A stretch of 64,000 nt of DNA, taken from assembly GCF_003018235.1 (NCBI RefSeq), contig NZ_CP027439.1; one strand, 5' to 3'. The DNA is from Escherichia coli (GTDB lineage Bacteria > Pseudomonadota > Gammaproteobacteria > Enterobacterales > Enterobacteriaceae). The position numbers and the translations under genes were made by a program. Of the stretch, positions 1 through 64,000 are shown one piece after another. The notes beneath the pieces are model-generated. The model worked only from the letters and a program-made list of their open reading frames with translations, ran no database searches and was not told where the DNA came from. The number at the start of each line of letters is the position of its first letter. Positions within the stretch are counted from its first letter, which is position 1.

Positions 1-1269
1 CGCCTGTATGCCGCGTCACGTCTTGACCCGGAGACGTATAAGAAAGTCCATGATGCCGGTTTCCGCTGGGCACCAAAACAGGCGCTGTTTGTCGCGCCAG
101 CTTGGACACCGGGCCGGGAAGATGTGCTCCTCTCACTTGCCGGAGAGATTGAGGATGAAGACAGCACACTCGCTGAACGTCAGGAAGCACGGGCGGAGCG
201 GTTTACTGGATACAGCGGAAAGCGGGCCAGTGAATCCGCACAGGCACTTGATGAAGTGGAAAGACTGGCCGCGATGATCCCGCCCGGTCAGCCCATTCTT
301 GTGGGGCATCACAGCGAACGCCGCGCCCGTCGTGATGCGCAGCGTATTGAAAACGGCATGAAACGTGCTGTGATGCTCTTTGAACGTGCAGAATACTGGG
401 AAGAGCGGGCGCGCTCGGCACTGCTTCACGCGAAGTATAAAGAACGTCCGGACGTTCGCTGGCGTCGTATCAAAAAAATCGAAGCTGATTTGCGCAAGTC
501 TGAAAAGACCATCGCGCAGTCGCAGAAATATCTGACGATGTGGCGGGCTGAATCGCTGGATCTGAATATGGCAAAACTCATCAGCAGTCATGACCATATC
601 AGCGCCTGTTTCCCGCTGGATACGTATCCGCGCCCGGCAGAAAAAAGCCAGTATGAAGGAAGTCGCTCGTTATGGTCGGCCCTGGATGATGACATCATCA
701 CCACGGAGCAGGCCCGTGAAATTGCGATCCGCTGTCATGAACGGCAGATTCAGCGTCAGCAACGCTGGGTTAACCACTATCAGAACCGCCTGATCTATGA
801 GCGTGCCATGCTGGACGAAAGCGGCGGCGTGGTTACCCGGACACAGGATTTTGAGCCGGGCGGACAGGTTTTCAGCCGGGGTGAGTGGCTGACCATCATC
901 CGCGTGAACAAAAGCAACGGGGCGGTGAGTTCAGTCACAACGCCAAATTACAGTTTTCTCGGGTACAGCGGCACGATGAAAGTGACGCCCGATCGCATCA
1001 CGGACTACAAAGCACCATCGGCAGAAGAGGCTGCCGTCGCCAGCCAGGCCGCGAAGCGTCCGCCGGTAGTCAACTATCCGGGGGAAGGTTTCCGGGAAAT
1101 GACAAAGGCACAGTGGGCCGCCCTGCCCCGGGACTGTAAGGCCGTGCGCAGTGTGGCAGAAGCAGAAGACCACGGGGCATACCGCTACCGCCGCACAATG
1201 GACAATAATTTCCGTCTGGTGAATGTGTATATCACCGACATGAAAATTACGGAAATCCCACAGAAATAA
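1..1269 (+). CDS. Leading-region protein of unknown function, 5' end lies outside the window
   Basis: Reading frame is open from window position 1 with no upstream stop; the listed 381-aa ORF 124..1269 is its C-terminal part. Sits upstream of the methyltransferase and ssb, as in F-like leading regions. Confidence 0.55.
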   Translation, partial: RLYAASRLDPETYKKVHDAGFRWAPKQALFVAPAWTPGREDVLLSLAGEIEDEDSTLAERQEARAERFTGYSGKRASESAQALDEVERLAAMIPPGQPILVGHHSERRARRDAQRIENGMKRAVMLFERAEYWEERARSALLHAKYKERPDVRWRRIKKIEADLRKSEKTIAQSQKYLTMWRAESLDLNMAKLISSHDHISACFPLDTYPRPAEKSQYEGSRSLWSALDDDIITTEQAREIAIRCHERQIQRQQRWVNHYQNRLIYERAMLDESGGVVTRTQDFEPGGQVFSRGEWLTIIRVNKSNGAVSSVTTPNYSFLGYSGTMKVTPDRITDYKAPSAEEAAVASQAAKRPPVVNYPGEGFREMTKAQWAALPRDCKAVRSVAEAEDHGAYRYRRTMDNNFRLVNVYITDMKITEIPQK

Positions 1270-1315
1270 GGTATATCCCCCCGGGAAATCCCCGGGGGAT
1301 GACGGAGATAATGAC

Positions 1316-1879
1316 ATGCACAGTCAGTTAAAAGAACGTATCCGGCTGATGCGCGCAAGGCTGGATAACGCCGCGCCGGTTGCTGAAATCCGGGCTGAAT
1401 CTCAGCTTTTTGTGACTCCTGCCCCGGTCTGTGATCGCCTGGTGACGCTGGCGGAGATCAGCAACCGTGATCACATTCTGGAACCCTCTGCCGGCACCGG
1501 GGCCATACTGCGGGCGATTCGGGATACCGCGCCGGGGGCCATGTGTGATGCGGTGGAAATCAACAGCGGGCTGGTCCGGTATCTGCGGGAAAATTTTAAC
1601 GGTGTCAGGGTTCAGTGTGGCGACTTCATGGAATGGCAGCCGGTGCAGTATTACAGCCGGGTTATCATGAATCCGCCGTTCAGCCACGGGCAGGATATCC
1701 GGCATATCCTGCGGGCCTTTTCCCTGTTGCGTCCGGGTGGCGTGCTGGTTGCCGTCTGTCTGAACGGGCCGCGCCAGCAGGAGAAGCTGTTACCGTTTTC
1801 TGACGTCCGCGAGGAGCTGCCACGCGGCACGTTTGCTTATACCGATGTTCCGACGATGATTATTCGTCTGCGTGCCTGA
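1316..1879 (+). CDS. Orphan DNA methyltransferase (N6-adenine type)
   Basis: 187-aa ORF with AdoMet-binding motif EPSAGTGA and catalytic NPPF motif; no adjacent restriction endonuclease gene. Confidence 0.75.
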   Translation: MHSQLKERIRLMRARLDNAAPVAEIRAESQLFVTPAPVCDRLVTLAEISNRDHILEPSAGTGAILRAIRDTAPGAMCDAVEINSGLVRYLRENFNGVRVQCGDFMEWQPVQYYSRVIMNPPFSHGQDIRHILRAFSLLRPGGVLVAVCLNGPRQQEKLLPFSDVREELPRGTFAYTDVPTMIIRLRA

Positions 1880-2060
1880 TGACTCCGGGCAGGCGGGAGG
1901 ACAAATGCCCGTCTGCCCGCGCCGGGAAAAGACCGCGCGCCGGTGGCGCTGAAAGGGGCCGCGCTCACGCGCCGCCCCTTACATTACGCGGACATTCTGC
2001 TGTGGGCTTCTGTCTTTTCAGACCTGTCATTTGTCTGTTACTGATGATGTTGTTGTTCCT

Positions 2061-2108
2061 GCTACTGCTACTGCTACTGCTACTGCTACTGCTACTGCTA
2101 CTGCTACT
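2061..2108. repeat. Hexanucleotide microsatellite (GCTACT)x8
   Basis: Eight perfect tandem copies read directly from the sequence; preceded by TGATGA/TGTTGT triplet repeats. Confidence 0.9.
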
Positions 2109-2109
2109 G

Positions 2110-2700
2110 TTCTTCTTTTTTCTGCTGTTCTGATTACTGCCTGTTTTGTTGTTCTCCTGCTTATGCCTTTTCCGGGCGTCCCCCTGGCGGGGCGGGCTGT
2201 CGTGAACGGAGCCAGCGAAGCTGTCTCCGCCCTGGCGGGCTTCCATCCCTGACGCGAAACCCCGGGCTTGCAGCGACCGTTCCGGTCGCGCCGCCTCTGT
2301 CGCGCCGTGGCCTGCGCTCCCGGCATCCCGGCAAAAGGCCGCCGGGATGTAAGGGGCAACGCCGTTTCGCAAACCGCGCTTCACGTCGTTGCGGCGGGTC
2401 CCTGTCCGTTGTTGTGTCCGGTGCCATTCACCTGTTTAAGCCCCTGTCGCCGGGGGCTGATACAGCCACAACCGTCTCCGCCAGTCCAGGGGTGAAATGT
2501 ACATCCCGCAAAACTTTTTGCCCAAAAGCAGGCAAAAACTTTTGCGGTCTGCCCCCGGACAGTCGTTTCCGGCCGTGGCAGTGATGCCCCTTGCGGCGAA
2601 GGTTCTCAAAAAGGTGATGGTGAATACCGGAGGGAACAAAAGGCAGGTCCCCGCAAAACGTCAAAACCGCGGCTCCCGAAACTCAAAAGATGATGGGGGC
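2110..2700 (+). promoter_or_regulatory. Frpo/ssi-like structured repeat, copy A (candidate single-strand promoter) upstream of ssb
   Basis: About 600 bp of GC-rich, hairpin-dense non-coding DNA ending just before the ssb RBS; paralogous to 7480..8125. Contains hairpin 2506..2547 (ccgcaaaactttttgcc/ggcaaaaacttttgcgg). Confidence 0.5.
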
Positions 2701-2728
2701 TGAAAACATCAACAGAAGGAGGCACATC

Positions 2729-3558
<830 letters not shown>

Positions 3559-3621
3559 GAGAGGTGCCGGACGGGAACGCGTCCGGCAGACATACAACCA
3601 TCCCGGTCAAAGGAGAAATAT

Positions 3622-5580
3622 ATGTCAGTTACAGAGTCTAAGACAAAAACGGAGCGTAAATCCAGCCGTAAACCTGCAAAAACGCAGGAAACAGTCCTGT
3701 CTGCCCTGCTGGCGCAGACGGAGGAAGTGAGCGTGCCGCTGGCCTCACTGATTAAATCACCGCTGAATGTGCGCACGGTGCCGTATTCTGCGGAGTCCGT
3801 CAGCGAACTGGCGGACTCCATTAAAGGCGTCGGCCTGTTACAGAATCTGGTTGTTCATGCCCTGCCAGGTGACCGTTACGGTGTCGCCGCAGGTGGTCGC
3901 CGACTGGCTGCACTCAACATGCTGGCAGAGCGTGGCATCATTCCGGCTGACTGGCCTGTCCGTGTGAAGGTCATTCCGCAGGAGCTGGCGACGGCGGCAT
4001 CAATGACTGAAAACGGTCATCGTCGGGATATGCACCCTGCTGAACAGATTGCCGGATTCCGCGCAATGGCGCAGGAAGGCAAAACACCTGCACAAATCGG
4101 TGATTTGCTGGGCTATTCACCCCGCCATGTCCAGCGAATGCTGAAACTGGCAGATCTTGCGCCTGTCATCCTCGATGCGCTGGCAGAAGACCGCATCACC
4201 ACCGAACACTGTCAGGCGCTGGCACTGGAGAACGACACCGCGCGTCAGGTGCAGGTGTTTGAAGCCGCCTGCCAGTCAGGATGGGGTGGAAAACCGGAAG
4301 TGCAGACCATTCGTCGTCTGGTGACCGAAAGTGAAGTGGCGGTGGCGGGGAACAGTAAATTCCGCTTCGTGGGGGCTGATGCCTTCTCGCCAGATGAACT
4401 GCGCACCGATTTGTTCAGCGACGACGAGGGTGGCTATGTGGACTGTGTTGCGCTCGATGTCGCCCTGCTGGAAAAACTCCAGGCTGTCGCAGAGTTCCTT
4501 CGGGAAGCCGAAGGCTGGGAATGGTGCGCCGGACGTATGGAGCCTGTTGGTGAGTGCCGTGAGGATGCCGGAACATACCGCTGTCTGCCGGAGCCGGAAG
4601 CGGTGCTGACGGAGGCGGAAGAAGAACGCCTGAACGAACTGATGGCACGTTACGACGCGCCGGAAAACCAGAGTGAGGAATCCGACCTGCTGGAAGCCGA
4701 AATGAAGCTGATGCGCTGCATGGCGAAGGTCAGGGCGTGGACGCCGGAGATGCGTGCCGGAAGTGGCGTGGTGGTGTCCTGGCGTTATGGCAACGTGTGT
4801 GTCCAGCGTGGTGTGCAGTTGCGCAGTGAGGATGATGTGGCTGATAACGATTACCGCACGGAACAGGTGCAGGAGAAAGCCTCAGTGGAGGAAATCAGTC
4901 TGCCGCTGCTGACGAAAATGTCCTCAGAGCGCACGCTGGCAGTCCAGGCGGCACTGATGCAGCAATCAGACAAATCCCTGGCACTTCTGGCATGGACACT
5001 CTGTCTGAATGTATTTGGCAGTGGAGCGTACAGCAATCCCGCCAGAATCCGCCTGGAATGTGAGCATTATTCGCTGACCAGCGATGCGCCGTCAGGGAAG
5101 GAAGGTGCCGCATTCATGGCGATGATGGCAGAAAAAGCCCGTCTTGCCGCCCTGCTGCCGGATGGATGGGCACGGGATATGACGACGTTCCTGTCACTCA
5201 GTCAGGAGGTGCTGTTATCACTGCTCAGTTTCTGCACCGCGTGCAGTATCCACGGTGTCCAGACCCGTGAGTATGGTCACACGTCACGCAGTCCGCTGGA
5301 TTCGCTGGAAAGCGCCATCGGCTTTCACATGCGCGACTGGTGGCAGCCGACAAAAGCAAACTTCTTCGGACACCTGAAAAAGCCGCAGATTATCGCAGCC
5401 CTGAATGAGGCAGGACTGTCCGGTGCTGCACGGGACGCGGAGAAGATGAAGAAAGGCGATGCGGCTGAACATGCAGAGTTCCACATGAAAGACAACCGCT
5501 GGGTGCCTGGCTGGATGTGTGCACCACGCCCACAGACGGATGCCACTGAACGCACCGATAACCTGGCTGATGCCGCCTGA
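3622..5580 (+). CDS. ParB-like nuclease-domain protein (leading region)
   Basis: 652-aa ORF whose N-terminal region has a ParB/Srx-like fold signature (LLQNLVVHALPGDRYGVAAGGRRLAALNM); RBS AAGGAG upstream. Confidence 0.7.
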   Translation: MSVTESKTKTERKSSRKPAKTQETVLSALLAQTEEVSVPLASLIKSPLNVRTVPYSAESVSELADSIKGVGLLQNLVVHALPGDRYGVAAGGRRLAALNMLAERGIIPADWPVRVKVIPQELATAASMTENGHRRDMHPAEQIAGFRAMAQEGKTPAQIGDLLGYSPRHVQRMLKLADLAPVILDALAEDRITTEHCQALALENDTARQVQVFEAACQSGWGGKPEVQTIRRLVTESEVAVAGNSKFRFVGADAFSPDELRTDLFSDDEGGYVDCVALDVALLEKLQAVAEFLREAEGWEWCAGRMEPVGECREDAGTYRCLPEPEAVLTEAEEERLNELMARYDAPENQSEESDLLEAEMKLMRCMAKVRAWTPEMRAGSGVVVSWRYGNVCVQRGVQLRSEDDVADNDYRTEQVQEKASVEEISLPLLTKMSSERTLAVQAALMQQSDKSLALLAWTLCLNVFGSGAYSNPARIRLECEHYSLTSDAPSGKEGAAFMAMMAEKARLAALLPDGWARDMTTFLSLSQEVLLSLLSFCTACSIHGVQTREYGHTSRSPLDSLESAIGFHMRDWWQPTKANFFGHLKKPQIIAALNEAGLSGAARDAEKMKKGDAAEHAEFHMKDNRWVPGWMCAPRPQTDATERTDNLADAA

Positions 5581-5634
5581 TGAACAACCACACCGCCCCG
5601 CCGGAGACGGGGCGGCAGCAAGGGAGATACCGTG

Positions 5635-6069
5635 ATGAAAACTGAACTGACCCTGAATGTATTACAGACCATGAACGCACAGGAATATGAAGATATCCGG
5701 GCTGCCGGAAGTGATGAACGCCGTGAGCTGACTCACGCCGTGATGCGGGAGCTGGATGCGCCGGATAACTGGACGATGAACGGCGAGTACGGCAGCGAGT
5801 TTGGCGGCTTTTTCCCCGTCCAGGTCCGTTTCACGCCTGCCCACGAACGTTTTCACCTGGCGTTATGTTCACCGGGCGATGTCTCTCAGGTCTGGGTGCT
5901 GGTTCTGGTGAATGCCGGTGGTGAGCCGTTTGCGGTGGTTCAGGTACAGCGGCGGTTTGCACCGGAAGCCGTCAGCCATTCACTGGCACTGGCGGCGTCA
6001 CTGGATACGCAGGGGTACAGCGTTAACGACATCATCCATATCCTGATGGCGGAAGGAGGTCAGGTATGA
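5635..6069 (+). CDS. psiB: Plasmid SOS inhibition protein B
   Basis: 144-aa product starting [25 protein letters not shown], matching PsiB in length and sequence. Confidence 0.9.
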
Positions 6070-6785
6070 GCGTACGTTCACAGGCACTGGTTCCCCTCAG
6101 CACAGAGCAACAGGCCGCATGGCGGGCGGTGGCGGAGACAGAAAAACGCCGCCATCAGGGTAACACGCTGGCGGAATATCCGTATGCGGGGGCGTTTTTC
6201 CGCTGTCTGAACGGAAGCCGCAGGATATCGCTGTCTGACCTGCGATTTTTCATGCCGTCCCTGACCGCAGAAGAACTGCACGGCAACCGTCTTCAGTGGC
6301 TGTATGCAGTCGATGTGCTGATTGAAACACAGGGCGAGGTCTGCCTCCTTCCCCTTCCCGGTGATGCAGCAGAGCGGTTGTTTCCGTCGGTGCGGTTTCG
6401 TGTCAGGGAGCGCAGTCGCCATAAATCCGCGCTGGTCATGCAGAAGTACAGCCGCCAGCAGGCACGGGAGGCAGAGCAGAAAGCCCGTGCGTACCAGGCG
6501 CTGGTCGCTCAGGCTGAAATCGAACTGGCATTCCATTCGCCGGAAACAGTCGGAAGCTGGCATGCACGCTGGAGTGACCGGGTGGCAGAGCATGACCTGG
6601 AAACCCTGTTCTGGCAGTGGGGCGAGCGTTTTCCGTCACTGGCCGGAATGGAACGCTGGCAGTGGCAGGATATGCCGTTCTGGCAGGTTATTGCGGAAGC
6701 CAGTCTTGCAGCAAGAGAGGCCGGTCACGCTGTCCGTGAGATGGAGCGGTGGATGGTGCCGAACAAACTCCGGGAGGCTGCGTGA
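6066..6785 (+). CDS. psiA: Plasmid SOS inhibition protein A
   Basis: 239 aa, start overlaps the psiB stop (ATGA); conserved psiB-psiA operon arrangement. Confidence 0.85.
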
Positions 6786-6929
6786 TGCGGCAACAATCAC
6801 ACAGATTACCCGTAAACAGCCTGAATGAGCGGGTTATTTTCAGGAAAAGTGAGTGTGGTCAGCGTGCAGGGATATGGGCTATGATGTGCCCGGCGCTTGA
6901 GGCTTTCTGCCTCATGACGTGAAGGTGGT

Positions 6930-7010
6930 TTGTTGCCGTGTTGTGTGGCAGAAAGAAGATAGCCCCGTAGTAAGTTAATTTTCATTAACCACCACGAGGC
7001 ATCCCTATGT
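6930..7010 (-). ncRNA. sok: Sok/FlmB-like antisense RNA of the hok-type killer locus (approximate position)
   Basis: Placed from the hok/sok paradigm: antisense to the leader and mok start upstream of hok. No promoter or ends were mapped. Confidence 0.3.
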
Positions 7011-7219
7011 CTAGTCCACATCAGGATAGCCTCTTACCGCGCTTTGCGCAAGGAGAAGAAGGCCATGAAACTACCACGAAGTTCCCTTGTCTGGTGTGTG
7101 TTGATCGTGTGTCTCACACTGTTGATATTCACTTATCTGACACGAAAATCGCTGTGCGAGATTCGTTACAGAGACGGACACAGGGAGGTGGCGGCTTTCA
7201 TGGCTTACGAATCCGGTAA
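7007..7219 (+). CDS. mok: Mok/FlmC-like overlapping reading frame (modulation of killing)
   Basis: 70-aa ORF overlapping hok in a different frame, as in hok/sok and flm loci. Confidence 0.6.
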
Positions 7220-7223
7220 GTAG
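7065..7223 (+). CDS. hok: Hok/FlmA-family type I toxin
   Basis: 52-aa peptide [52 protein letters not shown], typical Hok/Gef family; followed by GC-rich hairpins (fbi/terminator-like) at 7225..7330. Confidence 0.88.
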
Positions 7224-7479
7224 CAACCTGGAGGCGGGCGCAGGCCCGCCTTTTCAGGACTGATGCTGGTCTGACTACTGAAGCGCCTTTATAAAGGGGC
7301 TGCTGGTTCGCTGGTAGCCCCTTTCTCCTTGCTGATGTTGTACGGGCATGAACAACCTGACTTCAGGAAGATCGTTTCCCTTCAGGAACGGGGATGAACG
7401 CGCGCCTGCGGCGCCCGTTCTTTTCCCCCGCCTTCTCTGGTTATGGCCTGTCAGAAATCACATCACCTTCCCTGTGATT

Positions 7480-8125
7480 ATTCTCTTTTTCTTCCTGCTC
7501 TGATTCTGACTACTGCAGTGTTGTCCTGTCTGCTAGGCGCACCTTCGGCTCCCGGCTGCCTGGCGGCATCCGGTCGTCAGGCCCGACTCCGACAGGCAGC
7601 TGCTGGCGCACCTGCCAGTCTCCGCCGAACCCGCTGGCGCGGTTTCGGGCTGTCGCTACGGTCCGATGCGTGAAAACCACAGGCTTGCAGCGACCGTTCC
7701 GGTCGCGCCGCCTCTGTCGCGCCGTAGCCTGCGCTCCCGGCATCCCGGCAAAAGGCCGCCGGGATGTAAGGGGCAACGCCGTTTCGCAAACCGCGCTTCA
7801 CGTCGTTGCGGCGGGTCCCTGCCCGTTGTTGTGTCCGGTGCCATTCACCTGTTTAAGCCCCTGTCGCCGGGGGCTGATACAGCCACAACCTGCCGCACTG
7901 ACTGTCCAGGGTAAATGAACAGCCCACAAAATTTTTTACCCAAAACCCGGTAAAAAATTTTGCGTTCTGCCCAGGACAGGTGCGTCAGGCCGTGGCAGTG
8001 ATGCCCCTTGCGGCGAAGGTTCTCAAACAGGTGATGGTTAATACCGGAGGGAACAAAAGGCAGGTCCCCGCAAAACGTCAAAACCGCGGCTCCCGAAACT
8101 CAACAGATGATGGGGGCTGAAAACC
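7480..8125 (+). promoter_or_regulatory. Frpo/ssi-like structured repeat, copy B, upstream of the orf95-like gene
   Basis: Paralogue of 2110..2700 with long identical blocks (7683..7897, 7985..8125). Hairpin 7925..7964 (cacaaaattttttacc/ggtaaaaaattttgcg) carries compensatory changes relative to copy A. Confidence 0.5.
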
Positions 8126-8137
8126 AGAGAAAGCAGG

Positions 8138-8425
8138 ATGAGTACCCGAAATATCCACGTTAACACCGCGTCGTACACGCTTCTTGTTGCCGGGAAGAAA
8201 AAAAACACCGGGGAAGAGTGGGACGTCCTGGAATTCAGCAGCCTGACTGAGCTGAAAAAATATCGCAAAAGCCACCCGGAAAAGATGGCCTTCAGCTATA
8301 GCTACGCGCTCAGCCAGGGTGTGGATACGCAGTTCCGCCATATCAACATTGCGGAAGCTGATCACTTCAAACAGTTCCTGCGTCAGATTAAGCGTGCCGG
8401 CCTCGATATCCGGGCGATCTGCTGA
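8138..8425 (+). CDS. Leading-region protein, orf95-like
   Basis: 95-aa ORF directly downstream of Frpo-like copy B. Confidence 0.6.
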   Translation: MSTRNIHVNTASYTLLVAGKKKNTGEEWDVLEFSSLTELKKYRKSHPEKMAFSYSYALSQGVDTQFRHINIAEADHFKQFLRQIKRAGLDIRAIC

Positions 8426-8542
8426 CCGGATGTGATGAATATCCCTCCTGATTGTTGCAATGTTGTTAATGGAGAACGGGGGGATGATATTAAGCGGAAA
8501 AATTTTTTATTAAATTTATTCTTTCATAAAGGAGTAGCTGTT

Positions 8543-9364
8543 ATGCGATTAGCTTCCCGTTTTGGTCGGTATAATTCCATCCGCCGTGAACGTCCTTTAA
8601 CGGATGATGAATTAATGCAGTTCGTGCCTTCGGTATTTTCCGGTGATAAACATGAGTCCCGGAGTGAACGTTATACGTATATTCCAACAATCAATATCAT
8701 CAATAAGTTACGTGATGAAGGTTTCCAGCCATTCTTTGCCTGTCAGAGTCGGGTTCGTGATTTGGGGCGTCGGGAATACAGTAAATATATGTTACGTCTT
8801 CGTAGGGAAGGGCATATTAACGGGCAGGAAGTTCCTGAAATTATCCTGCTTAATTCACATGATGGTTCATCCAGTTATCAGATGATCCCGGGAATTTTTC
8901 GTTTTGTCTGCACAAATGGCCTGGTGTGCGGAAATAATTTTGGCGAAATCCGCGTTCCACATAAAGGTGATATTGTCGGGCAGGTTATCGAGGGAGCGTA
9001 TGAAGTGCTCGGTGTCTTTGATAAGGTCACTGATAATATGGAGGCAATGAAAGAAATTCATCTTAACAGTGACGAGCAACATTTATTTGGCAGAGCTGCC
9101 CTGATGGTCAGGTATGAAGATGAAAATAAAACGCCGGTGACGCCTGAACAGATAATTACTCCCCGTCGTCGGGAGGATAAACAGAACGATCTCTGGACAA
9201 CCTGGCAGCGGGTTCAGGAGAATATGATAAAAGGTGGATTATCGGGGCGAAGTGCCTCCGGGAAAAATACCAGGACAAGAGCCATTACAGGTATTGATGG
9301 TGATATAAGAATCAACAAAGCATTATGGATGATTGCCGAACAGTTCAGGGAGTGGAAGTCATGA
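8543..9364 (+). CDS. Leading-region protein, orf273-like (DUF932-type)
   Basis: 273-aa product from internal start MRLASRFGRY; size and position match the F-like orf273. Confidence 0.6.
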   Translation: MRLASRFGRYNSIRRERPLTDDELMQFVPSVFSGDKHESRSERYTYIPTINIINKLRDEGFQPFFACQSRVRDLGRREYSKYMLRLRREGHINGQEVPEIILLNSHDGSSSYQMIPGIFRFVCTNGLVCGNNFGEIRVPHKGDIVGQVIEGAYEVLGVFDKVTDNMEAMKEIHLNSDEQHLFGRAALMVRYEDENKTPVTPEQIITPRRREDKQNDLWTTWQRVQENMIKGGLSGRSASGKNTRTRAITGIDGDIRINKALWMIAEQFREWKS

Positions 9365-9660
9365 TAATATAAGTAAAGCCCCGAAAAATTTTTCGGGGCT
9401 TTACTTATATTATCATCCTGCGGCATTGCTATGTCGTCTGATATGCCTCAATTTCATCAACTGGCTTTTCGGTAGTATGTAAATATTGTGCCCGCGAAAA
9501 ATGGTCTGGCAGGAGGCTGCGCAGTTACCGGATATATATAAGATGGGTTCCCGCTTTGCGGGGCTTCGGCCAGTCAGTATTGTCACTCATATGATATTTT
9601 TGTGTGTGGCCTTCCATGCCGCTTTTGCGGCATAACCGATATCTGACAATGTCTGTAAGA

Positions 9661-10170
9661 TTAATTGTTCTGCACGCTGTTAATTTCCGGAAGTGATTTC
9701 TTCGTGGTCGGAACCTGGATGCCTTTACTGCTCTTTATCCCGGTATAAATCCGGTAAACCTCTGATGCGTAGGCAAGACGTCTCTGGTTCTGGCGTTCGG
9801 TCTTCCTGAATCCAGCATTGTATGCACCAACGGCCTCCCAGGAGACGCCCCATTTTTTAAAGGCTATTGCCAGATAATAAGCACCGGTATAAATGTTCAT
9901 GCAGGGATCTGTTGTCAGATGTTCCGGCTTAATTCCATAGCGGGCCAGTTCGTTAAAATGCTGGGAATCTACCTGCATCAGTCCGCTGCCATATCCCGTT
10001 ACCGGATTAATACCGATGGCATTAACCCGGTAACGGGATTCTTTCCATGATATTGCTCTCAGTAAATCAGGATCTATTTTGTAATCCCGGCCTGCAAGAT
10101 CAAAGCAATCAGTGGCATGGCAGATCTCATTTATAAACATCAGGCAGATGGCTAACATCCATTTTTTCAT
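9661..10170 (-). CDS. Lytic transglycosylase (orf169 / gene 19 family, VirB1-like)
   Basis: 169 aa with signal peptide [12 protein letters not shown] and transglycosylase motifs ([24 protein letters not shown]); RBS AGGTGG. Confidence 0.85.
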
Positions 10171-10239
10171 TTTTCCACCTCTGGTGACTTTATCCGTAAA
10201 TAATTTAACCCACTCCACAAAAAGGCTCAACAGGTTGGT

Positions 10240-10535
10240 GGTTCTCACCACCAAAAGCACCACACCCCACGCAAAAACAAGTTTTTGCTGATTTTTCTTT
10301 ATAAATAGAGAGTTATGAAAAATTAGTTTCTCTTACTCTCTTTATGATATTTAAAAAAGCGGTGGTACTGACTATTTTTATAAAAAACATTATTTTATAT
10401 TAGGGGCGCTGCTAGCGGCGCGGTGTGTTTTTTTATAGGATAACGCCAGGGGCGCTGCTAGCGGTGCGTCCCTGTTTGCATTATGAATTTTAGTGTTTCG
10501 AAATTAACTTTATTTTATGTTCAAAAAAGGTAATC
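10240..10535. other. oriT: nic region, inverted repeats and direct repeats consistent with TraM binding sites
   Basis: Minus strand reads GGTGGTGAGAACCACC...TTTGCGTGGGGTGTGGTGCTTTTGGTGG (F-type nic motif, nick near 10261/10262); direct repeats GGGGCGCTGCTAGCGG at ~10403 and ~10451; AT-rich tracts. Confidence 0.8.
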
Positions 10536-10539
10536 TCTA

Positions 10540-10923
10540 ATGGCTAAGGTGAACCTGTATATCAGCAATGATGCTTATGAAAAAATAAATGCGATTATTG
10601 AGAAGCGTCGACAGGAAGGGGCAAGGGAAAAAGATATCAGTTTTTCAGCAACAGCTTCAATGCTTCTTGAACTGGGGCTTCGTGTACATGAGGCTCAGAT
10701 GGAGCGTAAAGAGTCTGCATTTAATCAGACTGAGTTTAATAAATTGCTTCTTGAATGCGTTGTAAAAACACAATCATCAGTAGCGAAAATTTTGGGTATT
10801 GAGTCTCTCAGTCCTCATGTCTCCGGAAATCCAAAGTTTGAATATGCCAATATGGTTGAAGATATCAGGGAGAAGGTATCATCTGAGATGGAGCGATTTT
10901 TTCCAAAAAATGATGATGAATAA
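10540..10923 (+). CDS. traM: Relaxosome accessory protein TraM
   Basis: 127 aa, MAKVNLYISNDAYEKINAIIEKRRQEGAREKDISFSATASMLLELGLRV. Confidence 0.93.
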   Translation: MAKVNLYISNDAYEKINAIIEKRRQEGAREKDISFSATASMLLELGLRVHEAQMERKESAFNQTEFNKLLLECVVKTQSSVAKILGIESLSPHVSGNPKFEYANMVEDIREKVSSEMERFFPKNDDE

Positions 10924-11039
10924 AAGAAATTTGACTTCGTTCAAATATCAGAGTTTTTATGATTTAAAAGGGTGACAGTACGAAAGATAATTAGTATATT
11001 AATTACGTGGTTAATGCCACGTTAAAATTTGAATTTGAA

Positions 11040-11115
11040 AATCGCCGATGCAGGGAGTTCACGTCTCCCTGCATCGACTGTCCATAGAATCCTTTGTGAG
11101 GAGGTTCCTATGTAT
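11040..11115 (-). ncRNA. finP: FinP-like antisense RNA opposite the traJ leader (approximate)
   Basis: Stem-loop GATGCAGGGAG...CTCCCTGCATC (11047..11075) plus a second stem spanning the traJ RBS and start; position follows the FinOP paradigm. Ends not mapped. Confidence 0.4.
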
Positions 11116-11799
11116 CCGATGGATCGTATTCAACAAAAACATGCTCGTCAAATAGATCTGCTGGAAAATCTGACGGCAGTTATTCAGGATTATCCAAATC
11201 CAGCCTGTATCAGGGACGAAACTGGAAAATTTATTTTTTGCAATACGCTGTTTCATGAGTCATTTCTTACACAAGATCAAAGTGCTGAAAAATGGCTTCT
11301 GTCGCAGAGAGATTTTTGTGAATTGATCTCTGTCACAGAGATGGAAGCATACAGGAATGAGCATACGCATCTTAATCTTGTAGAGGATGTTTTTATTCAG
11401 AACAGATTCTGGACAATATCTATTCAGTCATTTCTTAATGGACACAGAAATATCATTCTGTGGCAATTTTATGATGCTGCTCATGTTCGTCATAAAGACA
11501 GTTATAATCAAAAAACGATTGTCAGTGATGATATCAGAAATATAATCAGAAGAATGAGTGATGATTCTTCTGTATCATCATATGTAAATGATGTCTTTTA
11601 CTTATATAGCACCGGAATCAGTCATAATGCTATAGCAAGAATATTAAACATATCCATCTCCACATCAAAGAAACACGCGTCTCTGATATGCGACTACTTC
11701 TCTGTTTCTAATAAAGATGAGTTAATCATCTTACTCTACAATAAAAAGTTTATTCATTATTTGTACGAGAAGGCTATGTGTATCATAAATACGCGTTAA
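11110..11799 (+). CDS. traJ: Transfer operon activator TraJ
   Basis: 229 aa from ATG at 11110 with RBS GAGGAGG; lies between traM and traY. Confidence 0.8.
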   Translation: MYPMDRIQQKHARQIDLLENLTAVIQDYPNPACIRDETGKFIFCNTLFHESFLTQDQSAEKWLLSQRDFCELISVTEMEAYRNEHTHLNLVEDVFIQNRFWTISIQSFLNGHRNIILWQFYDAAHVRHKDSYNQKTIVSDDIRNIIRRMSDDSSVSSYVNDVFYLYSTGISHNAIARILNISISTSKKHASLICDYFSVSNKDELIILLYNKKFIHYLYEKAMCIINTR

Positions 11800-11891
11800 T
11801 AAAGTGTTAATAAAATATAGACTTTCCGTCTATTTACCTTTTCTGATTATTCTGCAAACATAAGTAGTAACCAGAAGATAAACAGCGGGAG

Positions 11892-12293
11892 GTGTTATTG
11901 AAAAGATTTGGTACACGTTCTGCAACAGGTAAGATGGTAAAACTAAAATTACCTGTAGATGTGGAAAGTCTATTAATTGAGGCAAGTAACAGAAGCGGAA
12001 GAAGTCGATCGTTTGAGGCAGTAATAAGACTTAAAGATCATCTTCACCGCTATCCAAAGTTTAACAGGGCAGGGAATATCTATGGTAAGTCGCTGGTTAA
12101 GTATCTGACAATGCGTCTGGATGATGAAACTAACCAGCTACTTATTGCAGCCAAAAATCGTAGTGGATGGTGTAAAACAGATGAGGCTGCAGACAGAGTT
12201 ATTGATCATTTGATCAAGTTTCCTGATTTTTATAACTCGGAGATATTCAGGGAGGCAGATAAAGAGGAAGATATAACATTTAATACACTCTAG
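11892..12293 (+). CDS. traY: Relaxosome accessory protein TraY (tandem ribbon-helix-helix)
   Basis: LKRFGTRSATGKMVKLKLPVDVESLLIEASNRSGRSRSFEAVIRLKDHL and a second RHH repeat; the true start is probably the TTG at 11898 (GGAGG RBS). Confidence 0.8.
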   Translation: MLLKRFGTRSATGKMVKLKLPVDVESLLIEASNRSGRSRSFEAVIRLKDHLHRYPKFNRAGNIYGKSLVKYLTMRLDDETNQLLIAAKNRSGWCKTDEAADRVIDHLIKFPDFYNSEIFREADKEEDITFNTL

Positions 12294-12325
12294 TTTTATT
12301 CATTTATCCGAAATTGAGGTAACTT

Positions 12326-12685
12326 ATGAATGCTGTTTTAAGTGTTCAGGGTGCTTCTGCGCCCGTCAAAAAGAAGTCGTTTTTTTCTAAATTCACTCGT
12401 CTGAATATGCTTCGCCTGGCTCGCGCTGTGATCCCGGCTGCTGTTCTGATGATGTTCTTCCCGCAACTGGCAATGGCAGCACAGGGCCAGGACCTGATGG
12501 CAAGCGGTAACACCACGGTTAAGGCGACCTTCGGTAAGGACTCCAGTGTTGTTAAATGGGTCGTTCTGGCTGAAGTTCTGGTCGGTGCGGTCATGTACAT
12601 GATGACCAAAAACGTCAAGTTCCTGGCCGGTTTTGCCATCATCTCTGTATTTATTGCTGTGGGTATGGCCGTCGTTGGCCTCTGA
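12326..12685 (+). CDS. traA: Propilin TraA
   Basis: 119 aa with a long leader and hydrophobic mature pilin segment ([19 protein letters not shown]). Confidence 0.92.
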
Positions 12686-12699
12686 CAGGAAATAAAACG

Positions 12700-13011
12700 A
12701 TGTCGGGAGACGAGAATAAACTTAAGAAATATCGTTTCCCGGAAACACTGACCAACCAGAGCCGCTGGTTTGGCCTGCCACTGGATGAACTGATCCCCGC
12801 AGCAATCTGTATTGGCTGGGGTATCACAACATCGAAATATCTGTTCGGTATTGGTGCAGCGGTTCTGGTTTATTTCGGGATTAAAAAACTGAAAAAAGGG
12901 CGGGGCAGTTCCTGGTTACGTGACCTGATTTACTGGTATATGCCAACAGCCCTGCTGCGCGGTATTTTTCATAATGTTCCCGATTCGTGTTTCCGGCAGT
13001 GGATTAAATAG
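12700..13011 (+). CDS. traL: Pilus assembly protein TraL
   Basis: Conserved position and sequence ([21 protein letters not shown]). Confidence 0.88.
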
Positions 13012-13032
13012 AACTGATACCAGGATTGTTAT

Positions 13033-13599
13033 ATGGAACACGGTGCCCGTTTAAGTACCAGTCGTGTAATGGCCATCGCCTTTATATTTATGTCAGTGCT
13101 TATTGTTCTCAGCCTCTCTGTTAACGTCATTCAGGGGGTGAATAACTACCGTCTTCAGAATGAGCAACGCACTGCCGTGACGCCAATGGCATTTAATGCC
13201 CCCTTTGCCGTGTCACAGAACAGTGCCGACGCCTCTTATTTACAGCAGATGGCGCTGTCATTTATTGCCCTCCGTCTGAATGTTTCATCAGAAACCGTCG
13301 ATGCCTCACATCAGGCGCTTCTGCAATATATCCGCCCGGGTGCACAGAACCAGATGAAAGTTATTCTGGCTGAAGAAGCGAAGCGTATTAAAAACGATAA
13401 CGTGAACTCAGCCTTTTTCCAGACCAGTGTTCGTGTCTGGCCTCAGTATGGCCGTGTGGAAATTCGTGGTGTGCTTAAAACCTGGATTGGTGATTCAAAA
13501 CCTTTCACTGATATCAAACATTACATCCTTATTCTGAAGCGGGAAAACGGGGTGACCTGGCTGGATAATTTCGGGGAAACAGACGATGAGAAAAAATAA
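13033..13599 (+). CDS. traE: Pilus assembly protein TraE
   Basis: 188 aa, N-terminal transmembrane segment; conserved gene order. Confidence 0.88.
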
Positions 13600-14314
13600 T
13601 ACAGCAATAATATTCGGCGGCCTGTTTTTTTCCTGCAGCGTGATGGCCGGAGCCGGTACGCTGGCACCCACCGTGGTGCCAATGGTGAACGGTGGTCAGG
13701 CCAGTATTGCCATCAGCAATACCAGCCCGAATCTGTTTACCGTTCCCGGTGACCGGATTATCGCCGTGAACAGTCTGGATGGTGCCCTGACCAGTAATGA
13801 GCAGACCGCCTCCGGCGGTGTGGTGGTTGCCACCGTCAACAAAAAGCCCTTTACGTTCATTCTGGAAACAGAACGTGGTCTGAATCTTTCCATTCAGGCC
13901 GTTCCCCGTGAAGGCGCGGGGCGTACCATTCAGCTGGTCAGTGACCTGCGCGGAACCGGAGAAGAAGCCGGTACGTGGGAAACGTCCACGCCTTACGAAT
14001 CCCTGCTTGTGACCATCAGCCAGGCCGTCCGTGGCGGAAAATTACCCGCAGGCTGGTATCAGGTCCCGGTGACAAAGGAAACCCTGCAGGCCCCGGCGGG
14101 GCTGTCTTCAGTGGCAGATGCCGTATGGACGGGGAATCACCTGAAGATGGTCCGCTTTGCCGTGGAAAATAAAACGCTGTCTGCCCTGAATATCCGGGAA
14201 AGTGACTTCTGGCAGCCGGGAACCCGTGCCGTGATGTTCAGCCAGCCTGCCAGCCAGTTACTGGCAGGTGCGCGCATGGATGTGTATGTCATCCGTGACG
14301 GGGAGGGCAACTGA
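13586..14314 (+). CDS. traK: Secretin-like T4SS protein TraK
   Basis: 242 aa, [21 protein letters not shown] signal peptide. Confidence 0.9.
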
Positions 14315-15741
14315 TGGCCAGTATCAATACCATTGTGAAACGCAAGCAGTACCTGTGGCTGGGGATTGTGGTTGTCGGTACAGCCTCCGCGATTGGTGGG
14401 GCACTGTATCTGTCTGATGTGGACATGTCCGGTAACGGTGAAACCGTGGCTGAACAGGAGCCTGTGCCGGATATGACCGGTGTGGTGGATACGACCTTTG
14501 ATGACAAGGTGCGTCAGCATGCCACCACAGAGATGCAGGTGACGGCAGCGCAGATGCAGAAGCAGTATGAGGAAATCCGTCGTGAGCTGGATGTTCTGAA
14601 CAAACAGCGCGGTGATGACCAGCGTCGTATTGAAAAGCTGGGACAGGACAATGCCGCCCTGGCAGAGCAGGTAAAAGCCCTGGGTGCTAATCCCGTCACG
14701 GCGACCGGTGAGCCTGTACCGCAGATGCCTGCCTCACCGCCCGGCCCGGAAGGCGAACCACAGCCAGGAAACACACCCGTATCTTTCCCGCCGCAGGGCA
14801 GCGTTGCTGTTCCACCGCCGACGGCGTTTTATCCCGGGAATGGTGTCACGCCACCACCACAGGTGACGTACCAGTCTGTGCCGGTGCCTAACCGGATACA
14901 GCGTAAGGTGTTTACCCGTAATGAGGGAAAACAGGGACCCTCGCTGCCGTACATTCCGTCAGGAAGTTTTGCGAAAGCCATGCTGATTGAAGGGGCGGAT
15001 GCCAATGCCTCTGTCACTGGTAATGAATCCACGGTGCCGATGCAGCTGCGTATCACCGGCCTGGTGGAAATGCCGAACAGCAAAACGTATGACGCAAAGG
15101 GATGTTTTGTGGGTCTGGAAGCCTGGGGGGATGTCTCCAGTGAGCGTGCCATTGTACGTACCCGCAATATCAGCTGCCTGAAGGACGGCAAAACCATTGA
15201 TATGCCGATTAAGGGGCATGTCAGCTTCCGGGGTAAAAACGGTATTAAGGGCGAAGTGGTGATGCGTAACGGCAAAATCCTCGGCTGGGCATGGGGCGCG
15301 GGATTTGTTGACGGTATCGGTCAGGGAATGGAGCGTGCTTCCCAGCCGGCTGTCGGGCTGGGTGCCACTGCTGCTTACGGGGCCGGCGATGTCCTTAAAA
15401 TGGGTATCGGTGGCGGCGCATCGAAAGCCGCACAGACGCTCAGTGACTACTACATCAAACGTGCCGAACAGTATCACCCGGTGATACCGATTGGTGCGGG
15501 CAACGAAGTGACCGTGGTGTTCCAGGACGGCTTCCAGCTGAAAACCGTGGAAGAGATGGCGCTGGAGCGCACGCAGAACAGAGCGGAAGAAGATAATCCG
15601 GAAAGTCCGGTTCCTGTTCCGCCATCAGCTGAAAGTCATCTTAACGGCTTTAATACTGACCAGATGCTGAAGCAGCTGGGCAACCTGAATCCGCAGCAGT
15701 TTATGTCCGGCAGCCAGGGAGGAGGCAACGATGGCAAATAA
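14314..15741 (+). CDS. traB: T4SS core protein TraB (VirB10-like)
   Basis: 475 aa with coiled-coil and Pro-rich region; start overlaps the traK stop. Confidence 0.9.
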   Translation: MASINTIVKRKQYLWLGIVVVGTASAIGGALYLSDVDMSGNGETVAEQEPVPDMTGVVDTTFDDKVRQHATTEMQVTAAQMQKQYEEIRRELDVLNKQRGDDQRRIEKLGQDNAALAEQVKALGANPVTATGEPVPQMPASPPGPEGEPQPGNTPVSFPPQGSVAVPPPTAFYPGNGVTPPPQVTYQSVPVPNRIQRKVFTRNEGKQGPSLPYIPSGSFAKAMLIEGADANASVTGNESTVPMQLRITGLVEMPNSKTYDAKGCFVGLEAWGDVSSERAIVRTRNISCLKDGKTIDMPIKGHVSFRGKNGIKGEVVMRNGKILGWAWGAGFVDGIGQGMERASQPAVGLGATAAYGAGDVLKMGIGGGASKAAQTLSDYYIKRAEQYHPVIPIGAGNEVTVVFQDGFQLKTVEEMALERTQNRAEEDNPESPVPVPPSAESHLNGFNTDQMLKQLGNLNPQQFMSGSQGGGNDGK

Positions 15742-16318
15742 TATGTCGTCCCGTCAGGCGTGCCATGCCGCCCGGTATGTTGTCGCCCGGGTTCTGCGAG
15801 GACTGTTCTGGTGTCTGAAATACGCCGTCATTCTGCCACTGGCCACAATGGCCCTGATGGCTCTGTTTGTTTTATGGAAGGACAACACCACGCCGGGAAA
15901 ATTGCTGGTTCAGGAGATCGAGTTTGTAAGGGGCAGAACGCCAGCGGGGTTATATCCGGTCCGATACTGCTCGAACAGTTTTGGTTCCGATTTAGCGATG
16001 CCTCCGTCTGTAACGTGCGGTTTTCGCCGGGGGGATGCTGCAGAATATGCCAGGGAGACTGACCGGTCACTGATGCAACTGTTCACCGCATTATGGGCAA
16101 CGCTGGCACTGATGTATGTCTCGCTGGCGGTGATCTCCGGAAAATGTCCGATGCGACCCGGAAAAATGAAATGTGTCCGGGTGGTAACCGCAGATGAACA
16201 TCTGAAGGAAGTTCTTACGGAAGATGCTTCCCTGCCGGAAAAAATCAGGAAATGGCCTGTTTATCTTCCTGATGACAGAACAAACAGAAACAACGGAGAT
16301 AAAAATGAACATGCGTAA
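15731..16318 (+). CDS. traP: TraP
   Basis: 195-aa membrane protein in the conserved position. Confidence 0.8.
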   Translation: MANNMSSRQACHAARYVVARVLRGLFWCLKYAVILPLATMALMALFVLWKDNTTPGKLLVQEIEFVRGRTPAGLYPVRYCSNSFGSDLAMPPSVTCGFRRGDAAEYARETDRSLMQLFTALWATLALMYVSLAVISGKCPMRPGKMKCVRVVTADEHLKEVLTEDASLPEKIRKWPVYLPDDRTNRNNGDKNEHA

Positions 16319-16625
16319 TATTAATGTTATTACAGCCCTCTCTGTGCCGGGTAAAACCGTGTCAGATGATTTTATTCATGCTGTTCTCAGTAACTGCGCC
16401 ACAAGAATCGTACTTCCTGCACCGGAGAAATTCGGTTCTGAGTCATTGCCGCACAATTTTAATATGGCTGCTGTCGGTGTGATGAAGAAGGGTATGTCGA
16501 TGAGCTTATTTTCTTCTCCGGGGCATATTGTGGTTGCCGGACAATCCGGTGACGGAAAATCTGTTCCGGTGAAAGAACTAATCGACAGAATTATTCAGAA
16601 ATATAAGGAACCCTTCGATGAATAA
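16305..16625 (+). CDS. trbD: TrbD
   Basis: ORF from internal ATG 16305 (GGAG RBS) overlapping the traP 3' end; position-based call. Confidence 0.6.
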   Translation: MNMRNINVITALSVPGKTVSDDFIHAVLSNCATRIVLPAPEKFGSESLPHNFNMAAVGVMKKGMSMSLFSSPGHIVVAGQSGDGKSVPVKELIDRIIQKYKEPFDE

Positions 16626-16869
16626 GCTGGTTTCTGATGGCAGCGTCAAAAAAATAAATTATCCGGTGCTGTATGAGTCCGTAATAACACCTCCGTTATG
16701 TGAAGTCAGTGCACCAGAACCTGATGCGGGTGGGAAACGCATTGTGGCATATGTTTATAAATCATCACGGAATACGGTTTTTGAAAATCCTGACATTGTA
16801 AAAACCTGTACGGTCAGGGATTTGAAGAATGATTTTGTGAACTGCGATGAGAAAGGTGAGGGACAATGA
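16618..16869 (+). CDS. trbG: TrbG
   Basis: 83 aa, conserved position. Confidence 0.7.
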   Translation: MNKLVSDGSVKKINYPVLYESVITPPLCEVSAPEPDAGGKRIVAYVYKSSRNTVFENPDIVKTCTVRDLKNDFVNCDEKGEGQ

Positions 16870-17381
16870 AACAGATTTCTTTATTTATTCCTCTGCTGGG
16901 GACCTTATTACTTTCCGGCTGTGCCGGAACCAGTACGGAATTTGAGTGTAACGCCACCACATCCGATACCTGTATGACGATGGAGCAGGCCAATGAGAAG
17001 GCCAAAAAACTGGAGCAGTCCTCAGAAGCAAAGCCGGTTGCGGCATCACTGCCGCGCCTGGCTGAAGGGAACTTCCGGACAATGCCGGTGCAGACCGTCA
17101 CCGCGACCACTCCGTCCGGCAGCGGGCCTGTAGTGACTGCACTTCCGGAGCAGAAACTGCTGGCACCACGCCCGCTGTTTACCGCTGCCCGGGAAGTGAA
17201 AACGGTTGTTCCGGTCAGCTCAGTTGCGCCGGTAACGCCTCCCCGTCCGTTAAGAACGGGTGAGCAGACGGCAGCATTATGGATAGCACCATATATTGAT
17301 AATCAGGATGTTTATCATCAGCCATCCAGTGTGTTTTTTGTTATTAAACCATCTGCGTGGGGAAAACCACGTATTAATTAA
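16866..17381 (+). CDS. traV: Outer-membrane lipoprotein TraV
   Basis: 171 aa with lipobox LLLSGCAG. Confidence 0.9.
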   Translation: MKQISLFIPLLGTLLLSGCAGTSTEFECNATTSDTCMTMEQANEKAKKLEQSSEAKPVAASLPRLAEGNFRTMPVQTVTATTPSGSGPVVTALPEQKLLAPRPLFTAAREVKTVVPVSSVAPVTPPRPLRTGEQTAALWIAPYIDNQDVYHQPSSVFFVIKPSAWGKPRIN

Positions 17382-17515
17382 CTGGCCCTGAAGTTGTATA
17401 TCAGCCGGCAATGCCGGCGGGCTTTCTGTATTCAAAATCTGCCTGTAAAACGAGTGCCCTGTGCGTGAAAAGGGATGGGCGGTAGCGTGTCAGAACATGT
17501 CGGGAGGAATATTCC

Positions 17516-17737
17516 GTGAGTGATGAAGCCGATGAAGCATATTCAGTGACAGAACAGATGACCATGACAGGAATAAACCGGATACGCCAGAAAATAAATG
17601 CTCATGGTATTCCTGTTTATCTCTGTGAAGCATGCGGTAATCCTATTCCGGAAGCCCGGCGGAAAATATTTCCCGGTGTGACGTTATGTGTTGAATGTCA
17701 GGCGGATCAGGAAAGGCAGAGGAAACACTATGCATAA
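17516..17737 (+). CDS. traR: TraR (DksA/TraR-family C4 zinc finger)
   Basis: 73 aa with CEACGNPIP...CVECQ. Confidence 0.88.
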   Translation: MSDEADEAYSVTEQMTMTGINRIRQKINAHGIPVYLCEACGNPIPEARRKIFPGVTLCVECQADQERQRKHYA

Positions 17738-18203
17738 ATCAGAAACTGAAAAAATAGATTCTATCCTGGATGAACATCAACAGATATATCGCAGACATAA
17801 CCGAATAGATAACATCCTGGCGTTTTTTGCGTGTATTGCATGGATTCCCTGTATTATTGCTGCGTTCGGCGTTGATGGTATATATCTGAAAATCCTGTTT
17901 GCGGTCCTTGCCTGCTGTGGTGCGGTATGCTTTTTTATTTTCTTCTTCACCCTCCTGCCGGAATCACTCATGGTCCTCAGCCGTCAGAGCCTGCTTCAGC
18001 TTATGCGTCTGACTGAAGACGTACCGGATGCGAGACAGGAACTGCTTAACCGTCTGCTGTCCGGTAAAAAACTGACTGGTCGGAATGAAAAGGATATCCG
18101 GCGTCTCTGGCAGGATAAAGTGGATGCAATGCAGGAGTCTGCCACCCGTCAGCGTGAACAGGATACCATTCGGAAGTTTGCTGAAGAGAGTAAATCTGAA
18201 TGA
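17730..18203 (+). CDS. Hypothetical membrane protein between traR and traC
   Basis: ORF from MHKSETEKIDS with two predicted transmembrane segments. Confidence 0.55.
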   Translation: MHKSETEKIDSILDEHQQIYRRHNRIDNILAFFACIAWIPCIIAAFGVDGIYLKILFAVLACCGAVCFFIFFFTLLPESLMVLSRQSLLQLMRLTEDVPDARQELLNRLLSGKKLTGRNEKDIRRLWQDKVDAMQESATRQREQDTIRKFAEESKSE

Positions 18204-18282
18204 AAATCTGCTGTGTTTTATAACCTCATAAGTTAACTGAAGGAATATTCAGTGATTAATATTTAACTGGAGGTAATAAAGA

Positions 18283-18417
18283 ATGCATACCTTTATCTTT
18301 CTTGTGCTGATGAAAAATGTTGGCGGTGGTGGTATCTGGAATATTACACCCATGCCAAATACGGATGTATGTGCACAGATCCTTCGGAGAATAGAAGCGC
18401 GTGGAGGCAGGGCTTAG
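18283..18417 (+). CDS. Small ORF (44 aa) with strong RBS
   Basis: GGAGG 11 nt upstream of the ATG; hydrophobic N-terminus MHTFIFLVLM; below the ORF-track size cut-off. Confidence 0.35.
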   Translation: MHTFIFLVLMKNVGGGGIWNITPMPNTDVCAQILRRIEARGGRA

Positions 18418-18527
18418 GAAATTCAGGGGAGTGTATTGAAGTTAAAACAAATGAACCTTTGAACAACGTGATGGAAACACTGAATGGTGATGGGCAATGA
18501 GTGCTTACTGCTTCGAAGGAAAATGAA

Positions 18528-18890
18528 ATGAAGTCGATATATTTAAAATCTGTTCTGGCTTTTATATTTGTTGGCGTTATGGCTATGTTGATATGTGGTC
18601 TTTTTTACAATGATTACCTTGAGCAACAACCTGCAACACCAGAACAACTGACAGAGATTACACAGGATATCCCCTGTGCAGCAGAAGCATTTAAGGAAGC
18701 TATTAAGTCTGACACATCTGATTATCAGCCTGAACCTTTAAGTCTTGGTAAGGCAAAAGAGCTTGCATCAGCGTGTAGAGAAAGAAACGAAATGGCAGAG
18801 GTGAAACGGGTAAGAGAAAATGAGCGCAATAAGATTCGCGAAAAACAAATTCAGGCATTAAATGATGCTCATTCAGTAAAGGAACGTTAA
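18528..18890 (+). CDS. Hypothetical membrane-anchored protein upstream of traC
   Basis: MKSIYLKSVLAFIFVGVMAMLICGLF N-terminal transmembrane anchor. Confidence 0.55.
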   Translation: MKSIYLKSVLAFIFVGVMAMLICGLFYNDYLEQQPATPEQLTEITQDIPCAAEAFKEAIKSDTSDYQPEPLSLGKAKELASACRERNEMAEVKRVRENERNKIREKQIQALNDAHSVKER

Positions 18891-19015
18891 TCCTGGTTTC
18901 CTGTTAAAAGCCTCCATCTCTTATTTGTGCTGTGGTTTCAGGAATGGCACTGCGTGATATATCCACGGCCACAGACTGATATTTTCCTTTTTTAAACGCA
19001 CTAAGGAATACTCAT

Positions 19016-21646
19016 ATGAGTAATAACCCACTTGAGGCCGTCACTCAGGCGGTTAACTCCCTCGTCACAGCACTGAAACTGCCTGACGAATCAGCAAAGG
19101 CCAATGAAGTGCTGGGCGAAATGAGCTTCCCGCAGTTCAGCCGTCTGCTGCCGTACCGTGATTACAACCAGGAATCCGGTCTGTTCATGAATGACACCAC
19201 GATGGGCTTTATGCTGGAAGCCATTCCCATCAATGGGGCGAATGAGTCCATTGTGGAGGCCCTCGATCATATGCTGCGCACCAAACTGCCGCGCGGTATT
19301 CCGTTGTGTATCCATCTGATGTCCAGTCAGCTGGTTGGTGACAGGATTGAATACGGGCTGCGTGAGTTCTCCTGGTCTGGCGAACAGGCCGAACGGTTTA
19401 ACGCCATTACCCGTGCCTATTATATGAAAGCGGCAGCGACACAGTTTCCGCTGCCGGAGGGGATGAATCTGCCCCTGACCCTGCGCCATTACCGGGTGTT
19501 TATCTCGTACTGTTCTCCCTCGAAGAAAAAAAGCCGGGCTGACATTCTGGAAATGGAAAATCTGGTGAAAATCATCCGTGCCTCTTTTCACGGCGCAAAA
19601 ATCACCACACAGACAGTGGATGCACAGGCTTTCATCGAGATTGTCGGGGAGATGATTAACCATAATCCGGACTCTCTGTACCCGAAAAGACGTCAGCTGG
19701 ACCCGTATTCTGATCTGAATTATCAGTGTGTGGAGGACAGTTTTGATCTGAAGGTCCGGGCGGATTACCTGACGCTGGGGCTGCGTGAGAACGGCAGGAA
19801 CAGCACAGCCCGTATCCTGAATTTCCATCTGGCCCGTAACCCGGAAATCGCCTTCCTGTGGAACATGGCCGATAACTACAGCAATCTGCTGAACCCGGAA
19901 ATGTCCATTTCCTGCCCGTTCATCCTGACGCTGACACTGGTGGTGGAAGATCAGGTGAAAACCCACAGTGAAGCCAACCTGAAGTACATGGACCTGGAGA
20001 AAAAGTCGAAGACCTCCTATGCCAAATGGTTTCCGTCCGTGGAGAAAGAGGCGAAGGAGTGGGGGGAACTGCGCCAGCGGCTGGGCTCCGGTCAGTCTTC
20101 TGTCGTGTCCTACTTCCTTAACATCACAGCATTCTGCAAGGATAACAATGAAACGGCTCTGGAAGTGGAGCAGGACATTCTGAACAGCTTTCGTAAAAAC
20201 GGTTTTGAGCTGATTTCACCGCGCTTTAACCACATGCGCAATTTCCTGACCTGCCTGCCCTTTATGGCCGGGAAAGGGCTGTTTAAACAGCTGAAAGAGG
20301 CCGGTGTGGTTCAGCGCGCAGAGAGCTTTAATGTGGCCAACCTGATGCCGTTAGTGGCGGATAACCCCCTGACACCGGCAGGCCTGCTGGCACCCACCTA
20401 CCGTAACCAGCTGGCGTTTATCGATATCTTCTTTAAGGGGATGAATAACACCAACTACAACATGGCGGTCTGTGGCACCTCCGGGGCCGGTAAAACCGGG
20501 CTGATACAGCCACTTATCCGCAGCGTGCTGGACTCCGGGGGCTTTGCCGTGGTGTTCGACATGGGGGATGGCTACAAGTCTTTGTGTGAGAACATGGGGG
20601 GCGTATATCTGGACGGTGAAACCCTGCGCTTTAACCCGTTTGCGAACATCACTGATATTGACCAGTCAGCGGAGCGTGTCCGTGACCAGTTGTCGGTGAT
20701 GGCCAGCCCCAACGGTAACCTGGATGAAGTGCATGAAGGTCTGTTGCTGCAGGCGGTCAGAGCCTCCTGGCTGGCTAAAAAGAAGCAGGCGCGCATTGAT
20801 GATGTGGTGGATTTCCTGAAAAACGCCCGTGATAACGACCAGTATGTCGAGTCACCGACCATCCGCAGCCGTCTGGACGAAATGATTGTGCTGCTTGACC
20901 AGTACACTGCCAACGGCACTTACGGCCGGTATTTTAACTCTGATGAACCGTCCCTACGGGATGATGCCAGAATGGTGGTGCTGGAGCTGGGCGGACTGGA
21001 AGACCGTCCGTCACTGCTGGTTGCGGTGATGTTCAGCCTTATCATTTACATCGAGAACCGGATGTACCGCACGCCGCGTAACCTCAAGAAACTGAACGTC
21101 ATTGATGAAGGCTGGCGTCTGCTGGACTTCAAAAATCGTAAAGTTGGTGAGTTTATTCAAAAAGGTTACCGCACCTGTCGCCGTCATACCGGTGCCTATA
21201 TCACCATCACACAGAACATCGTCGACTTTGACTCTGACAAGGCATCCAGCGCAGCCCGTGCGGCATGGGGTAACTCCTCCTACAAAATTATCCTCAAACA
21301 GAGTGCGAAGGAGTTCGCGAAATATAACCAGTTATTCCCGGATCAGTTCCAGCCACTGCAGCGCGACATGATTGGTAAGTTTGGTGCGGCCAAAGACCAG
21401 TGGTTCAGTTCCTTCCTGCTGCAGGTGGAAAACCATTCCTCCTGGCACCGTCTGTTTGTGGACCCGTTAAGCCGTGCCATGTACAGCTCTGACGGCCCGG
21501 ATTTTGAGTTTGTGCAGCAGAAACGCAGAGAGGGTATGAGTATTCATGAGGCGGTGTGGCAGCTGGCGTGGAAGAAATCGGGGCCGGAGATGGCTTCGCT
21601 GGAGGCCTGGCTGGAAGAACATGAGAAATACAGGAGTGTTGCATGA
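19016..21646 (+). CDS. traC: T4SS ATPase TraC (VirB4 family)
   Basis: 876 aa with Walker A GTSGAGKT. Confidence 0.95.
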   Translation: MSNNPLEAVTQAVNSLVTALKLPDESAKANEVLGEMSFPQFSRLLPYRDYNQESGLFMNDTTMGFMLEAIPINGANESIVEALDHMLRTKLPRGIPLCIHLMSSQLVGDRIEYGLREFSWSGEQAERFNAITRAYYMKAAATQFPLPEGMNLPLTLRHYRVFISYCSPSKKKSRADILEMENLVKIIRASFHGAKITTQTVDAQAFIEIVGEMINHNPDSLYPKRRQLDPYSDLNYQCVEDSFDLKVRADYLTLGLRENGRNSTARILNFHLARNPEIAFLWNMADNYSNLLNPEMSISCPFILTLTLVVEDQVKTHSEANLKYMDLEKKSKTSYAKWFPSVEKEAKEWGELRQRLGSGQSSVVSYFLNITAFCKDNNETALEVEQDILNSFRKNGFELISPRFNHMRNFLTCLPFMAGKGLFKQLKEAGVVQRAESFNVANLMPLVADNPLTPAGLLAPTYRNQLAFIDIFFKGMNNTNYNMAVCGTSGAGKTGLIQPLIRSVLDSGGFAVVFDMGDGYKSLCENMGGVYLDGETLRFNPFANITDIDQSAERVRDQLSVMASPNGNLDEVHEGLLLQAVRASWLAKKKQARIDDVVDFLKNARDNDQYVESPTIRSRLDEMIVLLDQYTANGTYGRYFNSDEPSLRDDARMVVLELGGLEDRPSLLVAVMFSLIIYIENRMYRTPRNLKKLNVIDEGWRLLDFKNRKVGEFIQKGYRTCRRHTGAYITITQNIVDFDSDKASSAARAAWGNSSYKIILKQSAKEFAKYNQLFPDQFQPLQRDMIGKFGAAKDQWFSSFLLQVENHSSWHRLFVDPLSRAMYSSDGPDFEFVQQKRREGMSIHEAVWQLAWKKSGPEMASLEAWLEEHEKYRSVA

Positions 21647-22029
21647 CCACAACGCAAAAAACGACTGACGTTACAGCCCGTCGACGCAGCCACTGGTGGT
21701 GGACGGTGCCGGGATGCCTGGCAATGGTGTTACTGAACGCAGCCGTCAGTTACGGCATTGTCAGACTGAACGCACCAGTGACTGTCGCCTTCAACATGAA
21801 ACAGACCGTGGATGCGTTTTTTGACAGCGCCAGTCAGAAACAACTGTCAGAAGCACAGTCAAAAGCCCTTTCAGCGCGTTTTAATACGGCACTGGAAGCC
21901 AGCCTGCTGACGTGGCAGCAGAAACACCACGCGGTCATTCTGGTTTCGCCTGCCGTGGTACAGGGGGCACCGGATATCACCCGGGAAATCCAGCAGGATA
22001 TTGCCCGGCGGATGAGGGCGGAGCCATGA
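21643..22029 (+). CDS. trbI: TrbI
   Basis: 128 aa, conserved position. Confidence 0.8.
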   Translation: MTTTQKTTDVTARRRSHWWWTVPGCLAMVLLNAAVSYGIVRLNAPVTVAFNMKQTVDAFFDSASQKQLSEAQSKALSARFNTALEASLLTWQQKHHAVILVSPAVVQGAPDITREIQQDIARRMRAEP

Positions 22030-22658
22030 GATGCCGGGGGCTGATTGCCCTGCTGATATGGGGGCAGAGTGTGGCCGCAGCCGATCTTGGCACCTGGGGC
22101 GATCTGTGGCCGGTGCAGGAGCCGGACATGCTGACGGTGATCATGCAGCGCCTGACGGCACTGGAGCAGTCCGGTGAGATGGGCCGGAAAATGGATGCCT
22201 TTAAGGAGCGGGTGATCCGCAACAGCCTGCGGCCCCCTGCCGTTCCCGGAATCGGACGCACGGAAAAATACAGCAGCCGGTTGTTTGACCCGTCCGTCAG
22301 ACTGGCTGCGGATATCCGGGATAACGAAGGGCGGGTGTTTGCCCGTCAGGGAGAAGTGATGAATCCGCTGCAGTATGTCCCTTTTAACCAGACGCTGTAT
22401 TTCATCAATGGCGATGATCCGGCGCAGGTGACCTGGATGAAACGCCAGACGCCGCCCACACTGGAGAGCAAAATTATCCTCGTGCAGGGCAGTATCCCGG
22501 AGATGCAGAAGTCTCTGGACAGCCGTGTTTACTTTGACCAGAACGGTGTGCTCTGCCAGCGCCTCGGCATTGATCAGGTCCCGGCACGGGTGAGCGCCGT
22601 TCCCGGCGATCGCTTCCTGAAGGTGGAATTTATTCCGGCAGAGGAGGGCAGAAAATGA
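22026..22658 (+). CDS. traW: TraW
   Basis: 210 aa from ATG 22026 overlapping the trbI stop (ATGA). Confidence 0.85.
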   Translation: MRCRGLIALLIWGQSVAAADLGTWGDLWPVQEPDMLTVIMQRLTALEQSGEMGRKMDAFKERVIRNSLRPPAVPGIGRTEKYSSRLFDPSVRLAADIRDNEGRVFARQGEVMNPLQYVPFNQTLYFINGDDPAQVTWMKRQTPPTLESKIILVQGSIPEMQKSLDSRVYFDQNGVLCQRLGIDQVPARVSAVPGDRFLKVEFIPAEEGRK

Positions 22659-23647
22659 AGCGAAGCCTGTGGCTGCTGATGTTATTCCTTCTCGCCGGTC
22701 ATGTCCCTGCAGCGTCTGCGGATTCTGCCTGTGAGGGGCGTTTTGTAAACCCGATCACGGATATCTGCTGGAGCTGTATTTTCCCGCTCTCGCTGGGCAG
22801 TATCAAAGTCAGTCAGGGTAAGGTCCCCGACACAGCGAACCCGTCGATGCCCATTCAGATTTGTCCGGCACCGCCGCCGCTGTTCAGGCGTATCGGGCTG
22901 GCCATTGGTTACTGGGAGCCGATGGCGCTGACGGACGTCACCCGATCACCGGGATGCATGGTTAACCTGGGCTTCAGCCTGCCGGCTTTTGGTAAAACGG
23001 CACAGGGAACGGCGAAAAAGGATGAGAAGCAGGTGAACGGGGCGTTCTATCACGTTCACTGGTACAAATACCCGCTGACGTACTGGCTTAACATCATCAC
23101 ATCGCTGGGCTGTCTGGAAGGTGGTGACCTGGATATCGCTTATCTTTCTGAAATCGACCCCACCTGGACGGACAGCAGCCTGACCACCATTCTCAATCCG
23201 GAAGCTGTCATCTTTGCCAATCCGATAGCACAGGGGGCCTGTGCAGCAGATGCCATTGCCAGCGCCTTTAATATGCCTCTCGATGTTCTGTTCTGGTGTG
23301 CCGGTTCGCAGGGCAGTATGTACCCGTTCAATGGCTGGGTGAGTAATGAGTCCAGTCCGTTGCAGTCCTCCCTGCTGGTCAGTGAACGCATGGCGTTCAA
23401 GCTGCACCGTCAGGGCATGATTATGGAAACCATCGGGAAAAATAACGCCGTCTGTAATGAATATCCGTCCCCAATCCTGCCCAAAGAACGCTGGCGTTAC
23501 CAGATGGTGAATATGTACCCGGACAGCGGACAGTGCCACCCGTTCGGGCGCAGTGTGACCCGCTGGGAAACCGGGAAAAATCCGCCCAATACAAAGAAAA
23601 ACTTCGGCTACCTGATGTGGCGTAAACGTAACTGTGTCTTCCTGTGA
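22655..23647 (+). CDS. traU: TraU
   Basis: 330 aa with signal peptide. Confidence 0.9.
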   Translation: MKRSLWLLMLFLLAGHVPAASADSACEGRFVNPITDICWSCIFPLSLGSIKVSQGKVPDTANPSMPIQICPAPPPLFRRIGLAIGYWEPMALTDVTRSPGCMVNLGFSLPAFGKTAQGTAKKDEKQVNGAFYHVHWYKYPLTYWLNIITSLGCLEGGDLDIAYLSEIDPTWTDSSLTTILNPEAVIFANPIAQGACAADAIASAFNMPLDVLFWCAGSQGSMYPFNGWVSNESSPLQSSLLVSERMAFKLHRQGMIMETIGKNNAVCNEYPSPILPKERWRYQMVNMYPDSGQCHPFGRSVTRWETGKNPPNTKKNFGYLMWRKRNCVFL

Positions 23648-23652
23648 GGTGA

Positions 23653-24294
23653 ATGATGAAGCTGAGTATGAAATCTCTGGCAGCACTGCTGATGATGCTG
23701 AACGGGGCGGTTATGGCGTCAGAAAACGTGAACACTCCTGAAAACCGCCAGTTCCTGAAGCAGCAGGAAAATTTAAGCAGACAACTGCGTGAAAAACCTG
23801 ACCATCAGCTGAAAGCCTGGGCGGAGAAGCAGGTGCTGGAAAACCCCCTTCAGCGTTCAGATAACCATTTCCTGGATGAGCTGGTTCGTAAACAGCAGGC
23901 TTCGCAGGACGGGAAACCCCGGCAGGGTGCTCTGTATTTTGTGTCGTTTTCCATTCCCGAAGAGGGGCTGAAACGAATGCTGGGCGAAACCCGGCACTAC
24001 GGTATACCCGCCACACTGCGGGGCATGGTGAACAATGACCTGAAGACCACCGCTGAAGCCGTGCTGTCCCTGGTGAAAGACGGCGCGACTGATGGTGTTC
24101 AGATCGACCCGACGCTGTTTTCACAGTATGGCATTCGCAGTGTACCGGCACTGGTGGTGTTCTGCAGTCAGGGATACGACATCATCCGGGGAAACCTGCG
24201 GGTCGGCCAGGCGCTGGAGAAAGTGGCCGCCACGGGTGACTGCTGGCAGGTGGCTCATGATTTACTGGCAGGGAAAGGAGATTCCGGGAAATGA
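23653..24294 (+). CDS. trbC: TrbC
   Basis: Signal peptide, conserved position. Confidence 0.85.
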   Translation: MMKLSMKSLAALLMMLNGAVMASENVNTPENRQFLKQQENLSRQLREKPDHQLKAWAEKQVLENPLQRSDNHFLDELVRKQQASQDGKPRQGALYFVSFSIPEEGLKRMLGETRHYGIPATLRGMVNNDLKTTAEAVLSLVKDGATDGVQIDPTLFSQYGIRSVPALVVFCSQGYDIIRGNLRVGQALEKVAATGDCWQVAHDLLAGKGDSGK

Positions 24295-26099
24295 AACGTA
24301 TTTTACCTCTGATACTGGCTCTGGTTGCCGGCATGGCACAGGCTGACAGCAACAGTGATTACCGGGCCGGCTCTGATTTTGCTCACCAGATCAAAGGACA
24401 GGGAAGCAGCAGTATTCAGGGCTTTAAGCCACAGGAGAGTATCCCCGGCTATAACGCGAATCCGGACGAGACAAAATACTACGGTGGCGTGACTGCCGGC
24501 GGGGATGGCGGCCTGAAAAATGACGGCACCACGGAATGGGCGACCGGTGAAACCGGAAAAACCATCACAGAGTCATTCATGAACAAGCCGAAAGACATTC
24601 TTTCACCGGATGCACCGTTTATCCAGACCGGCAGGGATGTGGTGAACCGGGCTGACAGCATTGTGGGAAACACCGGGCAGCAGTGCAGTGCGCAGGAGAT
24701 TAGCCGGAGTGAATACACGAATTACACCTGTGAGCGGGATTTACAGGTGGAGCAGTACTGCACACGAACTGCCCGTATGGAGCTGCAGGGGAGTACCACA
24801 TGGGAAACCCGGACGCTGGAGTATGAAATGAGTCAGCTACCTGCACGTGAAGTGAATGGTCAGTATGTTGTCTCCATTACCTCTCCCGTTACCGGTGAAA
24901 TTGTCGATGCGCATTACAGCTGGAGTCGTACTTACCTGCAGAAGAGTGTACCTATGACAATTACAGTACTGGGAACCCCACTGAGCTGGAATGCCAAATA
25001 CTCAGCAGATGCCTCATTTACACCAGTACAGAAAACACTGACTGCCGGTGTTGCTTTTACGTCATCTCACCCCGTCCGGGTCGGGAATACAAAATTCAAA
25101 CGTCATACGGCAATGAAGCTGCGTCTGGTTGTCAGGGTAAAAAAAGCCTCGTACACCCCGTATGTTGTCTGGTCTGAAAGCTGCCCGTTCAGCAAGGAGC
25201 TGGGGAAACTGACAAAAACAGAATGTACGGAGGCTGGCGGGAACAGGACGCTGGTGAAAGACGGTCAGTCATACAGCATGTACCAGAGCTGCTGGGCATA
25301 CCGGGACACGTATGTCACGCAGTCAGCAGACAAGGGAACCTGTCAGACCTACACCGACAATCCTGCCTGTACCCTGGTGTCGCACCAGTGCGCCTTTTAC
25401 TCCGAAGAAGATGCCTGTCTGCATGAATATGCCACGTACTCCTGCGAGTCAAAAACATCCGGGAAAGTGATGGTCTGTGGGGGAGACGTCTTCTGTCTCG
25501 ATGGCGAATGCGATAAGGCTCAGAGCGGGCAGAGTAATGATTTTGCCGAAGCCGTTTCTCAGCTGGCGGCACTGGCCGCTGCAGGTAAGGATGTCGCGGC
25601 GCTGAACGGGGTGGATGTCCGTGCTTTCACCGGACAGGCGAAATTTTGTAAGAAGGCTGCAGCCGGATACAGCAACTGCTGTAAGGACAGCGGCTGGGGA
25701 CAGGATATTGGGCTGGCCAAATGCAGCAGTGATGAAAAAGCCCTGTCTAAAGCAAAATCAAACAAACTGACCGTCAGCGTCGGGGAATTCTGTTCGAAGA
25801 AAGTGCTGGGTGTCTGTCTGGAGAAAAAACGCAGCTACTGTCAGTTTGATTCGAAACTGGCGCAGATAGTCCAGCAGCAGGGGCGCAACGGGCAGCTACG
25901 TATCAGTTTTGGTAGTGCGAAGCATCCTGACTGTCGGGGAATTACGGTTGATGAACTGCAGAAAATTCAGTTCGACAGACTGGATTTCACTAACTTCTAC
26001 GAAGACCTGATGAATAACCAGAAAATCCCTGACAGTGGCGTTCTGACGCAGAAAGTGAAAGAGCAGATTGCTGAACAGCTGAAACAGGCAGGACAGTAA
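24291..26099 (+). CDS. traN: Mating-pair stabilisation protein TraN
   Basis: 602 aa, Cys-rich outer-membrane protein. Confidence 0.92.
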   Translation: MKRILPLILALVAGMAQADSNSDYRAGSDFAHQIKGQGSSSIQGFKPQESIPGYNANPDETKYYGGVTAGGDGGLKNDGTTEWATGETGKTITESFMNKPKDILSPDAPFIQTGRDVVNRADSIVGNTGQQCSAQEISRSEYTNYTCERDLQVEQYCTRTARMELQGSTTWETRTLEYEMSQLPAREVNGQYVVSITSPVTGEIVDAHYSWSRTYLQKSVPMTITVLGTPLSWNAKYSADASFTPVQKTLTAGVAFTSSHPVRVGNTKFKRHTAMKLRLVVRVKKASYTPYVVWSESCPFSKELGKLTKTECTEAGGNRTLVKDGQSYSMYQSCWAYRDTYVTQSADKGTCQTYTDNPACTLVSHQCAFYSEEDACLHEYATYSCESKTSGKVMVCGGDVFCLDGECDKAQSGQSNDFAEAVSQLAALAAAGKDVAALNGVDVRAFTGQAKFCKKAAAGYSNCCKDSGWGQDIGLAKCSSDEKALSKAKSNKLTVSVGEFCSKKVLGVCLEKKRSYCQFDSKLAQIVQQQGRNGQLRISFGSAKHPDCRGITVDELQKIQFDRLDFTNFYEDLMNNQKIPDSGVLTQKVKEQIAEQLKQAGQ

Positions 26100-26122
26100 G
26101 GTAGGGAAAATAACCGGGGGAA

Positions 26123-26383
26123 ATGATGAAAGTCATATTCACGTCGAACCGTTTTATTGATTTTCTTATCCGGCTTTTGATTACAGCGATTGTCATTTCC
26201 CCGGTAATTATCTGGTCGTGGGATACGGTAAAAGAAACCACTGCAGGTGAGATACTTGCTGCTGCTTTCGTTATTTTTTACTCCGGTGTGCTCCTGTTTA
26301 TTCTGTATTTTTGTTTTTCTGCCCTGACTGACCTGCAGAAACCTGATGAAAGAAAAAGTGATGAAAGGAATGAAGATGAATAA
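26123..26383 (+). CDS. trbE: TrbE
   Basis: 86-aa membrane protein. Confidence 0.75.
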   Translation: MMKVIFTSNRFIDFLIRLLITAIVISPVIIWSWDTVKETTAGEILAAAFVIFYSGVLLFILYFCFSALTDLQKPDERKSDERNEDE

Positions 26384-27119
26384 AGCATTACTGCCACTGT
26401 TACTCTGCTGCTTTATTTTTCCGGCGTCAGGAAAAGATGCAGGCTGGCAGTGGTATAACGAGAAAATAAATCCGAAGGAAAAAGAAAATAAACCAGTACC
26501 TGCAGCCCCCCGTCAGGAGCCGGACATTATGCAGAAACTGGCCGCACTGCAGACGGCAACAAAGCGGGCGCTGTACGAAGCCATTCTGTATCCCGGTGTG
26601 GATAATTTTGTGAAATATTTCCGTCTGCAGAATTACTGGACTCAGCAGGCCGGGCTTTTCACCATGAGCGCCAGAAAGGCCATGCTGGCACATCCTGAAC
26701 TGGACTATAACCTGCAGTACAGCCATTACAACGGTACGGTACGGAACCAGCTGGCAGCAGACCAGGCGCAGCAGCGACAGGCCATTGCGAAACTGGCTGA
26801 ACACTACGGCATCATGTTTTTTTACCGGGGGCTGGACCCTATTGACGGGCAGCTGGCGCAGGTCATTAATGGCTTCAGGGATACCTATGGTCTGAGTGTT
26901 ATTCCCGTATCCGTGGATGGCGTGATTAATCCGCTGTTGCCGGATTCCCGGACTGACCAGGGGCAGGCGCAGCGCCTCGGCGTGAAATATTTCCCGGCCA
27001 TGATGCTGGTTGACCCGAAACAGGGCAGTGTTCGCCCGTTATCATACGGCTTTATTTCGCAGGATGATCTGGCAAAACAGTTCCTGAACGTTTCTGAAGA
27101 TTTTAAACCAAATTTTTAA
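26376..27119 (+). CDS. traF: TraF (thioredoxin-fold pilus assembly protein)
   Basis: 247 aa, MNKALLPLLLCCFIFPASG. Confidence 0.9.
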   Translation: MNKALLPLLLCCFIFPASGKDAGWQWYNEKINPKEKENKPVPAAPRQEPDIMQKLAALQTATKRALYEAILYPGVDNFVKYFRLQNYWTQQAGLFTMSARKAMLAHPELDYNLQYSHYNGTVRNQLAADQAQQRQAIAKLAEHYGIMFFYRGLDPIDGQLAQVINGFRDTYGLSVIPVSVDGVINPLLPDSRTDQGQAQRLGVKYFPAMMLVDPKQGSVRPLSYGFISQDDLAKQFLNVSEDFKPNF

Positions 27120-27134
27120 TCGCGGATTTGATTT

Positions 27135-27482
27135 ATGAGTGAAGATTATTTGAAAATGTTTACAGGTGTTTTTCTGTTAATATTTGTCATTATTGCCGGT
27201 TATTTCTTTTCTGAGCGTAATGACAGGAAAATGTTTCTCCTGAGCTCACTGGTTTTCCTTGTTATTAATATCGCGTGTTTATATGTGCTTACCGCCAGTC
27301 TCTGGTTTCTGTGTGGTGCAATTATGAATCAGGGCGCAGCAATGGTTGTTCCAATGGTTATTGGCTCATTACCGGACGTTACGAGCTTCGACAGGTTCAG
27401 AAGAATATTTGTCTGTATTATGTTGTCATCAGTATGGTCCGGAATGATGTGGTTTTTTATAAGGGGGCTTATGACAGGCTAA
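27135..27482 (+). CDS. trbA: TrbA
   Basis: 115-aa membrane protein. Confidence 0.75.
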   Translation: MSEDYLKMFTGVFLLIFVIIAGYFFSERNDRKMFLLSSLVFLVINIACLYVLTASLWFLCGAIMNQGAAMVVPMVIGSLPDVTSFDRFRRIFVCIMLSSVWSGMMWFFIRGLMTG

Positions 27483-27600
27483 GTCATATAAAACGGTAAT
27501 AAAAACCATACAAAATAATGAGGTTGAACTGATTAATATCACACAAACGCGAATATTACAGACATAAATACTCTCATGTAAATAATAACCGGAGTTTAAC

Positions 27601-27885
27601 ATGATAAGTAAACGCAGATTCTCTTTACCCCGGCTTGATATTACGGGAATGTGGGTATTTTCCCTGGGTGTCTGGTTTCATATCGTCGCCCGTCTTGTTT
27701 ACAGCAAACCCTGGATGGCTTTTTTTCTGGCGGAGCTGATTGCGGCCATCCTTGTGCTGTTCGGCGCATACCAGGTGCTGGATGCATGGATTGCCCGTGT
27801 CAGCCGGGAAGAGCGTGAGGCACTGGAAGCCAGGCAACAGGCCATGATGGAAGGGCAGCAGGAGGGCAGACATGTCTCTCATTAA
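27601..27885 (+). CDS. traQ: Pilin chaperone TraQ
   Basis: 94 aa, matches TraQ in size and position. Confidence 0.8.
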   Translation: MISKRRFSLPRLDITGMWVFSLGVWFHIVARLVYSKPWMAFFLAELIAAILVLFGAYQVLDAWIARVSREEREALEARQQAMMEGQQEGRHVSH

Positions 27886-28417
27886 ATCACTGTTGTTCAC
27901 CCTGTTGCTGGCATCCGCTGCCGTGCAGGCCTCCACCCGGGATGAAATTGAACGACTCTGGAATCTGCAGGGCATGGCCGCGCAGCCTGCACAACCGGCA
28001 GCAGGCACGTCAGCCAGGACAGAAAAGCCAGCCCCCCGCTGGTTCCGCCTCAGCAACGGCAGGCAGGTTAACCTGGCCGACTGGAAGGTGGTGCTGTTTA
28101 TGCAGGGGCATTGCCCTTACTGTCACCAGTTTGACCCGGTACTGAAACAGCTGGCACAGCAGTACGGCTTTTCCGTTTTTCCCTACACCCTGGATGGTCA
28201 GGGGGATACCGCCTTTCCGGAGGCATTGCCGGTGCCACCGGACGTGATGCAGACCTTCTTCCCGAATATCCCGGTGGCCACACCGACTACCTTCCTGGTC
28301 AACGTCAACACGCTTGAGGCATTACCGCTTTTACAGGGGGCAACGGATGTTGCCGGTTTTATGGCGCGGATGGATACCGTTCTGCAGATGTACGGAGGGA
28401 AAAAAGGTGCGAAATAA
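27872..28417 (+). CDS. trbB: TrbB (periplasmic thiol-disulfide isomerase)
   Basis: 181 aa with CPYC motif. Confidence 0.88.
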   Translation: MSLIKSLLFTLLLASAAVQASTRDEIERLWNLQGMAAQPAQPAAGTSARTEKPAPRWFRLSNGRQVNLADWKVVLFMQGHCPYCHQFDPVLKQLAQQYGFSVFPYTLDGQGDTAFPEALPVPPDVMQTFFPNIPVATPTTFLVNVNTLEALPLLQGATDVAGFMARMDTVLQMYGGKKGAK

Positions 28418-28709
28418 GCAGGTGGTGTTACTCATTGCCGGAATATCCGGCATCGCGACGGGAATAATCGTCAGCCTGAATATCCCCTTTATCCATCAGG
28501 GGCTTTTTTATCCCGCCAGCCCTGTAGAAATTGTCGTTTCGCTGTGCCTTACCTTTTCTGTTTCTGTTGTGTTTTTTGTGGGGGCAATTGTGGGATGGAT
28601 TTCGGTGTCTGAAATATATTACAGCCGCAGGACTGGACGGAAATATCGGGATATTCCTGCTGAAATGTCGTATGCGCCGGGAGAACACATTAAGGGAGGG
28701 CAAGAATGA
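28407..28709 (+). CDS. trbJ: TrbJ
   Basis: GTG start at 28407 with RBS GGAGGG; membrane protein VRNKQVVLLIAGISG. Confidence 0.6.
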   Translation: MRNKQVVLLIAGISGIATGIIVSLNIPFIHQGLFYPASPVEIVVSLCLTFSVSVVFFVGAIVGWISVSEIYYSRRTGRKYRDIPAEMSYAPGEHIKGGQE

Positions 28710-30082
28710 TGCCACGCATTAAACCTCTTCTGGTTCTTTGTGCTGCTTTACTGACGGTCACACCCGCAGCGTCAGCGGATGTGAACAGCGACATGAATCA
28801 GTTCTTTAACAAGCTGGGCTTCGCCTCCAATACCACACAGCCGGGCGTCTGGCAGGGGCAGGCCGCCGGTTATGCTTACGGTGGCTCCCTGTATGCCCGT
28901 ACTCAGGTCAAAAATGTTCAGCTGATTTCCATGACGCTGCCGGATATCAATGCCGGATGTGGCGGCATCGACGCCTATCTCGGCTCGTTCAGTTTTATTA
29001 ATGGCGAGCAGCTGCAGCGTTTTGTTAAGCAGATTATGAGCAATGCTGCCGGTTACTTTTTTGACCTTGCCCTGCAGACAACGGTGCCGGAAATCAAAAC
29101 CGCAAAAGACTTCCTGCAGAAAATGGCAAGCGACATTAACAGTATGAACCTCAGTTCCTGCCAGGCGGCACAGGGGATTATCGGCGGGCTCTTCCCCCGG
29201 ACGCAGGTGTCCCAGCAGAAAGTCTGTCAGGACATTGCCGGTGAGAGCAATATTTTTGCTGACTGGGCGGCTTCCCGGCAGGGATGTACCGTTGGCGGTA
29301 AATCTGACAGCGTCAGGGATAAAGCCAGCGACAAGGATAAGGAGCGGGTGACCAAAAACATTAACATCATGTGGAATGCGCTTTCCAAAAACAGAATGTT
29401 TGACGGCAACAAAGAGCTGAAAGAGTTTGTGATGACGCTGACCGGCTCACTGGTGTTTGGTCCCAACGGCGAAATCACACCGCTGTCAGCCAGAACCACT
29501 GACCGCTCAATTATCCGGGCCATGATGGAAGGCGGCACAGCAAAAATTTATCACTGCAACGATTCTGATAAATGCCTGAAAGTGGTGGCAGACACACCGG
29601 TGACCATCAGCCGGGATAATGCACTGAAGTCTCAGATTACTAAACTTCTGGCCAGCATTCAGAACAAGGCGGTCAGTGACACGCCTCTGGATGACAAGGA
29701 AAAAGGCTTTATTTCCAGTACCACCATCCCCGTCTTCAAATACCTGGTTGACCCGCAGATGCTCGGTGTTTCCAACAGTATGATTTACCAGCTGACGGAC
29801 TATATCGGTTACGACATCCTGCTGCAGTACATTCAGGAGCTGATACAGCAGGCCCGGGCGATGGTGGCCACAGGAAATTATGACGAAGCAGTTATCGAAC
29901 ATATTAACGACAACATGAATGATGCCACCCGGCAGATTGCGGCGTTTCAGTCACAGGTGCAGGTACAGCAGGATGCGCTGCTGGTTGTCGATCGTCAGAT
30001 GAGCTACATGCGTCAGCAGCTTTCCGCCCGCATGCTCAGTCGTTACCAGAACAACTATCACTTCGGAGGGAGCACGCTGTGA
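28706..30082 (+). CDS. traH: TraH
   Basis: 458 aa with signal peptide. Confidence 0.92.
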   Translation: MMPRIKPLLVLCAALLTVTPAASADVNSDMNQFFNKLGFASNTTQPGVWQGQAAGYAYGGSLYARTQVKNVQLISMTLPDINAGCGGIDAYLGSFSFINGEQLQRFVKQIMSNAAGYFFDLALQTTVPEIKTAKDFLQKMASDINSMNLSSCQAAQGIIGGLFPRTQVSQQKVCQDIAGESNIFADWAASRQGCTVGGKSDSVRDKASDKDKERVTKNINIMWNALSKNRMFDGNKELKEFVMTLTGSLVFGPNGEITPLSARTTDRSIIRAMMEGGTAKIYHCNDSDKCLKVVADTPVTISRDNALKSQITKLLASIQNKAVSDTPLDDKEKGFISSTTIPVFKYLVDPQMLGVSNSMIYQLTDYIGYDILLQYIQELIQQARAMVATGNYDEAVIEHINDNMNDATRQIAAFQSQVQVQQDALLVVDRQMSYMRQQLSARMLSRYQNNYHFGGSTL

Positions 30083-32904
30083 ATGAAGTTTATGTGATTG
30101 CCGGTGGTGAGTGGTTGCGGAATAACCTGAACGCCATTGCCGCTTTTATGGGAACCAGGACGTGGGATTCCATTGAAAAAATTGCGCTCACATTGTCTGT
30201 TCTCGCGGTGGCCGTGATGTGGGTACAGCGGCACAACGTGATGGATTTGCTGGGCTGGGTGGCCGTGTTTGTGCTTATCAGCCTGCTGGTTAATGTCCGC
30301 ACATCGGTGCAGATTATTGATAACAGTGACCTGGTCAAAGTTCACCGGGTGGATAATGTGCCGGTCGGACTGGCGATGCCACTTTCACTGACGACCCGTA
30401 TCGGGCATGCAATGGTGGCCAGTTACGAGATGATCTTCACGCAACCGGACAGTGTCACCTACAGCAAAACGGGGATGCTGTTTGGCGCAGAACTGGTATC
30501 AAAAAGCACCGACTTTTTGTCCCGGAATCCGGAAATCGCCAATCTTTTCCAGGATTATGTGCAGAACTGCGTGATGGGGGATATTTACCTGAACCACAAA
30601 TATACGCTGGAGGAGCTGATGGCCTCCGCTGATCCCTACACGCTGATTTTTTCCCGCCCCAGCCCGCTGCGGGGCGTTTATGACAGCAATAATAATTTCG
30701 TAACCTGTAAGGACGCTTCGGTTTCGCTGAAAGACAAGCTGAATCTGGACACACAGAGTGGCGGAAAAACCTGGCATTATTATGCCCAGCAGCTATTTGG
30801 CGGACGCCCTGATCCTAACCTGCTGTTCAGTACGCTGATTGGCGACAGTTACAGTTACTTCTATGGCTCAAGTAAATCAGCCAGCCAGATCATCCGCCAG
30901 AATGTCACCATCAATGCGCTGAAGGAGGGGATCACCAGTTATGCCGCACGTAATGGTGATTCGGCCAGCCTGGTGAATCTGGCCACCACATCATCGATGG
31001 AGAAGCAACGTCTGGCACATGTCTCCATCGGTCATGTGGCGATGCGGACACTGCCCATGACGCAGACCATCCTGACGGGGATCGCCATCGGTATTTTCCC
31101 GCTCCTGGTACTGGCGGCTGTCTTCAACAAACTGACGCTGTCCGTCCTGAAAGGCTATGTGTTTGCCCTGATGTGGTTGCAGTCATGGCCAATGTTGTAC
31201 GCCATTCTGAACAGCGCCATGACATTTTATGCAAAGCAGAATGGTGCACCGGTGGTGCTCTCGGAAATTTCACAGATACAGCTGAAATACTCCGATCTGG
31301 CTTCCACTGCCGGGTATCTTTCCATGATGATCCCGCCATTATCCTGGATGATGGTCAGGGGGCTCGGGGCAGGATTTTCCAGTGTGTACAGCCATTTCGC
31401 TTCCTCTGCTATCAGCCCGACCGCCAGTGCAGCAGGCAGTGTGGTTGACGGTAATTACTCCTACGGCAACATGCAGACGGAGAACGTTAACGGCTTCAGC
31501 TGGAGCACCAACAGCACCACGTCGTTTGGTCAGATGATGTACCAGACCGGCAGTGGCGCAACCGCCACACAGACCCGTGACGGTAATATGGTGATGGATG
31601 CAAGCGGAGCGATGTCCCGGTTACCGGTCGGCATCAATGCAACGCGTCAGATTGCGGCGGCACAACAGGAAATGGCCCGGGAAGCATCGAACAGAGCAGA
31701 AAGTGCCCTGCATGGGTTCAGCAGCAGTATTGCCAGTGCCTGGAACACGCTCAGTCAGTTTGGTTCTAACCGGGGGAGCAGTGATTCTGTCACCGGTGGT
31801 GCTGACAGCACGATGAGTGCTCAGGACTCCATGATGGCCAGCCGTATGCGCAGTGCAGTGGAAAGCTATGCGAAGGCGCATAATATCAGTAATGAGCAGG
31901 CGACTCAGGAACTGGCATCAACAAGTACCAGGCTATCTGGTGGAATGTATGCTGATGCTCATGCTGAATGGGGGGTTAAACCTAAAATTCTTGGTGTTGG
32001 TGGTGGGGTAGGCATCAGAGGTGGATTTAAGGGGAGCCTGGATGCAACGGATGATGACTCACATTCAGCAAGTAGTGGCAGCAGGGCTACCCATGATGCT
32101 CGCCATGATATCGATGCTAAAGCCAGTAAGGACTTTAAAGAGGCCAGCGATTACTTTACCAGTCGCAAGGTCAGTGAATCCGGCAGCCATACGGACAATA
32201 ATGCCGATTCCCGTGTGGACCAGCTGTCTGCAGCCCTGAACTCAGCAAAACAGAGTTACGACCAGTACACGACGAATATGACCCGCAGCCATGAATATGC
32301 TGAAATGGCATCCCGTACTGAAAGCATGAGTGGGCAGATGAGTGAAGACCTGTCGCAACAGTTTGCACAGTATGTGATGAAACACGCGCCGCAGGATGCC
32401 GAAGCTATTCTGACAAACACCAGTTCACCGGAGATTGCAGAACGCCGTCGGGCGATGGCATGGTCTTTTGTTCAGGAACAGGTGCAGCCTGGTGTTGATA
32501 ATGCCTGGCGTGAATCCCGTGGGGATATTGGTAAAGGAATGGAGAGCGTACCTTCGGGTGGTGGCAGCCAGGATATTATTGCTGACCATCAGGGGCATCA
32601 GGCCATTATTGATCAAAGAACGCAGGACAGTAATATCCGTAATGATGTAAAACATCAGGTTGATAATATGGTCACAGAATATAAAGGGAATATCGGAGAT
32701 ACTCAGAATAGTATTCATGGCGAAGAAAATATTGTAGACAGACAATATTCAGAGTTAAAAAATAATCACAAACAGGAAGAAATTCAACAAAACAACAGAT
32801 ATAATGAAGAAAATAAACGACAGAAATTAATGCCAACACCGTCTGAAGATGCGTTAAAACAGATGGTGGATGATAAGAAAGAACGATTGAAGGGGCCATT
32901 ATGA
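30079..32904 (+). CDS. traG: TraG (mating-pair stabilisation / entry exclusion)
   Basis: 941 aa, polytopic N-terminal domain. Confidence 0.92.
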   Translation: MNEVYVIAGGEWLRNNLNAIAAFMGTRTWDSIEKIALTLSVLAVAVMWVQRHNVMDLLGWVAVFVLISLLVNVRTSVQIIDNSDLVKVHRVDNVPVGLAMPLSLTTRIGHAMVASYEMIFTQPDSVTYSKTGMLFGAELVSKSTDFLSRNPEIANLFQDYVQNCVMGDIYLNHKYTLEELMASADPYTLIFSRPSPLRGVYDSNNNFVTCKDASVSLKDKLNLDTQSGGKTWHYYAQQLFGGRPDPNLLFSTLIGDSYSYFYGSSKSASQIIRQNVTINALKEGITSYAARNGDSASLVNLATTSSMEKQRLAHVSIGHVAMRTLPMTQTILTGIAIGIFPLLVLAAVFNKLTLSVLKGYVFALMWLQSWPMLYAILNSAMTFYAKQNGAPVVLSEISQIQLKYSDLASTAGYLSMMIPPLSWMMVRGLGAGFSSVYSHFASSAISPTASAAGSVVDGNYSYGNMQTENVNGFSWSTNSTTSFGQMMYQTGSGATATQTRDGNMVMDASGAMSRLPVGINATRQIAAAQQEMAREASNRAESALHGFSSSIASAWNTLSQFGSNRGSSDSVTGGADSTMSAQDSMMASRMRSAVESYAKAHNISNEQATQELASTSTRLSGGMYADAHAEWGVKPKILGVGGGVGIRGGFKGSLDATDDDSHSASSGSRATHDARHDIDAKASKDFKEASDYFTSRKVSESGSHTDNNADSRVDQLSAALNSAKQSYDQYTTNMTRSHEYAEMASRTESMSGQMSEDLSQQFAQYVMKHAPQDAEAILTNTSSPEIAERRRAMAWSFVQEQVQPGVDNAWRESRGDIGKGMESVPSGGGSQDIIADHQGHQAIIDQRTQDSNIRNDVKHQVDNMVTEYKGNIGDTQNSIHGEENIVDRQYSELKNNHKQEEIQQNNRYNEENKRQKLMPTPSEDALKQMVDDKKERLKGPL

Positions 32905-33410
32905 TCACTCACTATGATATAAAAATGGAGATGCAAAAACTAAAGGAGGTACTCTCTGTAGAGGGTGTTAATATCCCATCATTATTACAAGTCATAAAAC
33001 CGGGAACTTATGTGTTTTTATGGGCTTTATTATGGCCAACTTTTCTGCGTTTAGTATCGGTTAAAAGTGATGTCAGGGATGTTGGCTTTGATATATGTGC
33101 TAGTGGAATGATGGGGTTCCTGCTTTTTGTGGCTATTACAAATGGAATGATGTTATACCTTGCGATTCCTGATAGTTTCAGAAAGGATTCAAAAATAATA
33201 AATTTTATGTATTCTAAGAGTAAGACATATATTTTGTTGTTTTTGATTGTTTTTTCTATGGTTTCATTTATGCATTCTATCTTATATGTTTTTGCACTAA
33301 TGATTACATTCATATTATTTTTCTTGGTGTATACCATAGATATAAATCGTTATAATCTCTCAGCTATAGCCTCAGTAATAGGACTGTTCAAAAAAGAGTC
33401 TGTTAGTTAA
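32901..33410 (+). CDS. traS: Entry exclusion protein TraS
   Basis: AT-rich, hydrophobic 169-aa ORF between traG and traT. Confidence 0.75.
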
Positions 33411-33423
33411 AAGGATATTTTGG

Positions 33424-34155
33424 ATGAAAACAAAAAAATTGATGATGGTTGCACTGGTCAGTTCCACTCTGGCCCTTTCAGGGTGTGGTGCGATGAGCAC
33501 AGCAATCAAGAAGCGTAACCTTGAGGTGAAGACTCAGATGAGTGAGACCATCTGGCTTGAACCCGCCAGCGAACGCACGGTATTTCTGCAGATCAAAAAC
33601 ACGTCTGATAAAGACATGAGTGGGCTGCAGGGCAAAATTGCTGATGCTGTGAAAGCAAAAGGATATCAGGTGGTGACTTCTCCGGATAAAGCCTACTACT
33701 GGATTCAGGCGAATGTGCTGAAGGCCGATAAGATGGATCTGCGGGAGTCTCAGGGATGGCTGAACCGTGGTTATGAAGGCGCAGCAGTTGGTGCAGCGTT
33801 AGGTGCCGGTATCACCGGATATAATTCCAGTTCTGCCGGTGCCACACTCGGTGTGGGCCTTGCTGCCGGTCTGGTGGGTATGGCTGCAGATGCGATGGTG
33901 GAAGATGTGAACTATACCATGATCACGGATGTGCAGATTGCAGAGCGTACTAAGGCAACGGTGACAACGGATAATGTTGCCGCCCTGCGTCAGGGCACAT
34001 CAGGTGCGAAAATTCAGACCAGTACTGAAACAGGTAACCAGCATAAATACCAGACCCGTGTGGTCTCAAATGCGAACAAGGTTAACCTGAAATTTGAAGA
34101 GGCGAAGCCTGTTCTCGAAGACCAGCTGGCCAAATCAATCGCAAATATTCTCTGA
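33424..34155 (+). CDS. traT: Surface exclusion lipoprotein TraT
   Basis: 243 aa, lipobox LSGCGA. Confidence 0.93.
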
Positions 34156-34407
34156 TTATCTTCCGGAGGCTGGTCTGACCGGCCTCCTGACTGACGCCTC
34201 GCTTTGCTCGTTGTCCAACCCCGGAAAGAAATAAAATAAATTTTATTTCTCCCCGGCGTTTCCGAAATAAATATGAAAACACTGAGCGGTTGTGCAAATT
34301 CTTTGTGCGACCGTGAAGTGTTGCCGGCGAAGCCGGAATTTAACGGTTATTAATCTTTTCATCATTAATAATCAGTCCGACTGACTTTTTTTCTTCGGAA
34401 TATCATC

Positions 34408-36570
34408 ATGAGTTTTAACGCAAAGGATATGACCCAGGGCGGTCAGATTGCGTCCATGCGTATCCGCATGTTCAGCCAGATCGCCAATATCATGCTTTAC
34501 TGCCTGTTTATTTTTTTCTGGATACTCGTTGGTCTGGTTTTATGGGTAAAAATAAGCTGGCAGACGTTTGTGAACGGCTGTATTTACTGGTGGTGTACCA
34601 CGCTGGAAGGCATGCGGGATTTAATCAAGTCCCAGCCGGTCTATGAGATCCAGTATTACGGCAAAACCTTCCGGATGAATGCTGCTCAGGTACTGCATGA
34701 TAAATATATGATCTGGTGCGGAGAGCAGCTATGGTCCGCATTCGTTCTGGCCACAGTTGTGGCACTGGTTATTTGCCTGATTACCTTCTTTGTTGTCTCC
34801 TGGATTCTGGGGCGTCAGGGTAAACAACAGAGCGAAAATGAAGTCACAGGTGGTCGTCAGCTGACAGACAATCCGAAAGACGTTGCCCGGATGCTGAAAA
34901 AAGACGGCAAGGACTCCGATATCCGGATTGGCGACCTGCCGATTATCCGGGATTCTGAAATCCAGAACTTCTGTCTGCACGGCACGGTCGGGGCCGGTAA
35001 GTCGGAAGTTATCCGTCGTCTGGCCAACTACGCCCGTCAGCGCGGTGATATGGTGGTGATTTATGACCGTTCAGGGGAATTTGTTAAAAGTTACTATGAT
35101 CCCTCCATCGATAAGATCCTGAATCCGCTGGATGCCCGCTGTGCCGCCTGGGATTTATGGAAGGAGTGTCTGACACAGCCGGATTTTGATAATACGGCAA
35201 ATACCCTGATCCCGATGGGCACAAAAGAGGACCCGTTCTGGCAGGGTTCAGGACGTACCATTTTTGCGGAAGCGGCGTACCTGATGCGTAATGACCCCAA
35301 CCGCAGCTACAGCAAACTGGTGGACACACTGCTTTCCATCAAAATCGAAAAACTGCGTACCTTCCTGCGTAATTCACCGGCGGCCAACCTGGTGGAAGAG
35401 AAAATTGAGAAAACGGCGATTTCCATCCGTGCTGTGCTGACCAACTACGTGAAAGCCATCCGTTACCTGCAGGGGATTGAGCATAACGGTGAGTCTTTTA
35501 CCATCCGTGACTGGATGCGTGGTGTCCGGGAAGATCAGAAAAACGGCTGGCTGTTTATCTCGTCGAATGCCGACACCCATGCCTCCCTGAAGCCGGTGAT
35601 CTCCATGTGGCTGTCCATTGCCATTCGTGGTCTGCTGGCAATGGGAGAAAACCGTAACCGTCGTGTGTGGTTTTTCTGTGATGAGCTACCCACGTTACAC
35701 AAACTGCCGGACCTGGTGGAGATCCTGCCGGAAGCCCGTAAGTTCGGTGGCTGTTATGTGTTTGGTATCCAGTCCTATGCCCAGCTGGAAGATATCTACG
35801 GTGAGAAAGCGGCTGCCACGCTGTTTGACGTCATGAACACCCGTGCCTTTTTCCGTTCTCCCAGCCATAAGATTGCAGAGTTTGCTGCCGGTGAGATTGG
35901 TGAGAAAGAGCACCTGAAAGCCAGCGAGCAGTACTCCTACGGTGCTGATCCGGTACGTGACGGGGTATCGACCGGTAAGGATATGGAGCGCCAGACGCTG
36001 GTCAGTTATTCCGACATTCAGTCTCTGCCGGATTTGACCTGTTATGTCACCCTGCCCGGACCGTATCCGGCAGTAAAACTCTCACTGAAATATCAGGCAC
36101 GTCCGAAGGTTGCCCCTGAGTTTATTCCGCGTGACATCAACCCGGAAATGGAGAACCGCCTGAGTGCCGTACTTGCCGCAAGGGAAGCAGAAGGTCGTCA
36201 GATGGCCAGCCTCTTCGAACCGGATGTGCCGGAGGTTGTTTCCGGAGAAGACGTGACTCAGGCTGAACAGCCGCAACAGCCGCAACAGCCGGTGTCTCCT
36301 GCCATCAACGATAAGAAGTCAGATTCAGGTGTGAATGTTCCGGCAGGGGGGATCGAGCAGGAGCTGAAAATGAAACCGGAAGAAGAGATGGAACAGCAAC
36401 TGCCACCCGGGATCAGTGAATCCGGTGAAGTGGTGGATATGGCCGCTTATGAGGCATGGCAACAGGAAAATCATCCGGACATCCAGCAGCAGATGCAGCG
36501 TCGTGAAGAGGTGAACATTAATGTGCACCGGGAGCGCGGGGAGGATGTTGAGCCGGGAGATGATTTCTGA
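34408..36570 (+). CDS. traD: Type IV coupling protein TraD
   Basis: 720 aa with Walker A GTVGAGKS and C-terminal QPQQPQQP repeats. Confidence 0.95.
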
Positions 36571-39500
36571 TGATGAGTATCGCGCAGGTCAGATCGGCCG
36601 GAAGTGCCGGTAACTATTATACCGACAAGGATAATTACTATGTGCTGGGCAGCATGGGAGAACGCTGGGCCGGCAGGGGGGCTGAACAGCTGGGACTGCA
36701 GGGCAGTGTCGATAAGGATGTTTTTACCCGTCTTCTGGAGGGAAGGCTGCCGGACGGAGCGGATCTAAGCCGCATGCAGGATGGCAGTAACAGGCATCGT
36801 CCCGGCTACGACCTGACCTTCTCCGCCCCCAAAAGTGTCTCCATGATGGCCATGTTAGGTGGCGATAAGCGCCTGATTGATGCACATAACCAGGCCGTGG
36901 ACTTTGCTGTTCGTCAGGTGGAGGCGCTGGCCTCCACACGGGTGATGACGGACGGACAGTCAGAAACGGTGCTGACCGGTAATCTGGTGATGGCACTGTT
37001 TAACCACGACACCAGTCGCGATCAGGAACCACAGTTACACACGCATGCGGTGGTGGCTAATGTCACGCAGCATAACGGCGAATGGAAGACACTGAGCAGT
37101 GACAAAGTGGGGAAAACGGGGTTCATTGAGAATGTGTACGCTAATCAGATTGCCTTTGGCAGGCTCTACCGGGAAAAACTGAAAGAGCAGGTTGAGGCGC
37201 TGGGCTATGAAACCGAAGTGGTGGGTAAGCACGGTATGTGGGAGATGCCGGGCGTACCGGTGGAGGCCTTTTCCGGACGCTCACAGGCAATCCGGGAGGC
37301 CGTCGGGGAAGATGCCTCGCTGAAATCCCGGGATGTGGCGGCACTGGATACGCGAAAATCCAAACAGCACGTCGATCCTGAAGTCAGAATGGCTGAATGG
37401 ATGCAGACGCTGAAGGAAACCGGGTTCGACATCCGGGCATATCGTGACGCGGCGGATCAGCGTGCGGAGACCCGCACGCAGGCGCCCGGGCCAGCTTCAC
37501 AGGACGGGCCGGATGTGCAGCAGGCGGTGACACAGGCGATTGCCGGATTAAGTGAACGAAAAGTGCAGTTCACGTATACGGATGTGCTGGCCAGGACAGT
37601 CGGCATACTGCCGCCGGAAAATGGTGTGATTGAACGGGCACGCGCCGGTATCGATGAGGCCATCAGCCGTGAGCAGCTTATCCCCCTCGATCGTGAGAAG
37701 GGGCTGTTCACGTCCGGGATTCATGTGCTCGATGAGCTGTCAGTCCGGGCGCTCAGTCGTGACATCATGAAACAGAACCGGGTGACCGTACATCCGGAGA
37801 AAAGTGTCCCCCGGACGGCCGGTTACAGCGATGCCGTCAGTGTTCTGGCACAGGATCGCCCGTCGCTGGCCATTGTGTCCGGGCAGGGCGGTGCTGCCGG
37901 GCAGCGTGAGCGGGTGGCTGAACTGGTCATGATGGCCCGGGAGCAGGGGCGGGAGGTGCAGATTATCGCTGCTGACCGTCGTTCGCAGATGAACCTGAAG
38001 CAGGATGAACGGCTGTCCGGTGAGCTGATAACCGGACGTCGTCAGCTGCAGGAGGGCATGACCTTCACACCGGGCAGTACCGTTATCGTTGACCAGGGCG
38101 AAAAACTCTCCCTGAAAGAGACGTTAACCCTGCTGGACGGTGCCGCACGTCATAACGTACAGGTCCTGATAACCGACAGCGGGCAGCGAACCGGTACAGG
38201 CAGTGCGCTGATGGCCATGAAGGATGCCGGGGTGAACACATATCGCTGGCAGGGGGGAGAACAGCGACCGGCCACCATCATCAGTGAACCGGACCGTAAT
38301 GTCCGCTATGCCCGGCTGGCAGGAGATTTTGCGGCCAGCGTGAAAGCCGGAGAAGAGAGCGTGGCACAGGTCAGCGGGGTACGGGAACAGGCCATACTGA
38401 CACAGGCCATTCGCAGTGAGCTGAAAACACAGGGCGTGCTCGGACACCCGGAGGTAACCATGACCGCCCTCTCACCGGTCTGGCTGGACAGCCGGAGCCG
38501 TTATCTGCGGGATATGTACCGTCCGGGGATGGTGATGGATCAGTGGAACCCGGAGACACGCAGTCATGACCGCTATGTTATCGACCGGGTGACGGCGCAG
38601 AGTCACAGCCTGACCCTGCGGGATGCGCAGGGTGAAACGCAGGTGGTGCGTATTTCCTCCCTGGACAGCAGCTGGTCGCTGTTCCGGCCGGAAAAAATGC
38701 CGGTGGCAGACGGCGAGCGTCTGAGGGTGACAGGGAAAATTCCCGGACTCCGCGTCTCCGGCGGTGACCGCCTGCAGGTGGCATCCGTCAGTGAAGATGC
38801 GATGACGGTTGTTGTGCCGGGGCGGGCTGAACCGGCCACCCTGCCTGTGGCTGATTCACCGTTCACGGCACTGAAGCTGGAGAATGGCTGGGTGGAAACG
38901 CCCGGGTATTCCGTCAGCGACAGTGCGACGGTTTTTGCCTCCGTCACACAGATGGCAATGGACAACGCCACCCTGAACGGTCTGGCCCGCAGCGGTCGTG
39001 ATGTCCGGCTGTATTCCTCTCTGGATGAAACCCGTACTGCGGAAAAACTTGCCCGCCATCCCTCCTTTACGGTGGTTTCTGAGCAGATAAAGACGCGGGC
39101 CGGTGAGACACCGCTGGAAACTGCTATCAGTCTGCAGAAAGCCGGGCTTCACACGCCGGCACAGCAGGCCATTCATCTGGCCCTTCCTGTGCTGGAAAGT
39201 AAAAACCTGGCCTTCAGCATGGTGGACCTGCTGACAGAGGCGAAGTCGTTTGCTGCAGAAGGAACCAGTTTTATCGACCTGGGAGGGGAAATCAATGCGC
39301 AGATAAAACGCGGTGATTTACTGTATGTGGATGTGGCAAAAGGCTATGGCACAGGCCTGCTGGTTTCCCGTGCGTCGTATGAGGCAGAAAAGAGCATTCT
39401 TCGCCATATTCTCGAAGGTAAGGAGGCGGTCACGCCGCTGATGGAGAGAGTACCTGGCGAACTCATGGAGAAACTGACATCAGGACAGCGCGCCGCCACC

Positions 39501-41840
39501 CGCATGATACTGGAAACGTCCGACCGTTTCACGGTGGTGCAGGGCTATGCCGGTGTGGGTAAGACCACACAGTTCCGGGCGGTGATGTCAGCCGTGAACA
39601 TGCTGCCGGAGAGTGAGCGTCCCCGTGTCGTTGGGCTGGGGCCCACACACCGTGCGGTCGGGGAGATGCGCAGCGCCGGCGTGGATGCACAGACACTGGC
39701 GTCCTTTCTGCATGACACGCAGCTGCAGCAGCGCAGCGGAGAAACGCCGGATTTCAGCAACACGCTGTTCCTGCTCGATGAGAGCTCAATGGTGGGCAAT
39801 ACCGACATGGCACGGGCATACGCCCTGATTGCGGCCGGTGGTGGTCGTGCAGTGGCCAGCGGTGACACGGACCAGCTGCAGGCCATCGCGCCCGGTCAGC
39901 CTTTCCGTCTCCAGCAGACGCGCAGTGCTGCCAATGTGGCTATCATGAAAGAGATTGTTCGTCAGACGCCGGAACTGCGGGAGGCGGTATACAGCCTGAT
40001 TAACCGGGATGTGGAAAGGGCATTGTCCGGGCTTGAGCGTGTGAAACCGTCTCAGGTGCCACGTCAGGAGGGCGCATGGGCACCGGAGCACTCTGTGACG
40101 GAGTTCAGTCACAGCCAGGAAGCGAAACTGGCAGAAGCGCAGCAGAAGGCGATGCTGAAAGGCGAGGATTTCCCGGATGTCCCCATGACACTGTATGAAG
40201 CCATTGTTCGCGACTATACCGGCAGGACACCGGAAGCACGGGAGCAGACGCTGATTGTCACGCACCTGAATGAAGACAGGCGCGTGCTGAACAGTATGAT
40301 TCATGATGCACGGGAAAAGGCCGGTGAGCTGGGAAAAGAGCAGGTCATGGTGCCTGTCCTGAACACAGCGAATATACGTGACGGGGAGCTGCGTCGTCTC
40401 TCCACCTGGAAGAATAACCCGGATGCCCTTGCCCTGGTGGATAATGTGTATCACCGGATTGCCGGTATCAGTAAGGATGACGGGCTGATAACCCTGGAGG
40501 ATGCGGAAGGTAACACGCGGCTGATTTCGCCCCGGGAGGCGGTGGCTGAAGGCGTCACACTGTACACCCAGGACATCATCCGGGTGGGGACCGGTGACCG
40601 GATGCGCTTCACGAAGAGTGACCGGGAGCGCGGTTATGTGGCCAACAGTGTCTGGACGGTGACAGCAGTTTCCGGTGACAGTGTCACGCTGTCGGACGGA
40701 CAGCAGACCCGGGTGATTCGCCCCGGCCAGGAGCGGGCAGAGCAACATATTGACCTGGCCTATGCCATCACCGCCCACGGTGCGCAGGGGGCAAGTGAAA
40801 CCTTTGCCATCGCGCTTGAAGGCACGGAAGGTAACCGGAAACTGATGGCCGGCTTTGAGTCAGCCTACGTGGCCCTGTCGCGTATGAAGCAGCATGTGCA
40901 GGTGTACACCGATAACCGTCAGGGCTGGACGGATGCCATTAACAATGCCGTACAGAAAGGAACTGCCCACGATGTGTTTGAGCCGAAACCGGACCGGGAG
41001 GTCATGAATGCAGAGCGGCTGTTCAGTACGGCGCGGGAGCTGCGGGACGTGGCGGCAGGCCGTGCCATTCTTCGTCAGGCGGGGCTTGCCGGGGGAGACA
41101 GTCCTGCACGGTTTATTGCTCCGGGACGTAAATATCCACAGCCGTATGTGGCACTGCCGGCGTTTGACCGTAACGGCAAGTCTGCCGGTATCTGGCTGAA
41201 CCCGCTGACCACGGATGACGGAAACGGGCTGCGGGGATTCAGTGGTGAAGGCCGTGTGAAAGGCAGCGGGGATGCGCAGTTCGTGGCCCTGCAGGGCAGC
41301 CGTAACGGCGAGAGCCTGCTGGCTGATAATATGCAGGATGGTGTCCGGATTGCCCGTGATAACCCCGACAGCGGTGTGGTGGTGAGAATCGCCGGTGAAG
41401 GTCGTCCGTGGAATCCCGGTGCCATCACCGGTGGCCGCGTGTGGGGGGATATCCCGGACAACAACGTCCAGCCGGGAGCCGGAAATGGCGAGCCGGTCAC
41501 GGCAGAGGTACTGGCACAGCGGCAGGCTGAAGAGGCCATCCGCCGTGAAACGGAACGCCGTGCGGATGAGATTGTCAGAAAAATGGCGGAGAACAAACCT
41601 GACCTGCCGGACGGCAGAACAGAGCAGGCTGCCAGGGAGATTGCCGGGCAGGAGCGTGACCGGTCTGCCATATCTGAACGGGAAGCCGCGCTGCCGGAGA
41701 GTGTGCTGCGTGAATCACAACGGGAGCGGGAAGCGGTCCGGGAGGTTGCCCGGGAAAATCTGCTGCAGGAACGACTTCAGCAGATGGAGCGGGATATGGT
41801 TCGTGACCTGCAGAAAGAGAAAACCCTGGGCGGAGACTGA
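36570..41840 (+). CDS. traI: Relaxase/helicase TraI
   Basis: 1756 aa; relaxase N-terminus with catalytic tyrosines (NYYTDKDNYYV) and histidine motif HDTSRDQEPQLHTHAVV; helicase motif GYAGVGKT. Confidence 0.96.
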   Translation: MMSIAQVRSAGSAGNYYTDKDNYYVLGSMGERWAGRGAEQLGLQGSVDKDVFTRLLEGRLPDGADLSRMQDGSNRHRPGYDLTFSAPKSVSMMAMLGGDKRLIDAHNQAVDFAVRQVEALASTRVMTDGQSETVLTGNLVMALFNHDTSRDQEPQLHTHAVVANVTQHNGEWKTLSSDKVGKTGFIENVYANQIAFGRLYREKLKEQVEALGYETEVVGKHGMWEMPGVPVEAFSGRSQAIREAVGEDASLKSRDVAALDTRKSKQHVDPEVRMAEWMQTLKETGFDIRAYRDAADQRAETRTQAPGPASQDGPDVQQAVTQAIAGLSERKVQFTYTDVLARTVGILPPENGVIERARAGIDEAISREQLIPLDREKGLFTSGIHVLDELSVRALSRDIMKQNRVTVHPEKSVPRTAGYSDAVSVLAQDRPSLAIVSGQGGAAGQRERVAELVMMAREQGREVQIIAADRRSQMNLKQDERLSGELITGRRQLQEGMTFTPGSTVIVDQGEKLSLKETLTLLDGAARHNVQVLITDSGQRTGTGSALMAMKDAGVNTYRWQGGEQRPATIISEPDRNVRYARLAGDFAASVKAGEESVAQVSGVREQAILTQAIRSELKTQGVLGHPEVTMTALSPVWLDSRSRYLRDMYRPGMVMDQWNPETRSHDRYVIDRVTAQSHSLTLRDAQGETQVVRISSLDSSWSLFRPEKMPVADGERLRVTGKIPGLRVSGGDRLQVASVSEDAMTVVVPGRAEPATLPVADSPFTALKLENGWVETPGYSVSDSATVFASVTQMAMDNATLNGLARSGRDVRLYSSLDETRTAEKLARHPSFTVVSEQIKTRAGETPLETAISLQKAGLHTPAQQAIHLALPVLESKNLAFSMVDLLTEAKSFAAEGTSFIDLGGEINAQIKRGDLLYVDVAKGYGTGLLVSRASYEAEKSILRHILEGKEAVTPLMERVPGELMEKLTSGQRAATRMILETSDRFTVVQGYAGVGKTTQFRAVMSAVNMLPESERPRVVGLGPTHRAVGEMRSAGVDAQTLASFLHDTQLQQRSGETPDFSNTLFLLDESSMVGNTDMARAYALIAAGGGRAVASGDTDQLQAIAPGQPFRLQQTRSAANVAIMKEIVRQTPELREAVYSLINRDVERALSGLERVKPSQVPRQEGAWAPEHSVTEFSHSQEAKLAEAQQKAMLKGEDFPDVPMTLYEAIVRDYTGRTPEAREQTLIVTHLNEDRRVLNSMIHDAREKAGELGKEQVMVPVLNTANIRDGELRRLSTWKNNPDALALVDNVYHRIAGISKDDGLITLEDAEGNTRLISPREAVAEGVTLYTQDIIRVGTGDRMRFTKSDRERGYVANSVWTVTAVSGDSVTLSDGQQTRVIRPGQERAEQHIDLAYAITAHGAQGASETFAIALEGTEGNRKLMAGFESAYVALSRMKQHVQVYTDNRQGWTDAINNAVQKGTAHDVFEPKPDREVMNAERLFSTARELRDVAAGRAILRQAGLAGGDSPARFIAPGRKYPQPYVALPAFDRNGKSAGIWLNPLTTDDGNGLRGFSGEGRVKGSGDAQFVALQGSRNGESLLADNMQDGVRIARDNPDSGVVVRIAGEGRPWNPGAITGGRVWGDIPDNNVQPGAGNGEPVTAEVLAQRQAEEAIRRETERRADEIVRKMAENKPDLPDGRTEQAAREIAGQERDRSAISEREAALPESVLRESQREREAVREVARENLLQERLQQMERDMVRDLQKEKTLGGD

Positions 41841-41859
41841 TACAGGAAGACAAACACTG

Positions 41860-42606
41860 ATGACAACGGATAACACGAACACGACACGTAACGATTCACT
41901 GGCTGCCCGGACCGATACCTGGTTGCAGTCGTTGCTGGTCTGGTCACCCGGACAGCGGGATATCATCAAAACGGTGGCACTGGTGCTGATGGTACTGGAC
42001 CACGCAAACCGCATTCTGCATCTGGACCAGACGTGGATGTTTCTGGCCGGGCGTGGAGCCTTTCCGTTGTTTGCCCTGGTGTGGGGGCTGAATCTGTCCC
42101 GCCATGCGCATATCAGGCAGTCGGCCATTAACCGGCTGTGGGGATGGGGAATTATTGCCCAGTTCGCGTATTATCTGGCAGGCTTTCCGTGGTATGAGGG
42201 GAATATCCTGTTTGCCTTTGCAGTGGCGGCACAGGTGCTGACGTGGTGTGAAACGCGCAGTGGGTGGCGTACAGCAGCGGCCATTCTCCTGATGGCACTG
42301 TGGGGGCCTTTGTCCGGCACCAGTTACGGCATTGCCGGGCTGCTGATGCTGGCAGTCAGCCACCGGCTGTACCGGGCGGAAGACAGAACGGAACGTCTGG
42401 CGCTGGTTGCATGCCTGATGGCTGTTATTCCGGCGCTTAACCTTGCCACCAGTGATGCCGCGGCGGTGGCCGGCCTTGTGATGACGGTGCTGACCGTTGG
42501 TCTGGTGTCCTGTGCAGGGAAATCATTACCCCGTTTCTGGCCCGGAGATTTTTTCCCGACGTTCTATGCCTGTCATCTGGCTGTGCTGGGCGTTCTGGCG
42601 CTGTAA
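41860..42606 (+). CDS. traX: Pilin acetylase TraX
   Basis: 248-aa polytopic protein from ATG 41860; the listed ORF 41395.. is an upstream read-through overlapping traI. Confidence 0.88.
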   Translation: MTTDNTNTTRNDSLAARTDTWLQSLLVWSPGQRDIIKTVALVLMVLDHANRILHLDQTWMFLAGRGAFPLFALVWGLNLSRHAHIRQSAINRLWGWGIIAQFAYYLAGFPWYEGNILFAFAVAAQVLTWCETRSGWRTAAAILLMALWGPLSGTSYGIAGLLMLAVSHRLYRAEDRTERLALVACLMAVIPALNLATSDAAAVAGLVMTVLTVGLVSCAGKSLPRFWPGDFFPTFYACHLAVLGVLAL

Positions 42607-42660
42607 CGGGTGTGGTATCTTTGGCCGCAAGAGGATGATTCGTCAGAGGCAGAACACAGC

Positions 42661-43221
42661 ATGACAGAGCAGAAGCGACCGGTACTGACACTGAAGCGGA
42701 AAACAGAAGGGGGGACGCCTGTCCGCAGCCGGAAAACCATCATCAATGTCACCACGCCACCAAAATGGAAGGTGAAAAAGCAGAAGCTGGCCGAGAAAGC
42801 AGCCCGGGAAGCAGAGCTGGCGGCCAAAAAAGCGCAGGCCAGACAAGCGCTGTCCATTTATCTGAACCTGCCCACGCTGGATGAGGCTGTGAACACCCTG
42901 AAGCCCTGGTGGCCGGGATTATTTGACGGTGACACGCCCCGGCTTCTGGCCTGCGGTATCCGGGACGTGTTACTGGAAGACGTGGCGCAGCGGAATATCC
43001 CGCTCTCGCATAAAAAACTGCGCAGGGCGCTGAAGGCCATCACCCGTTCAGAAAGCTATCTTGGTGCCATGAAAGCCGGTGCCTGCCGGTATGACACGGA
43101 AGGGTATGTGACGGAGCATATTTCTCAGGAGGAGGAAGCGTATGCGGCAGCGCGTCTGGATAAAATCCGCCGCCAGAACCGGATAAAGGCAGAACTTCAG
43201 GCCGTGCTTGATGAGAAATAA
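42661..43221 (+). CDS. finO: RNA chaperone FinO
   Basis: 186 aa from [17 protein letters not shown], matching FinO. Confidence 0.9.
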
Positions 43222-43224
43222 AAA

Positions 43225-43249
43225 GGCCTCCCCGAAAGAGTGAGGAGGC
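43225..43249. terminator. GC hairpin after finO (gcctcc-N12-ggaggc), possible terminator
   Basis: Perfect 6-bp stem read from the sequence, A-run upstream and weak T-run downstream; may act bidirectionally. Confidence 0.35.
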
Positions 43250-43356
43250 TGAAACAATAAGGCTTAAAAGGAAATAACTTCCGTACCCGAAAGGAAGCCA
43301 GTCCACTGAATTATTTACCACAATAATACTGACGACTAAAAGGGAGGAGCAGAAAA

Positions 43357-43569
43357 ATGAATGGATTCAGAAACAGTTCACGGAACGGTCAGGTCTGGCG
43401 TTACCAGCGTGCCGGCGGGCGGGCCGTTATTCTGGAGGTCAGTGGACGCTGGATGGAAGCGGCAGAAGCATGGCGACGGGCTGCCTGCATAGCTCCCCGG
43501 ACAGACTGGCAACAGTTTGCCCGGAAAAGGGCTGAACACTGCCACCGGCGCTGCCGGGGAAGGGTGTAA
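43357..43569 (+). CDS. Hypothetical small protein
   Basis: 70-aa ORF preceded by GGGAGGAG RBS; no recognisable motifs. Confidence 0.35.
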   Translation: MNGFRNSSRNGQVWRYQRAGGRAVILEVSGRWMEAAEAWRRAACIAPRTDWQQFARKRAEHCHRRCRGRV

Positions 43570-43814
43570 CGAAAAAAGCAGCCTTCATTACACCAGAAGT
43601 CAGAAGGCTGAAAGGAGTTTATGAGATTTGCTTTTTTTAATATCCGGTCGGGCAGTATGACCGGACAGTTCTGAGTAGCACAGAGTTTTTTCCGTATTAA
43701 GTCGTGATTTTATATTTTGTGATTTATTTCACAAAATAAGGTGTTATTCATTGTGTGCTGCAATATTCAGGATGCCTGAAATACAGGTGCCATTTATCTG
43801 ATATGGAGAATAAC

Positions 43815-44276
43815 ATGATGAAATATATTCCACTGGTATTATTTATCTTTTCATGGCCGGTATTGTCTGCAGATATTCATGGACGGGTTGTTCGTGTACT
43901 GGACGGTGATACCATCGAGGTCATGGACTCACGGAAGGCGGTGCGGATCAGGCTGGTAAATATTGATGCACCGGAAAAGAAACAGGATTATGGCCGGTGG
44001 TCAACAGACATGATGAAATCACTGGTCGCAGGAAAAACGGTTACCGTCACATATTTTCAGCGAGATCGTTATGGTCGTATTCTCGGGCAGGTTTATGCGC
44101 CAGACGGAATGAATATTAATCAGTTTATGGTCCGGGCCGGGGCTGCCTGGGTATATGAGCAGTACAACACAGATCCCGTGCTGCCTGTCCTTCAGAACGA
44201 AGCCAGACAACAAAAACGTGGGCTCTGGTCAGATGCTGATCCGGTTCCCCCCTGGATATTGAGGCACCGTAAATAA
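43815..44276 (+). CDS. Secreted thermonuclease (SNase-like)
   Basis: Signal peptide MMKYIPLVLFIFSWPVLSA followed by SNase-type motifs (VRVLDGDTIEV, RLVNIDAPE). Confidence 0.8.
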   Translation: MMKYIPLVLFIFSWPVLSADIHGRVVRVLDGDTIEVMDSRKAVRIRLVNIDAPEKKQDYGRWSTDMMKSLVAGKTVTVTYFQRDRYGRILGQVYAPDGMNINQFMVRAGAAWVYEQYNTDPVLPVLQNEARQQKRGLWSDADPVPPWILRHRK

Positions 44277-44321
44277 AGCGATGGCAATCCTATCATTCAT
44301 TTGTTCTTAGCGGGAATAAAA

Positions 44322-44531
44322 ATGGCAAAAACAAAACAGGAATGGCTGTATCAGTTACGGCGATGTTCATCAGTCAATACGCTGGAAAAAATTATTCATA
44401 AAAACAGAGACAGTTTATCGACCAGTGAACGTGAATCATTTAATTCAGCAGCAGACCACCGGTTAGCAGAATTAATCACCGGAAAGTTATATGACAGGAT
44501 ACCAAAAGAAATATGGAAATATGTAAGGTAA
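44322..44531 (+). CDS. Hypothetical protein
   Basis: ORF in the finO-repA intergenic backbone; start assumed at MAKTKQEW. Confidence 0.4.
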   Translation: MAKTKQEWLYQLRRCSSVNTLEKIIHKNRDSLSTSERESFNSAADHRLAELITGKLYDRIPKEIWKYVR

Positions 44532-44569
44532 TAATTCAGCAATAATTAATTACCAGGAGCAGATAAACA

Positions 44570-45160
44570 ATGAAGCTGATTATTTTTATTCTTATTGTTC
44601 TGATTATTGCAGCGTTACTTATCCGGATTATCCTCAGAAGTGTAAATCAGCATTCTCCTTTGCTGATGCAATTGCATGCGGCAGGTATACGGACCGGTGA
44701 TGCAGAGCGAATACTGTCCAGCGGTGAATACTGGCAACGTCAGAAGACGCTGCTGACAGAAAGGGAAGTCAGTTTTATGAAAGGACTGTTCAGAATTGTG
44801 GATATGAAGCGGTGGTATCTGTGTCCGCAGGTACGGGTCGCGGATATCGTCCAGCTGAACGGGAATATCCGGCCACGATCACGCCAGTGGTGGCAGTTAT
44901 TCAGGATGGTGTCTCAGTGGCATGTTGATGTGGTTATCGTTGAGCGGCGTTCGTTCAGTATTGTTGCAGCAGTAGAGCTGGATGATGCCAGCCATTTACG
45001 ACCGGAACGCAGACGCCGGGATATTCTTCTGGAAGAGGTTCTGAGGCAGGCTGGTATTCCGTTGCTCAGAAGCCACGATGCCAGAAAACTGCTGCAGATG
45101 ACCGGAGAATGGCTGAATACAACAGGGGCTGATCAGCAGTCACCGGAACATCGTAGCTGA
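44570..45160 (+). CDS. Hypothetical protein with N-terminal membrane anchor (possible nuclease-fold domain)
   Basis: 196 aa; MKLIIFILIVLIIAALLIRIIL anchor; no firm family assignment. Confidence 0.5.
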   Translation: MKLIIFILIVLIIAALLIRIILRSVNQHSPLLMQLHAAGIRTGDAERILSSGEYWQRQKTLLTEREVSFMKGLFRIVDMKRWYLCPQVRVADIVQLNGNIRPRSRQWWQLFRMVSQWHVDVVIVERRSFSIVAAVELDDASHLRPERRRRDILLEEVLRQAGIPLLRSHDARKLLQMTGEWLNTTGADQQSPEHRS

Positions 45161-45399
45161 CGCCTTCGCGTTGCTCAGTTGTCCAACCCCGGAAACGGGA
45201 AAAAGCAAGTTTTCCCCGCTCCCGGCGTTTCTATAACTGAAAACCATACTATTTCACAGTTTAAATCACATTAAACGACAGTAATCCCCGTTGATTTGTG
45301 CGCCAACACAGATCTTCGTCACAATTCTCAAGTCGCTGATTTCAAAAAACTGTAGTATCCTCTGCGAAACGATCCCTGTTTGAGTATTGAGGAGGCGAG

Positions 45400-45660
45400 A
45401 TGTCGCAGACAGAAAATGCAGTGACTTCCTCATTGAGTCAAAAGCGGTTTGTGCGCAGAGGTAAGCCTATGACTGACTCTGAGAAACAAATGGCCGCTGT
45501 TGCAAGAAAACGTCTTACACACAAAGAGATAAAAGTTTTTGTCAAAAATCCTCTGAAAGATCTCATGGTTGAGTACTGCGAGAGAGAGGGGATAACACAG
45601 GCTCAGTTCGTTGAGAAAATCATCAAAGATGAACTGCAGAGACTGGATATACTAAAGTAA
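45400..45660 (+). CDS. copB: Replication copy-number repressor CopB (RepA2)
   Basis: 86-aa protein [47 protein letters not shown], IncFII RepA2 family. Confidence 0.88.
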
Positions 45661-45764
45661 AGACTTTACTTTGTGGCGTAGCATGCTAGATTACTGATCG
45701 TTTAAGGAATTTTATGGCTGGCCACGCCATAAGGTGGCAGGGAACTGGTTCTGATGTGGATTTA

Positions 45765-45855
45765 CAGGAGCCAGAAAAGTGAAAACCCCGATAATCTTCT
45801 TTAACTTTGGCGAGTGAGAAAGATTATCGGGGCTAACAAGAAACTGCATAGAAGC
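45765..45855 (-). ncRNA. copA: CopA (inc) antisense RNA of the repA1 leader (approximate ends)
   Basis: Long imperfect hairpin 45786..45832 (ccccgataatctt...aagattatcgggg) with a loop containing GCGCCAAAG on the minus strand, matching the CopA/CopT stem-loop II arrangement between copB and tap. Confidence 0.5.
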
Positions 45856-45883
45856 TGTTGCTCTATGCGGGGAGTATAGTTAT

Positions 45884-45958
45884 ATGCCCGGAAAAGTTCA
45901 AGACTTCTTTCTGTGCTCACTCCTTCTGTGCAACATAAGTGCAGGATGGTGTGACTGA
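45884..45958 (+). CDS. tap: Leader peptide Tap (RepA6) translationally coupled to repA1
   Basis: 24-aa [27 protein letters not shown] ending at TGA 45956..45958, overlapping the repA1 GTG start at 45951. Confidence 0.7.
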
Positions 45959-46808
45959 TCTTCAACAAACGTATTACCGCCAGGTAAAGAACCCGAATCC
46001 GGTGTTCACTCCCCGTGAAGGTGCCGGAACGCTGAAGTTCTGCGAAAAACTGATGGAAAAGGCGGTGGGCTTCACCTCCCGTTTTGATTTCGCCATTCAT
46101 GTGGCGCATGCCCGTTCCCGTGGTCTGCGTCGGCGCATGCCACCGGTGCTGCGTCGACGGGCTATTGATGCGCTGCTGCAGGGGCTGTGTTTCCACTATG
46201 ACCCGCTGGCCAACCGCGTCCAGTGTTCCATCACCACACTGGCCATTGAGTGCGGACTGGCGACAGAGTCCGGTGCAGGAAAACTCTCCATCACCCGTGC
46301 CACCCGGGCCCTGACGTTCCTGTCAGAGCTGGGACTGATTACCTACCAGACGGAATATGACCCGCTTATCGGGTGCTACATTCCGACCGACATCACGTTC
46401 ACACCGGCTCTGTTTGCTGCCCTTGATGTGTCTGAGGATGCAGTGGCAGCTGCGCGCCGCAGTCGTGTTGAATGGGAAAACAAACAGCGCAAAAAGCAGG
46501 GGCTGGATACCCTGGGTATGGATGAGCTGATAGCGAAAGCCTGGCGTTTTGTGCGTGAGCGTTTCCGCAGTTACCAGACAGAGCTTAAGTCCCGTGGAAT
46601 AAAACGTGCCCGTGCGCGTCGTGATGCGAACAGGGAACGTCAGGATATCGTCACCCTGGTGAAACGGCAGCTGACGCGTGAAATCTCGGAAGGGCGCTTT
46701 ACTGCTAATGGTGAGACGGTAAAACGCGAAGTGGAGCGTCGTGTGAAGGAGCGCATGATTCTGTCACGTAACCGCAATTACAGCCGGCTGGCCACAGCTT
46801 CCCCCTGA
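45951..46808 (+). CDS. repA1: Replication initiator RepA1 (IncFII/RepFIIA)
   Basis: 285 aa from the GTG start: [89 protein letters not shown]. Confidence 0.93.
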
Positions 46809-46849
46809 ACCTGACCTCCTCTGAATAATCCGGCCTGCGCCGGAGGCTT

Positions 46850-47100
46850 CCGCACGTCTGAAGCCCGACAGCGCACAAAAAATCAGCACCACATACAAAA
46901 AACAACCTCATCATCCAGCTTCTGGTGCATCCGGCCCCCCCCCTGTTTTCGATACAAAACACGCCTCACAGACGGGGAATTTTGCTTATCCACATTAAAC
47001 TGCAAGGGACTTCCCCATAAGGTTACAACCGTTCATGTCATAAAGCGCCAGCCGCCAGTCTTACAGGGTGCAATGTATCTTTTAAACACCTGTTTATATC
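46850..47100. other. oriR region (vegetative origin) with DnaA box
   Basis: DnaA box TTATCCACA at 46986..46994 about 180 bp downstream of repA1; AT-rich stretch follows. Confidence 0.55.
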
Positions 47101-47216
47101 TCCTTTAAACTACTTAATTACATTCATTTAAAAAGAAAACCTGTTCACTGCCTGTCCTGTGGACAGACAGATATGCACCTCCCACCGCAAGCGGCGGGCC
47201 CCGACCGGAGCCATTT

Positions 47217-47235
47217 TAGTTACAACACTCAAATA
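47217..47235 (-). other. Ter (Tus-binding) site, minus orientation
   Basis: Reverse complement reads GAGTGTTGTAACTAAAATG, matching the Ter core GTTGTAACTA. Confidence 0.6.
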
Positions 47236-47346
47236 CAACCACCGGAAAAACCCCGGTCCCGCGCAGAACTGAAACCACAATGCCCCTCCTCATAACTGAA
47301 AAGCGCCGCCGCCCCCGCCCAAAGGGCGGGAACAACATCGCTTTTA

Positions 47347-47369
47347 ATTATGAATGTTGTAACTATACA
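47347..47369 (+). other. Ter (Tus-binding) site, plus orientation
   Basis: AATTATGAATGTTGTAACTATAC matches the Ter consensus; inverted relative to the site at 47217. Confidence 0.65.
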
Positions 47370-47407
47370 ACATCATTGCTGTCAGTATTCTGGCTGGAAG
47401 TCCTCAG

Positions 47408-47663
47408 TACACGCTCGTAAGCGGCCCTGACGGCCCGCTAACGCGGAGATACGCCCCAACTTCGGGTAAACCCTCGTCGGGACCACTCCGACAGCGCACA
47501 GAAGCTCTTTCATGGCTGAAAGCGGGTATAGTCTGGCAGGGCTGGGGATGGGTAAGGTGAAATCTATCAATCAGTACCGGCTTACGCCGGGCTTCGGCGG
47601 TTTTACTCCGGTATCACATGTAACCACAGCGTGCCGCCTTCCATGCCGCTGGCGCGGCATATC
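47408..47663 (+). repeat. Paralogous structured non-coding element, copy A (candidate sRNA or cis-regulatory RNA)
   Basis: About 80% identical to 48657..48907 (my estimate); conserved hairpins (gcggccctgacggcccgc; ccggc-ttac-gccgg; ggcttcggcgg followed by TTTT); no conserved reading frame. Confidence 0.6.
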
Positions 47664-47724
47664 CTGGTGACGATATCTGAATCGTTATATACTGCGTATA
47701 TATGTGGTAATGACGGGGTGATAA

Positions 47725-47994
47725 ATGGCACAGGTTAATATGAGTTTAAGAATTGACGCTGAACTGAAGGATGCTTTTATGGCCGCTGCAAAAAGCATGG
47801 ACCGTAATGGCTCTCAGTTAATCCGGGATTTTATGCGCCAGACCGTGGAACGGCAGCATAATACCTGGTTCCGTGACCAGGTTGCGGAAGGACGTCAGCA
47901 ACTCGAGCGCGGCGATGTGCTTCCCCATGACATGGTCGAATCTTCTGCTGCTGCATGGCGGGATGAAATGAGCAGGAAGGTTGCCGGTAAATGA
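47725..47994 (+). CDS. Ribbon-helix-helix antitoxin-like protein (RelB/DinJ/ParD-type)
   Basis: MAQVNMSLRIDAELKDAFMAAAKSMDRNGSQLIRDFMRQ matches the RHH pattern; putative -35/-10 and RBS at the 3' end of element A; stop overlaps the next ATG (ATGA). Confidence 0.7.
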   Translation: MAQVNMSLRIDAELKDAFMAAAKSMDRNGSQLIRDFMRQTVERQHNTWFRDQVAEGRQQLERGDVLPHDMVESSAAAWRDEMSRKVAGK

Positions 47995-48568
47995 TGGAGA
48001 TATTCTGGACCATGCTGGCCAGCCAGGCCGGACTGACTTGGGAAGGGCAGGCACACTCAGCGATCGCCGACGCACGGATGACGGCAGGTGTGGTAAACGC
48101 TATTGCTGCATATCATCTGGAACTACTGCAGGAACAGGCTCGGCTGAAAAACTTGAAAAGGATTATCTGGCTGAAGTGGCTAATTACAGTAACGACCGCT
48201 GGGAAGCACCGCAACGTGCCTCACGCCTGGCTGCCAGCGTAAAGCGTTACAAGACATCAGAAATGCTGCGCTTTATTCTTGCTACCATTGCCTACGATCC
48301 CGATCCAGATTTAACCCCGCTGACTGTGAGACGTTTGTGCAAGGCATTGTTCGGCAGAACCGGAAGCCAGTGGCTGGTTGTTGAAGTTTTTGGGGAGAAG
48401 GGGCGTCAGCACAGCAGCGCGGACAGTAATCCGGAGATGGTGGAAAAAATGGCTGCCAGATATCGTCACGCCGCCGAACTACACTGGTCCGCAACGCTGG
48501 CAGAAATTGAACGGGTAAAGCGGCTTTATCAGACGAAAATTAAGAAATCCAAAAAAGAAGTGGGTTGA
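47991..48568 (+). pseudogene. Decayed ORF coupled to the RHH gene; possible remnant of a DEDDh-type exonuclease or toxin
   Basis: ATG 47991 overlaps the RHH stop. Frame 0 (47991..48242) contains an Exo III-like motif HSAIADARMTAGVVNAIA; the coding-like signal continues in another frame (47981..48568), implying a frameshift near 48130. Confidence 0.3.
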
Positions 48569-48656
48569 CTGCCATTGTTATTCTTTTCCTTCATCATTAA
48601 TGCTAATGTATGGTGCGTTAAGCGTACAATAATTTCGAATATCCAAACTGATCTCA

Positions 48657-64000: not shown

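What the first reader, a model, noticed from the sequence alone, without database searches (positions are those of the whole stretch)
46986..47369. DnaA box and two inverted Ter-like sites flanking the origin region
TTATCCACA at 46986 and two GTTGTAACTA-core sequences in opposite orientation (47217..47235 minus, 47347..47369 plus) are read directly. They are consistent with Tus-dependent replication fork traps that make replication from oriR unidirectional.
Basis: partly seen in the sequence, partly recalled or inferred. Interest (0 to 1): 0.4.

Follow-up and report, generated by a model that had tools for sequence, protein, structure and literature searches.

The report
IncFII plasmid origin with Ter fork trap
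This is the ordinary, already described replication origin of an R1/R100-type (IncFII) plasmid, with its DnaA box and its two opposed Tus-binding Ter sites that keep replication one-way and stop it after one round.

Summary
TTATCCACA lies at 46986-46994 (+). Two perfect Ter cores lie at 47213-47235 (-) and 47347-47369 (+). They are the only two exact matches to GNRNGTTGTAACTA in 64 kb (0.02 expected).

The region is the basic IncFII replicon: copB, CopA RNA, repA1, oriR and the "repA4" region. It is colinear with and about 95% identical to R100 and R1, and the DnaA box and both Ter cores are unchanged. In R1 these sites (terRL, terRR) are published Tus-dependent fork barriers.

The orientation rule was checked against E. 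coli TerB. The left site stops leftward forks and the right site stops rightward forks, so forks can enter the 111-bp gap but not leave.

Both lie downstream of minimal oriR, before a G-site-like block. Only the left site enforces one-way replication; the right site ends the round.

In 37 IncFII-family loci from other Enterobacterales (RepA 57-98% identical), 28 keep the same pair and 5 keep one site.

Two extras: a covarying hairpin abuts the right Ter, and the right site is better conserved than the left.

Verdict: real, functional by homology, already known. Low interest.

The parts
45400..45660 (+). copB / repA2, the replication regulatory protein of the IncFII replicon
   Evidence: NCBIfam NF010256 'replication regulatory protein RepA', E 4e-41.
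45777..45866 (-). CopA antisense RNA gene
   Evidence: Rfam RF00042 CopA, 89.9 bits against a gathering score of 60, full length.
45951..46808 (+). repA1, the IncFII replication initiator (285 aa plus stop)
   Evidence: TIGR03474 incFII_RepA, E 8e-176. 98% identical to the common E. coli RepA cluster, Pfam PF02387.
46986..46994 (+). DnaA box TTATCCACA at the repA-proximal edge of oriR
   Evidence: Exact 9/9 match. Invariant in R100 and R1. Mean identity 0.87 across 26 divergent loci. A + strand box sits at +177..+193 from the repA stop in 28 related loci. PMC2762410 and PMC4980987 describe the IncFII/R1 DnaA box.
46995..47170 (.). Rest of minimal oriR (approximate limits): a conserved block containing GGTTACAACC (47021-47030), then an AT-rich stretch at about 47075-47140
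   Evidence: Near-identical to R1/R100. Mean identity 0.68 in divergent relatives, with long runs above 90%. The limits and the RepA-binding role are inferred from what is known of R1 and were not tested.
47213..47235 (-). Left Ter site, equivalent to R1 terRL. It reads TATTTGAGTGTTGTAACTAAAAT on the minus strand. Its non-permissive face points to higher coordinates, so it stops leftward forks.
   Evidence: 12/12 on the scored core. Exact GNRNGTTGTAACTA match. Orthologous to the R100 site at L001 40076-40089 and to the R1 site. Core identity is 0.84 against 0.40-0.46 for the outer positions.
47299..47345 (.). Conserved hairpin between the Ter sites. Outer stem AAAAGCG/CGCTTTT, inner stem CCCGCCC/GGGCGGG, loop AAA. 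It ends 1 nt before position 1 of the right Ter and has the shape of a bidirectional intrinsic terminator.
   Evidence: As DNA it folds at -13.8 kcal/mol (+ strand, z -3.2) and -17.9 kcal/mol (- strand, z -5.0). It is present in 32 related loci. 97.6% of cells are paired, 6 pairs change on both sides, and 0 of 500 shuffles reach the covariation score.
47347..47369 (+). Right Ter site, equivalent to R1 terRR. It reads ATTATGAATGTTGTAACTATACA. Its non-permissive face points to lower coordinates, so it stops rightward forks.
   Evidence: 12/12 core and exact pattern match. Orthologous to R100 L001 40212-40225 and to R1. Core identity is 0.87 against 0.21 for positions 20-23. It has the same strand sense as E. 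coli TerB, which lies on the + strand of MG1655; that TerB blocks clockwise forks is background knowledge.
47409..47500 (-). G-site-like conserved block, the putative primase-dependent single-strand initiation signal and leading-strand start region
   Evidence: Mean identity 0.83 in divergent relatives. The minus strand folds better than shuffles (z -2.97) and better than the plus strand (z -1.52). PMC10331603 places the leading-strand start beyond the two ter sites. The identity as a G-site is inferred and was not tested.

Best explanation
Window 45400-47660 is the basic replicon of an IncFII (R1/R100-type) plasmid. RepA1, made in cis, acts at oriR just downstream of its gene, together with host DnaA bound to the box at 46986. 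Between oriR and the region where leading-strand synthesis starts lie two 23-bp binding sites for the host terminator protein Tus, in opposite orientation. Tus is not encoded in the window. Each Tus-Ter complex blocks DnaB only when the helicase approaches from the position-1/G6 side. The left site (47213-47235, minus strand) therefore arrests any fork moving toward repA, so replication is one-way, away from repA. The right site (47347-47369, plus strand) arrests the productive fork when it returns after copying the whole plasmid. Replication thus ends inside the 111-bp gap between the two 23-bp sites rather than running into replicated DNA. Shown here: the sequences, their orientation, their orthology to R1/R100 and their conservation across the family. 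Taken from the literature on R1: Tus dependence, fork arrest, and the instability phenotype when the system is lost. Inferred: that the same holds for this particular plasmid.
For: The two sites are the only exact Ter-consensus matches in 64 kb, with 0.02 expected. The replicon is complete, with copB, CopA, RepA and oriR. It is colinear with R100 at 95% identity and with R1, and the DnaA box and both Ter cores are invariant while their flanks vary. PMC10331603 states that R1 has terRL and terRR between minimal oriR and the leading-strand start. [quoted passage not shown] Loss of Tus/ter gives rolling-circle forms, multimers and instability. PMC4398462 places the ter sites in the repA4 region, which transposon mutagenesis shows is needed for stable maintenance. 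For orientation, DnaB is blocked when it moves 5'->3' along the G6 strand (PMC4499146). E. coli TerB lies on the + strand of MG1655 and is known to block clockwise forks, which fits that rule. Both window sites carry T5, G6, T9 and the full core that the literature calls critical. In the family survey, 28 of 37 IncFII-family loci from other Enterobacterales keep a minus-then-plus pair 400-700 bp after repA, and 5 more keep one site. That is 61 sites against about 0.16 expected from my calculation. The Ter cores are islands of 0.84-0.87 identity within flanks of 0.2-0.5.
Against: There is no direct evidence of Tus binding or fork arrest for this sequence. The left site has G rather than A at position 8, which the chromosomal consensus counts as core. 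However, R1 (GTGTG) and many relatives share G8. A helicase loaded at oriR would meet the right Ter at its non-permissive face before reaching the G-site-like block, and neither the reviews I could read nor my analysis resolves this (note). The host of this plasmid is unknown, and there is no tus in the window. The primary papers (Hill 1988, Krabbe 1997, Jiang 1993) were not available, so their content is cited second-hand.
Confidence: 0.9

Rival explanations
1. The Ter pair is inherited and intact in sequence, but it matters little for this plasmid. Reasons could be low Tus occupancy at natural Tus levels, or a host or second replicon that makes the trap dispensable. On this view the conservation partly reflects overlap with other signals such as the hairpin or the repA4 region.
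For: At natural Tus concentrations several chromosomal Ter sites are not occupied (PMC8707476). Nine of 37 related loci lack one or both sites, and 14 sites carry a core mismatch. The right Ter's positions 1-5 sit directly beside the conserved hairpin's T-run, so conservation there may partly reflect the hairpin.
Against: The Tus-contact core is much better conserved than the positions beside it (0.84-0.87 against 0.2-0.5). The non-searched position T5 is also conserved (24/30 and 32/33). In R1, loss of Tus/ter causes instability.
Confidence: 0.07
2. The GTTGTAAC motifs are binding sites for RepA or another plasmid or host protein rather than for Tus. The Ter resemblance would then be incidental.
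For: A third, equally conserved GTTGTAAC (47022-47029) lies inside oriR and is clearly not a Ter site. So this 8-mer does have a non-Tus use in the replicon.
Against: The two outer sites match Ter over 14 of 14 specified positions plus T5, which goes well beyond the shared 8-mer. The oriR copy fails at positions 6, 8, 9, 18 and 19. The R1 orthologues are reported as Tus-dependent barriers.
Confidence: 0.02
3. The matches are chance occurrences in AT-containing intergenic DNA.
For: GTTGTAAC alone is not rare: 3 found against 1.45 expected, and 16 of 100 shuffles reach 3. One further 11/12 match at 58456 looks like chance.
Against: The exact 14-mer is found twice against 0.02 expected, with 0 of 100 shuffles. 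The inverted pair is 121 bp apart. It is conserved in position and orientation across 28 species-level loci.
Confidence: 0.01

Closest known systems
terRL / terRR of plasmid R1 (and the identical arrangement in R100/NR1, the 'repA4 region')
   Same: Same replicon type, order and spacing, about 95% DNA identity. The right site is identical over positions 1-19 to both R100 and R1. The left site is identical over positions 6-21 to R100 (GAGTGTTGTAACTAAA), and R1 has T at position 7. The DnaA box is identical.
   Different: Only the outer, non-contact positions differ. The left site ends ...AAAAT where R100 has ...AAAGC. The right site ends ...TATACA where R100 has ...TACTTC, with a 2-bp insertion just after it. 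The inner hairpin stem reads CCCGCCC/GGGCGGG instead of CCGGCCC/GGGCCGG, a compensated change. Downstream genes also differ: yacA plus a second G-site-like copy replace tir-pemIK.
Chromosomal Ter sites of E. coli (TerA-J) bound by Tus
   Same: The same 23-bp asymmetric consensus, with T5, G6 and the GTTGTAACTA core, and the same polarity logic. The paired opposed orientation lets forks enter but not leave.
   Different: The two opposed groups are far apart on the chromosome and lie opposite the origin, with several back-up sites. Here there are two sites 111 bp apart, next to the origin. The left plasmid site has G at position 8 where chromosomal sites have A.
The terminus of plasmid R6K (pair of opposed Ter sites)
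   Same: A plasmid-borne pair of inverted Tus-dependent barriers that stop both forks (the R6K sequences are from memory, not checked here).
   Different: R6K is an iteron/pi-protein replicon. Its terminus is placed asymmetrically away from its origins and does not serve to make replication one-way. There is no sequence homology outside the Ter cores. Not tested here.

Membership tests
Tus-dependent Ter site (E. coli type) | 23-bp asymmetric sequence with G at position 6 and the conserved core at positions 8/9-19 (A/G-T-GTTGTAACTA) | tested here: met
   Both sites score 12/12 on G6, T9 and positions 10-19. Position 8 is A in the right site and G in the left. The core definition comes from PMC8347550 and PMC8707476.
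Tus-dependent Ter site (E. coli type) | T at position 5, needed for lock formation (a G here is blamed for the failure of TerF and TerH) | tested here: met
   The left site reads TATTT-G and the right reads ATTAT-G. The requirement is from PMC8707476. T5 is present in 24/30 left and 32/33 right sites across the family.
Tus-dependent Ter site (E. coli type) | High-affinity binding by Tus and polar arrest of DnaB-driven forks | not testable with these tools
   Needs EMSA or ChIP and 2D gels. Reported for the R1 orthologues only.
Tus-dependent Ter site (E. coli type) | A tus gene available in the cell | tested here: inconclusive
   There is no tus in the window (tblastn best E 0.88). The close relatives' hosts are Escherichia, Klebsiella, Shigella and Salmonella. 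Fork traps or ter sites are described for E. coli, Shigella, Salmonella and Klebsiella in PMC8347550. The actual host of this window is unknown.
IncFII (R1/R100) oriR-ter module | Lies immediately downstream of an IncFII repA1 with copB and CopA control | tested here: met
IncFII (R1/R100) oriR-ter module | Colinear sequence homology with the characterised R1 and R100 origin regions | tested here: met
   95-96% mean column identity over 640-950 bp, with the same order of DnaA box, AT-rich region, Ter(-), hairpin, Ter(+) and G-site block.
IncFII (R1/R100) oriR-ter module | Two ter sites between minimal oriR and the leading-strand start, oriented so the origin-proximal one blocks the fork moving back toward oriR/repA | tested here: met
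   The order on the + strand is oriR at 46986-~47170, Ter(-) at 47213, Ter(+) at 47347 and the conserved block at 47409-47500. The orientation rule comes, and the layout. The actual start site of synthesis was not tested.
DnaA box (R-type, TTATCCACA) | 9-mer consensus match at a conserved position in the origin | tested here: met
   9/9 match at 46986. The position is conserved in 28 relatives. DnaA binding itself is not testable here. In R1 DnaA stimulates replication but is not strictly required (PMC4980987).

The most novel reading that the evidence does not exclude
[quoted passage not shown] It is kept with compensatory changes in 32 IncFII-family loci. It may be a functional partner of the fork trap rather than a bystander. 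One possibility is a bidirectional transcription terminator that keeps RNA polymerase from dislodging Tus. Another is a DNA structure that helps the initiating helicase cross a Ter site it meets in the blocking orientation. Together with the stronger conservation of the right site than the left, this would mean the family's trap has an undescribed third component. I could not check whether the older R1/NR1 literature already describes this hairpin.
Probability: 0.25. Interest if true: 0.4.

Novelty: already known. Interest (0 to 1): 0.12.

Why it matters
For annotation, it fixes the replication origin, the direction of replication (toward higher coordinates) and the terminus of this plasmid. 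It also shows that the plasmid depends on the host's Tus for orderly termination. For biology it adds little. The R1/R100 Ter pair has been known since 1988, and its role in one-way replication and in preventing rolling-circle over-replication and multimers since 1997. The family survey gives modest new context. The pair is kept across IncFII-like replicons of many Enterobacterales, and the round-terminating site is kept better than the direction-enforcing site. This bears on the published idea that chromosomal fork traps derive from plasmid ones.

Tried and rejected
1. I tried to read the primary papers: Jiang 1993 (PMC206589), Bernander 1992 (PMC557023) and Neylon 2005 (PMC1197808). None is held, so R1/NR1 experiments are cited through reviews.
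2. A literature search for 'TerR1/TerR2' returned only unrelated papers.
3. BLAST searches of plasmids saturated at 5000 records, all at least 91% identical, so they said nothing about deep conservation.
4. The search for homologous proteins listed only RepA relatives of at least 68% identity. I replaced it with the search for related loci on genome contigs.
5. I looked for a conserved hairpin beside the left Ter's non-permissive face. The window has a weak one, but it is not conserved in relatives, so I rejected it.
6. I tested GC skew as a sign of one-way replication. It is positive over the tra genes and about zero after the origin. It is confounded by gene orientation and mosaic cargo, so it was not used.
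7. I considered the third GTTGTAAC (47022) and the 11/12 site at 58456 as extra Ter sites. Both fail core positions.
8. I looked for a second replicon in 50-64 kb that might feed forks into the trap. None was found; the region holds LysR, UbiD/UbiX, an IS and a YadA-like adhesin.
9. Rfam finds nothing in the oriR-Ter region and only CopA upstream.

Full report
**Observation.** TTATCCACA is at 46986-46994 on the + strand. GTTGTAAC occurs at 47022-47029 (-), 47219-47226 (-) and 47356-47363 (+). The last two extend to complete Ter-type sites. On the minus strand, 47213-47235 reads TATTTGAGTGTTGTAACTAAAAT. On the plus strand, 47347-47369 reads ATTATGAATGTTGTAACTATACA. The pattern GNRNGTTGTAACTA has exactly these two matches in the 64-kb window. 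Shuffles give a mean of 0.02, and none of 100 reach two. With mismatches allowed the pattern is uninformative: 5 found against 6.1 expected. A lone DnaA box is weak evidence, with 3 exact copies in the window against 0.62 expected. The third GTTGTAAC, at 47022, fails Ter positions 6, 8, 9, 18 and 19 and is not a Ter site.

**Context.** The region is a complete IncFII basic replicon.
- copB lies at 45400-45660 (NF010256).
- The CopA antisense RNA gene lies at 45777-45866 on the minus strand (Rfam RF00042, 89.9 bits).
- repA1 lies at 45951-46808 (TIGR03474, E 8e-176). It is 98% identical to the common RepA cluster.
- Upstream are finO, a nuclease gene and the tra operon on the same strand.
- Downstream are the yacA antitoxin gene and mosaic cargo.
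- More than 5000 plasmids of Escherichia, Klebsiella, Shigella and Salmonella hold this 940-bp origin region at 90-97% identity. It occurs in 4145 of 5426 complete E. coli genomes, and no record covers the whole region at more than 96.7% identity.

**Orthology with the characterised plasmids.** The region downstream of repA aligns colinearly with R100 (NC_002134, 95% identity) and with R1 (NZ_KY749247). The DnaA box, the AT-rich part of oriR and both Ter cores are invariant. The differences cluster just outside the Ter cores and in the spacer between them. R100 has the same two exact Ter matches and no others in 44 kb.

[quoted passage not shown] Without Tus or ter, R1 accumulates branched forms, rolling circles and multimers and becomes unstable (PMC4999828; PMC7174701). 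For R100-type replicons the ter sites are placed in the repA4 region, which transposon mutagenesis shows is needed for stable maintenance (PMC4398462). The DnaA box is a standard feature of IncFII origins (PMC2762410). In R1, DnaA stimulates replication but is not strictly required (PMC4980987).

**Orientation and mechanism.** DnaB is blocked when it translocates 5'->3' along the strand carrying G6 toward the non-permissive face. This frees C6 to lock into Tus (PMC4499146; PMC8707476). As a check, E. coli TerB lies on the + strand of MG1655, 11 bp before tus. It is known to stop clockwise forks, which move toward higher coordinates there.

It follows that the + strand site at 47347 stops forks moving to higher coordinates, and the minus-strand site at 47213 stops forks moving to lower coordinates. 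A fork from either side passes the first site it meets and is stopped by the second. All replication therefore ends within the 111 bp between the sites. This fits the published R1 scheme with repA on the left. The left site blocks movement back toward oriR and repA. The right site stops the productive fork when it returns through repA and oriR.

Both sites lie to the right of oriR (46986 to about 47170). Both lie to the left of a strongly conserved block at 47409-47500. The minus strand of that block folds better than shuffles (z -2.97). I take it to be the G-site, the leading-strand start region, by position only. So 'flanking the origin' is wrong, and 'make replication unidirectional' describes only the left site. 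The window has no tus gene, so the system depends on the host.

**Conservation beyond close relatives.** A scan of one genome per species with a RepA alignment returned 41 loci with RepA 57-98% identical. They come from Klebsiella, Citrobacter, Enterobacter, Pantoea, Erwinia, Yersinia, Hafnia, Serratia, Salmonella and others. Of these, 37 have at least 1 kb downstream of repA.
- 28 carry a minus-strand then plus-strand Ter pair (at least 11 of 12 scored core positions). The sites start 406-564 and 541-696 bp after the aligned end of repA.
- 5 more carry one site.
- That makes 61 sites, where uniform-composition arithmetic (my calculation) predicts about 0.16.
- In the whole 5.8-kb loci only one other 11/12 match appears.
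- The gap between the cores has a median of 116 bp and a range of 65-192 bp; it is 121 bp in the window.

In an alignment with 26 loci whose RepA is 74-79% identical, identity to the window varies by segment:

| Segment | Mean identity |
|---|---|
| DnaA box | 0.87 |
| Left Ter core | 0.84 |
| Right Ter core | 0.87 |
| Outer Ter positions | 0.21-0.67 |
| Variable spacer between the sites | 0.41 |
| repA-oriR spacer | 0.29 |

Position 5 was not part of the search, yet it is T in 24/30 left and 32/33 right sites. This matches the reported need for T5. The pattern points to selection on the Tus-contact bases themselves.

**Other findings in the family.** The right site is perfect in 28 of 32 loci and the left in 19 of 29. 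Core mismatches cluster at position 11.

A hairpin at 47299-47345 has outer stem AAAAGCG/CGCTTTT and inner stem CCCGCCC/GGGCGGG. It ends one base before position 1 of the right Ter. It is present in 32 relatives. In those, 97.6% of cells are paired, GC<->CG swaps occur at two inner pairs in 10 and 13 sequences, and no shuffle reaches the observed covariation. As DNA it is far more stable than shuffles (z -3.2 and -5.0). Its A-run, stem and T-run give it the shape of a bidirectional intrinsic terminator. No comparable conserved structure lies beside the left site. What the hairpin does, and whether it is already described, I could not establish.

**Open point.** A helicase loaded at oriR and moving right would meet the right Ter at its blocking face before it could expose the G-site-like block. 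The reviews give the layout but not the solution (note). This applies equally to R1 and R100. It does not bear on whether the sites are Ter sites.

**Verdict.** The feature is the known terRL/terRR fork trap and DnaA box of the IncFII origin. Function in this plasmid is inferred from 95% orthology and family-wide conservation and was not measured. It is already known and of low interest. The hairpin and the left/right asymmetry are minor leads.

Noticed in passing
window 47299-47345: A covarying G+C-rich hairpin with a flanking A-run and T-run, shaped like a bidirectional terminator. It ends 1 nt before the right Ter and is conserved with compensatory changes in 32 IncFII-family loci.
   Followed up: yes
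window 47408-47660 and 48657-48904: A direct repeat of about 250 bp (73-90% identical) duplicates the G-site-like block. The yacA antitoxin gene (47725-47994) lies between the copies. yacB and about 1 kb appear to be missing relative to NZ_CP051728.
   Followed up: partly
window 47021-47030: GGTTACAACC inside oriR contains the Ter 8-mer core and is 90-100% conserved across the family. It fails Ter positions 6, 8, 9, 18 and 19, so it is probably initiator-contact DNA rather than a Tus site.
   Followed up: partly
window 58456-58478 (+): TAAACGCATGTTGTAATTATCAC matches 11/12 of the Ter core (C17->T, C at position 5). It lies inside an OmpA-like ORF (58276-59076, minus strand). About 0.3 such matches are expected per window, so it is likely chance.
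   Followed up: partly
loci L010-L041 (related replicons): Core mismatches in family Ter sites cluster at position 11 (T->C in 6 left sites; T->A in 2 left and 3 right sites, plus L037/L038). The right site is perfect more often (28/32) than the left (19/29).
   Followed up: partly
L003, L006, L008: Contigs with 77-98% identical IncFII RepA are labelled Lachnospiraceae MAG, Streptomyces morookaense and Candidatus Nanosynbacter MAG. This is most likely contamination or mis-binning of enterobacterial plasmid DNA.
   Followed up: no
window 46826-46850: A short hairpin (TCCGGC ctgc GCCGGA) just after the repA stop is about 90% conserved in divergent relatives. The rest of the repA-oriR spacer is only 29% conserved.
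   Followed up: no
window 26597-26605 (-) and 60367-60375 (-): Two further exact TTATCCACA DnaA-box matches lie elsewhere in the window. Three in total against 0.62 expected. They were not examined.
   Followed up: no
window 46780-47720: No plasmid in PLSDB or in complete E. coli genomes covers the whole of this origin region at more than 96.7% identity, although thousands match at 90-96%. The window carries a slightly unusual allele of a very common replicon.
   Followed up: no

Follow-up and report, generated by a model that had tools for sequence, protein, structure and literature searches.

The locus at 47725-48568 of the 64-kb stretch of Escherichia coli DNA analyzed in this work (hereafter, the window) raises the question of what an antitoxin-like gene is doing next to a downstream reading frame that does not resemble any toxin. 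A sequence-only reading of the region had proposed three possible answers, that is, an orphan antitoxin beside a degraded gene, a frameshifted novel toxin, or a complete pair of genes masked by a sequencing error. The comparative analysis reported here points very strongly to one scenario, according to which the locus represents a decayed yacA-yacB-exonuclease-hypothetical gene module of IncF plasmids, from which two deletions between short repeats removed the toxin and most of the exonuclease, leaving yacA as an orphan.

The plasmid context of the locus is quite clear. The genes surrounding it follow the order of an IncF backbone, i.e., traI, traX, finO, a DUF2726 gene, copB, the CopA RNA, repA, oriR, and then the yacA locus. 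The CopA RNA (45777-45866, minus strand; Rfam RF00042, 89.9 bits) and repA (45939-46808), both lying upstream of yacA, mark the replicon as IncFII. An Rfam scan of the region 45000-49500 retrieved no RNA other than CopA and related control RNAs of the IncFII type, and none of them falls inside 47725-48568. The module extending from yacA to the hypothetical gene is flanked on both sides by a repeat of about 260 bp on the plus strand, whose first copy (47403-47660) is located between oriR and yacA and whose second copy (48652-48904) borders the module on the right; the two copies share 78% identity in a self-BLAST comparison. Their alignment and consensus folding revealed conserved hairpins, three of which exhibit compensatory changes, and the “terminators” called by a consensus scan are actually hairpins within these repeats. 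On the basis of their position relative to oriR and of the conserved hairpins, the flanking repeats may be single-strand priming (G-site-like) elements; a distant BLAST search for priming signals of the G4-phage type, carried out with the first copy against 50,697 phage records, did not retrieve any match.

The 89-aa open reading frame at 47725-47994 (plus strand), which had been read as coding for an RHH-type protein, is indeed present and corresponds to an intact yacA, the antitoxin gene of the YacAB type II toxin-antitoxin (TA) system. Its product is 100% identical at the amino acid level to a RefSeq YacA (WP_048889353.1 from plasmid pSCU-111-1), the two genes differing by seven nucleotides, all of which are synonymous; the nucleotide identity to the yacA genes of seven other plasmids ranges from 95 to 98%. 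The assignment of an RHH fold to the YacA N-terminus finds moderate but consistent support in profile comparisons. The protein matched the NCBIfam RelB_DinJ model over residues 1-44 (E 1.9e-5, a match lying below the curated cut-off) and the Pfam models RHH_1 and RelB with E-values of about 0.02-0.04; its homologues (60-96% identity) matched RHH_9 (E 1.7e-7) and CcdA (E 2.4e-5), and the profile of the whole family matched the CopG-family RHH protein 6xrw_B of the PDB over residues 2-72 (E 0.0045). An AF2 model built on a 22-sequence alignment, whose pLDDT of 65 corresponds to low confidence, places a coil at residues 1-11, helices at 12-24 and 27-44, and two further helices at the C-terminus; in this low-confidence model of a monomer, the first two helices reproduce the RHH pattern. 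A Foldseek search of the model against the PDB returned zero matches.

The stop codon of yacA (TGA, 47992-47994) overlaps the ATG at 47991, as originally noticed, as well as a second ATG at 47994, the latter corresponding to the yacB start annotated in RefSeq. Upstream of yacA, at a distance of 22 bp, sequence inspection disclosed a 17-bp palindrome (TATATAC-TGC-GTATATA, 47686-47702) that overlaps a TATACT -10-like hexamer and is maintained in all seven aligned relatives. This palindrome is a candidate YacA operator, and the overlapping hexamer might serve as part of the promoter; a scan of the upstream region with a strict sigma-70 consensus did not detect any promoter.

What the complete module looks like can be learned from related plasmids. 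A megablast search of PLSDB using the region 47300-49000 as a query matched thousands of IncF plasmids, the best full-length match being pSCU-111-1 (NZ_CP051728), which covers the query in two pieces and spans 2711 bp where the window has 1701 bp. In both pSCU-111-1 and pO26-L (NC_011812), the RefSeq annotation shows, downstream of repA, the genes yacA, yacB, a 3'-5' exonuclease (282-311 aa), and a hypothetical protein (130-152 aa). The intact YacB exhibits a ParE/RelE fold: almost its entire length (residues 3-91 of 92) matched Pfam ParE_toxin with an E-value of 9.7e-17, the score against the NCBIfam RelE_StbE model (30.8 bits) exceeds the cut-off of 27.9, and the nearest solved chain is ParE2 of E. 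coli O157 (PDB 5cw7_B, E 6.8e-8). The intact exonuclease is a DEDDh/DnaQ-like enzyme (Pfam RNase_T, residues 106-262, E 4e-15; PADLOC DEDDh, E 2.9e-28) resembling the epsilon subunit of Pol III in a PDB search. YacA, YacB, and the hypothetical protein had no match in PADLOC, and in PHROG YacA and YacB matched functionally uncharacterized families. The hypothetical protein did not match any entry of Pfam, NCBIfam, PHROG, or the PDB either. Moreover, yacAB has already been treated as a TA locus of IncF/pINV plasmids (PMC5658099, PMC7354431, PMC9455713) and is carried by ColV/ColBM plasmids (PMC4707298); in the papers on yacAB that were consulted, we did not find any experimental demonstration of YacB toxicity.

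The comparison with these relatives, which had been chosen beforehand as the analysis able to overturn the original interpretation, thus disclosed an intact and known TA pair, of which the window harbors a simply mutated copy. The yacB gene begins at its usual place, and the segment 47994-48027 (plus strand) contains codons 1-11 (MEIFWTMLASQ; 100% identity to YacB residues 1-11 in tblastn) plus one further base; then, at position 48027, the alignment of the window to the yacB genes of two relatives (L001 and L002) stops. This point, referred to as junction 1 (48019-48027), coincides with a single copy of the 9-bp direct repeat CCAGCCAGG, which overlaps a 10-bp palindrome, GCTGGCCAGC (48014-48023), and which occurs twice in the intact relatives, with a spacing of 1011 bp (positions 3717 and 4728 of pO26-L; positions 2067 and 3078 of pSCU-111-1). 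In the BLAST comparison with pSCU-111-1, window positions 47300-48027 correspond to 1349-2075 and window positions 48004-49000 to 3064-4059. Since 1011 bp equal 337 codons, the deletion is in frame, and it joins YacB residues 1-11 to the exonuclease from residue ~238 onward (AGLTWEGQAHSAIADARM...). What is left of the DEDDh 3'-5' exonuclease gene is a 3' remnant (48028-48140, plus strand) covering codons ~238-280 (a tblastn match to residues 238-281) and sharing 100% identity with the 3' end of the pSCU-111-1 gene and 96% with that of pO26-L. The Exo III-like motif pointed out in the original reading is a genuine H-x4-D motif (HSAIADARM...; the HSAIAD hexapeptide starts at 48054) located at the C-terminus of a plasmid-encoded exonuclease of the DEDDh/RNase T family. 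Both Exo I (DxE) and Exo II (D) are absent from the stub, which therefore cannot be an active nuclease. The statement that the downstream frame does not encode a RelE/ParE toxin also holds, the frame 47991-48242 containing just the first 11-12 codons of yacB. Hence, the ATGA coupling, the missing ParE/RelE similarity, and the lone Exo III motif are all explained by one 1011-bp in-frame deletion.

The frame change that had been perceived near 48130 is real as well, and it corresponds to a second deletion junction (junction 2, 48141-48150), where the window possesses one copy of the 10-bp direct repeat CGGCTGAAAA, present twice in pO26-L (positions 4850 and 5036, 186 bp apart). With these 186 bp, the exonuclease gene lost its stop codon and the hypothetical gene its ribosome binding site, its ATG, and codons 1-10, and a perfect palindrome lying between the two genes disappeared as well. 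As a consequence, the exonuclease frame enters the hypothetical gene out of frame and stops at 48242, giving rise to a chimeric 83-aa open reading frame (47991-48242, plus strand), in which yacB' is fused in frame to 'exo and the translation then continues within the hypothetical gene in a different frame from its own. The latter (48151-48568, plus strand) is devoid of its native start and comprises codons ~15-152 of the 152-aa pO26-L protein, whose residues 11-152 are found by tblastn in the window at 97% identity; for the corresponding gene of pSCU-111-1, RefSeq reports a GTG restart equivalent to window position 48177. A 195-aa open reading frame starting with TTG (47981-48568) was considered and rejected, the frame of the hypothetical gene being merely open upstream across the exonuclease stub. 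Junction 2 is shared by pSCU-111-1, whose exonuclease is otherwise intact (311 aa instead of 282), and by a plasmid of E. albertii 07-3866, so that it represents an inherited allele rather than an error.

At both junctions, the retention of one copy of the repeat is that of a slippage-type deletion relative to pO26-L and, for junction 1, also relative to pSCU-111-1. However, the identity between the window and pSCU-111-1 changes from 92-97% on the left of junction 1 to 99.4-100% on its right, and this step makes it possible that, instead of a simple intramolecular deletion, junction 1 may stem from an illegitimate recombination between two plasmids, or that one of the flanks may have been replaced afterwards.

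The erosion observed in the window is not an isolated case. Indeed, junction 1 is also found in pECC-1470_100 (NZ_CP010345) and in four other PLSDB plasmids, that is, in E. coli plasmids of ~100 kb, and the window-type arrangement occurs in 6 of the 2276 matching PLSDB records. Plasmids of the pECC-1470_100 type are already annotated in RefSeq as carrying yacA and an “incomplete” 3'-5' exonuclease pseudogene. They share with the window the very same fusion of yacB codon 11 to exonuclease codon 238 but differ from it in the flanking haplotype (95% identity in yacA and 94% in the exonuclease stub) and possess a second deletion of their own, running from exo nt 811 to the intergenic palindrome. 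The flanking SNPs of pECC-1470_100 and the window differ within 6-13 bp on both sides of junction 1; given these SNPs and the different second deletion, a recurrence at the same microhomology is likely, and the two junctions probably arose independently. A different fusion, joining yacB codon 44 to exonuclease codon 238, characterizes the plasmid of E. albertii 07-3866. In other relatives, the exonuclease gene was lost as a whole, in its 3' part, or in its middle, while yacB either underwent an 83-bp internal deletion or is cut at codon 42 and accompanied by a frameshifted yacA. Altogether, at least nine distinct microhomology junctions were recognized in eight sampled relatives, and the yacAB-exonuclease region is a deletion hot spot.

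A similar picture emerges from complete E. coli genomes, where yacA matched 1619 records in 1396 of the 5426 genomes, almost all of them plasmids. Of these records, 1402 contain yacA over at least 80% of its length and 1058 contain the yacAB operon at a single location with the same minimum coverage, these counts being approximate since they are based on BLAST coverage and an 80% threshold. Thus, about a quarter of the E. coli yacA records are devoid of a complete yacB, and, in a spread sample of yacA loci, many copies end at approximately yacB nt 110-126. The exact combination of junctions 1 and 2 was absent from all PLSDB and complete E. coli records.

This last finding is the only one that might speak in favor of an assembly or sequencing artefact, the source plasmid having in fact an intact yacAB-exonuclease module, an explanation that we regard as scarcely credible. 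Each of the two junctions is separately present in independent assemblies from different laboratories, and their recurrence in independent public plasmids implies that neither can be a sequencing error; moreover, repeats of 9 to 10 bp are far too short to cause an assembly collapse, and the lack of 1011 and 186 bp is unlike an indel-type error. The proposal of an intact pair concealed by a sequencing error must therefore be abandoned, as about 1 kb is missing from the locus. The proposal of a frameshifted novel toxin fares no better, since the reading frame consists of 11 codons of a known toxin and the C-terminus of a known exonuclease, and the apparent frameshift is the 186-bp deletion. In a broader form, one might imagine that the chimeric 83-aa product is a new functional protein, for instance a new toxin or a regulator neutralized by YacA, given that it retains the translational coupling of yacB to yacA and that the reading frame is preserved in each of the three independent yacB-exo fusions. 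However, the shared frame follows from the codon-level microhomology (GCC AGC CAG), the three fusions are unlike in length and tail, and the chimera embeds just 11 residues of the 92-residue ParE fold and ~25 residues of the RNase_T domain (157 residues in all), without the acidic residues of Exo I and Exo II; its tail results from reading another gene in the wrong frame, and no family match rises above noise. A function of this kind is thus extremely improbable.

A more serious alternative concerns the way in which yacB was interrupted. A tblastn search of YacB against the whole window retrieved the 11-residue remnant and a 22-residue fragment (55388-55453) only, with no intact yacB; at the DNA level, the fragment extends over 71 bp (55384-55454, plus strand) and corresponds to codons ~12-35. 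It lies 7.36 kb downstream of the remnant, past the tannase-idi-UbiX/UbiD-LysR-YhbP cargo. Because the fragment starts where the 5' remnant ends, we also asked whether an insertion or a template switch might have split yacB, the 7.36-kb segment 48028-55383 being placed between yacB nt 33 and 34. (This segment comprises the 3' end of the exonuclease gene, the hypothetical gene, the second flanking repeat, and the metabolic cargo.) The two pieces share the same orientation and abut within 0-2 bp (pSCU-111-1 position 2075 vs. 2074), and the identity step at junction 1 would fit a mosaic origin. Nevertheless, the junction between the cargo and yacB' is common to pSCU-111-1 and E. albertii pEA36_2 only, both of which keep an intact yacAB upstream. 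The identity of the fragment to the compared yacB alleles is 86-92%, reaching 93% with the best PLSDB allele, so that it diverges by at least 7% from every yacB allele of PLSDB; with respect to the pSCU-111-1 gene, synonymous and nonsynonymous codon differences are equally represented (three each), as expected for an old decaying relic. The exonuclease stub, by contrast, is 100% identical to the full-length gene. Furthermore, the same yacB site, inside the 10-bp palindrome, was used in pECC-1470_100 on a different haplotype, and a recombination hot spot would explain the coincidence. For these reasons, a split of yacB appears possible though rather unlikely, and the interpretation favored here is that the fragment derives from an older, separate event at a fragile site within the palindrome.

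According to the deletion scenario, then, a 1011-bp in-frame deletion between the copies of CCAGCCAGG would have joined codon 11 of yacB to codon ~238 of the exonuclease gene, and a 186-bp deletion between those of CGGCTGAAAA would have taken away the exonuclease stop codon together with the start of the hypothetical gene, both events being probably of the replication-slippage or illegitimate-recombination type. By analogy with type II TA biology and with ParD/ParE-like relatives, YacA dimers should control their own synthesis by contacting the palindrome with their RHH domain, and in intact systems the C-terminal helices of YacA should bind YacB. In the window, YacA would still be made from its own promoter, now free of the toxin and probably under a less tight repression, and the plasmid would no longer exert a YacB-dependent post-segregational killing. 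Since an identical YacA accompanies an intact YacB in pSCU-111-1, the orphan protein would nonetheless be able to neutralize the YacB encoded by other IncF plasmids.

A remaining issue is whether such an immunity is the reason for which yacA was maintained, that is, whether the orphan gene represents a selected anti-addiction module protecting the cell from YacB killing when an incompatible, yacAB-bearing IncF plasmid is displaced. Several observations might be read in this sense. The yacAB genes are found in ~26% of complete E. coli genomes and are almost always plasmid-borne, which implies a frequent exposure to foreign YacB; at least two, and probably three, independent deletions took yacB while yacA and its upstream region stayed intact, and roughly a quarter of the yacA-bearing records do not possess a full yacB. 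In addition to the identity of the window YacA to one that is paired with an intact toxin, 36 of 38 Shigella pINVs retain yacA as an orphan (PMC9455713), and the anti-addiction concept itself has been reviewed (PMC7354431). On the other hand, an antitoxin should outlive its toxin in any case, since cells that lose the antitoxin first die and those that lose the toxin pay no cost, so that an asymmetric loss does not require any selection. The exonuclease and the hypothetical genes decay too, the whole region resembling the outcome of neutral erosion; the arrangement of the window is rare among the matching PLSDB records; and at least one relative (L007) lost both genes, its yacA being frameshifted and its yacB truncated. 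In our opinion, a selected anti-addiction role is therefore unlikely, and any immunity conferred by YacA most likely arose incidentally when the toxin was lost. A more general version of the same idea, according to which the loss of yacB with the retention of yacA is a recurrent, selected outcome of the competition between IncF plasmids, having its hot spot at GCTGGCCAGC/CCAGCCAGG in codons 7-11, seems quite unlikely. If it were correct, YacA would render toxin-less plasmids immune to the addiction that incompatible competitors impose by means of YacB, and the window would represent one more independent instance.

From a practical viewpoint, these data suggest that yacA should be annotated as an orphan antitoxin, the frame 47991-48242 as a yacB'-'exonuclease fusion pseudogene, and the hypothetical gene as 5'-truncated, and that a functional YacAB addiction system should not be attributed to this plasmid. 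The erosion pattern might also be mildly useful to those working on TA decay and plasmid competition.

As a whole, the idea of an orphan antitoxin beside a degraded gene was right as far as structure is concerned, yacA being intact, yacB being reduced to 11 codons, and the exonuclease retaining its last ~45 native codons. Both the orphan YacA and the anti-addiction idea are already known from the literature. The locus resembles the yacAB of IncF plasmids in its place directly after the IncFII repA/oriR, in the YacA protein, in the upstream palindrome, and in the ATGA/TGATG coupling; the difference lies in yacB, which is cut to 11 codons, so that the copy harbored by the window cannot act as a TA pair. 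As regards solved structures, the closest relatives are PaaA2-ParE2 of E. coli O157 and ParD-ParE (PDB 5cw7/5cze, 6xrw), even though the sequence similarity is low; the C-terminus of YacA weakly resembles PaaA2 (E 0.28), which, unlike YacA, does not have an RHH domain. The similarity to the anti-addiction orphan antitoxins (PMC7354431) resides in the presence of an antitoxin gene without its toxin, which could neutralize a plasmid toxin of the same family; however, the classical cases involve chromosomal copies that counteract plasmid-borne systems, whereas the orphan described here is located on a plasmid and its neutralizing ability is predicted from sequence. A close parallel is offered by the Shigella flexneri pINV plasmid pWR100, where a 2-nt insertion shifts the frame of yacB and leaves YacA (Orf176) as an antitoxin without a partner (PMC5658099, PMC7354431). 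Both are IncF-type plasmids carrying an intact yacA beside an inactivated yacB, but the insertion of pWR100 leads to a premature stop, while in the window a 1011-bp deletion also swept away three quarters of the exonuclease gene. The toxin-less yacA locus thus belongs to a known system and shows a form of decay that is common for it.

A perfect 10-bp palindrome, GCTGGCCAGC (48014-48023), overlaps the 9-bp repeat kept at junction 1 (48019-48027), where a 1011-bp deletion joined codon 11 of yacB to the exonuclease remnant. This yacB site serves as a breakpoint in the window, in the related plasmid pECC-1470_100 and in a detached, decayed yacB fragment (71 bp, codons ~12-35) located at 55384-55454, 3' of the metabolic cargo; the first base of this fragment is the exact yacB nucleotide at which the 5' remnant stops (48027). 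The sharing of this breakpoint among the three suggests that the yacB site at 48014-48023 is a rearrangement hot spot. The junction between the cargo and the fragment is also found in pSCU-111-1, a relative with intact yacAB, and in E. albertii pEA36_2.

These two plasmids also share the plasmid-borne cargo itself (49272-55340), which may represent a phenolic-acid decarboxylation cluster. About 300 bp past the yacB fragment lies an IS3-family element with two ORFs (99 and 274 aa; 55761-56923), and its insertion may be what truncated the sequence that came next. The genes of the cargo encode a tannase/feruloyl esterase, Idi, a DUF554 protein, a UbiX prenyltransferase, a UbiD decarboxylase, a LysR regulator and YhbP; the tannase/feruloyl esterase is cut to 257 aa, its pEA36_2 counterpart being 584 aa long.

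In pO26-L, a perfect palindrome of ~35 bp, TTAATGCTAATGTATGCGTACATTAGCATTAA, is present on both sides of the hypothetical gene (4936-4970 and 5489-5525); in the window the upstream copy is gone, removed together with the sequence lost at junction 2 (a 186-bp deletion), and the downstream one is reduced to a single arm (~48594-48612).

The whole yacA-hypothetical gene module is flanked by two direct repeats of ~260 bp (47403-47660 and 48652-48904; 78% identity). Several of their hairpins are kept in eight copies from the six plasmids compared, with compensatory changes at three pairs. Compared with shuffled sequence, the minus strand gives the better fold (z -3.0). BLAST against phage records (G4) and an Rfam scan gave no match for these repeats. 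The presence of the CopA antisense RNA of the replication control region (45777-45866, minus strand; RF00042, 89.9 bits) confirms the replicon as IncFII, and copy 1 occupies the position expected for a primase G-site, downstream of the IncFII oriR.

A search of E. coli genomes revealed that yacA accompanied by a yacB cut at ~nt 110-126 occurs in a large fraction of the plasmids of this species, ColV-type ones included; therefore, the toxin-truncated yacAB seems not to be rare but to represent a lineage state with a wide distribution.
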